A stretch of DNA of 60,000 nt from Lytechinus pictus. Lineage: Eukaryota. The translations under genes and the position numbers were made by a program. Under the pieces are notes generated by a model. The model did not search any database. It worked only from the letters and a program-made list of their open reading frames with translations, and was not told the DNA's origin. Shown piece after piece: positions 1 through 60,000 of this stretch. The stretch lies in the NCBI RefSeq assembly GCF_037042905.1, contig NC_087251.1:9426001-9486000 (forward strand), in the 5' to 3' direction. How positions within the stretch are numbered: the stretch's first letter is position 1; every line of letters begins with the position of its first letter.

Positions 1-357
1 AGACATTAAGTTAATACGATAATGACGTCATTCAAGATGGCAACTTGCAAGAAAAACCGTCAGGTCAGGTGAAAATGTCTTAGATGACAGATTTCTCAAT
101 CATCCAGAGGATTTTTTTCAATAACTCCGGCCCAAGGTATGCAATTACTTAAGTTATTTATATTTCCCTGATAATGGAAACCATGAAACTTTCAATTTTG
201 CTTTAAAAAAAGTTTTAAATCGCGATCTATAAAACGCTAGTTCACTATACGTTGGCTGTAGGTACGGGGCCCCATCCCCTTCAGTCTATGTATGGTGAGT
301 GGAGCCAACGTAGTTCAGCGGAACAACCAAAATACAGAGACTGAAGCTTTTGGTCTA
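1..357. mobile_element. Partial copy of a non-autonomous Academ-like DNA transposon (runs off window start)
   Basis: Near-identical reverse complement of ~51031-51388; similarity stops at the element terminus ...GCTTTTGGTCTA (357). Confidence 0.75.
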
Positions 358-1215
358 GTTTGTGCCCAACTCCGCATTAGAATTCATGAATGGAAAATTA
401 TGTCATCAATCGCACATGCACAATGTACTTCTTTATCTCGGAGACGTATAGTCTTTGCTGGTCGACATTACCAATATTTTCAGTATTGCCATAGAATGTT
501 ATCAAATTGTAATAATTTACATCCAATAATAATTCATATAAATTTAGAGCTCAATTTGAGACATTCGTATTTATTTCAATCGAGTCAGTGCTCTGCAATT
601 ATTCTGTGTCTAAAAATGGATTATCAAAAATATCATTATCAGGATTAATTCTCGAACATCGTCATAACTCATATTCCACAAACCTTTCTCAACTTTTTAC
701 TTTTTCGATGCATCAAAATTTGAAGGCGGGAATTAATATCAAGTCAATTATTTTGCTCCGTCATGACCGCGCTGAAATGCACTGAGGGCCGGGGTAAGCT
801 TTGCAAAAGTAGCTGGATGCAGAGCAATAAAGATCGTTTGTATTTTCCATGATCACAAAACAACAAAAAAAAGTACCCAAGCAGAATTCTTCCCAAAATA
901 TCTAAAACAATGATATTTGCAGATGAAATATACGCCGTTAATAAAATAATATGGAAGACAGAATCACGCTGAGTCGATCTAAACAATTCTCGGTTAATTC
1001 ACAGTCACAGTCCAGACTCGCACACAGACAATGTACAGCCCCTCACTCTCCCAAAACGACAGGTGTGCTTGACGCCCAACAAGTGCTATACTAGCAGAGA
1101 CCAACTTGCCTGAGATATAGTTGGATCCAAAATGAGCTCCAAATTGATGGGAATAACTATCATACATAATTTTTTCAGGATGGTCATTTGAATTGGTATT
1201 CTATGCTGATATAAG

Positions 1216-1303
1216 GGCGGCAGTAATGCGCCCATGGGTGTGAATTGAGCTGCGATTTTCACGCATGCACAGTTTGCGCACCCATGGGTGCATTACTGCC
1301 GCC
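1216..1303. repeat. Small hairpin/MITE-like inverted repeat
   Basis: ggcggcagtaatgcgcccatgggtg ... cacccatgggtgcattactgccgcc: 25-bp arms with one mismatch. Confidence 0.7.
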
Positions 1304-1913
1304 GTGCACAGGATAACCACTGGCACGGCACATGCACCACTTTCAGGGGAATTTTTTTTTAATTAGTAATAGACAAGAGATTTTAAATCAGATAAGCTTT
1401 TGATATGAAACTTACAATAATATATGAAGCCATTTTCTTGCCTGCTTGCCCGGGGCATGTGAAATTGACGTGCGGGCAAGCATTTTTCAAAGTCAATTGC
1501 CCAATCGGGCAAGTGGTTGTTTTGAAAATGAAAAAGATAAATTGACAGTAAAGTTTAATAATTTTTTGATAAATTGTAATTATCGGCCAATTATCTCTCA
1601 TACAATGTCATACCAGTCAAAAAACAGTGGAAACATGTCAAATCAGCGCCAATTTACCGACAATTTATCGCCAGCGGTCCCGTTCGTGGGGGGCTGCCAT
1701 CTTACTTTCTAAACTACACTGTGCGCATGCGCTACTAACCGACGAAGGAGCTAGCTGGGGAAACCCCTCTCTCGCCCTCTGAGCGCATGCTCTAATACAT
1801 CGGCGCTACTTGTACAGTGCATGTACGGACGTACACGAGCGATCGCGAGCCAGTCGACTCTCGAGCTAGATCGCGCTGAATGCATGCAAGCTTCGGACTG
1901 ACTCGGCCAGGAC

Positions 1914-2880
1914 CAGGGTGACCAGACCTCTCGTATTTTATTCATTTCTAAAAAGTTTTTTTTTTTTTTGAAAAATATATTTTAAAAAAACACCAAATAT
2001 CATTAGGATTTTTGTTACATGATTGGATTGTTTTTATTTGCTTGAAGTTTGAACTTTTTCCTCTTTCTTTCTTTTCTATCCTTCTATCCTTCCTTCTTGC
2101 CCTTTTTTGTTACATATCTATTTTTATTTCTTGATCCTTTCTCTCTCTCTGTTCATTTTCTTTCTTTCCTTCTTTCTCTTACTTGCCTTCCTTATTACAT
2201 TTCCTTTTTTATTTCCTTCACTCCTTCTCCCTTCCACTCTTTTTTATTTTCGTTCTTTCTCTCCTTCCATTATTTTCTTTTTTTTTCATTCTGGCCTCCC
2301 TTCATTCTTTCCTCCCTCTCTTTCCTCCTTTCTTTCTTTCATTATTTATTTCATTTTGTCCTTATTCTTTTGCATTATACTTTCTTTCCCTTTCTTCCTT
2401 CCCTCCTTTCTTCCTTCCTTCCTGTTTTCTTCTTTCTTTCTTTCCAAGAATGAAGGAAACATTTTCTTTCCTTCATTCTTTCTTTCCTCCTCCTTTTTTC
2501 TTACTTTTTTTTTGTCTTTCTCTTCTTTATTTTGACTTTCACACATTTATTCATCTTCCCTTCTTTTCTTTTTTTTCTTTCTATATTCAATTCAAAGATT
2601 GACGGAAACCTTTTTATCTATTTTTATTCTCTCTCTCATCCTTCTTTTATTTGAACTTTCTTATATTTTTTATTATTTCCTTCATTTTCCCCTTCATTTT
2701 TTCTTTCTTTCTTCTCAATTCATCTCTTTTCTTTCTCTCGTGCTCCATAATTCTTTCGTTCACCCTCCCTTCCAATTCTGTATATTTTTTTCACAAGTCT
2801 AACTCTGTGTTGCCATCTTTCTTGATATTTTTTTTTTGTCGATTGTCCTGTATTTCATTTTGTGAAATTTGGTCACCCTG
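1914..2880. mobile_element. hAT-type non-autonomous element with polypyrimidine interior
   Basis: TIR CAGGGTGACCA/TGGTCACCCTG; perfect 8-bp TSD GCCAGGAC (1906-1913, 2881-2888). Confidence 0.85.
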
Positions 2881-4825
2881 GCCAGGACTTCAAACCAAAT
2901 AAACAATGAGTCGTCAGACTAAAATAGGTGACCAGAACAACTTGAACAAGAGTCAAGAAAAAGAAATGCCAAGGGCAGTGCCAGTAAATCCGTGATGATT
3001 TTTTTTTTGTAGAGGCCTGCTCTTTGTCTTTCTGGTAATTTATATTGATGATTTTTCTTTATGTCGAAGAAGGCATGGATTTAATTCGCCTGATCCGGAA
3101 TACGCATAGAGAGGGCGCGCGATATTATTTAATAAACATGCTTGTTTATGTCGGATCAGCTGTACTGCTGGTTGCGTTCTAGGCGCTCAGCATTTTTTTT
3201 TCCTCTGTTTTTTTCGCTGTTCAGCAGTATTTTATGATGTAGCGCCATCAGCACCGACGACTTGAATTGAGACTGTTTGATAGGAAAATTCGAATTTCGA
3301 TTGTTTGCGTAATTTCCACTGCAGTATTTAGGATCTTCGGACGGAGTATCTTGGCCGAGTATGGAGGTAAGTGTTAAAAAATCATTTTTATAAATAATTT
3401 CGACTATATTTTTAAAATCAAGTTAGTTGATAGGATTGAATTTTATGTAGACAATAAATGTAGGTTTTGGCATGTTTTATTCCCTCACATTCGTGTGATG
3501 AATGAAAACGTCAAAATTCATACTCAAATGACATGCGTTGTGCGAGGTTAGTATAGCTTGAATAATTTGTTCTCCATTTTGGTTGTGAAAACCTTTTTTT
3601 GGGGGGGCTTTGCATATTAAATTGAGCGCCCCCATTCAAAAAATAGTTCCCAGGGCCCTGTCAATTATAGCTAAGATTTTTCTGGAAATAAGGTTCAAAT
3701 ATTTGACTCAAATCCCCTCCATTTGGATGCGATTTTTTTTTTTTTTTGCTTGTATTTTTTTTTCTGACGAAAATCGCTTGCTTCCTTCCTTCCTTTCCTC
3801 CATTCTTCTTTCTTTCTTTCTTCTTCAGTCTTTTTTTCTTTTTCTTTTAAAGGGGGAACTATTCCCTCTATCTAAAATTTAGGGGGACGTGTCCCCTCTC
3901 GCCCCCCCCCCCCTGCTTCCGCCACCTGTGGCAAAAATATAATTCTGATGTAAAAAAATAGTGTTTAAAAAAATTTAGTGTCAGGTTATAAAAAGAATAC
4001 CTTCGCAGGAACAGGCTTCACCGGAAACGGGTATTGATCAGAAGCATGAATAACCCAGCTCTGTGGTCGCGCTCCCATTAGCTTTCTTTTATTCAGCACA
4101 AGAGGGCGTTACGGCACTCTATATAGGATTCTATGGACAGACGAGGATAAAGAAGAATTTCCTGACAATTTTATACGATTTCGAAAGAAATCATAGAATT
4201 ACTGGAAGAAGGGATAATATTTCTTGGATGTGAAGTTACAAGTACAACAGAGGGTCAGAGCTACAGAGTACAGTGGAAGTTAAAAAATTGCCAGGAAGCA
4301 GGCCTAAACACCGTACAGTCCCATCCCCTACCTTTTGCTGTATGGCGAATGGTCGGGGATGACGAGTGCACTTGAGGTACCTTATCTACACACATGACGT
4401 GACATGACACCAATGTAAACGCGTGGGGCATCGAATTCAGAGCTGCTAAAGTGCTAGTCGATATCTCAGTTCTCACTCGTTATGTAAGCGCTCACCTTTC
4501 TACAAGAAAGCTATCTGACATATAATCATCTTCTTCGCCTTCTGCCATTTCTCTGCTTCTGGTTCTTCTGCTTCTAGATTTGTAACTTCTGTTTAAATGG
4601 CGCAGCCACAGGCACAGCCACAGGATCAGGAAGCGCACTTCAGCTTGCCTTTGAACAGAAACGATAGGCCTACTGGCCGGGGAGCGATCGCGGCCGGGGA
4701 TTTACGAAAGGCCGGCTGTGGAGCTAGATAAGGGGATTTCCCGCCCTGACCTGGGGGGGGGGGGGGGGAAACGCTTACGGGAACCAGCGCCATATATATA
4801 ATTATGTTCATCTGGTTCATCGATT

Positions 4826-5395
4826 TCAGTTTCCTCCTCTCCCTTCTTCTTCTTCTCATCCTCCTCCTCCTTCTTCTTCTTCTCCTCCTCCTTTTTTATT
4901 TCTTCGATCTCTAGCTCCTCCTCGATTTTCATCTCCTTCTATAGCTGTATTACTTTCTTTCTTCTTCTTCTTCTCCTCTAGCTCCCTCGATCTTCTCTTC
5001 TTTTTCTCTTTCTACACCTTCCACTCCAGTCTTCCTCCTTCTTCTCCTTGATCTTCTTCTCCTCCTCCTCCTTAATTCTCCTCCTCGATCTTCAGATCTT
5101 CTAGATCCTCCTCTTTCTATAGCTGTATTTCTTTCTTTCTTTAATTCTTTCTTTCTTCTTCTTCTCCTCCTCCCTCTTCTCTTCTTCTTCTTCTCTTTCT
5201 ACTCCTTCCACTCCAGTCTTCCTCCTTCTTCTCCTTGATCTTCTTCTCCTCCTTCTTCTTCTTCTCCTCCTTCTTCTCTTTCTTCTTCTCCTTCTCTTTC
5301 TCAATTCAAGCTTCTTCTTCTTCTCATGCAGTCTTCTCCTTTTTCACCTTCTTCTTCTCCCCCTCCAACTTCCTCCTCTTTCTCCCCCACCTTCT
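4826..5395. repeat. (CTT/CTC)n low-complexity pyrimidine tract with internal duplication
   Basis: Degenerate trinucleotide repeats; the segment around 4930-5070 recurs around 5110-5255. Confidence 0.85.
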
Positions 5396-6669
5396 TGTTA
5401 TCCCTTTACTCTGTTCGTAGTTTCGTCATATTTTGTGACCTCTGTCAACGCCAGGGTAATCCGCTATTTACACGTCCTTCTAAATTTTCTAGGTCTGATT
5501 TCAAAGGTGTATTATGAACTCTGCTCTTTGATGTAATGACTTTTTTTTATTTCAATGTGTTAACATTCTATTATGTCATTACTTTTCATGGATTACCGGT
5601 ATATGAAAATAATGGGATTTTTTATGCTTTACAATATGACAATTAAATTGAAGAATAGAAAGGCAAAGAAAAACACAAGCATAATAACACGTACATGTTT
5701 TAAGCCGTGTGATCCTATATATAATTAGATGGTCTGTCCATATAGGGTCCATGGTCTTTCTAAGACAGATCACCTCTGTAATTAATTTCGTAAGAATTTT
5801 CTTTCTTTTTATTCATTTTTAAAGCAAATTCTTGTCGCCAAGATTTCTCTAAATCGGCTTCATCAATTTATACTGAATTTCAAGTCATCTATATAAAGTC
5901 TATCTTAGAGATGCCGCAACAAGCTTTTCAAGTTATCTGATTATGATGACGTCATCTAGGCGCCATCATGTAAAATTCTTGGATTACTCATCATACAAAA
6001 ATGAATGTTCACGAGAGCAATGGACAGAATACTTCATGAGGTGAAAGATAATATGGATCATTCATTTCATCTTTCATCGAATGAAGTATTCTGTCCATTG
6101 CAGTGGCGCAACATGCGGGGGGAGGGCAGGCTGCCCTCCCTGGCAGATTTCACCGGAAAATGGAAAACAACGGAAAAAGGAGAAAAAGGAGGGAGAAAGA
6201 AAGAAAAGGGAAATGGAAAGGAAAGGGGGAGAGGAAAGGAGGAAAAGGGAAAAGTGAAAAGAAAACTAAGAAAAACATTAAAAAATTGAAAACGAAATGA
6301 AAGCGGAAAAAGGAACGAAAGGAGAACATGTGAGAAAGAACAAACCATTCCAAAAAATAGCCCTATATACTAATACATTTAGCATGATTAAGAAAGGGAA
6401 ATTAATTAAAAGATGACAAACTGGCAAACAAAAGCGGGAAATGAAAGTAGAATGGAATGAGCCAAAAGCTAAATTTGAAAAAAAAGAAAAAAAAAGAAGA
6501 ACTTAATAACACGACCGGGCTGCCGAGGATGAAAAATAAAGAACGGGAAGAAAGATGGACTGCACACAAAACTGTGTTTTAAGCTTGCTAAATTTTATGC
6601 AATAATGGTCTCAACTTTTGGCTAAATCTCCAAAGCTACCGGGGGCATTACCCCAGACCCCACTCAGTA

Positions 6670-6922
6670 CACTGCAAAAACTCCGGTGTTGATTTAACAC
6701 CAGCGCGGAATCTATATATGTCCATACCAGAAAAGTATTGAAACAACACCAGTTTGGAATCAAACCCATGCTGTTTTAATACTAATTGGTGTTACTAATT
6801 GGTGTTGTATAAACACATACCTGGTGTTAGACCGAAACCAAACTGGTGTAGTTTAACACTTCTCTGGTGTGGAAATATAGATTCCGGGCTAGTGTTAAGT
6901 CAACACCGGTGTTTTTGCAGTG
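6670..6922. mobile_element. CACTA/EnSpm-like MITE
   Basis: TIR CACTGCAAAAAC/GTTTTTGCAGTG with TA on both sides, subterminal inverted repeats (aacacc/ggtgtt); absent from the sister element at 29 kb. Confidence 0.7.
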
Positions 6923-7802
6923 TAGGTGCTTCATCTGTAGTCTTCAAAGGGCTCTCTATTATAACGCCCCCCATATGGACCCTTCCTATACTATAAGGCG
7001 TTCAATCACTGGCGTACAGGGGTGGGTACGTGGGGGTCTTGGTTCCACACCCGAGGGGAAATAAAAGAAAATATAGGAGGCAACGTAATAAAATGAATGG
7101 AAAACCATGAAAATGTGTTATTTGCTGAATATAATGGCAAAAAACTGTCACATAATTTGAAACGCAAATTCGTTGAATTAATGTTGTGTAAAGCTATATA
7201 TACTGTATATATCCCCGATTTGATTAAAAATAGCGGCAATCTGTAAGGTTTAAAATGGCTTTGATTTTAAGAGGTCTCCGCCGTTGACCCAATCCGCATA
7301 GCACTGGCGTAGGCCTACAGATGGAATGGTTGGGCCATTGCCCCCAAAAGTTCTAAGTTATACAACCAAGACCAAAAAAAGTAAGATGTTATTTACTGAA
7401 TAAAGTATCACAAAATATCTCAAAGTTAGATTCTCATGAAAAGGTGATTTTTTTTCCCGCCAGGCTCGCTTCGCTCACTCGGAAGATATAAGCAGCTTTT
7501 TGGCACATGCGCCATACTATGCCCCTCCTTTTCGCGCACAATCCTGTTCACAGTGGCGTACTCAGACAAAAAAAAGGAAAAGGAAAGAGAGAAGGGTGAA
7601 ATATGATATTATTTTCTCAATATCATTTTTTTGTAATAAAATTGTCACATTTTTTTTGCTCGCTCACTTCGCTCGTTCGCAACTTTTTAAAAAGATAAGT
7701 TCTGTCCGATACGTCATATTTGGGCCCCCTCGAAAATTTTGCCTCAATACACCACTGCCTTCTCATACCCTAATTATGATCTGACCGGGAAATTTTGGGC
7801 TC

Positions 7803-8179
7803 TATTACATTAATTTTGTGGGTGTTATTACATTTTGTGGGTAAAGTGTTATTACATTTGTGGGTAAAGTGTTATTACATTTGTGGGTAAAGTGTTATTA
7901 CATTTGTGGGTAAAGTGTTATTACATTTGTGGGTAAAGTGTTATTACATTTTGTGGGTAAAGTGTTATTACATTTGTGGGTAAAGTGTTATTACATTTGT
8001 GGGTAAAGTGTTATTACATTTGTGGGTAAAGTGTTATTACATTTGTGGGTAAAGTGTTATTACATTTGTGGGTAAAGTGTTATTACATTTGTGGGTAAAG
8101 TGTTATTACATTTGTGGGCGTTGTTACATTTGTGGGCGTTGTTACACGTGTGGGCGTTTATTACATTTGTGGGTGTAAC
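7803..8179. repeat. 23-bp tandem array (TTACATTTGTGGGTAAAGTGTTA)n, probably the end of a TGT-terminus DNA element
   Basis: About 12 near-perfect units plus degenerate flanking units, ending ...GGGTGTAACA; absent from the sister hAT copy near 30800. Confidence 0.85.
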
Positions 8180-8958
8180 AGCCCCCCCCCCCCCGGCCAC
8201 CGACCCCTGTTACGGCCCTGTTGTTATGAGTAGATAAAAATTAACATGATTTCAGGGCAGGATATAGTAAACGCACAAAATAATACTTCATAAAAATATC
8301 ACATTTTGGGCGTTAACTGGGGGATATGAGCTTAATAAATGCATGATTTTTCTCTCAAAACATTTCATTATAAACTAAGGATAGCATTTCAGTCTTGCCC
8401 GCTCTCACCACTCGTTGTGAAAACTCCAACCAAGCAGAAGGTTAGAAAGATGAACAATCAAAGGAAAGGAACGGTGCTCAGAACTGGAAAAAATTCTCTT
8501 TTTTTCGATTACCATACAATACAACTGGACGGGGTAACATTGTTTTACTCAGGAAGATTTACTCTAGCATAAACTTATTAGCTATAAAATACAGGGAAAA
8601 GGCATGAAGAACGAAATCAACATTGGAGAATAAGTACATACTTGGGGAGTTGCCCCAACTATTCGACTTCGAAAATTGGCAGTTTGAGATTTCAACAGAT
8701 TTATAGTGATCTAATGACATTCTTGTCGGATTTCTTTCAACTTTCACCATCCTAAGTCTCAATAACCATTGCTCCGAAGCGATTCGTTTTGTTGCTAAGT
8801 GTGGATTACCCACAGAGATGTTTCATGGGATTGTCCTTAACGCATATCTTGCACTGGCGTAAATCCGTGTTGATGGGAGGGGGGATGACTGAAATATTTT
8901 GGCATTTTTTTTGCAATCATGTTTTTAGATATGCAAGGAATTGTCATTGATATGTCCA

Positions 8959-9907
8959 CAGTGGCGTATCGTGGGTCACGGCATTGGGGGGGGGGGCACC
9001 AGCAAAATTGTTGAATCACCGAGTGAGTGCGCTAATGAGCGCGCGAAGCTCGCTCAGTTGCCAGTTATACTGACCTAATAGAGACATTTTAAGGACAATG
9101 TCATTAAACGGGTATGTATTTTTTTATATTCACACCTAAAAAGGGACATTATAATCAAATTTGTGTAATCATGATATGAACCTGTCTCGCTAAACAATGC
9201 GAGCGCGAAGCGCGAGCTGAAAATTTAGATAATTCAGACCTGAAGTGGGGCATTCTAAGGTTTCTTTGTAGGAATTAACTAGGACCATACGTATTTCATT
9301 AACCAAATGATGCGAGCACGAAGCGCGAGCTCAAAATTTTTGATATATTCAGTTCAGAAGAAGGGACATTTTAAGGACTGATTTTAGGAATTCATTAAGA
9401 GCAGACATATCTCACCAATCCACTAATGCGAACGTAATCACGGGCGAACGTAATCACGGACAGGAAATGTTTCATATATACGAAGACCTTAACATGGAGC
9501 AATCACTTTTTTAGTCATGAAAAAGAAGCATATGTCACTACATAAAACAATGATAACTCAAGTGCTAGGAAATATATTTGGTTTATATTGACTTGAAAAC
9601 GGGATGTTTTAGCACAACAGGATTATATATCTCGTTAAACAGACAATGCGAGCACCAGGAACAATGAAGACGTAGGCCCTGGGCAAATTATGTTTCATAA
9701 AATTATGATAAAAATGTTTCTTATGTATAATGTAACATAACATAATTATAATATAATATAACATTATAATGAATAATATTTTCTTCTTTCCCACTACGTT
9801 TCTCTTCCTTTCTCCCTCTTTTCTCCTTTTCCCCCTTTCCCCGTTTTTTTGTGGTCAGCCGATGGGGGGGGGGATGTGCCCCCATGCCCCCCGTAGTTAC
9901 GCCACTG
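8959..9907. mobile_element. hAT-type MITE
   Basis: TIR CAGTGGCGTA/TACGCCACTG; perfect 8-bp TSD TATGTCCA; internal GCGAGCGCGAAGCGCGAGC motifs. Confidence 0.85.
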
Positions 9908-10355
9908 TATGTCCATATGGCAAATACCCCTCCAAAATTATTATTTGTTTTACCCCATGATGGTTTAATGGTTTTATTAGAGATTACATTAAAAAAATTT
10001 TGACATTCCATCTTATTCCCTTCCCAAAGACCCCAACATTGATGAATTGGAAGAAACGGGGGTTTCTCTTCAATGTTTTAATAAGGACATAAGTATTTCG
10101 TTTGGAAATGGTGAACTGGCTCTTTATTTGCATTTTATAATTCAATAATATTGTTTTATTTGTTAAGCGGTATTTTAGGAAGAATTTTCACCAATAAAAC
10201 AATTATCTCTTGTGATTTTTTTTTCATTTATTTCGTAAAAAGTGGGGGGGGGGGGTGTTTGTACAGGCCACCCCCCCTCCTCGAAAAGTGGGGGGGGGGG
10301 ATATCCCCCCCATCCCCCGGGATTTACGCCAGTGAATTATCTTGAGATTATGTTT

Positions 10356-10641
10356 TTAATCTGTTTTAGATTTAGTTCTACCGGAAACAAGTCGATAGCA
10401 CAAACGACAACAAAATCTTAAAGAGAAAAATACAAGTAATGATATAATACAAAGTAACGCGAAGAGAAATGCCAGGACATCCAACATATAGAATTGAATG
10501 AAAGAAAGTTCTGCAGCGGGCGATCTGAGATAATCTCCACCATATCTTATCACGTGGTCTACCCAGAATGCGGCACGTTCTTTTCCAGACATAAAGTCGT
10601 TTTTTATGATAGATGAGACTTCTTTGGCCACCTGTGCATAA
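10356..10641 (-). CDS. UDP-glucuronosyltransferase, last coding exon (transmembrane anchor + dilysine-type ER tail)
   Basis: acag acceptor at 10642; AAFWVDHVIRYGGDYLRSPAAELSFIQFYMLDV, hydrophobic helix, ends KSKTD*. Confidence 0.92.
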
Positions 10642-11635
10642 CTGTCAATCAAAAGAATAAAAACAAATAATATTGATAAATAAAAGCTTTAGAACAGACA
10701 TCCCAACCTCCATCCATTAAAAAGACATGTCATAATCTTAATATGTTGTCTCCCAAACTTACTCCATGCAATAACAAGATATTTTATTTTGGTATCTCAG
10801 TTTCCTTGATATACTTGTTCGTTTAAAAACCTCCATATTTATGTCGTCTTGGATAACCAGTTGTGTTTTTTAATCCTATCAATAGTTGTTGGGAAACCAT
10901 TTTATAATCATAGCTTGTATATTTTGTTTTGTTTACTTTATTTACCAAATCACCTATCTTTGTTTAGATAACACTGATATTAAGTTATCACTTTGCCACA
11001 TTCCTTTTTTGGGGGGTGGGGGAGGATCAGTGGGTAGGTTTTTTAATTATTATTATGGTTATTTTGTCTTTTTTGTGTAACTAACTTGTGTTTATGTGAT
11101 TTGCAATCACCTAATAATCATTTGTAAATTTTGTGATTTATTTCAATTTATAATAAAATAAAATAAATATTATAAATTTAAAAAAAAGTAAAAAAAATAA
11201 AAAAAAAATAAAAAAAAAGATATTTTATTTTTGCGGAATTAGGCTATATCTATGCAATATTCAATAAAAACAGAAAAATTAAGCGAATTAGAAATGTAAA
11301 GGATCGCTGAAATCAACCAATATTGTGGTATATTATATAGGCCTACACATGTCCAATGGAAAAATATCAAAGTCAGCCAAGATAGAAAAGGGGGGTTCAT
11401 CCGATGAAAATTTGATAAGAAAAAAAATTCACCAAAAATATAAAAATTAGGTCTTTTTGTAGAAAAAAAAATTGACAAGCAAAAAAATATGTTTTCAAAA
11501 AATCTGAGGGGGTTTGACTCTCTGTAACCCCCTTCCCCTGCATACGCGCCTTGTTAGAAAAATGTTCATCTCAGGGAGGAACGCTCTAAATGGATATAAA
11601 ATAATAATGTAAGCCTATACTGATGGCTAAATTAC

Positions 11636-11855
11636 CTTGGGTTATTGATGACTTCATGAAGGGTCTCATAAATGACGTCAGCGCTGAGTGAGTGTTTGTC
11701 GAGACTTCTTCCCATACCTCTTGCTTCGACTCTTGCTCCAACATCGTATTGGTCAGCAATGAAAGGTATAATGACCATAGGTACGCCATGACTACAAGCC
11801 TCTTGAAACCCGTTGTTACCGCCGTGAGTTATGATCACACGTAGCTTTGGGTGAC
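11636..11855 (-). CDS. UDP-glucuronosyltransferase, coding exon 3 (UGT signature)
   Basis: 220-bp AG/GT-bounded exon: HPKLRVIITHGGNNGFQEACSHGVPMVIIPFIADQ; phase compatible with neighbours. Confidence 0.93.
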
Positions 11856-12482
11856 CTAATATCGTGCGAAGCAGGTTTCAAAAACTTGTTGTTACATTTA
11901 GATTATGATTTAATAAATAATGTCTCCAGCTTAACTTAATTAGTGATGTATAAGCACTACATCCTATTATTTTAATCCTTCCCTACAGAAGAAAAAAGCT
12001 TTGTTATTAAACTTGACTCATAAATAAATGTCTTGTTTTAATAGTATTTTGTTCATTTCTCAATCGGGTATATTGCATGAAACAGAACTACCCGTGAGTA
12101 TTGGGGCACTCAACTTTAAGCCCTAATATAATTACATATATACGCAACCAGAAAAAACCCAAAACAGAAAGGTGTCGAAAAAGCTAAAAATAACGAAAAG
12201 GTTTTGTATCTGTATGTATTTTGTTTATTTTGCATGATTTTCAAGTAGTGAAAAAGAAGGGAAAGGGCGAAGACCAAATTTCATAAAGAAAAGATTTTGG
12301 TGATTTATCCCTTATTCGATTGAGGTAAATATTAAGTTACTAATACGTTGTCCCCCACCCCCCCCCCCCCCCCCTCGCCAAAGAAAAATAATAAAATGAA
12401 AATAAACTTTATTTCAGCAGCGAGGGCTTGAAATGTAGATACTGGGCAGACAGTGAAAATAGACTTGACACTTCACGCTTAA

Positions 12483-13073
12483 AGGTCAATTCCACCCCAG
12501 AAAAAAAAAGTTAATTTGAATCAAAAAAGAAAAAATCCAACAAACACAACGAAAATTTTATCAAAATCGGATGTGACGTATAAGAAGTCATGACATTTTT
12601 AAAGTTTCTCTTATTTTTCACACAACGGTTATACCATTATGCACTATTCAGTGATATAGCAAATGAATGAGTCTATGTCACTCACCATTTCTTTTCTTCT
12701 ATTATTGGTTGAATTACAATAACTTTTCACATATTTGACAATAACGGTCCTCTCGATTGAATCACAAAATGTTTAATCAATGGTAATTCCACGCGTTCAG
12801 GGAGAAATAAAACTTTGTTTTCACATGACAATGAGCTAAAACATTTCATATTTCATAATAGCGAAATAGCAAGTGGGTAATGTCATCGGCCCAGACAGGA
12901 TTTGGAAATAAACTGTTTTGTGAAATTAAGCGAAAGTTTAAAATGCCTTAACTCTATATACTTAACATCTTATTTTGATGAATTTTTCAATGTTAAGCGT
13001 AATTGCGTATCCCTTTTTTGTTTATTTTTGTCTTTTTATTCAAATAAAATTTTTGTGGAGGCGGACTTGCTCT
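12483..13073. mobile_element. Kolobok-like non-autonomous element in a UGT intron
   Basis: TTAA on both sides; termini AGGTCAATTCCACCCC / GGCGGACTTGCTCT; related to 22926-23528. Confidence 0.65.
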
Positions 13074-13166
13074 TTAAGCTATTACAAGGAGCAATCCTTT
13101 GCAACATAATGAGAATTGGTATATGAAGAAGCTGAAGAAGCGCGTGGAGAGGTGTCTTTAACTCAC

Positions 13167-13395
13167 CGAGCAGATCATTCTGCGGAACCCATGGCAATGA
13201 TTTTACATTAGATGGTAACTCCTTCTTTGGAAGTTCTTTCAACTGCCAAATAACTTTCTGCGGTAATCTTTGGAAAGCCTCAGCAAACAAGTCGACAAAC
13301 TCTGGCTCAAACTTTGTTACAGATGAAAAGTATGTACCAAGGGTGAACACGATAATGCCTTCGTCTCCAGAACTATTCACGAACTCCTCTAAATT
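13167..13395 (-). CDS. UDP-glucuronosyltransferase, coding exon 2
   Basis: aacag|NLEEFVNSSGDEGIIVFTLGT...WVPQNDLL(G)|gtgagt. Confidence 0.93.
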
Positions 13396-14172
13396 CTGTT
13401 CACAAGTAGAAAAAATAATTACAGATTGATACGAAATTATTATCATTTTGATAATGAATTACATGAATATATCCATTAAAAAATATGTGTTTGACAAGAC
13501 GGCGCGCCGCGGCGCAGCGGGGGTGGGGTACCGCCCCTGTGGTTTTCAAGTAGTTGTCAAAGTTCTCAGCATGCCTATATAGAACGATTCTATTGAAACG
13601 CTCAACTTTCCCGTTACCCTCAGGGTAATGGAGTTGCATGGGATCAAACAAAGAGAAAAAAGGTGATGATACGATGGCGAAAAGGAAAGAATAAGAGTAG
13701 AAAAGAAAGAGGTCAGGGCCATGTATCCTGATCAATTAAGAAAACTATATCTTCACCTTCAGATCGTCCTTATCCCCCCCCCCCCCCCACACACACCTCC
13801 TAATAGAATATCATATAGGACCGTTATTATATTAGCTCGACATTTCCATGACTGTCAGGGCCCTGGGAACGATTTTTTTTTTAACTGGGGGTGCTGATGT
13901 AACTTTGACAAGCAAAAAAAAAGGGGGTTTTCACTACAAAATGTAGATCATAGTATTTCTGGCGCGGATAAATTTGACAAGCAAAAAAAAAATAAATAAA
14001 AAGGTTTTCACTACAAAATATTGGTCATTTTGCTTACATGGGGGGGGGGGGGGGTGCTGCCTATATATGGAAAATAATACACGTATAGCACCCCCAGGGA
14101 AAATCTTGGGGAGCATGCTGGTGACAGCTGTCAGTGACCATAATGAAATACCTGATTGCATGCTCGTATTAC

Positions 14173-15070
14173 CTGATCAAGCTTTGCTGGCGGTGTCACT
14201 GTCAGACCCCCTCCTATCAAAATAATATTAGGTGCGATAGGAAAGGGAAATTCCGATGAAGTATGAATGTTGATAAGATGCAAATCGAAATATTTGTGCC
14301 AATTAAGTCCATAAGCTTAGGTCGAACTCGTTCTGATCAAAACCCATGTTCCTTGCAACTTTTTCATACGGTGGTATAGCTATCTCACTTGCTAAAAAGA
14401 GTACCGAACTGAAGAAAAAGACGTTATTGACCCTCTGCAAGAAGGTCATTCTGTTGGTGTATCCAGATGATATCTCTGGTTGAAAGGCAAGATTAAAATA
14501 AGATCCACTATACAATAGCAGGGTTCCATCAGGAATGTTTGGTGTCATTGATATCATCTTAATGTGTTTGCTGTAATTGAGAGTTCGTTCAAGGACATGT
14601 CTCATCACCATGCCACAAATCCAAGCAGGATCCACTATTATCGCATCTATTCCTTCCAGTTGTTTCATGATGGTGACGTCACGTAGGACACCTTCGCAAT
14701 CTTCCGCCATCGACTCGCTAAGTAGAGAAAACAACTCCAGCAACTGAGTTTCTTTACTTTTAAATACGAATGTGTTGGCCTGGAAAAACATTTGACGGAC
14801 ATCCTCCGTCGATCTGTTCCGATGATCGAAGATGAGGAAGTGTAGTTTGGAATACCTCGGATCCTGAGCCCTATGTTCATATGCCCTACTGATGAGAACA
14901 GTCACGTTATGCCCTTTGTCAACTAATCCCTGGGCCACGGCCGCTCCAGCGAAAAAATGGCTTCCCTCTCCGTATATAGGGGAGACCAAGATATTGAAAC
15001 TAGAGACCGTCTGCCAAACTATTGAGAAGAATACCACTGTGTAACAGCAGCAAATCGATAGTCGATACAT
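14173..15070 (-). pseudogene. UDP-glucuronosyltransferase, coding exon 1, frameshifted near 14305-14318
   Basis: Signal peptide, GEGSH...LVDKGHNVTVL, MTFLQRVNN; stop at 14303-14305, while the +1 frame continues DLHLINIHTSSEFPFPIAPNIILIGGGLTVTPPAKLDQ to a CAG|gtaat donor at 14172. Confidence 0.85.
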
Positions 15071-16807
15071 TCTCTAATATCTGTAAATTCGCATTCAATC
15101 TAAATAGATTTCTCAATCGAGGCTCACAGTAGCCAATGCTTTCAACAGAATAAAAGGGGGTAAGAAAAGTTTAACTTGTTCAATGCCGATTTTTCAATGA
15201 GCCCATTCGCAGTTAAACGCCGACGAGATATATATCCGTCGGTATCTCGTCGGTACAATACGGAAGACTCGTCTTAGACTTTACATACGTGCACTCTCAG
15301 GCTGACGTCCATCGATGAGTCATCGGATTTGTCAGACAATGCAAATTGACTATTGTGTTTATGTAATCAGTTTATTCAGTCAGCATTTAAGTCTACATTA
15401 CCCTTCCAAGGAGCAATTAAGGATCCTATGTCTGCAACTTCTCATCATTAATCCCGACCTTTCGTTGCAAGAACGCGAACGCTTATTTACGACGTTAGTT
15501 GATTTTGGAAGAGACTTTTGGGCCCGTCGTACATGGTCTTAAAACTCTGTCCTGCAATGCAAATTGTGTGACATGAGATTTTTTTTTCGTTTCGCATTAT
15601 CTGGAACAGAAACATTGAATTTGCGTTTCGTGTGCAAATTCTGGTTGCTACTATGGTAACAGCGATATATCCGATTTAGGACGACTTTCCAAATCCACAT
15701 TTGGTCCTCCCAGAGCTCGAGAGGCCGCCCCGGGGGGGGGGGCCCACTTTCATTGAAGAGTGGATACCAGGCGCAACAACGCGTAAAAAGGGAAAGAGTG
15801 GGTAAGTACGTTACGTATAGGCCTATGTATAACGTTATAAAGGTGTCAAAAACGATGATTAAAATACTGAAAAAAGGGATATATTTCCAATACTTGTAGG
15901 GTTTCACAAGCCAAATAATTGTTAAAAGATGCATTTTCATAATCTGGAAAAGACTTGCTTCCCTTGTTTAGGGTACTTTTCGAAACCCCATGGTCGTGCC
16001 TGGTATCCACTCATCAATGGAAGTGGTCCCCCCGGAATTTGAATCTATAACCCCCCATTTCTGGGGAAAGTAAAACATAATACCCTTTACATCGTGTGCT
16101 AGAGGCGTATCGTTTGTGTAGAAGGAGTGAACAAAAGAAACAAAAGAAACCCGCATTTTCAAACGTATTGTGTGTACATGTGCGAAATGTGTTTGGCTTG
16201 AGAGGTGATCTGACCCATGGAATCAATTGCCAGTCTTCCACCAATAATCCACATTAAATGCATTATCGATTCGATGGACTGTAATGTTGTTTCATCATGA
16301 CTTTATTCAAGTTCAAAGACACTGATATACAATATATACATAAAGAGACCAGGTCCATCGTTTCCATTCCAAACAAATGGCAGGTCAGTACATGGATTAC
16401 AAGACAAGTAATACGTATATATACCAATATAGAGAATTATTTAGAGTAACATAAATGCAGGAAAATAATTAGTAAAAGCTGTCGTTGATATCACGTTGGA
16501 AAAAAAAAAACACTCAATCAGTCTTCTAAATCAGAGCTGGATATGTAAATGGAATTAATCAACTACTGCATACAACCTGAAATGTACAGACAACATTACG
16601 AGAGGTGTTTTGTACCCAATTTCAACTACGGTATCTTCTTAATTATTATCATTATATATACGGCTGTGATCATTATATGTTTTTGTGTATTCAAATCAAC
16701 TTAATTAGCTACTGACATCACAAAGTTATGAGAGTAATATTAGTAAAGTACATTTGCCTTGCGCAAAAAACATAGTGAGGCAAATTATCTTGGGCCTTTG
16801 GGGATGG

Positions 16808-19774
16808 TTACGGGTCCAAGTGACGTACCTCCCCCCAGGTTCGCTCTTTTCTTGCGTAGAATATCGAAAAAGAGGAGAGTATGGCGAGTTTAGAAAGAGT
16901 ATGGAAAAATTCTGTTGGTCGGACTTTTGAGCTTGTTGTTCTAAGGAGTTTTTTAAGGCGGTGGTCTACTAGGCCCCTTGCCCCGACTTCTACGGCGTAG
17001 AATGACACCATGTACCCCTTTTCTTTGATATCCCTGACGATTGACTCATACTTTGTGACTTTCCTTTGGTGTGCATTATCGATGTTGGTTTCAAATGGGA
17101 TTGTTAATTCGGTGATAATTATCTCTTTTTGATCTTCCCGTAAAATTACTAGATCTTGGCGCAAAGTGGTTGTGAAAATGTGGGGTGGTACGGTGCCCCC
17201 GGCGATTGATTGCCCTTCTAAATCAGTATAAATATTCCCGTTAGTCAGATTTTCAAGAAATGTTTTATGCATGAACCTCAAAATGTTATTATGACGCCAC
17301 TCATATCTCTCAAGGAAGACTGGGCAGTTTGAGAGTATATGATGGAGGGTGCCTGTGGTACCAGGGCAGAATATACATTTATCATTTAGGCGTTTACCCC
17401 AGGTATGCAAGTTTGTATAAGAGGGTAAAGAGTCAATACATGCATTAACAACAAAACTTAGAACTCGTTTTGGGAGATTATACATAATAGATTTCCAAGT
17501 TAGGTTTTCATTTTGCAGTAATAACAAGGAGGCAAATTTTCCCTGGACCAAGAGTGGCTCCACTCTATCAGACCAATATTTAACTGTGTCTTCCTCTATT
17601 ATCTTCTTAACGGTTTTCTTCACAGTATGCCATGGACTAGTCTCAACATTGATAGCATTTTCAACTCTACGATGGGTTTCGTTACATTGTACGACAGTTG
17701 ATTGTTTACGTGACCATTGTGACTCTCTTTCAATAGCAGAATCAATCGCTTGATTAACTACTGAATCCGCTTTAACTCTCGATCTGCTAAAAGCGGTAGA
17801 TTGGGATTGGCGGTAAATGTCGGATAGTCTCGGGATATTGAGACCTTGAGGTAAGTGGACCATTGCAATGTTGGCACCTCGAGAAGGGATACCTAACCAA
17901 TTTTTCAGGTATTTATCGGTTAGCACGTCGAATTTATCTAAGTGGGTTTTTTGTAATGTATGGACTATGAGCAAAAAGCGGATAGAATTGAGTACGTATC
18001 GTGAGTAAATGGCAACTTTAAACTCAGGACGTACGGATAATTCGTCTACTCTTTGGATTCTGTCAGCAATTTCCTTATGGACAAAATCATATACTTCAGC
18101 TGGTTTGCCACTGAAACAAATATTTGATCCCAAAAATTTGTGCGGCTTTTCTCTGATTGAACGAATATTTTCTGTGCCGATTGAGAACTTGATTTCTTTC
18201 GGGGTACCTCCACAAATTGACAGACTGCAACATTTGGCAGGTTTTAATTTAAGTCCCATCGACGATGTGTGTGAATGTAACTGATCAATTATCTTTTGAT
18301 GTTGTACTTTATTATTGGTTATCAAATTAAAATCGTCGGCGTACGGGGTTGTTATGATCCTGGTGCCATTCAGGTCATATCCCAGACTATCTTTCATTTG
18401 ACCGAGGTATTCAATTAGGGGGTTAAAACATGACAAGAAGATGATAGGTGAAAGGGGATCTCCCTGGAATACACCTTTTTTTAACATAAATGTTTCAGAT
18501 GACCATTTATTGCCTTTTACATTACCTTGCAATCTACCATACAGATTACGAATGTACACTGACAGATTATTGGGCACATGGAATCGACGTAGGGAATGGG
18601 AAATTAGTTCGTGAGATACACTACCAAAAGCGTCAGCTAAGTCAAAGAACGTGACATGTACAGTGCGTTTCTAAGTTTTACTATGTGACATTATTTCATG
18701 TAAGACTTGATTGTGTTCCACGCAACCATTGATACCATTAATAAATGCCTTCTGAACGTTATGGTCAATGTAATTATTTGTAGTCAAGTAGTCAACTAAA
18801 CGATTTGCTAGTAATTGGTGGAAAACTTTACTTACACAAGAAGTTAACGAGATCATTCTGAAATTTTCTGGTACATTGGTATCCCCGCCCTTGTGTATGA
18901 GCGTTACTTGACAACGGGACCAACTCTCAGGGGGGTCGTGTGTTTCGAGAAGAAGTTGAGAAAATAGGGTGGCCAAAAAATGATGAACACACGGAGTATT
19001 TTTTAACAGACCATACATAAGGCCGTCTGGCCCGGGAGCAGAAGATGCCTTCTTGGCATATAATACCAATTTCACTTGCTTAGGAGTAACCGGGGTCAAA
19101 TCGAAATCATGGTTTGATTCATTAACATCAATGTATATTTAGGGAAACCAAATACATCTATTAAAGTCAATATGCTCTGTTTGAGAATATTTTCGTGGGT
19201 AGTACTCATCCGCGATTTCTTTCGAAAAGGAAATGGTGGGCGTAGTTCTGTTAAAGTCTCCGTTACATACTTGTTTCGAAAAGTTCCAAAAGTCATTTCT
19301 GTATCTTTTTTCTTGGTAAGCTGCGGTCTTTTCGGCTTTCCTCTTGTCAGATCGCTTTTTCAGAAAAGATACTGCTTTAACGGCAGATCGGAAGTTTTTC
19401 CTGTCCTCGTCCGTGGCTTCTTTGCTGAATGCTTTTCGGCGAAGAAAGTTTTTTCTTTTCCGCGCATCGGCGAGGGTTTTTGGTTCATGCTCGACATATT
19501 CTTGGGAGTTGTTTTCTTGAACGAAGTCAGGTTGCAAAGCGAAGTAATCGAAGACGGTACGACTGAAAGAATCGGCGGCCTCCTTTGGGGTCAGGATACG
19601 ATGGTTTAAGTCCTCGTGAATGGGCGTTATCCGTTCTTTCAATTCATTGTTCTTTTGCTGCCATTCATTTCTCACATACTGCGGAATGATGAAGCGGGTG
19701 AAAGCTTCTGAATGGGCGAGGTGAACAATGAGTAATGAACAAAAGCAGAGATGCATTATACCGTGGAAACCCAT
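16808..19774 (-). mobile_element. Non-LTR retrotransposon of the RLE (R2-group, HERO-like) type; single RT-RLE ORF with two premature stops
   Basis: RT motifs PGPDG, FRMISL, QKAF, DLADAFGSVSH, GVFQGDPLSP, YADD; CCHC knuckle CIFC...HILSNC; RLE motifs RQDLV...ITELTIPF...RKVTKY...VEVGARG. ORFs 19139-19816, 18671-19099 and 16808-18577 share one frame, separated by TAA (19139-19141) and TAG (18671-18673). Confidence 0.92.
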
Positions 19775-20278
19775 TGGCTTACGATTGGTGATCACGTGGT
19801 CAGTGGGTGGCGCCAACTTTGATAGCGGCTGAAAAGCCAGCGGATTGTAGACGATCAGCTAGTGGGGAAGGTCCCCGAGTCAACGCCTTGGACGCACGTT
19901 ATTTACGTTACAGTATTCGGATGAGAAATTCAAAATAATATGACATCGGGTTCTCCAATAACGGCTGATAATATTTTAATATCAACGACTGCTAGAAATA
20001 CTGAGTCACTCACCAAAACGATGATTACATTGACGATGATGGTGGACGCGGCCAAATCCGGAATTTTAAGCAAAATTTGCAGCGGTGAAAAAACCTTTTC
20101 CGAGATTGCCGTTACGCCCTCAAATGCCTATATCTAAGCCTTAATTTAGTAAATTTTTCCTCACTCAATATGTAGGCCCTACTCGATTTGTTTGAAAAAT
20201 TGAACCACTTTCTTATCCATGTCATATTCTATTTTAGGTCTTGCATTTCGAATATCTCCAGCCATCAGTCGTAATAAG

Positions 20279-20730
20279 CCAGTTCGTAGTTCCTTTCTGC
20301 GCATGATCAAAAGATTCTACGCATGATCAGAGGAAGGTCATTTGTACTAATTAAGTGACATGGTGGTTCAAAATCTAATGAGATAAATTAAGCACCAACT
20401 TTGATGTCTTGATTATTCATATATTCTTTTGAATTGTGGTTTTCATTTACATCCACAAAAAACAACAATGCGTCCACAAACGACTGGTATTTCACAGTTT
20501 GCCAAGAACATTGTGCAACATGCTATGATATGCATTCAAAGTAGGAATGCAACAAATACCTACATAAAGTGTTCATTGGTGTGCTGTTCTAGTCACCTGG
20601 TCTATTTATTTTTTTCATCCTGCTATGTAAGGCAAGCTTACGTAATATCTTGCTTTGAAATCTGCCTATCATAATGAAAGAAATGAAAGGTCATTTGACC
20701 AAAATTGTCCATGAAGTAACTACGAACTGG
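20279..20730. mobile_element. MITE of uncertain superfamily
   Basis: Inverted repeat CCAGTTCGTAGTT / AACTACGAACTGG. Confidence 0.6.
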
Positions 20731-22327
20731 TCTATACAAAATTGTATGGCGCGCGGGTGTCGCGGGGAAGAATTTTGCACACGAAAAGCAGATCTGTAGG
20801 GCATGTAACCCCCCTGTAACACAAATCTTAGCATTGATTGTAGAGCAGTTTTCTACGTTTGATTGTATTGACTATAATGTACAATCAATTTTAAAAATCA
20901 AGTGTATGATTAAGCGTCAACTTTTGTGTTAGGGGACCCTAATATTAGCGTCCGTGAGGATTGCGAAAGGTGGCAAATTAACGCTCGCCAAAACGCTACT
21001 TCCTTCCCGCCGATCATTACGAAACGAAACCTATATCATTGTCCAACGTTATCAGATTTCAAGTGTTTTTTTTTCAGATTTAGGATATTTTATTTCTCAT
21101 GCAAGTTAAGCTGTAAAATAGAATCGTTGAAGAGTAACAGGGAATAACTCGTAATCATAATAATCAAAATTCCAATTATGTACCCTTTCAAGACAGATTA
21201 TTTTGTAATGAAAATAGAATGTATATAGGTCCAGCTTAGAAATAGAGAAGGGATGTGATGGGGGCACATGGATGGGGGAGATAACTCGATGAGCAAAAAC
21301 TATGAAAAATCTTCGACTTGAATCCCCTTATTTTTTTTCTTCAAAATTCAAGCCCAAGCGAGAATCAAACGCTTTACCATACCCTTGAACTATATTATGT
21401 GCATTATAAAACGTCATTCACCTCTTCATACGATAACTAAAACAGATCAATGTAGCGCATAAATAAAACTCCAAACCGTTAGACCAATCAAGACCCCTGT
21501 TACATCTGGAAATCGGCGGCCCGGGCTGGCCCGAGTCCAGTTGCAATCCACCGTGCGTTAGAAAACTTTACTCCTCAAAAATATTCTCCCAAACACTAGA
21601 AAAAAGGTGGAAAAGAAAAGGAAATGAAGAAATAAAACAGAGTAAACTATTTTTTGATATGTTGTCAATATATGTCATAAAATATTTTTCGTATTAAAAA
21701 TATTTAAAATATTTCAACATTTAAAATGATTGATTGTTATTGTGTGTAAAATTCAGAATTATCAAGATTGGATGGATTATAATCAACTTGAAAAGGGTGG
21801 GTAATTTGGGATCTTCCTTATACATGAATAATGCGAGCGCAAAGCGCGAGCAGAAACTTTTTATATACGTTTTGAACTGATCGAAAAGGTACCCGTTAAG
21901 GACTGCTTGCACTATAGTCATGAAGACGTTACATATTTCAACAATCAAAATAATGCTAGTGCGAAGCGCGAGCTGAAATTTTTTGACATTTCTTCATAAA
22001 GAATGGAAAATTTCAATCAATTCTTGTAATCGTGAATAGGATAGTTATTTAACTATAATTTATTGATGCGAGCAAGAAGAGCGAGCGGAAAAAAATCGAG
22101 ATTTATAGACCTAAAAACTCGGGACACTATATAGCATTCGTGTCTTGTAAATCATGAAAATAATGGGTATAGGGGATCTCCCTACATTAATAATGCGAGC
22201 ACAAAGCGCGAGCAGAAAAATTCTGATATTGTGATCTGAAATTCGATAGGCTCATAAATATCTAAATAGAGAACAAGTTGAGTATCTGAATAAACATACG
22301 TACGCGTGTTTCAGATTCAGACCTATA

Positions 22328-22638
22328 GGCCCGTATTCTGAAGTCGGGTTTAACTTAAACTCAGGTTTAAAGTTGTGGTTTAAGTATGGATAGCCAATTG
22401 TTACATAAATCACTAACAGTAGATATACCTTATTTCAGCTCATTTGGCTCTCAAATCATTCATAGTTGTCTACGAAGTATAAGTAGATGATTGTCTTCAC
22501 CATCGATGAATCAGGAAAGAGCACAGTAATCATAAGAAACATACAACTTAATTAAAAAATTGATACTTTTGGCTTCCCATACTTAAACCACAACTTTAAA
22601 CCCGAGTTTAAGTTAAACCCGACTTCAGAATACGGGCC
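22328..22638. mobile_element. Harbinger-like MITE
   Basis: Long TIRs starting GGCCCGTATTCTGAAGTCGGGTTTAACTTAAACTC; TATA on both sides. Confidence 0.8.
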
Positions 22639-22925
22639 TATAGAATCTAGGCATTCTAAATACATCTTTTATCATGAAATCAAAGCGAGCGCGAAGAGCG
22701 AGCTTAAACTATTTGATATTCCGATCTGAAAAAAGAGTCAATTTCAGCTCTATATTTCAAGCAATTTGTAGGAAAATTGTGAGGTGGATACTTAATAAAG
22801 AGCTGATATTTTCATTATTACTTTGAGTTTTGACATATAGGACCGGGACATCTTTAGAAATATGAAAATGATGACTATCTTCCTATTCCTCTTGCTAAGC
22901 GCGAGATGAAACTAAAGGGACAATA

Positions 22926-23528
22926 AGGGATGGTCCAGGCTGGAAATATTTATATCTCAATAAATAGAGTAAAATTCACAGAGCAAAATGCTGAAAATTA
23001 TTTTGATCAAAATCGGATAACAAATAACAAAGTTATTGAATTTTAAAGATTTGCATTATTCCGGTGAAACATGCAGTTCTAGGCATATCTTTATGAATAT
23101 TCATTAGGTGGGCTGATGATGTCACATCCCCACTTGTTCTTTTGTATTTTATTATAGGAAATTAGGTTTATTCAATTTTTTACTACCAAGAACCAAAACG
23201 ATTGGATTGACAACGGATTAAGTGCATTAGTTATTTATTGCTGCAACTTATATGGGGACACATCATTTACACATGTATGAAAAAATGAAAAATTTATGAT
23301 TTCATGTAATAACTTAAGAAAAAGGAAAGTGGAGATATGACATCATCAGCCCACCTATTGAATATTCATGACAATGTGCATATAACCTTTTTCACAAAAT
23401 ATTGATAAACTTTAAAATTCAATAACTTAGTTATTTGTGATCCGATTTTGATGAAATTTTCAGCATTTTGCTCTGTGAATTTTACTCTATTTATTCAGAT
23501 ATAAATATTTTCAGCCTGGACCATCCCT
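22926..23528. mobile_element. Kolobok-like palindromic MITE
   Basis: TIR AGGGATGGTCCAGGCTG extending >200 bp imperfectly; TTAA on the right, degenerate on the left. Confidence 0.75.
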
Positions 23529-24944
23529 TTAATCATTAAATTAATATCTTATTCATTAATGCCTAATGAGGGCACGAAATCTGATGATATTATGGCCTGA
23601 AAACTGGACATTTCAAGCACGTTTGTAATTATAAATACTGCATCAGTTAGTATATTTTTAACTGTCAGGAAAAGGGGATTTTAAGTAGTTTGTTGTATAA
23701 TCAATATTGAGACATACATAACTCGCCAATCAAAATGCGAGCGTGCAGCGCTAGTTGATACGTTTTGACAATCAGGCCTGAAAAGGGATATTTTGAAAAC
23801 TTTATGGAATACACGAAAATAATAGGTACCTGATAACTCAAAGTTTGCGAGCGCGCAGCGCGAGCAGAAAATGATAATATTCAGACCATAAAACTGATAC
23901 TTTTACAGACTGAGCACTTTGTTAAAATTAATTTGTAAATCACACAAAATAATGAAAGTTCCATTTCCGAGGTGAAACATGTTTTGTATATTGACTTTCA
24001 AACTTGACAATTAAACTCCATATTGAACGCGATATGAAAATCACGTGACAGGCAATGCGAGCGCGAAGCGCGAGCGAAAATTTTATATAGTGACATGAAC
24101 GATTCCTTTATTTTTCAAGTCTTTCCCTCATCTTATTTTATTCATTCGTTTTCCTCCTCTTCTTTTTTTCCTCTCTTTTCTCTCCTTTTTTTTTTTTTTT
24201 CTTTCTTTCATTATTTTCCTTCTTTTGCTCCGCAAATAGGGGGGGGGGGGTGGGTCCCTCGCCTCCCCTATATTCGCCTATGTAAAAGCATGGACCTATA
24301 TTACAATTTTTTTTCTTTTTATAATTTGTAAGTAAGTAAGAGTACCGTAATTGAATTCGCAGCGCGCGCACGTACGTCGCACGCAGTCGACAGGGGCCTG
24401 TTGAATGAAAGGGTCTTTCGTAGAACCATTCTACGTAAGAACGAGATATCGCTCAACTGTTTCACAAAGCCGATTTGGGCGATACGAAGAATGGTCCTTG
24501 GAAAGACACCTCCAGGCATGTCCTACGTAGGCATGATCTTCTTTGCACACCGCCCGCCACCGTCGGCATTGAGAGAAAATGCGTTTACGGCAAGCCACAC
24601 TGACATATCACCTTTAAACATTTTTGGGGGGTTGCACACTGATGCATTTTATCTGGGATGGCGCCAAGTTATTTTATATATGGGGGATTGTTGTCATCAA
24701 TTTCAGGTCGTCTTGCCGTGCAAAAACATGTCATTTTGACTTCTCCGATTATGTCCGGGGGTAATGCAGGCTAGGCCCAAATATTTTTTGTAATATGTTT
24801 TCTTTTATTCTCCGTCCTAGGCCACACCATTTCCATTAATTTTTATTTGAAATATCGAAATGGGCGGCACTATCTCTCTGACCCCTCATGCTTTCTCATA
24901 GATAATTAAACAACATAAAAACAAATTTCTTTAAAAGAAATGAT

Positions 24945-25741
24945 ATATATATATATTTGTTTTTTTCTCCACTCACCTCTTTTAGATTTACCACATTTGC
25001 TTATTTACATGTATACTATGGTTTCTTCATAATACACCCCCTCTCTTCTATATTTGCTTTTACCTTTTTAGGCAATTTGCTTCCTCTTTTTCACATATAC
25101 AGATTTTTTTTCTTTCCTACTATATAGTCTTATGTTTTTTCCCGTCACACCTAGCGGATTACCATATCAGTTACACCATATGTGTATACATTTATATATT
25201 TTTCATATACATTTCTTTTTTGGATATATTTATATACATATCACTTATAGATACATATTTACACTTACCTTCTTCTCTTAGTTTGTTTAATGCTTTATCA
25301 TATATACTTATATGTCTTTTGCACATTATCAATTGTTCCCCATTCTTTTTCTTCTTTTTCCCCCCCACTCTTATGCACCAGTTTATTAAGCCTTTCTTTG
25401 TAACCTGTTTGACCCACCTCTCACTAATTCTCTAGTTATTCATCCCTCTATCACTGTTTTGTTCCAGATCCTGTTTGATGTTGCCTGCCTCATTATCTTA
25501 ATCCCTCTTGGCCTTACTTACACTAACTTCCCTTTGTGTCTGCCTACTCCTTTTCTTTTATCCCCTTCACTAACCTGATTGGTCTTCTCTACTCACTAAT
25601 GCCCCTTTTGTCTCCTTGTTTCTAGTGTTGCTGTAGCTTGTTTGTGGTCTATATTATGGTTGTTCCACTTTATATGTTTGTCATTTTGCCTCCGACGAAG
25701 ATTCTGCTAGGATCGAAAGCTTAGGCCCCTTTTTGACTTTA
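24945..25741 (+). mobile_element. Penelope-like element fragment (pLTR-type)
   Basis: 13-bp TSD TAAAAGAAATGAT (24932-24944, 25742-25754); T-rich strand; hammerhead-like motif at its end; missing from sister modules. Confidence 0.7.
25688..25726 (+). ncRNA. Minimal type I hammerhead ribozyme motif (variant core)
   Basis: GCCT-CCGACGA-A-GATTCT-gct-AGGATC-GAAA-GCTT-AGGC: stem I GCCU/AGGC, stem II hairpin, palindromic AAGCUU in place of helix III; core reads CCGACGA rather than CUGANGA. Confidence 0.65.
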
Positions 25742-28700
25742 TAAAAGAAATGATGTAAGGTAAAAAACGTGTTTATAACCTTCAGCTAAAACAAAACACG
25801 ATACAAAACTAAAATGTTAAACATGGTAAATCATTCATTTATTTTTATTTCATTTTCATTATAGGCCTAATTATTTTTTGCTGAGATTAATTTTAATCAA
25901 TGAAAATTAATTGTCGGATTTGGGCTAACTAATTGAGATGTGAAACAGTGAAACAAAACAAAAAAGAGTCTGCATTAACAAAATAGCTAATTGAATTTAA
26001 GATACAGATTTGGCCTATAGCTTACGAATCCATCACAATTATTACAAATGAAGATAAGCTAGTTCATTAAAGAAAAGATTATGGAAAGTCCATACGGAGA
26101 GGCGCATTTTGAATCGTAGTGTAGGCCCCTTTCGGCCCCAATGTAATGTTATAAAGCAATAATGTAGTCTCTACTCCTCAACTTTGAAATGTTGAACATA
26201 TATATTTTTTATATTCTTAAACTATATTCTTATATAAGCTTCCATAAATTAAGTGATCAACTTTAAAGATGACCAACGTTTATGATCATTGTAATATTTA
26301 GCATTATTTCTGTAAATAGTATTTTTTCCATTGCGGATTGCACACCTTTTTCTATGTTTTAATTGTTATTTCAAAGCACTACTTTGTCCACTTGGACATG
26401 TTTGCAGCAATTTTCATATTTTCCTTGTCTTCGGTTACTCATCATGCAACTGAGGTATGTTTATACTCTAAACACTCACATTTGTATTTCTTGCGTTATA
26501 TCTGACAAATAAAATAAATAAATTAGATTTTTCACAGGCAGCCTCTCATATTTTCCATTTTAGTCTCATACAATCAGACACTGTTGATTTTGTTTACTCC
26601 ATTCAAACCCTATTTTTACCTCAACAGATAACATATTAACGCATAAGTTGCAAAATCATCATTATATATATATATGTATTAAAATCAGTATATTGAACTT
26701 ATAAAATGTCGAAATTACTTAGTTAAATCAATTTTTATGTCGGACAAGGGTCTCTTTCGTTGAAATATCAATGAAAGGTGTCTCTAAAAGGACACCGTGT
26801 TCTAAATAAGGGAAATAATGAAAATTTAGATTTTATCCAGTTATGTTTGTGAATCTTGAAAGTTTTTTTTCTTTTTACCTCATAAAGTACGCTCCATACA
26901 TCAATTCTACAATCAGTAATAAATAAAACATTATTTGATCCCCTTTTATTGAAATATATGATTTTATGAAAAGTCGTCATTCCGAAATAAAAGGTTCAGG
27001 TGACGATGAAGACTAAATATTTTCCCGATACTATCGATATCAAACGATGTCGCGGACTTGAAAGACAAAATTGCCTTCGTGAAACGGAAAGCGCTGATTT
27101 GTCGCCAATCTTCCTATCTCGGAAGAATGGTCCTAGGACGTTCCTACGTATCGCTCATCTCGTCATGCAACAGGCCCGAGATATCGCTCAACTGTTTCAC
27201 AAAGCCGATTTGGGCGATACGAAGAATTGTCCTTGGAAAGACACCTCCAGACATGTCCTATGTAGGCATGATCTCTTTGGACACCGCCCGCCACCGTCGG
27301 CATTGAGAGAAAATGCGTTTACGGCAAGCCACACTGACATATCACCTTTAAACATTTTGGGGGGTCATTCGATTGCACTCAGATGCATCATCTTGGATGG
27401 GGCATGGATGGCGCCAAGTAACGTGCCGTAACGTGGCTGGCATCAATTTCAAAACAGAGGTCATTTTTCTCCGGGGTAATTAATCTATGCCCAAATATTT
27501 TTTTTTAATATGCTTTCTTTTATTTCCTCACATTTTCTCCACACCCTTTCCATTAAAAAAACAACCAAACTTGAAATATCGAAATGGGCGGCAACCTCTC
27601 TGACCCCCATGCTTTATCATTAGATAAATATTATGAAAAAAATATGTATGGTAAAGAATTAACATGTGTTTATAACGTTCAGCAAAAATGAATAAAATAA
27701 AAGACGATACATAAGTGAGATGTTAATAAACATGCTAAATCATTTCTTTCTTTTTAATTTATTTTCTTTATCATGATTATTTTTTGCTGAGATTGATGTA
27801 AATCAATGAAAATTGTTGAATTGGTGTTAAGGTGATGAATGAAAAAAAATCTGCCGGTAACAAAATAACTAATTGAATTAAAAATATTAGGCCTATAGTT
27901 TATGAATCCATCACAATCATTACAAATAAAGTTAAGTTCATTGTACCTATGATAGACAGGGTTGTGGAAAGTCCATACGAAAGTAAAGGCTCACGTAGGG
28001 TAGGCCATATATCATGTTAAAGCAATGTCTCGACTCCTTAACTTCATGTTGAACATATATCTTTTTTATATTATTGAAGCTTATGTTATTTAAACTTCCA
28101 TAAAGTTATCAGCTTTAAACGTATATGATATCATTGTCATTTTAGCATTGTTTCTGTAAATAGTATTTTTCCCCGTTAAATTGATTTCACATATTTTTCT
28201 ATGTTTTATTATTGTAATGCTACTTTACCCACTTGATATGTTTGCAGCAAGTTTCATTTTGATTGTCCTCTGTTACTTAAACTTAATTTTCATGCAAATG
28301 TATGTTTATACTCTTAACACTCACATTTGTATTTCTTGCGTTATATATATCTGATGAATAAAATAAATAAATTCGATTTTTCACACGCAGCCTCTCATAT
28401 TTTCCCTTATAGTCTCATACAATCAGACACGTTGATTTTGTATACTCCATTCAAACCCCATTTTTCCATCAACAAATAATATTTAAAGCATACTTTGCAA
28501 AATTATCACTTTAGATGAGTATTCTATAAAAGTCCGAATATTGAAATAATATAATGCCGAAATTACTTAGTTACTTCAATTTTTATTTTCGGACAAGGGT
28601 CTCTTTCGTTGGAATATCAATGAAAGGTGTCCTTAATAGAGCACCGTGTTCTAGATAGGGGAAATAATGAAAATTTCGATTTTATCCAGGTATGTTTGTG

Positions 28701-28986
28701 AATCTTCATTTTTTGTTCTCCTTTTACCTCATAAAATAAGCTCCATACATCATTTCTGCTATCGGTAATAAACAACAAATTATTTGATCTCCATTAATTG
28801 AAATAAATGATTTTATGAAAAGTCGTCATTTCGAAATAAAAGGTTCAGGTGACGATGAAGACTAAATATTTTTCCGATAATATCGATATCAAACGATGTC
28901 GCGGACTTGGAAGACAAGATTGCCTTCGTGAAACGGAAAGCGCTGATTTGTCGCCAATCTTCCTATCTCGGAAGAATGGTCCTAGG

Positions 28987-30837
28987 CAGTGGCGTAACAG
29001 GCGGGGGGCAGGGGGGGGGGCAAGCTGCCCCCCCTGGCGGAGCTCACCGGGAAAATTAAAAAAAACGGAAAAAAGAAAAAAAAAGGGGGAAGAAAGGGAA
29101 AGGGAAAGGAAAGAAAAATGGGGAAAGGGGAAAGGGAAAGGAAAGGGAAAACTGAAAGATAACGGGAAAAGGAAGGAAAAAAGAACAAGTGAGAAAGAAC
29201 AATTCGCCCCGATATACAAATACATTAGCATGATTAGTAAGACAGGGAAATAAATTAAAGATGACAAAAAGGCAAACAAAAGCGGGAAATAAAGGCATAA
29301 TGGAATTAGCCAAAATCTGAATTGGAAAATAAAGAATAGGGACAAGATAACGTACACTACCGGGTTGCCGAGGATTGAGATAACGAGCGGGGAGACAAAT
29401 GGATGGTATATAGCATAATGTCGTATGAAAGTCTATCATGAACTTGCTAAATCTCCAAAGGCTCTGTCCAAGAGTCAAGACCCCGTGCAGTGGGGGCTCT
29501 TCATCTGTAACCTTACATGGGTTCTATAACGGGCCCCTATATAATGGACCCTTCCTGCATTAAGCTTTACGTTGAAGCACTGGCGTACCGGGGGGTGGTT
29601 CCACAGCCAAGGGGAAATACAAGAAAATAAAGGAGGCAGCGAAATGGGATGAATGAAAAAAAATATATGACATGATATTTGCTATAATGATGTAAAAATC
29701 TATCACATAATTAGAATTTCCTTTTAACAGGCCATTTTTTTTCTTATAAAATCTTATTATGGTATGGAAAAGTATATATATAAAACAAATCTGAAAGAGA
29801 AGAAATTCATAAAAAGGTGGTCATCTTTTACTTTATTACATTAAGTCTCTCTGATATCATTTTAAAATACATATATATATATATATATCTTGTATGGATT
29901 TTTTCTTTCCTTTGCACTTTGATTTTGCTTTTTTTATACAAATGTTACGACAATTTCATGGAATATTCTATTGTACATATTCAACTTGTGTGTCATATAC
30001 TGTGTTAATTATTCAATCATGTATTGTCAAAATATATGTATTATAGTGATTTCAATAAAGGACCCCTGTGGAAGGCGACTTTTTACAAATTTTCCCACAT
30101 TTGCTATAGTGTGCCCCTCACAATATTTGGATGATTACGATACACAACTGCATTGAATTTATGTGTTGTGTTAAAGCTTTATAAATATACACGCAATTTG
30201 ATTAAAATAAGTGGCCATCTGTAAGGTTTAAAATGGCTTTGATATCAAGAGGTTCCGGGGCTCTGCCCTGGACCCCACCCATAAAGCACTGTTATATGGA
30301 TGAGTTTGGACCATGGCCCCAAAAATTTCTACAACCAAACAAAAAAAAATGAGGAAAAAAAGGAAAGTGTATTATATTTTTCTGAATATCACGTTAAAAT
30401 CTAACTTCATGAAAAGGTGATTTTTTTTTATCTCGCTCGCTTCGCTCGCTCGGGACCTATATTAAGCTACTTCTTGCCAGAAGCGCCATACTCGGCCCCC
30501 TCGAGCATATAGAGCTTCGCCCTGATGCTCACAATCATAACAAAAATCCTGTTCACCGTGGCGTACAAAAAAGAGAGAAAAAGGAAAGAGAGGAGGGTGA
30601 AATATGATATCATCTTTTTAATATGTCAAAATCTATCACAAAATTTGATTTTTGCAATAAAAATGTCAAAAAATTTTGCTCGCTCGCTTCGCTCGCTTGC
30701 TTATATATATATTTGCCCGACACGCCATATCGCCCCCTCAAAATTTTTGCCTTATGACGCCATTGCCTGTTCCATGATATGACCGGGAAATTTTTGGCTC
30801 TTGCCCCCCCTGGCCACCGACCCCTGTTACGCCGCTG
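28987..30837. mobile_element. hAT-type non-autonomous element inserted in the foldback
   Basis: TIR CAGTGGCGTAAC/GTTACGCCGCTG; perfect 8-bp TSD GTCCTAGG; empty site visible in the sister module at ~27130. Confidence 0.9.
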
Positions 30838-30856
30838 GTCCTAGGACGTTCTTACC

Positions 30857-31109
30857 AATCATGCTAATGTATTTGTATATCGGGGCGAATTGTTCTTTCT
30901 CATTTGTTCTTTTTTCCTTCCTTTTCCCGTTATCTTTCCGTTTTCCCTTTCCTTTCCCTTTCCCCTTCCCCTTTCCCCATTTTTCTTTCCTTTCCCTTTC
31001 CTTTCTTCCCCCTTTTTTTCTTTTTCCCGTTTTTTTTTATTTTCCCGGTGAGCTCCGCCAGGGGGGGGCAGCTTGCCCCCCTGCCCCCCCCCCGCCTGTT
31101 ACGCCACTG
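30857..31109. mobile_element. Truncated inverted copy of the left end of the 28987-30837 element
   Basis: Near-identical reverse complement of 28987-29236. Confidence 0.85.
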
Positions 31110-32815
31110 TTGTCCGACATAAAAATTGATTTAACTAAGTAATTTCGACATTTATTAGTTCAATATTCTGTATTTTTATAGAATACTTGTATATAATGAT
31201 AATTTTGCAAATTATGCGTTAATATGTTATTTGTTGAGGTAAATATAGGGTTTGAATGGAGTAAACAAAATCAACAGTGTCTGATTGTATGAGACTAAAA
31301 AGGAAAATATGAGAGGCTGCGTGTGAAAAATCTAATTTATTTATTTTATTTGTCAGATATAACGCAAGAAATACAAATGTGAGTGTTTAGAGTATAAACA
31401 TACCTCAGTTGCATGATGAGTAACATAAGAAAATGAAAATATGAAAATTGCTACAAACATGTCCAAGTGGATAAAGTAGTACTTTGCAATAATAATTAAA
31501 ACATAGCAAAGGTGTGAATCAATCCGCAATGGAAAAAATACTTTTACAGAAATAATGCTAAATATGACAACGATCATAAACGCTGGTCATATTTAAAGAT
31601 GATCACTTAATTTATGGAAGTTTGTATAAGAATATAAGGTTTAAGAAATAACATAAAAAATATATATGTTCAACATTTCAAAGTTAAGGAGTATAGAGAT
31701 TATATGCTATGACATAAGGGCCGAAAGGGGCCTATACCCTAAGATTTAAAATGCGCCTCTTCGTATGGACTTTCCATAATCTTTTCTTGAATGAACTGAT
31801 CTTCATTTGTAATGATTGTGATGGATTCGTAAGCTATAGGCTTAATCTGTATCTTAAATTCAATATTAGCTGCAGGTTTTTTGTTTTGTTTCACTGTTTC
31901 AAATCCAACAATTCATTGATTAAAATAAATCTCAGCAAAAAAAAAATAATTATAATGAAAATAAAATAAAACTAAATAAATGATTTAGCATGTTTAATAT
32001 CTTAGTTTTGTTTGTCTTGTTTTTTTTTTTGCTGAATGTTATTGAACACGTTTTTACCTTTAGTTACATAATTTCTTTTAAAGAAATTTGTTGTTTATCT
32101 ATAATGAGAAAGCATGAGGGGTCGGCTAAAGAGATATAGTGCCGCCCATTTCAAGTATTTCAAGTTTATTTTTTTAATAGAAAAGGGGTGGGGATAAGAC
32201 GGAGGGAGAATAGAAGAAAACATATTAAAAAAAATATTTGGCCCTATACATTACCCTCGGGAATAATACATGTACCCCGGAGAAGTTAAAATGACATCCG
32301 TTTTTGGTCGTCCTGCCGTGCAAAAAGACGACCTGAAATTGATGACAACTAGCCCCCATATAAAAAAATAACTTGGCGCCTTCCCGGATAAAATGCATCA
32401 GAGTGCAACCAAACAAATGTTTAGAGGTGATATGTCAGTGTGGCTTGCCGTAAATGCATTTTCTCTCAATGCCGACGGTGGCGGGCGGTGGACGTGTGCA
32501 AAGAAGATCATGCCTACGTAGGACATGTCTGGAGGTGTCTTTCCAAGGACCATTTTTCGTATCGCCCAAATCGGCTTTGTGAAACAGTTGAGCGATATCT
32601 CGTTCTTACGTAGAATGGTTCTACGAAAGACCCTTTCATACAACAGGCCCCTGCTTGCACTGCAGTCTAGCTAGTCGATCGCGCGCGTACGTAGTGTTAT
32701 AAGGTCTTTGGGCCACCGGCGGCCCGTACTATACTACGTACGTACCGCTACGTACGGTATACGGTACGTACCGTACGTTTATTACTATATTATATATTAG
32801 GCAGAATGGTTTACA

Positions 32816-32829
32816 ATCTCTATAGCAAC
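32816..32829 (+). promoter_or_regulatory. Candidate RFX X-box upstream of the ZC2HC1C-like gene
   Basis: ATCTCTATAGCAAC fits RTHNYY-WT-RRNRAC; lies in a CpG-retaining region ~1.6 kb upstream of the first coding exon. Confidence 0.5.
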
Positions 32830-33194
32830 GGCTCCTATATATGTCTATTTGTAACTACTTTTCTTAACTTTAGAGGGTCTATTTCGTACTAAAAACTAAG
32901 GAAATTTTGAGAGCTTCATGAGTAGTAGACATAGATCTGCTTTTATTACCATCAACTTCTAATTATCCCATGATTGTTCTGTTTTGCTCAGAGGAAACCG
33001 ATGATCTGCACTGAATCGCCAGCAGCACACACAATCACATCACCCGGCTGTCGTGCTGCGGTACGGTTCTGATGCTACCGCTAGACTTCCCCTATTTTGT
33101 TTTTATTTGGTATACTGTTACTGGGCCAGGGAAGGCTACGAGTACGACGTTGTAGCTGGCCGGCTTGCCGCTGTTCTCGTGAAGACGTGAGTAG

Positions 33195-34110
33195 TATATT
33201 ATACAGATATTGCCTAGTAGAGTTTGAAATTGGTAACATTTCCTCTCCCCGACGGAGTTATATTTTTCCCAAGCGGCTTGGCCCAAGGGATTATATTTTG
33301 CCCGAAGCGCGCAGCGCTGAGGGAAAATATTCTCCCGAGGGAAAAAATATAGCTTCGGAGGGGAGTTGAAATGTTATTTATTAAAACGATAGACCAGGCA
33401 ATATCTGTTATATTATATAGTCTATATCATATGGATTCGCCATCAGAGATTGCCTTCAATTTCATCATCTGGCCCCAACCCGAAATTCTTGCTACATGTA
33501 CAGCTCTGATTGGTCTACGTCATAATAGAAAAAAAAATTGGAAAATACATTAAGCGCGTTCTTCATGCAATCGACGCATTAACACTAGCGCGTACATCAA
33601 ATAAACAACATGATTACGCAACTTGTAATCAGCGAGTGACGTCACCTTAGTGAATATAACGCCGCAATTGAAAATACAACGCATTTATATTCACTGAGGT
33701 GACGTCAAAACCTCGAATATACCAAATGCGATCCTCGCAGCTATGATCACGTGATGGCGTATTGACCTATCACTGATTCGAACCTACATAGGCTATGTAA
33801 TATATACAGAGATTGCCTACCTAGAGTTTGAATATAACATTTCCTCTCCCTGACGGAGTTATATTTTTCCCAGGGCCAAGGGCAAGGGATTATATTAATG
33901 TTGCCCGACGCGCTGAGGGAAAATATTCTCCCAAGCCAAGGCCGAGGGAAAAATATAGTTTTGGAGGGGAGTTGAAATGTAATTTATCAAAACGATAGAC
34001 AGGCAATATCTGTTATATTATATAGTCTATATGTGGATTCGCCATCAGAGATTGCCTTCATCTGCATCATCTGGCTCCAACCCGAAATTCTTGCTTCAGC
34101 TCTGATTCTG
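33195..34110. repeat. Two direct copies (~33195-33500, ~33800-34110) of an imperfect palindromic, Crypton-like repeat
   Basis: acagatattgcct...aggcaatatctgt arms around a GC-rich centre (cccgaagcgcgcagcgctgaggg); family assignment is by resemblance only. Confidence 0.6.
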
Positions 34111-34410
34111 AAACCCACAATCCTAGATTCGATCTTACCTACCGGTAATGTTGCCAAACTGTGAAAGTTTATTTCATGGAATTTGACATACCGGTATTTT
34201 GTAAAGTAATCCATTGAGATTTAGATTGCATTCAGTGTTGTAAAGTCAAGATTTAAATGAACTAATGGTCTGGTCATTAAAAGTGTTCCATGACTTTGTG
34301 AAGTGAATAATATGATGTTATCTCCTTGAAAATTATGAAAGTTTGCATTTCTATTACATAAAAATACTGTATGTAAAATACAGCATATAATATCTTCTTT
34401 TTCAGATTTG

Positions 34411-36090
34411 ATGAAAGGACAAGTTATAGGTATGGCCAGTTCTGGATCAGCTGTCAGGTATCCAGGATTTCCAGACAGCATGCGTAGGACAGCTCCTGCC
34501 GGTCATTCCCGCATACCAGTGCCGCAGACTCAAAGACCTGATGCCAACCGTCATGTGAGTGCTCCGCAGCGTTCAAGGCTCCTTGCCATGCAGGATGCCT
34601 ACCAGAAGAAGCTGATGAAAGAAAAGGAAGAAAAAATGTTAGCCATTTACAACAAGCAGCAAGATCAGGCTCTTCAGAAAGTTACCCGCCATGGAAGTAA
34701 AGCTGGTACAGATGAAGGGCAAGGTATTGTGAGAGATTTCTTTAGGGAGCGGAAGCAAATGGAACAATCAAAACATTCAGCTGAAATCATATCAAGAGAT
34801 ATGCATTTCCAAAAGAAACTCCAAGAGAGAAAGAATACAAGTGGTCTCTCAAATACTAATGATGCAAGCAATATTCAAAACAGACAAGCAAAGAAAATTT
34901 CTGATCTTCAGGAGCAAAAACTGTATGAAGAGAGGAAACAACAAGAAATGCTAAATTATAAGAGACAGCAGCAACAGAATCAGATGCAACAGCAACAAAA
35001 ACCTGCCAAAGGTACGATGAGATCCAATCCTCTTGCTCCCATCAAACGTGATTCTGTAAAGATGAAGGTGAATGGCCCTCCATCACCCAGCTATGAAGTC
35101 TATGAAACATCTGGTAATCTTGCATATGATGAAGATGATCATCCAATGAAACCACTATCAAAACCTCAGAAGGTTTCGCATCGTTCCAAGCAAAGAATTG
35201 ATTATGAACATTCTTCACCAAACAATATGAACACTACACATGATTTGCCACCTCAGCCAGCTAAACATTTGAATCGCAAGAAGGTAGCCCCTCCTATCTC
35301 AAAGGAGAAATCTCCAATGAGAGCAAAGAAAGGCAAGAAAAGGGATTTTCAGAAGTGGCAAGAAGAACAAGACTTAGAGAGGCAGGAACGTTTGAAGAAA
35401 TATGAGGATACACACTCTCAACCAAATAATGACTTTACTGTAGACTATGACAGGGAGTTAAAAGATGAGATGGAGTCTGCCAAGAACAGAAGAAAGAAGG
35501 AATATGATGATATGATGGCAAAAGAGCGTGAACTAGAAGCCATGATTGCCAAACATAAACATGATCTTGCCAGAATGTCAATGGATGATGACAGTGATGA
35601 TGAAATGGACTCCTTTCCAGCCCAAAAGAGCAGGCAGCCTGTGAAAAAGCAAACAAAATCCCAGAGTAAAGCCACTTCCCATTATGAGGATGAAGAATCA
35701 TTTACTTATCGTAATGATGGCGATGACTATGAGAGCAGAGCAGGTGAATTTAAATCTAGACAGAAACAGTTATCAAAACCAAAGCGCAAAGCACTGCCAA
35801 GGGACCCAGACCCTGAACCATCCCCTCCACCACCTGCTCCCATGTCACATGATACCAGTCTATATGATCAAGCTATTGATGATGGAGGAGAAGTTATGGA
35901 TTTGAATCTAGTTGAATGTTCAGTATGTGGGAGAAGGTTTGCAGCTGACAGACTGTCCAAGCATAAGTCTGTATGTAAGAATGCATCCAAGAAGAAAAGG
36001 AAGGTATTTGACACTACTCAACATAGGACTCAGGGGACAGAACTTGCTCAATATGTTAAGAAAGGTCAGCACTTGAAGAATGATCCTCCG
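34411..36090 (+). CDS. ZC2HC1C: Zinc finger C2HC domain-containing protein 1C-like, large coding exon
   Basis: ttcag acceptor at 34405, ATG 34411, 560 codons, coiled-coil/low-complexity body, then CSVCGRRFAADRLSKHKSVC...KKRKVFD; donor CCG|gtgagt. Confidence 0.85.
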
Positions 36091-37400
36091 GTGAGTAATA
36101 ACACTCTAGGGGTGAAGTAATTTCATCTATTGAGCATGCTAAAGTTCTTGTGTCATTAGATGTTTTTGAAAATATGTACAATATTCAGTAAAACCATTGG
36201 CAAGAATTACCTTCTGAATTTGATCAGGAGCCATTTCATAAAGATTTACAATAATGGTAACTTTGCAATTATGGCACCTACTAGGAAATTAAGGCTCAAC
36301 AGCCAATCACAATCAATGTTTTGATAGTACAAATAATGGCAAATTACCATACTTGTAAGTCTTTACAAAACAGGCCTAGAGGTCCCAGTTCTATTGCTTG
36401 GTTTTATAAAATGGTGATGTGGATCCCGTTATTTTGATTGATCATTCTTATCTCCAAAATCATGACTGAACATGCATGGTTGGAATGTAGGATATTTTGC
36501 TTTGTGTATGAAAGGGTGTCTCACAAGTAGTTTTTGTAAAGAACATGTATCACACAATGTAAAGTTAAAGTTGGAAAGTAGGATATCTTCTTTTCATAAA
36601 AACTGATTATGAGGTGAATTAAACATGGCCTACATGTACATGTATTTACACAATTTGTTTAATATTTACAGACTTTACCTAAGAAATATTGATTTAAAAA
36701 AATCAATATGAAAATTACCTTTCATTTGTTATGTAAATGTAAAATACTGTACAACTAGGGCAAAAGTATTTCATAATTTTGTAAAATTCTAAATGGCTCA
36801 ATCTAACAAACTTTTGTGATTTAAAAGTGGTATTATGGTGGTGATTTTTACCTGATTGCTAAGAAAGCGTAAATACTTTTAAGCAAGCAATGAAAGGACC
36901 GACAAATTAAGGTCCATCCCGATGGACCTGGTAATGAGAATAAACATTACCACGGTACGGGTGCACCAAGTGGGAATCAAACTCAGATGACTGGAATCTG
37001 AAACCCCCCCTCTACCGACTAAGCTATCACGCCTCCTTAACTGCAATGAATAACTTTCAGTAATTGACTTCTTAATTAATAATTTTAAGAAATATACACA
37101 AAATTTAGTATTACTGAATTTGAATATTACTGATTTTAATTTAATTTTAAATCAAATTTATTGAACGTAGTTTCCTTAAAACTAGTTCATTTTCCTGACA
37201 AATGCTTGCTTTTATTCTGGTCCTGTGCATTCTGTAATGATCATCATACATGTAGGTTTAATTTCAAATAGACTTTTCTCATTGTTGATGGTCAAAGATC
37301 AAATGCATTCATATGTTGGTGTGTGGGTCCCCTTCCCCCTAGAGGATTGATAGACATCTTATGTCATATTTGCTTGTTTTATGTTTGTTCTCTGCTGCAG

Positions 37401-37652
37401 GCAAAGCCATCAAATTGGAAACGTAAACATGAGGACTTTGTACGATCAATACGAGATGCTCGTGAGACACAGGCATACGTTGCTAAAGGGGGCAAGCTAT
37501 CTGATCTTCCTCCACCTCCCCCATCAGAAAACCCAGACTACAAACAATGCCCCTATTGTGCACGCAAGTTTAATCAAACTGCAGCTGAAAGGCATATTCC
37601 TCATTGCAAAAATACCAAGAGTAGACCCAAGCCACCCCCTCGCAAGAAATAA
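37401..37652 (+). CDS. ZC2HC1C: ZC2HC1C-like, terminal coding exon
   Basis: tgcag|AKPSNWKRKHEDFVRSIR...PPPPSENPDYKQCPYCARKFNQTAAERHIPHC; phase 0 join; TAA at 37650-37652. Confidence 0.88.
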   Translation, partial: AKPSNWKRKHEDFVRSIRDARETQAYVAKGGKLSDLPPPPPSENPDYKQCPYCARKFNQTAAERHIPHCKNTKSRPKPPPRKK

Positions 37653-40600
37653 TATTACTGTGGACAAAGACAAACATAAAGTAAGTTTTTAATATGAATT
37701 CATCAGTCCATACAGGTACATGTAGTTATCAACAGCAAGCCAATCATTTCTGCTTCAATGACATGTACTTGATATCATTTATATAATAGGGGCTCCATTT
37801 TGCATCTGTTGAAAGGGGAGATATTGTTTGGGGCTTTAAGATGACATGGAATTGTAATTGTAATCATGTTTGGATAAAATCAGATGATACCTGGCATCTT
37901 TTAATCCCACTTACAATTTATTTTACACACGCCACATGATCAAAACGGTCTCGAGTAGTTGCATAAACAATTGTGTAAGCCTCCTAGTAAAACATGTAGT
38001 CGTTCTAGACTTTGGTAATGACGCACAAGGTAATCAGTCTATTGGATAAGTAGAGAAATGGATTAATAGGGGTAAGGGAGAGAGAGGGGAAAACTGTCCA
38101 TTAATCTAATTGGCACCAATCAAGAATGGCTGTCAATTAGGGAAAGTGCTCTCTGTGTTTAGCATGAAGAGAGTCAACATAGAATGCAGGATGTCAAAAA
38201 TTGAAACACCAGTGCGTTGCAAATGTAATCCTGTGTTGTTTTAGCCTTATTTATCTGTGGTCACCTAATTTCAAATACAATTTATAGTACATGTATGACC
38301 ATCAGGGGGCATTTTATGGAACAAAATAATAGTGACTTTCACTTAATCTTGTTATATGCTACTGACATCCATGCATCTGATTGGCTCAGAGTAAACTTAT
38401 AAGTGAAAATTACTGATGCTACATGAAATGCTCTCCAGAAATAAATGTAAAGGGAATCCAATAAAAATGACCACAGAAGTGTTTGTTATATGAATAAAAT
38501 CCATTTGAATGGTTGATAACTACAGTGCTCTTTTCCAAGCATTATTTATATATTACCATGTGTGGTTACTAATGTACTGGCGATTTCAGCATGTATACTT
38601 GCAATTTTGCAATATACGGCTTGAACTAAGTTATATGATGATATGATCCAGTTCAGAGTGTACTTGATTTTGTATTTAAGTTTAAACTTACACACATTTT
38701 TAGGCTTTCTTCTTGTGCTGTAGGCCTACTTCCCCTACATACATGTATACAGCAAATACCATAAGTAAATCTTATTTTATCTTATTTAAAATTGGCTTCG
38801 TTGATATTTATATTTTATTTTTCATGGTTTACATGTATATTCCACTAAAATTCTTTAAATGTATATGTCTTCATGAAGTGTAAACCCTAGACTATCAAAA
38901 ATATAAATTAACTCCAGACTTAAACAGCAAGCATCGTGGATAAATAAAACATGAGCTGTTATCTGACATGAAACCTGTCAGAAAGGATTTCTTATTTATA
39001 AATGAAATGAGAGAGTGCTATGAAACAGCCTTTCTCATTGGATATTGCTTGAAAAATAGGTGTGGCCTTCAGAGATAAAAATGAAGTTAAATTGGGGCCC
39101 AGAATACTGATTCAAAGAGGTTTTAAGTGTAATTTATCCAACTGATTTTATCTCGGATGAAATATTTTATCTGAGATAAAATGGATATCAGAATACTGTA
39201 CTACCCCAGTGCTTCTTGACCAGTCAAATTAATCTACAGATTTCACTAAAATTGTCAGTGCTTATAAATTTCATGTAAATGTTTGCACTTTTCTGTTATG
39301 TTATATATGTGTTATTTTGAAGTCAAATTATTGTATCAAGAGTTGCATAATTGTAATACCTGTCCCCCTAAAAGCATTGATACGCATATCACATGAATAT
39401 TTATAGGCCTATTTGTACATATTCACAATCTGCTTACTCAGAGTTTCTTGATTACACTTTTGAAAAACAAATACATGTACATGTATGCAAAATGGTGCAA
39501 ATTAAAGAAAAAAAAAGTATGCATGTCTGATGAAGCATGAGCAATCACATTGCAAGATGAAAATGTTTTGGTTTTACTTTAATACATGTATACAGAGTAT
39601 AAATTTCACTAAGAATTTGATAAGCAATTGTATGAAATACTATGTTGACAGATAAGATCACCTACATGTAGGTGAGAAGGCCTACTTTAAATGGAAATAC
39701 ATGAGAGTGTGTATTGTGTTAAAAGGCCAGTTTAGATTAATAAAAGGCTATACTGTTAATGTGGTTATTGGATTGTGTGAGCTCATCATTAACTTGCCAA
39801 TCTGTTGCTATGCTACACTGATTACTTTTGATTGAAAACATGCAAACATCCCCCCACAAAGTGCTTCCTTTCCTACTCTGTCCATTTTCATTTTAACCAA
39901 CCACCCAAAGCACTCTTCCTGGTTGCTATATCAACCAGTGTAAACAATCAGTGGTTTGATACACCTGCTCAAGTAAGAAGCTTCCTATAAATTGAGAGAA
40001 GGTGATTGTGAAAGACTTCCGGTGTCTTGACTGTCTCCAAGCGCTTTAATGCCTATGCCTGGAAATATTTCTGTATTCTGAAAGGTCATGGATTTGACCT
40101 TTAAACAGAATGAGTGAGGGAATTTGCCACTTTTATCATTTTAATGTAGATGTAAAAAAAAAGATAATTGAGATTTTGTTGGTCATTTTTATGTTAAATT
40201 ACTCTCCTTACTACATCCATTAATATTCAATAAGTGGAAAGAATGGATGAAATATCAGTCACAATAAGTGGATTTTATCGACAACATTGTCCATATTCAT
40301 GTATTCTGGGAGATATTGTGCACTTTATTTTTTATACACTGTATGTGTGAGCATCTACATGTATCTATGGTAGTTACATAACTATAACATTTATAAATTA
40401 TTCCTGATTTAAATCAACTTATACAAGTTGTTTAGATATTGTACAGTAGCTACATGTATTTGTTGTATGTTGCATGTATCTTAGACATTCTTTACAATGG
40501 GAAGCTCTTTCTTTCAATCACCTGAAATATATGCTTTAATAATTTTGTAAATTGAAACCTTTGCTCATTTTACCATCTATTGTCTCTTGTCAGTCCAAGT

Positions 40601-43341
40601 TAGAGTGTACTATTAGTAACCAAAGCTGTATTTTCTATTGTTCACTAGCAATAAGAACATATAACATTTCTTTAAAGCATTACTTGCAAAGTGAGGGCAG
40701 AATATCTACTAAGACACATGAATGCATTGTAGATTGTGAATTAAAGGTTATTGTGAATTGCAAAGAGTAGAAGGAAAGAAAAATCCAGGGGTAATCAATG
40801 CTGGCAATAGAGCTTTGGTTACAAAATGAATAAGTTATAAATTTCTGATAGACTGAATTTAAAGGTGATTCTTCTCACTGGAACAACTCTTCATCTCTAT
40901 GGAAATACAATTTATAGATTTTGGGGGTATTCTTTTACAAGATGCAGCTTGTGTCATTGCGAACTAAAAAAAAAATAAGCAAACTAAAAAAAAATAACAT
41001 GAAATATATGTTCCTGTGATACATTTGAAAAATGATATTAAGTTTTCTTCCTTATGAAGAATTAAGGACTACATGTACTAGACATTAAGTGTGTGAAGAA
41101 TCAAGAATGTACACGTTCAACCAAATCCTGCTATCTTATTTTTTATCAATTTGATGATTGCTGTATAATTTGAGAATGACAGACATTTTGGTAAAGCTCA
41201 AGATCATTCATGTAATTTTCAAAGCTGAGTTCAAGGTCAACAAAAATGAAAAATACTAATATGTGAAATATTAGGTGTAAATGGGATATATGTGGGTGAA
41301 ATTTTGCTGTAAAAATATACCTTGTTGGTTCTGTTATGTATAAAAACAGTTTCTAAATCATGGACTGTGATAGCATTTTCAGGACACAATCTTACATAGT
41401 TTTATTATCATGTAATGAGAACGGTGCCCGCTTTGATAAAACATTAATGAATAGTCTCTAAAGCTAATGAATGGGAAACTTTAAATTTTCACAAAAAGTC
41501 AATGAAAATGCTCACTATAATTTAGATTGGAATGTGATAACTAATACTTGAATATCATAATCATTGTACCATTCCCAAAGCTGTATACAGGCTTTATAAA
41601 CTTCAGAGTATGTCTCTTTTTTGTATGATATTAATGGAACATTTTTTTTCAAATTTGTGATATCCCTATTCCCTACTAATATTTATTTACACCTTCCCAA
41701 GGGTCTTCATTTTCTTTTAAAGTACTTGTATTTCAATATATCACTTGCATGTCAGTTTCAGAATGTACAAGAGATGTTGAACATGTTTAAGGATATCAGA
41801 ATTTAATGCAAGTATGCTTATATGTACATATTATAATCACTATTTTTATCTTGATTAGTAGTTCATTCACACATGACAGAGTGCTTTAGTTTTCCAGTGT
41901 GCGTCATTCATTGTTAGGCAAGTAGGATGTGTGAATATGTATTCTTAGTTTGTCAGAATAATACAAGCCTATTCTATTCAGGACAGGTGTATCAAAATCA
42001 TTTTATTTCCATGTTTTGAAAAATGTAAATGCAGTGCCATGTTTAAAAAAATGATATATAGCATATTTGTATATTTTCCAAGAATTTTTTATATTATTGA
42101 CTCATATGAAACATCAAACAATGCTATCAGTACTTGGAAAAGGAACAGATTTTAAAATTATATGGGCTTTTTACTATAATCAACAATATGTTTTGATCAA
42201 ATTCAATAGTTTTGAAGGGTGGGGCATATGGATTCAGTGAACAATGCCAAATTAGTAACAAAGTTTGTAAGTTTTATTTTCAATTTATTTACTGTGGTTA
42301 TAGATCTAAAGCACTGTAGTTAGGAGTGCTGCATAATATTGTTTCTGAAATATATTTCAGCATGTTATATTTTTATACTGTCTTGCCAGTAGAGTGATGT
42401 GATGTGAGTATAAAACTATTACATGGAATATACAGCATTTATATTTATCCAGCCATAATAGCTGTGTCAGTTTCTTTCTTTATGGAATATTACATATTTC
42501 ATTGTGTTATTTACATGAATTGTTAGACTAAAAACAACAAAAAGTATACTTCCTGGGAAATGGGATGTTTCATTAAGGCTAACCTGTGCACAGTTATGAT
42601 TGACTTCATCAATGAACAACTAAACACCGTCTTACAGGTGTTGCGATATATTCAAATCTAACTCACATTCCGATTGATCAAAAATTGTATGGTTAAAAAG
42701 TCTTTACTCAACAATTTATAGATAAATCGCAATGTGAGATAGATATGAATACGGGGCGATCCATTATTTTCCAAATGGGGGAGGGCACTTTTGTTAAGAA
42801 AAAAAAATGGACAAGCAAGAAAAAAAAAAGATCTTCACTTGCGTTTCCACGTATTTACACGTAAAAGTATTTGTTCATGGCTCTTAAAATGGGGCACTGG
42901 TCAGATGTGCCCCACCTGGACTCGCCACTGTATTTGTAACTTCTGGCAAGAAGAAAGTGGCCCTGGAACACCGAACAGCAGAATGGTCTTTCAATTTTTG
43001 CACTACAATGTAGCTTTGCAATATGCAGAGGGGGATTGATACTCTTTCTGTGGTATTGATAATATATATAAAAAAAACTTGATGCGAAGTTTCACTCTCG
43101 TGTACGGTTGTTACACTGGACAACGCCTTGCTTCACAAGACCATGTAGAGGGGAAAGTTTTTTAAATGCTAAATTCTTGGGGGGTTGCCAGAAATATGAT
43201 GATTATAATCTCTTTAGAAAATGCTTCTTATTGCATCCATTGTTTACCAAATCAACTTTTAATGAAACATACTTGAAATATAACCAGGGGCGGCATAATA
43301 AGGTTGGGACGTCATTATTATTATCATCATTATATTACTAT

Positions 43342-43482
43342 TAATCGCTAGAGGGTATTCATTTGTCTCGCAATCTACTATGGTCAACAAGGAAATTCGT
43401 GATCACTCTCGCAAAAAGTGTTCACTAGCTTTCTTGTTGACCATAGTAGATTGCGAGACAAATGAATACCCTCTAGCGATTA
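43342..43482. mobile_element. Young hairpin MITE
   Basis: Perfect 50-bp inverted arms (43342-43391 / 43433-43482). Confidence 0.8.
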
Positions 43483-44709
43483 TTTCAGTCCGCAATAATG
43501 AACCTATTTAGTATTAATACTATTATCATTATTATTATTATCATTATTATTAAGGTGCAAGAGATGATCTGTTTTGCCAAGTAGATTAAGATAAGAAAGA
43601 GAGAGAGAGAGATCACGGTCGTGTGTGAGCAACTCTCTCACTGGGTCGTCTTTCCACACCCTTATCAGAATACTTTGTTTCTGCTCCTGTATACATCCAT
43701 ACAAAATTGATAAAAATGCAACAGAGGATGAGACGAAAATGAATTCCGTGTTTATTTTGACATGTAGTAAGTATTCTTTATCATAATGTAAGCATGACAA
43801 ATGAAAGGAGAGAGCGTATCTAAAAGGATATGGCGGGAGGAAAGGGATAGTCGAAACATATAATACTAGATAGCGAAAGGGAATCTTGAAAAGACAACGG
43901 AAAAGTAACATTTGCTGAATTAAAACAACCTAATTGAAAATGACTTTTTTTTTTCATAAAGAAATTTTGGGCAATTCCGATTTTTTATTGTGTTTGAAGT
44001 CTTGAAAATGACAGTGCCAAAATCATTCCAAAAAAATGATAACGTATAAATTGGGAAAATCTCAGAACATTGCTCAATAATATTGCTTAGAATATCATTA
44101 TGGAACAAAATTATGGCCCTGAAAAAATATTTCATTTTAGAAATACGAGTTAATTTTTTGATGAATCGTTTATCATACATGTAAATCAGGGAACTAATTT
44201 TCAATTTCATTTCACTTGATGTTTTCCTTCCTATTTTCATCTTCTTGGGTCCTCTACCTCCTCCAATACCTCCTCTTTCATCTTCTTCATTTTCTTATTT
44301 TTCTTCTTCTTCCTCTTCTTCATTATTTTTTCTTCGTGTTCATCATCATTCTTTTTTTTTTCTTTTTTTTTTTCTTTTTCTGTATCTTCATTTCATCATT
44401 TTCTCCCTCAGGTTATTATTCAATTTCTTCTCCTTCTTTTCTCCTTCTTCTTCTTCTTCTTCTTCTTCTTCCCCTCCTCCCCCCCCCCCCCCCCCCTCCG
44501 GCGCTCCTCCTCTTCCTCGGCCTTGATCGCGTAAGGCGTCACTTCTTGCGCGAATTTTTATTTTTGAGCTCCCGGAGCGCGTATTAACCTGCATGCACGC
44601 GCACCTTATTGAGGCATTTTAATTCCTTGAAAATAGAGCAAACAAAACAAATCTAGAGTTAAGATTTGAAGAATTTTTAAGAGAAACACGCTGCTACAAG
44701 TCTTTGAAT

Positions 44710-44760
44710 ATGAATCCAGTTTCAGCGGGCTGCGGAGATAACTTGGAAGATGGGAAAATT
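44710..44760 (+). CDS. Uncharacterised protein, putative coding exon 1
   Basis: MNPVSAGCGDNLEDGKI followed by a gtaagt donor, phase 0; CpG-rich sequence just upstream. Confidence 0.55.
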
Positions 44761-45055
44761 GTAAGTTGATCTAAGTTTGATGTAACGTGAGAGTTCAATG
44801 GAGTAAGGGTAATGCAGATAGTGATAATGAGGATATTGTGTGGTGTATTGGTGGTGGGTGTAGGAGGAATCTTGTGTAGCCTAGGCCGATAATGGTGATG
44901 ATGATTATAATGGTATGCTGACTGTTGAAGCTACAGCTGCTAATAAAAGTGATTAGGCCTAAGGCCTAGAGAGTGATACTATAGTGATGGTGATGTTGCC
45001 GTATAAAAACAACATCTTTTACTCTAAATTATTTTCTTACAATTTGCAATTCTGG

Positions 45056-45477
45056 TATACCCAGTTGTTGTGTGTCCGGACAGGTTGTGTGTCCGGACGA
45101 TCAATTTTAGAAAGTCATTTAGAAAAATTTACAAGCGAAGTTTCATAATTTTTAGTACAAAATGTTAGGAAATATTATAAAGAACAAAATAGAAGATGAT
45201 TACAAGTATTGAATTCATATATTTAGTGTAATCCAAAGACAAAAAAGAATAGGATGGGGGAGGGGTCGGGTGTCAGGACACTTTATATTTTTGAAGCCTT
45301 CTTTTTTGTCTTTGGATTACACTAAAAATATGAATGCAATAGTTGTAATCATCTTCTATTTTGTTCTCATTTTGTACTAAAAACTGATGAAACATAGCTT
45401 GTAAATTATTCCAAATGACTTCCTAAAATTGATCGTCCGGACAAACAACCTGTCCGGACACACAACAACTGGGTATA
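45056..45477. mobile_element. Foldback MITE
   Basis: ~190-bp imperfect inverted arms starting TATACCCAGTTGTTGTGTGTCCGGAC, short spacer. Confidence 0.8.
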
Positions 45478-45973
45478 TACGGTACAAGACAGACAAATTG
45501 AAAACGGAAAAGAAAATGAGAGGATTTTTTTTAAAGGTTATGATCATGAGTGGACCGAAAAACAAAATAAGGAGAATTTAAAAAAAAATAAGGGGGGAAA
45601 GGCAAATTAAAAATTAAAAGACACGGAAAAGAAGAAAAAGGATGAGGGGGAGAAGAAGGAATACATTGTAGAAGAAGAAAAAATGAGGAAGAGGAGAAAA
45701 GAAAGAAATTCAGAAGACTTGAACAGAACAGAAAAGAGATGGAAATTAGTTCGGTGCAAGAATAAAGACAAATAGTGATGGCATCGGTCATGGTGACCAA
45801 GATCATGGTGGTACAAAGTGGTGATGGTGGTGGACATCACAGTGGTATACAAACATTGTCCATTTTATTGATTTGAAATTGAAGAAATATGAGATGCACC
45901 CGATTAGTCTACTCCCTATCCAAGACCAAAAAACACCATCTCTCAATTATCTACTGTAATATATATTTTTAAG

Positions 45974-46552
45974 GGTAATGCGGATGGACCAACGCCAAAC
46001 ACGACAGGAGGTTGGTTTTGGATCTCTGATCAAGCTACCAACAAGAAAAAGATGAAAACGAGTCAGAGTACCTCTTCCCTTCAGCTCTTCACAATCAAAT
46101 CCAACAAACCCATCAACAACAGTAAACCAGACAAAGGTGCCACAGCCTCTCCTCAGAACACGGAGTATCACCAAGAAGAAACGGTGAATGATGACGACGA
46201 CAAACGGAACGTCGTCCTCCGAAGATCAGTGAGTCTGCTCGACATCACGACTTTGGACAAGGATAGAATGCGAGATGAATCGGAGATGACGAAGGTCGTC
46301 ACATCAGCTATAGGAGAAGAGAAAGGGGCTTCAGGGATTGAGATAAAAGGCTTCGGAGATGTTGGGGTTCAAAGTGGTCCTGGAGCTAGCAGTGTTTCTT
46401 CCAGCTGTTCCGATGGTGGAGATGATCATCCGAATCAAGATGGTGATCTCCAGAAAAGTACAGAGATGGAAGCGGAGATTATGGACACACAAAATGGAAA
46501 GAAGGAAGGCGGATACATGAATACAGATGACTTTAACAAGCTCCAGCAACTA
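45974..46552 (+). CDS. Uncharacterised protein, exon 2 (acidic, Ser-rich)
   Basis: tttaag acceptor, 193 open codons in frame with ORF 46052-46606, donor CTA|gtacgt. Confidence 0.7.
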
Positions 46553-47214
46553 GTACGTATAAATTGTAAATGTTCCATTATCGGGATTAAAGGTCTAGTC
46601 CATTAAGTTGAGTTTAATATAAATAGAACATTTAAAAAAACTTTCATCAAAGTCGGATTTATCTATAATGAAGCTATGATATTTTAAGATTTCGATCTTA
46701 TTCACACAAACAATAATAGGCGCATGAATGCTGTATGGAGCATTATGAGGTCATACACCCTATATTTATATTTTGTATTCAGTTTGTTGCTTCGTGTAAA
46801 GCTGAATTAAGTATTTTAATCTAAATTGATCACTAAAGATAATCGAACCAATAAAATTTGATTTAATATTTGATGTAAAATTGAGTTTGTAACTCATCGG
46901 CTCCCTTATTGACACATTTATTTGTCACCCCATGGCCCTGGAAAGCGGGGGTGCTGTTGTGCTGAAGCACCCCCAAGATTTTCCCAGGGGTGCCGCGTGT
47001 ATTATTTTCCATTTAGGCAGCACCTCCTGGAATTCTGGTAGGTGTGACAAATTGGGAGAGTTAATGGAAAAGGCCTAATATTTGGTGTTAAAACTTTTTT
47101 TTTTGCATGTCAAATTTCTTGAGACCAAAACGGCAGTCAATTTGAAGTGAAAACCTTTTTTTCTCTTCTTTTTTTTTCTTTTATGCTTGTAAAATTTACT
47201 TCAGCACCCCCACG

Positions 47215-47623
47215 ACCGCACACCTTACGATTGGTCTGCGACCCGATTTCAGAATAAAATGTAGTAGAATTTGATGCTAACATTGAGACTTGGAATATCT
47301 AACTGTGTAATGTTCTAAATCATCGTACGAATACCTATGTACAAATCTGTGACTATGCTATCATCCTTCTTAGAATAAAAGCGAATTTAATATCTAGTCG
47401 TAATGACGTCATAGCAGTCGTATGATTGGCTACGATTTGAAACTAATTTGGCCTTTACTTCGAAATAAAGGCTTGCAATATTTCAAAATGGTTATATTAG
47501 TATTCTTCCAATTAATTTAAACCTCAAGTAAAATAATATGTTCCATTCACATTTTCAGGAAATTAGCAAAATGCGATTTGTTCCATAATCGGATCGTGAA
47601 CAGTCGTAAGGTGTGCGGTGGCC
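47215..47623. mobile_element. Harbinger-like MITE
   Basis: ACCGCACACCTTACGA / TCGTAAGGTGTGCGGT(GGCC) inverted ends; left tip eroded. Confidence 0.65.
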
Positions 47624-48899
47624 TTAATTCATCTGATAGTAGTTGCCCAAGTTAAGTATGATTTTGCCCTCAGCGCCGGCATAATTATGTTGGGCAGAAA
47701 GCTACCAAGTTTTTTTTTTATTAAATGAAATAACGCAATCGCATTTTGATTCCTAACTATGCACCTGAAATAAAAGAATATTGCATGTATCTATTATACA
47801 TAGGAACAGAAACTCAATAAATCTCAAGCGACTGAAAGGATGCTTCACAAAGCAAATATCGGGTATCAGGTACGATAAAATCAACATTTTTTTGTTTTTT
47901 TTCCTCAACTTTTTAGGTCAATGTATCCTGCATGAGTTTTGATGTAAAGGCATCACAAAAGCCTACATTTCCCCCTTGTTTTCGTTGATAAAGGTTGTGT
48001 TATGTGGTTCAAAAATAATGCTCTCAATGAGATTTAAATTGGGAAGTCAGACAGAGGCGTCGATCCTGGGGGGGGGGGCGATCGCCCCACCAATGAAAAT
48101 ATTGGGGGGCAAACATGTTGTTTTGCCCCCCCCCCCCAATAATTCCGCATGTGCAAAAATAAAATAAAATTGTAATGTTACACAGAAATCAGCAAGCGAG
48201 ATTGAAATACACAACTCGTTCTTTATTTAAAATCGTGCTCAAAATGTCCGCTTTTCAGATTAGAATATAAAAATTTTCAGCTCACATCATTTCTGTAGCA
48301 AAAACCCATACTTTTCATGATTAAATAGGTGAATAGAATGTCCCATTTTCAGTTCTAAACCTCAAAAGAAATCCCGCTTCGATTTGCAATAATCTTTCGT
48401 TGGATTGGATATATATCTTGTATTATTAAAAACGTCCATTAAACTGTCAATTTTTTTCATATCGAAATATCAAAATTTTCAGCTCGCGCTTCGCGCTTGC
48501 ATCTATTGTTGTTTTAGATACCCATCTTAATCATTGGTGCCAAAAATGCTTAGAATATGAAGCTTTCAGGTCAGAATATAAAGAAATTTATTCGGCACTC
48601 ACATTATCTATGTAGTGAGATATGTATCTCCTCATGAGTTACTACAAACAGTCCTATAAACAGGTACCTTTTTCCGGTTTTCAGGTCAGTATACTAAAAA
48701 ATTTCAGCTCGCGCTTCGCGCTCGCATTAATTTGTTGATTAATTTGTTGGTGAGATATATGTCTCTTTCTCATGAGTCATATTATGTATATAAATCAAAG
48801 ATTTTTGCGTCGGCGCCATAATGTAGCAACAAAAGAAGATTTAATGACATTGAAGCGGCAGGTTGACATTTTTTAATTTTTTAATTTCTGTTCTTACAG

Positions 48900-48967
48900 C
48901 ATGATATAAACAACTTGACAAAAACGCTGGAGGATGAATGTGAAACAAGACGAACTTTACATGAAGA
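48900..48967 (+). CDS. Uncharacterised protein, exon 3 (coiled-coil-like)
   Basis: Polypyrimidine tract + ttacag|HDINNLTKTLEDECETRRTLHE|gtaagc; phase 0 in, phase 2 out. Confidence 0.7.
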
Positions 48968-49017
48968 GTAAGCATTTTATTTTTATCTAGTAGCAAAGTG
49001 GTACGAGTACTCGCAGT

Positions 49018-49113
49018 CATAGCAGCAGTAGAAGTATAGTAGAAGTAGTAGAAGTAGTAGCAGCAGCAGTCATAGTAGTGGTAGTAGTGGTAGTAGTGGT
49101 AGTAGCAGTAGTA

Positions 49114-49146
<33 letters not shown>

Positions 49147-49354
49147 TAGTAGGAGTAGTAGTAGTAGTAGTAGTAGTATAGGCCTAGTAGTAGTAGTAGT
49201 AGTAGTAGTAGTATATAGTAGTAGTAGTAGAAGTAGCAGTAGTAGCAGTAGTAGTTACTACTAGTAGTAGTAGTAGTACAGAAGTAGTGGTAGTAGATAG
49301 TAGAAGTAATGATGATTACGATGTTAAATATAATTGATACTGCTACTGCTACTG

Positions 49355-49399
<45 letters not shown>

Positions 49400-49470
49400 T
49401 ACTACTACTAATGATAATGATAATAATAATAGTAATAATGTTAATAATAATAATAATAACAATAATACTT
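49018..49470. repeat. Compound microsatellite (GTA)n / (CTA)n / (ATA)n
   Basis: Directly visible trinucleotide runs. Confidence 0.95.
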
Positions 49471-50420
49471 CCTCTTAACGTCACTAGCAAACCTGTCCTA
49501 TTATTGACAAAATGCAAATTTCGATCTCCCGGGTTATTTATGATAATTAGTACAATAATAACAATACTAATACTATAATGACATTAAAGATACGTTTCTT
49601 ATTATTAGATAATCAGTCAACGCTTAGCGACCATTGTATAGTTTGAAAACCACATATTTTGATTACCATAGAATTGTACTCCCTATTAAAACATGATTCC
49701 TTGGTCCATTAAGACCGCATTGCTGCATTTTTCGTCTTTAATTCGAAAAATAATGTAAACGAAAGAATAAATCTCATATATCCAATGTTGGGACGGAGAA
49801 AAGTTGTTGCCAATTACTTATGTATCTGGGGGGGGGGTCTATTATTTATGTTTTATTATTTTTCGTTTGTCATTTTTAATCTATTTGGTTTTACCATTTT
49901 TTATCCTTTATTTTTAAGCCTGTGTTGGCCTAAGTACATGATATATCTTTATTCTATCATTTTAAGGGGCTTTCACAATCGCTCTTGCGATCGTTTGCGA
50001 TCATTTGGTCAAAATATATGTTGCACAAGCACAATCGCAACAGTTGTAAGCAGTCGCACCAACAGTCGTGAAAGGGGCTTTGCATATTTTTATTTACTGA
50101 TATAGTTGATGCTACACTTTTTTGGTGTTGTCCTTTGTAAATGTTACTTTACATGAATGTTTGTGGCCCCCTTTAAAAATCAGTTTCTCTGAAGGGCTAT
50201 CCATCATAATGAATGGATAAATAGAATAAATAAAAATGAGAAAACAGCGATTTGATGGAACATTACACAATCGCTTCAAAATAGGTTTAAGAATATTATA
50301 AGGCTAACGTATTTGAGATGAATGGAGTCAGTTAATGACAAGTATTTGTTCAATCAAGGCGCCATCCATTATTATCATTTTTTATTATTACACAAGTAAA
50401 TTTCAATTTTAACTTTTTAG

Positions 50421-50643
50421 ATTAGAAGCATCAAGGAAACTTTGCTGTGAGCTATACGAGAATCTCCTTCAAGAGAGAACACATTGTCGAAGCACCAATT
50501 TTTCAGAGGTCGAGCGCCATCTCTCGACAGAAGCACTGAAATTTTCTCTGTCGGATGCTGCGGTACAAACGGAGGTTGAACATGTTGACTTTTCCATCCA
50601 AACTGATGAAAATCAACTACTTGGCTTTGAGAGCAGAGAAAAT
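50421..50643 (+). CDS. Uncharacterised protein, exon 4
   Basis: tttttag|(E)LEASRKLCCELYENLLQER...DAAVQTEVEHVDFSIQTDENQLLGFESREN|gtaagt; open in the phase required by exon 3. Confidence 0.72.
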
Positions 50644-50835
50644 GTAAGTATAATGAAGGATGCAGTGCATGTAAGATATATATATGTCGAGTTATGAAAG
50701 AGGGAGGGAGAGAGTGCTGTTCCTCCAGATAAAAGTTTATTTCAAGTCATGATTTTAATTTTTCATGCCCAACCCGTAGGGTTTGGTGTAGGGTAACCCA
50801 GGGAGCGCCGGCCCGCGAAGCGGGCCGGCGCCCAG

Positions 50836-52703
50836 GGGCCCGTTTCTCAACACCGTCATAAGTCTAACTTCTTGACTAAATCGGAGTGAGCTACTTGTCC
50901 ACTAACCGTTTCACGAAGCTCTCTTTACCAAGATCGGGTACAACAACCTCACTAAATATTTATGACACCTCCGAACCTGTCATAACTTCTTTCTTAATGA
51001 CGTAGTGGCATCACGTGGGTAGACTATGACTAGACCAAAAGCTTCAGTCTCTGTATTTTGGTTGTTCCGCTGAACTACGTTGGCTCCACACACCATACAT
51101 AGACTGAAGGGGATGGGGCCCCGTACCTACAGCCAACGTATAGTGAACTAGCGTTTTATAGATCGCGATTTAAAACTGTTTTTTAAGCAAAATTGAAAGT
51201 TTCATGGTTTCCATTATCAGGTAAATATAAATAACTTAAGTAATTGCATACCTTGGGCCGGAGTTATTGAAAAAAATCCTCTGGATGATTGAGAAATCTG
51301 TCATCTAAGACATTTTCACCTGACCTGACGGTTTTTCTTGCAAGTTGCCATCTTGAATGACGTCATTATCGTTATTAACTTAATGTCTCGAATCGATATA
51401 TCGCGATTATAACTAGTACTAGTATAACTAGTATCGTTTATCTTCGGTTTCGTTCGCATATGGAGCAGATCGTATAATATCGAAAGCAATATCGATATCA
51501 CATTCGTAATTGTTGACGTTCGTTTGTAAATATTTTATAGTTTGGCTGCCATTTTGACCATTTTTATCGTGTTCAACCCAATTAAACATCGGTAAAGTAT
51601 ATTTTTCATGCCTTTTTCATCTATATCGTTTAAAGTATTTAAACAATGAGATATAAAGTTTTAAAAGTTTGTTGTTTATACATCCTTAGATTGTAAATTC
51701 GATGTGTAAAATTACATCAAACTTTGGACTGTGAATTGACAAAAGGGAGGGAATGAGAACACATGCGAGCCCACACGTACACCCTACCGTCGGTAAATGG
51801 GGATTACAGTAAAATGTCAGAAATTGTTGAATAAATCCCCAGAAACGACGGTTATTCCTGTCTAGACTATGACATGCAAAAGTGCCTAGAAATTTTAAAA
51901 TTATAATCTTACGTAATCAATCATCGAGGTTGAAATTACATCACAAAACAAGTGGGATAATGCATTCAATGATAATTGTAATACAAAGAAACTATAAAAA
52001 CTGTTGGTAAAACGCCACGAAACCATTAATTTTGAAATAGTAAAATGATTTAATCGATAAAGATTCTACCACGTCAGGCCATCCATAACTGAACTCGTAT
52101 TTGTTGTTTTCAGACCCCTATTAAAAGTTGGATAATTCTATCTCTAATTTATGCATATAATTTGTCAAATTTCGTATGTTTCGGTATCAATTATTAAAAA
52201 ATGTTTCGTTAAACTATAATTTTGATGACTTTCGGAGTCATAAAAGACCGTATAATTATCATCATTTTACAAAGAAAACCGTTATGGTTTACTTTCGTAA
52301 ACTATTAAAATTTGATATCCCGGGGGTATCCATCTCAACGTCCACAAGTGATTTTTAGTCATGAAATGAATTATTCATAATTTAATTTTCTCTGCTATTG
52401 AATGCTCCAGTCTTCATGGTCTAAGTATGTATGATGCATAATTCACCTGTGCTTTTATTTTGAAAAGATTTATTTCCCAATTCATCACAATATTTGCAAT
52501 TTTGTCATAATTTTTCTTTTTGAAAATTATGCTATTTTGTGACTAAGGCTACGTCTCGTCTGCTCTTTTTACCGATAGTATCGATATCAAGGTATGCTAA
52601 GTTAGGAAGCCTTTGGAGAAACAGGTTTAGTAAGATTGGAACTAACTCCGTGGTTGGTGGATAAAGATATGACTAACTTGTCCATGTGTTGAGAAACGGG
52701 CCC
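50836..52703. mobile_element. PIF/Harbinger non-autonomous element
   Basis: TIR GGGCCCGTTTCTCAACAC / GTGTTGAGAAACGGGCCC; 3-bp CAG on both sides. Confidence 0.85.
51031..51864. mobile_element. Academ-like non-autonomous element nested in the Harbinger element
   Basis: Termini TAGAC...GTCTA; perfect 9-bp TSD GACTATGAC (51022-51030, 51865-51873); second copy at window start shares the same end. Confidence 0.75.
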
Positions 52704-55700
52704 CAGTAACCCAGGGAACTCCCGCCCAGGAGCTTACCGTGTATTTGACCATACTCACGGGACTAGCGTGATTTATGGTCTAAATATTTCTCCAAATGAA
52801 TTGTGAAAACAGAAATTATGCACTTACCACGATTATATGGATGAAGGTCTAACGAGTGGCAGTTTCCTGACATCTGGGCACAGACCACCCATGGGTTCAT
52901 ATTATCTCGCATGCGAAGGAATATCAGTCATATGCACGCGACACACACGACAAGTCAAAAAGATAGTGGGCTTTTGCCCACATAAAATATCACCAATAAT
53001 CTGGTATTTCACATTCTGCTATGACACTTACCGAATCATTTAGATCATTCCGTGACTTCTCCTTGAAGTTTCTTTTTAAAAATATGTATATTTTCTTGAT
53101 CTTTAGTGAAGATTTCACGGAGATAAAATTTGGTCAGAGTAGATATCAATTTTCGCCTAAAGAGGGCGCGCGATTTATATTCATATCAAAGACATGACAA
53201 GGGAAAGATTAGGAACCTACAATATTTTACACGCAAATCGATGCAAGGCATTACGCGAAGTCCGTGAAGTGTCCAATCTTTTCATTGTATAGACTTTGGT
53301 ATGCCGTGACGTTCGTTAATACTGCTTGTACTGCTGGTTTCGTTCCAGGCATGTGTATTTAAAAAATATATATATACAACGTTCTCGCTTCCACGCATCA
53401 CGGTTGGCGGGCGCCGACAACCCTGAAAATTTTCAGGGCAAATCCGCCAACCGTGAACTTCCCCGACAACCGTGGCCGACAACTGTAAAACAGGCCTAGA
53501 TCCACACAAAAAAACTGAATAATATATTTAAAATAAAAACAATCTGCTTTTCAGATCCTAAAATAAACTTGTCGATTATTTCTTCCACGATTTCTTCCCG
53601 GGATTTCTTTGCTTCGCTACTATGCTGTATACGATACGACCTCGACTCGAGGCCCAATTTAACTCTCTCTCTCTTATGTGGGAAGTGCGAAGATGTTTAC
53701 CTCGCATTTATTTGCTTATCGCATTGCTCTCATTATTTACGTCTTTAAAATGGTAGTAAAATACGCTCAAAAATAAAGTGAGAAGAGAGGGGTACCGTGG
53801 GTTACTGGGTTGGGCAATGTAATTTAGATGTTACGAATTTCAGTTGATATTGTCATTTATTTTTGTCAAAAGTAAAGTGTGTCAAAAAATAATATAAAAA
53901 TTCGATCAAAATTTAGTTTCATCTCGTCCCAGGCCCCAGCCTTATTATAGCTACATCTACATGAATTCATTGAATGCATTTCTGATGACACTGCCGTAGA
54001 ACGAATTGAGAAAATTATTAAAAGATCACGTTAATAATGACAAAGCCACAGGAATGGATTGATATAATGTCCAACTCATTTACTTACAGCAAAATGATTA
54101 TTCACATTTATATTCCAATTTTACTCCATAATTTCCAAAGTCTTGATCTCTACATCGATCTTTTGAAAGTGTTGATTAATTTCGCGACGGTGTGTCTACC
54201 AAGTTCTGTGTCACTGCACTAGCGCTCGCCATGGCCACATACATAATACAAATCGCACATGGCATCAAAATCTATCCGAGTCTTCCAAAATTAGATGGGA
54301 TCCAAAACCGATTTGAATGTTTTTTTTTTCTTCAGATATTCATTGAATCTGTTATAATTTTCATAAGTAATAATCTTTATTAATTTTATTCACGCTTTTT
54401 ATCATATTACGACTCTTTTTTTAATGTGAGTTATACGTACAGTGTATTTTCATTTGTTTTGTTCTTTATTACTCTTTGCCTGCCAATTAAATAATGAACG
54501 CACCTGTCACCGTCCTGAGAAATGTTTTTAGTCATTACAGTGAATGCTTCATGAATTTGTTGTACAATTGCTTAACAACTCCCGGTAACAACTACGATTT
54601 AAAATAAAATATTATTTGAAATTAATTTGTGTAAAGGAGAAAGAGAATAATGGGAGGTGGTCGTGGGCAATGTAAATGAAAATGATGAGATGTTTGTGAC
54701 TTTGTGGGGGAGGGGATTGGCGAAAAGAAGTCAATGTTCGGAGCGAATTAAATTAATATTCTTTTATGGATGTGTCTACTGTGATTGTGGCTGCATAATC
54801 TTTATGGCGAGTGGAAAATCAACCCTTGGACTTGGTCGGGAGGGGTACGTGATTCAATAGATTTCAATAAAAGTACACATTCAACAAAGTGGAATTGACA
54901 ATTCATTCACAGATATTTATTTCAGGGCCGCGGAAACAGGGGGGGGGGGGGCTGGGTGGGCTTCAGCTCCCCCACTTTTTTTTCCAATACCGTGTACAAA
55001 AACAGGACCACCTGATTGCGTTTTTTGCATGATGGTCAGCCCCCCCCCCCCCCACTTTCAAGACCTTTCCGCGGCCCCTGCATTTCAAGTACGAATTATT
55101 GAAGTTGATATGTGTGAACGTTTTAGAGGATATGTATTTCGTTTGCCCACGCCCACATGAGTCGCTAGTATAATTTGAATATCGCTGGATGAATTTTTCA
55201 ATTTCACTTATGTCGTTATATATGTTTTATATCGGAATTGTGTTTTATATATAGAGTTATCTTTACAACGTCGTTAGCCTAATTACTGCGAGTGGATTAT
55301 ATTTATGAAATGAGTTGGAATGTGAACGAGACGCCCCAAAGCCGATGGCACGTGATCTAATTAGTATTCACTTTCTGGGTTGAGCCAATCATTGTGCTTG
55401 AAAACGGGTTTCCCCGAATTCCCGCCCTTGGAATGACTGTGTACCATGTGCGTGACCTGTTAACCTGTTGTATGAATGCGAATCAGCTGGTTTCGTGACC
55501 TCAAATATTCTTCATGTTGTTTACGCTGGATGGGGGCTATAAAAAGATCTTTCTGACTCTTTTTTTTTTCAATTTTAATAATCTGTTCGTGAATTTCTGT
55601 AACTTGAAAACTGATGCAATTTATTGAATCACGTACCTCGATCTTCCCACTCATGGTGCAAGAAAATATTTTTAAAATTTAAAATCGCCAAAATATACAT

Positions 55701-57578
55701 GTAAAGAAAGATTATGCAGTCGTCATCATCAGTAGTAGTATAGACATGTCTATAAATATGCATTCGCTTCGAATATTGACTTCTTCACCAATCCCACACA
55801 CACGTACGATCTCAACATCCCCTTGTCATTGTCCACGCCACGACCCCTCCCCTTTCGCGCTCCCCCTTCGACCATCCTAGCTACAACCCCCCCCCCTCTT
55901 CCTCTCTTTCACACACGCTGTATTTGTAGGCCTACATAGTGCATTATTTAAAAATACAAATCTGCTTTCCTGTCAATTAAGCTTTACTTTCAAAACATTT
56001 TAAATCGCAATTAATTATAATAAGAACAAAATCGTAATATTAAAGTATGATGAATGACAAAAAATATTTCTCCCGCTCGTGATGGACACATTCATTATTT
56101 TATAGGCGAGTATAGAACAATACAAATGAACATAGCAATAATTGACAGTGATAAACGAATCTTGATTGGATATTATTAGTATAAACATCATCAGCAGAAG
56201 TCTTAATTATGAGAGTTATAGTTTCAGTGAGTATCTGAAAACAAAACAAACATGCAAATTATATCGTCTCATGAATACCGATGCCCATTATTTGGAAGCC
56301 TCGGAAGTTTTCTCCCGAGGCTTCCAAACAAAGTCGGAACAATCTTTGGATTGAGTAAGGGCGTGGCGCGGCGCGCATGCGGTCCGTAGATGTAGGGTCA
56401 TTGACACGCATTCACAAAATGAATCGCACTTTCTAAGGACGTAGCGATCTAGACATTGGAAAGTATGGAGTACGTTATCGATGTCATTGATGTGAATAAA
56501 TCTATAAACTGTAAGTATAAAATGAGATTGAATTTAAATCTTTTCTTTTGACCTTTTTCATCAGTACTTGCCTTTCTGCTTCAATCGATCGCAAATCGCG
56601 CAACCGTTACGGCTGTGTGGCCGGAGAAGCATTAAATAGACATAAAATGTGGTGCATTTAGCAGCAATCTAAGCTCGTCGATATTGATATTTTCGATAGC
56701 TACCGCGCTCCGCGAGGGAGGGGGGACACCCCCCTCCCGCAACCCTCCCCCCGTGCGTGCTTCGCACGCACCAAGGCCGCTGCGCGGCTTGCGTATCATC
56801 GCTTCGCGCCGCCAGGCCAAGCGTCAGAATGAACCTGGCGAGAACGTTGTATATATATATTAGTCATCGTTTTAAATTGATTGCAACAAAAGTGTTATCA
56901 TCGCAAATAGTAATCTTGAATTATGTTTTTGAAGGTATTTTATTTATTGGTGCCCATAATTAGTAAATTAATCATAAGAATTTGGTCAGAGTAGATATCA
57001 ATTTTCGCCTAAAGAGGGCGCGCGATTTATATTCATATCAAAGACAAGACAAGGGAAAGATTAGGAACCTACACTATTTTACACGCAAATCGACGCAAGG
57101 CATTACGCGAAGTCCGTGAAGTGTCCAATCTTTTCATTGTATAGACTTTGGTATGCCGTGACGTTCGTTAATACTGCTTGTACTGCTGGTTTCGTTCCAG
57201 GCATGTGTATTTTAAAAAAATATATATATATTAGTCATCGTTTTAAATTGATTGCAACAAAAGTGTTATCATCGCAAATAGTAATCTTGAATTATGTTTT
57301 TGAAGGTATTTTATTTATTGGTGCCCATAATTAGTAAATTAATCATAATAATTGCGCATTCAAAGAATTTAGACACAGTTATAAAATTACCGAGGAGCTG
57401 AATCAAGGTTGTGAAATTTATTAGCGCCACCAACGGGCTTCTTTGTATTTCCGTAGAAGAGACAAATGAAGTCACTTGCTAGGCCGAGGTAAGCGAAATT
57501 TGCTCTTTTTAAATGAAATAAGTATAATATCATATGTATAATTTTGTTATGTATTGCTACTTACCGGAAAGAGCCCTG

Positions 57579-57750
57579 GGGGCCGTTTCATAAAGCTGTT
57601 AGTAAGTTAAGAGCGACTTTAAGAACGACTGGTGAACCCTTCTCACGCGCTTAACCATCACCAATTCAATATACCATTTACCACAAGAAAGGATCACCAG
57701 TCGTTCTTAAAGTCGTTCTTAACTTACGAACAGCTTTATGAAACACCCAC
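57579..57750. mobile_element. Harbinger-like MITE
   Basis: GGGGCCGTTTCATAAAGCTGTTAGTAAGTTAAGAGCGACTTTAAGAACGACTGGTGA with its near-perfect inverted counterpart. Confidence 0.75.
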
Positions 57751-57942
57751 CCGGTGCGTAGCGAGAAGGAGTTTCGGCAAATATTACTTCAGCAATGAAG
57801 CAATGTTTGCCGACTACTTCGAAATCTACGGTCAAACACGGTCCGGTGTACGAGGTTCGTATATATATATATACGAACCTCGTATTAGTGTGAGTGGGCA
57901 CAGACGGGAACCTCAAAAAACAAAAAGTTCTCTCCTTCTACC

Positions 57943-58548
57943 TAGCCAGGCGGCTTCTAGAGAGTAAAAATCATTTACTAACGTAAGGTTACTCTCATAC
58001 GAAGCCAGGCCTTCTATCTCATAGACCCACACAAAGGAAGCCAAAACCTGAAACTTTCACCCCGAGCTTTCTACTTTCCTTCTAAAAGATCTAGCTCTAA
58101 ATCATGTACATGGGATAAAACTTCATTTCCGACATTTCTACGCTCTTGTGTTATTTTTAAAACAAGAATTCATCAAAAAAATGAAAAAATATTGTGAAAA
58201 GACGGAAGAGACTTGCCCGATGTTTACGCCGCCATCTTGTTTCTTATTGTACTTCCCCAACGTTACACGATGCTCGCGTCTCTTCCGTCTTTTCACAATA
58301 TTTTTTCGTTTTTTTGATGAATTCTTGTTTTAAAAATAATAACAAGAGCGTAGAAATGTCGGAAATGAAGTTTTATCCCATGTATATGATTTAGAGCTAG
58401 ATCTTTTAGAAGGAAAGTAGAAATCTCGGGGTGAAAGTTTCAGGTTTTGGCTTCCTTTGTGTGGGTCTATGAGATAGAAGGCCTGGCTTCGTATGAGAGT
58501 AACCTTACGTTAGTAAATGATTTTTACTCTCTAGAAGCCGCCTGGCTA
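57943..58548. mobile_element. Young foldback element with ~270-bp TIRs
   Basis: TAGCCAGGCGG...CCGCCTGGCTA; 8-bp TSD CTTCTACC; ~60-bp spacer; arms nearly identical. Confidence 0.88.
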
Positions 58549-59519
58549 CTTCTACCCCCATCTCGATCGGCCATTTTTGTTATGAATTTTAACAAAATGG
58601 CCGATCGAGACTGGGGTAGAAGGAGAGAACTTTTCGTTTTTTTTGAGGTTCCAGTTTGTGCCCAGATGTCAGGAAACTGCCACTCGTTAGACCTTCATCC
58701 ATATAATCGTGGTAAGTGCATAATTTCTGTTTTCACAATTCATTTGGAGAAATATTTAGACCATAAATCACCCTAGTCCCGTGAGTATGGTAAAATACAC
58801 GGTAAGCCCCTGGGCTCCCGCCCGCTGCGCGGGCGGGAGCTCCCTGGGTTAGCGCCCAGGAGCTCACCGTGTATTTACCCATACTCACGGGACAAGGGTA
58901 GATTATGGTCCAAATATCTAGCAAGATAAATTGTGAAAACATTGCGCATTAAAATGATTGTGCAGTACAAATTATACACGCGGGAGAGTAGGCGCAGTGT
59001 CCACAGGAACGGTAATAATCGATTTTACGAGAGAAAAAGAAGGATAAATAGGTAAAAATTAATTAGAATTTATCAAAAGTTAAAACGGCCTAGAACAAAT
59101 AATAATATCCGTCGTCAATCGTTGAATCATGTGCCAGAGCTCGGTAGAAGTAGTGAGACGATCATTTAGCATGTTGACATCATAGAACTGATTTGGAACA
59201 GTAAAAATATTCCGCCACCACGATCGCGATGAGAATTGGCCGTAAACTCACCCGATGTGTTTAGGGCCCTGCATCGTATACATCCAGGTCCAGAACTCAG
59301 TGAATCACGGGTGGTCGGTTTCAAAAGGAGGGTGCAAATGTAGGTAGGACAAAAAAAAGCGAAAAAGCAATTCTAGTAAAAAGCATTACCTTAATAATAT
59401 ATTCTTTATTAGCATTATTATCAGATCGGTGATTTATAGATGGCAAATATAGCGATCTTCAACGCTTATATATAAGCGTCAAAATTTGTAGCCATCCCCT
59501 TGTAGTAGTCTATATTATA

Positions 59520-59840
59520 CGACGTGTCAAACTGTAGTAAACCAGTTCGCTATTTTTCGGATCTCTATATATACACGAGGGGGAATTGTAGCAAACTAGT
59601 TCGCTATTTTTCGGATCTCCTCTATATATACACGAGGGGAAATTGTAGCAAACTAGTTCGCTATTTTTCGGATCTTCTCTATATATATACACGACGGGAA
59701 ATTGTGGCGAACTAGTTCGCAATTTCTCATCTCCTCTCTATATATTATAGAGCGTGTCAAATTGTAGCGAACTAGTTCGCAATTTTTCTGATCTCCTCTA
59801 CATGTACAAGGGGGAATTGTTACCAACTAGTTTGCTATTT
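59520..59840. repeat. Minisatellite, ~57-62-bp unit, 5-6 copies
   Basis: AATTGTAGCAAACTAGTTCGCTATTTTTCGGATCTCCTCTATATATACACGAGGGG repeated. Confidence 0.85.
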
Positions 59841-60000
59841 AGGGGGGGGAGGGGAAAGAGAAAAAGAAGGGAGAGGAGGGGAAAGAGGAAAAAGAGGAAA
59901 GGAAAAGAAGAGAGTACTGGGGAAGAAGAAGAAAAGGGAAGGAGGAGGAAAGAGGAGAGGGGAAGAGGAATAGAGGATGGAGGAGGAGAAAGAGGAAAAG
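59841..60000. repeat. Purine-rich low-complexity tract
   Basis: Almost exclusively G/A. Confidence 0.9.

Follow-up and report, generated by a model that had tools for sequence, protein, structure and literature searches.

In the usual picture a LINE protein folds in the cytosol, captures RNA of its own and then passes into the nucleus. Two groups of non-LTR elements with a restriction-like endonuclease (RLE) are closest to the element described here. [quoted passage not shown] R2 proteins carry one to three N-terminal zinc fingers, insert into rDNA and are translated without a required methionine (PMC13580325, in part).

The window analysed here, 60,000 nucleotides of Lytechinus pictus contig NC_087251.1, contains a whole RLE-type element, the features of which are collected in Table 1. 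An empty-site joint from 16286 to 20128 is visible in read runs X21 (35 reads), X8 and X5 among the four runs examined over 14250-20700, with the bases AT between the joint ends in X8 and X5. The boundaries of the element are set by this joint and its two intervening bases, the empty site having two bases (AT) more than the filled site at 16286/20128. No target duplication is seen at the element ends 16287 and 20127, either in the joint or in the flanks. The insertion therefore seemingly removed two target bases without duplicating any, which resembles the small target deletion that accompanies insertion by R2Bm. The flanks and the read runs show that the element sits within a very high-copy repeat; the flanking high-copy repeats, at about 15330-16286 and 20128-20800, have inverted ends and are probably MITE-like. 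Many relatives of the element end in (TA)n, and the one empty site that was resolved is that in the window. There is no rRNA match within 15500-21500 and there are no terminal direct repeats on the element. Against Rfam, with E up to 5, the same interval gave three matches, all below the gathering score and none to a ribozyme, an absence that is weak by itself.

Table 1. Positions in the window of the retrotransposon and its parts
Feature	Position	Strand	Basis
Whole RLE-type non-LTR retrotransposon, 3,841 bp	16287..20127	-	Empty-site joint in reads
Inverted ends of the flanking high-copy repeats	15619-15638/20774-20793; 20274-20295/20714-20735; 15737-15777/15993-16033		
5' untranslated region, 353 nt	19775..20127	-	Empty-site joint and flanks
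Conserved motif, about 40 nt from the 5' end	20070..20087	-	Candidate internal promoter
Predicted ER signal peptide, cleavage after S-E-A	19703..19774	-	Sequence rule, comparison with P0100
Helical N-terminal domain, residues 25-232	19079..19702	-	Homologous to L1 ORF2p region
Premature stop TAA, codon 212	19139..19141	-	ORF translation
Premature stop TAG, codon 368	18671..18673	-	ORF translation
Reverse transcriptase core, RVT_1; YADD at 18343	18122..18898	-	Pfam
CCHC zinc knuckle (zf-RVT)	17324..17377	-	Pfam and alignment
Restriction-like endonuclease; D, E, K motifs at 17158, 17113, 17062	16811..17200	-	
Conserved 3' UTR stem, internal loop and hairpin	16347..16386	-	Pattern and folds
AATAAA signal and 3' end	16287..16307	-	Relatives often end AATAAAG(ATG)AT(TA)n

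About 1.2 kb downstream of the element, and on its strand, begins a UDP-glucuronosyltransferase (UGT) gene with a signal peptide of its own (10356-15073, minus strand). A host gene at 34339-37652 on the plus strand encodes a C2HC zinc finger (PF13913), and we take it to be ZC2HC1-like. Over the neighbouring UGT exon the X1 contig differs from the window at 8 of about 1,230 letters. Contig depths are, by the mapping tool's own warning, not copy numbers: in X1 the UGT exon has a depth of 4.3, the 3' three-quarters of the ORF 49-166 and the 5' end 0-3, a fall that fits 5'-truncated LINE copies, and in X8, where the UGT exon is about 96% alike, the exon has 56 and the 5' end 409-692. In X21 depth over the element is low and first mates are mostly of the minus strand; reads on the UGT exon are of mixed direction.

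The reading frame is open from 19858 and runs through 988 codons to the stop at 16808-16810 on the minus strand. The window copy is a dead copy of an RLE-type LINE; at the second of its premature stops (codon 368) contigs of other copies have sense codons, and its endonuclease has Q-D where the family has P-D. RVT_1 and zf-RVT both match within the single ORF, which ends with the CCHC knuckle and a PD-(D/E)xK endonuclease. By Pfam the APE family is absent from 27 of 27 members, no family matches the N-terminal part of the ORF and no N-terminal zinc finger or Myb match is found. Three distant RLE relatives (P0081, P0082 and P0083) show extra domains in precomputed Pfam matches (PF00443 with PF13423; PF05029). 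The 5' UTR contains two short out-of-frame upstream ORFs, starting at ATG 20030 and ATG 19946, and a conserved motif that is possibly an internal promoter; the motif is matched in 10 of the 18 loci with at least 250 nt upstream, by a pattern drawn after viewing the sequences and counted without a shuffle control. In the 3' UTR an outer stem, a UGC-containing internal loop and a variable hairpin stand 25-45 nt before AATAAA. This pattern, defined post hoc, occurs in 25 of 35 3' ends against a mean of 0.9 and a maximum of 5 in 500 shuffles, and the structure is a candidate recognition element for the RT. It is common to the window, L007, L013, L022, L031, L081 and others.

As originally predicted, the minus strand from the ATG at 19774 translates as MGFHGIMHLCFCSLLIVHLAHSEAFTRF, in which a hydrophobic core, uncharged and with a KD of 2.9 over eight residues, precedes an S-E-A cleavage-like site. 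The first ATG, which had been taken as the start, is in frame and open, but the second, at 19756, is the likelier start, since it has A at -3 (C at ATG 19774) and is shared with P0100, which starts at the equivalent position. P0100, a Diadema antillarum protein, is 80% identical and the closest relative that has a start; its leader ends in T-E-A, followed by F-T-R. On this comparison S-E-A is preferred as the predicted cleavage site, the first site found by our hand-made rule lying two residues before it. The likelier arrangement would therefore be an 18-residue predicted signal (19756-19703) with the mature chain beginning at F25; with a start at ATG 19774 the leader would be residues 1-24. 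The window copy has no positively charged n-region, and among 35 leaders 43% are net positive. An origin as a host exon or a gene-model artefact was rejected, the leader being in frame and 353 nt inside the 5' end of the element.

Among ATG-started open peptides in the window, 58 of 305 carry a hydrophobic core and 23 of 305 a core with a cleavage-type site, so the leader of a single copy proves little. This frequency (19% for the core) would suit a leader without any targeting role, either a chance hydrophobic stretch or a helix of some other function, as would the lack of conservation in the leader sequence itself and the existence of several branches without a leader. Such a reading seems very improbable in the light of the start context, the codon-position signals, the placement of the cleavage site and the low confidence with which models pack the leader, all of which are set out below.

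At the DNA level, 82 loci were found, of which 28 and the window reach the start of the domain. Of 14 long-ORF loci, 13 have a purine at -3 of the first in-frame ATG, as do 354 of 728 other ATGs; this first ATG is preceded by an in-frame stop 1-24 codons upstream in 13 of the 14, the distance being 70 codons in the other. Across 15 loci the frequency of T at codon position 2 is 0.49 in the leaders, against 0.27 and 0.33, and is flat in the UTRs. In three related elements, which form three non-independent pairs, changes in the leader core are mainly at third positions (27/58 against 19/116), and indels in the leader are of 3 nt only, with the UTR flat. The ATG context, the codon-position signals and the 3-nt indels together make it very likely that the leader is translated and selected as protein.

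Homologue searches returned at least 97 and at least 150 homologues among the matches listed. A leader-free domain profile anchored 131 of the 248 sequences examined, and 139 members starting with Met, locus translations included, formed 97 clusters at 60% identity, outgroup and leaderless members among them. A hydrophobic core is present at the start in 50 of the 97 clusters and at 11 of 654 internal methionines of the same proteins. For a core with a cleavage-type site, by a hand-made rule, the counts are 43 of 97 and 7 of 654 (Fisher p = 2e-35; p = 4e-15 against the ATGs of the window); in four of these 43 the site is 8-9 residues inside the folded domain and is probably false. A held-out search gave 12 new clusters, seven with a core, three with core and site and none of the window's type. 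Of 22 further proteins, five reach the domain start and all five have a hydrophobic leader; three of these come from genomes of Lytechinus and Branchiostoma, and the other two are duplicates of members already known. A leader-free homologue search produced only three proteins, none with an intact start. Relatives occur in sea urchins, in lancelets and in many marine assemblies, those named being from Diadema antillarum, Lytechinus and Branchiostoma. Clusters in the ESM Atlas were eukaryotic only, no relative was found among 24 candidate stretches of viral contigs, and 253 stretches of prokaryotic genomes gave two loci. L081, a whole element of the clade found in a Bacteroidales MAG on a contig of 4,473 bp, is most likely eukaryotic contamination. 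Unlike the single copy in the window, the family data place the leader beyond chance, and the predicted signal peptide on the RT-endonuclease is a real, clade-wide feature. Conservation of the segment, on which the original prediction had made its interpretation depend, holds across a large clade in character and not in sequence, and the alternative then raised, that the segment is untranslated or coincidental, is disfavoured by the family counts, the start context and the codon-level constraint.

In an RT tree of 93 rows, from which eight duplicate or long-branch rows were left out, all hydrophobic leaders fall within one clade of 83 rows (support 100/99), with a core in none of the 10 rows outside it. 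Sorted by eye, the leaders are of three designs, all with membrane-type hydrophobicity. In type A, which occurs in several deep branches and includes the window, the signal stands directly before the domain. In type B the signal is followed by a linker and a second hydrophobic segment, and in 15 of 21 such proteins a Met precedes this segment, 11-22 residues before the domain start. Type C has a short hydrophobic leader of 11-19 residues without a cleavage site. In a few branches the leaders are hydrophilic (for example P0041, P0044, P0045, P0048, P0364, P0373 and P0389), and loss of the leader with long ORFs kept is seen in several branches. Intact members without the segment, proposed at the outset as evidence against it, do therefore exist, in that some have a short uncleaved leader or none, but a large clade keeps one; the signal peptide would thus not be essential in every branch.

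Double leaders with a second Met are found in P0011, P0105, P0332, P0333, P0343, P0352, P0357, L024, L033 and L061, where this Met is often followed by P, stands in a strong context and could yield targeted and untargeted isoforms. The second Met bears on the possibility that the signal limits dosage, most of the protein passing to the ER to be degraded or secreted as waste and activity being confined to protein that evades SRP or is started at a second AUG, which would limit nuclease damage. Two isoforms could arise in this way from the 15 type B proteins; the second Met is in a strong context in all three such loci seen, the upstream ORFs of the 5' UTR would fit, and dual targeting through leaky signals is known (PMC4981915, in part). 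The window's type, however, has no second start, disposal needs no conserved cleavage site and the short uncleaved leaders of the sister branches fit a waste route poorly, so that we consider this explanation unlikely.

In 22 of 30 leaders of 17-34 residues that have a core, a (-3,-1) site lies 0-3 residues before the domain start, while shuffled leaders average 8.5 and never exceed 17 (none of 2000 reaching 22), the core and site rule and the 0-3 residue window both having been set after viewing the sequences. The test is not repeatable on the 12 held-out clusters, since they include no leader of the window's type (n = 0). The boundary sites point to selection for cleavage by signal peptidase in the window's type. 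Their excess tells against an uncleaved anchor, in which the leader would insert N-terminus first and tether a cytosolic enzyme to the ER or nuclear envelope. We regard such an anchor as improbable, even though most members have K/R after the leader, 37% of 35 leaders carry more positive charge after the core than before it, and the type C leaders, being without a site, look anchor-like.

The body of the enzyme gives further context for the leader. Residues 25-232 contain 2 Cys, 38 K/R and 32 D/E and no C2H2 pattern, in keeping with the predicted absence of a C2H2 finger after the leader. The charged helical region that had been described there is present and lacks a zinc finger, but it is not novel, as it aligns with L1 ORF2p. 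The family profile aligns from position 74 onward with human L1 ORF2p from residue 303, and in the AlphaFold model the match to L1 ORF2p (Z 33-34) starts at about residue 20 of the model and about residue 250 of ORF2p. The aligned part of L1 is presumably its linker and tower. Since the model alignments begin there, the predicted cleavage point is exactly the start of the folded protein. In the AlphaFold models of P0003 (mean pLDDT 93) and P0344 the means are above 91, whereas the leader of P0003 is a helix at 62 and 55 and the leader blocks of P0344 are at 48, 40, 31 and 49; in these two models the leader is not part of the predicted folded body. A structural role for the second helix of double leaders is without support at a pLDDT of 49. 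Ten catalytic and zinc residues of the RT, knuckle and nuclease are invariant in 12 of 12 signal-bearing full-length type A proteins, so the enzyme must still reach nuclear DNA together with its RNA.

No marks of a life in the lumen accompany the signal. Sequons in signal-bearing members number 135 against 132.9 expected, with ratios of 1.02 for cleavable (21 proteins), 1.07 for double (5), 0.73 for short (19) and 1.26 for lost (4) leaders and 0.97 for the outgroup (8). This chance level gives no sign of luminal life, and it would also be expected if luminal protein were waste that does not matter, as in the dosage explanation above. The cysteine content is unremarkable. True secretion, in which the protein or RNP would leave the cell and mobilise the element in other cells or hosts, could draw on the signal-peptide anatomy of the window's type, with neither a retention signal nor a membrane segment, and on the wide spread across sea urchins, lancelets and many marine assemblies. 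The missing sequon signature and unremarkable cysteines speak against it, as does the failure to find an uptake or fusion module by Pfam, and the RNA would not accompany the protein; to our knowledge RNA does not pass the translocon along with a protein. We judge secretion to be quite improbable. Of the destinations first proposed for the protein, the ER or membranes are thus a well-founded suggestion, the segment being conserved in character and chance being disfavoured, whereas full secretion gained no positive support.

The reading that we tentatively favour is that the signal brings the RNA to the ER during translation while the enzyme stays in, or returns to, the cytosol. SRP would capture the predicted signal as the protein is made and thereby dock the element's RNA, still under translation, on the membrane of the ER or nuclear envelope. 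Signal peptidase would cut after S-E-A, translocation of the mature chain would be aborted and the enzyme would stay in or slip back to the cytosol, then bind its own RNA and insert it. The benefit may be that the pause and the membrane site make it easier for the element to have its own RNA captured close to the nucleus. Sister branches would reach the same end with the second hydrophobic segment as a stop-transfer or with a short uncleaved anchor, and types B and C would, from their sequences, leave the enzyme facing the cytosol. Docking with aborted translocation is favoured because the leaders are of membrane type in all designs, because types B and C would face the cytosol, and because Ty1 and HBV provide precedents.

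Against the docking reading, nothing visible stops translocation in type A. No downstream transmembrane segment is apparent, with no 19-mer above a KD of 1.5 in the 8 of 21 proteins inspected, and there is no conserved second Met, the next Met being 14-334 residues into the domain. The 2A motif D(V/I)ExNPGP is absent from the leader and N-terminal domain in all of 172 members, which rules out release by canonical StopGo; one 2A match, at residues ~548-573 of P0117, is beyond the part that aligns to the family. The basic clusters of the helical domain, at about residues 105-114 and 139-147, might stall translocation, yet they are equally strong in leaderless outgroups. That passage of the RT-endonuclease through the ER translocon is a required step, with the signal cleaved and the enzyme re-emerging at the nuclear envelope on its own RNA or, at the extreme, an RNP being exported and spreading from cell to cell, is on balance somewhat doubtful. 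If true, this would be the first LINE whose life cycle includes a stage of membrane trafficking.

A clade that keeps a predicted ER signal on its RT-endonuclease contradicts the picture of folding in the cytosol, and is odd for an enzyme of nuclear DNA. The elements of this clade are, judging from their leaders, likely to be translated on the internal membranes of the cell. Where and how a single-ORF LINE protein picks its own RNA and reaches the nucleus is thereby made a testable question, for which the cleavable, double, short and lost leaders are natural controls within the clade. The clade offers many intact ORFs of about 990 residues in which the AUG start is defined, and compact R2-like enzymes without DNA-binding fingers are of interest as tools for RNA-templated insertion. 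Annotation pipelines would misfile such proteins as secreted host proteins.

No literature report of such a leader was found, in a search that did not extend to subscription journals or Repbase Reports, and the accessible parts of PMC5678591, PMC7650587, PMC10294476, PMC3708506 and PMC4981915 do not describe a signal peptide in an RLE element. The HERO elements HERO-1_SP, HERO-1_BF and HEROTn have the same ORF plan and come from the same hosts as the named relatives here, and from descriptions and hosts it is plausible that the clade belongs to HERO; a signal peptide is unmentioned in the available HERO texts, while the element here carries a predicted one. R2 gives the best sequence matches (E 2e-76), sharing RT, CCHC knuckle and RLE, and R2Tg (9DOU/9NL3) is the best match to the predicted fold (Z 37.9, rmsd 3.5, 777 aligned), with R2Bm (8GH6) at Z 36.0, rmsd 3.4 and 755 aligned. 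Unlike R2, the present element has no zinc finger and no rDNA association; it starts at a strong-context AUG, bears a hydrophobic leader and has a polyadenylation-type signal. Human L1 ORF2p is alike in the helical region but has an APE endonuclease and no RLE; the leader takes the place of the APE domain in L1 and of the zinc fingers in R2.

Outside the RLE elements, LINEs with APE and 2A sequences come from the same host group (PMC3708506, in part), the present clade differing in having no 2A. The 2A-like signal sequences of sea urchins, also from this host group, combine an N-terminal signal with a protein that works in the cytosol as well (PMC4981915, in part). In HBV the signal peptide of the precore protein p25/p22 is cleaved and part of the product returns to the cytosol (PMC9300162, in part), which offers a model for the proposed route, although precore is a small viral capsid-related protein of unrelated sequence with a known secreted form. 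The RNA of a retrotransposon is translated with SRP at the ER, with return of the protein to the cytosol, in the case of Ty1 Gag (Doh et al, 2014; PMC3945221, in part). Ty1 is, however, an LTR element, the protein concerned is that of the capsid and the authors' model removes cis preference, whereas here it is the RT-nuclease itself that bears a classical-looking N-terminal signal.
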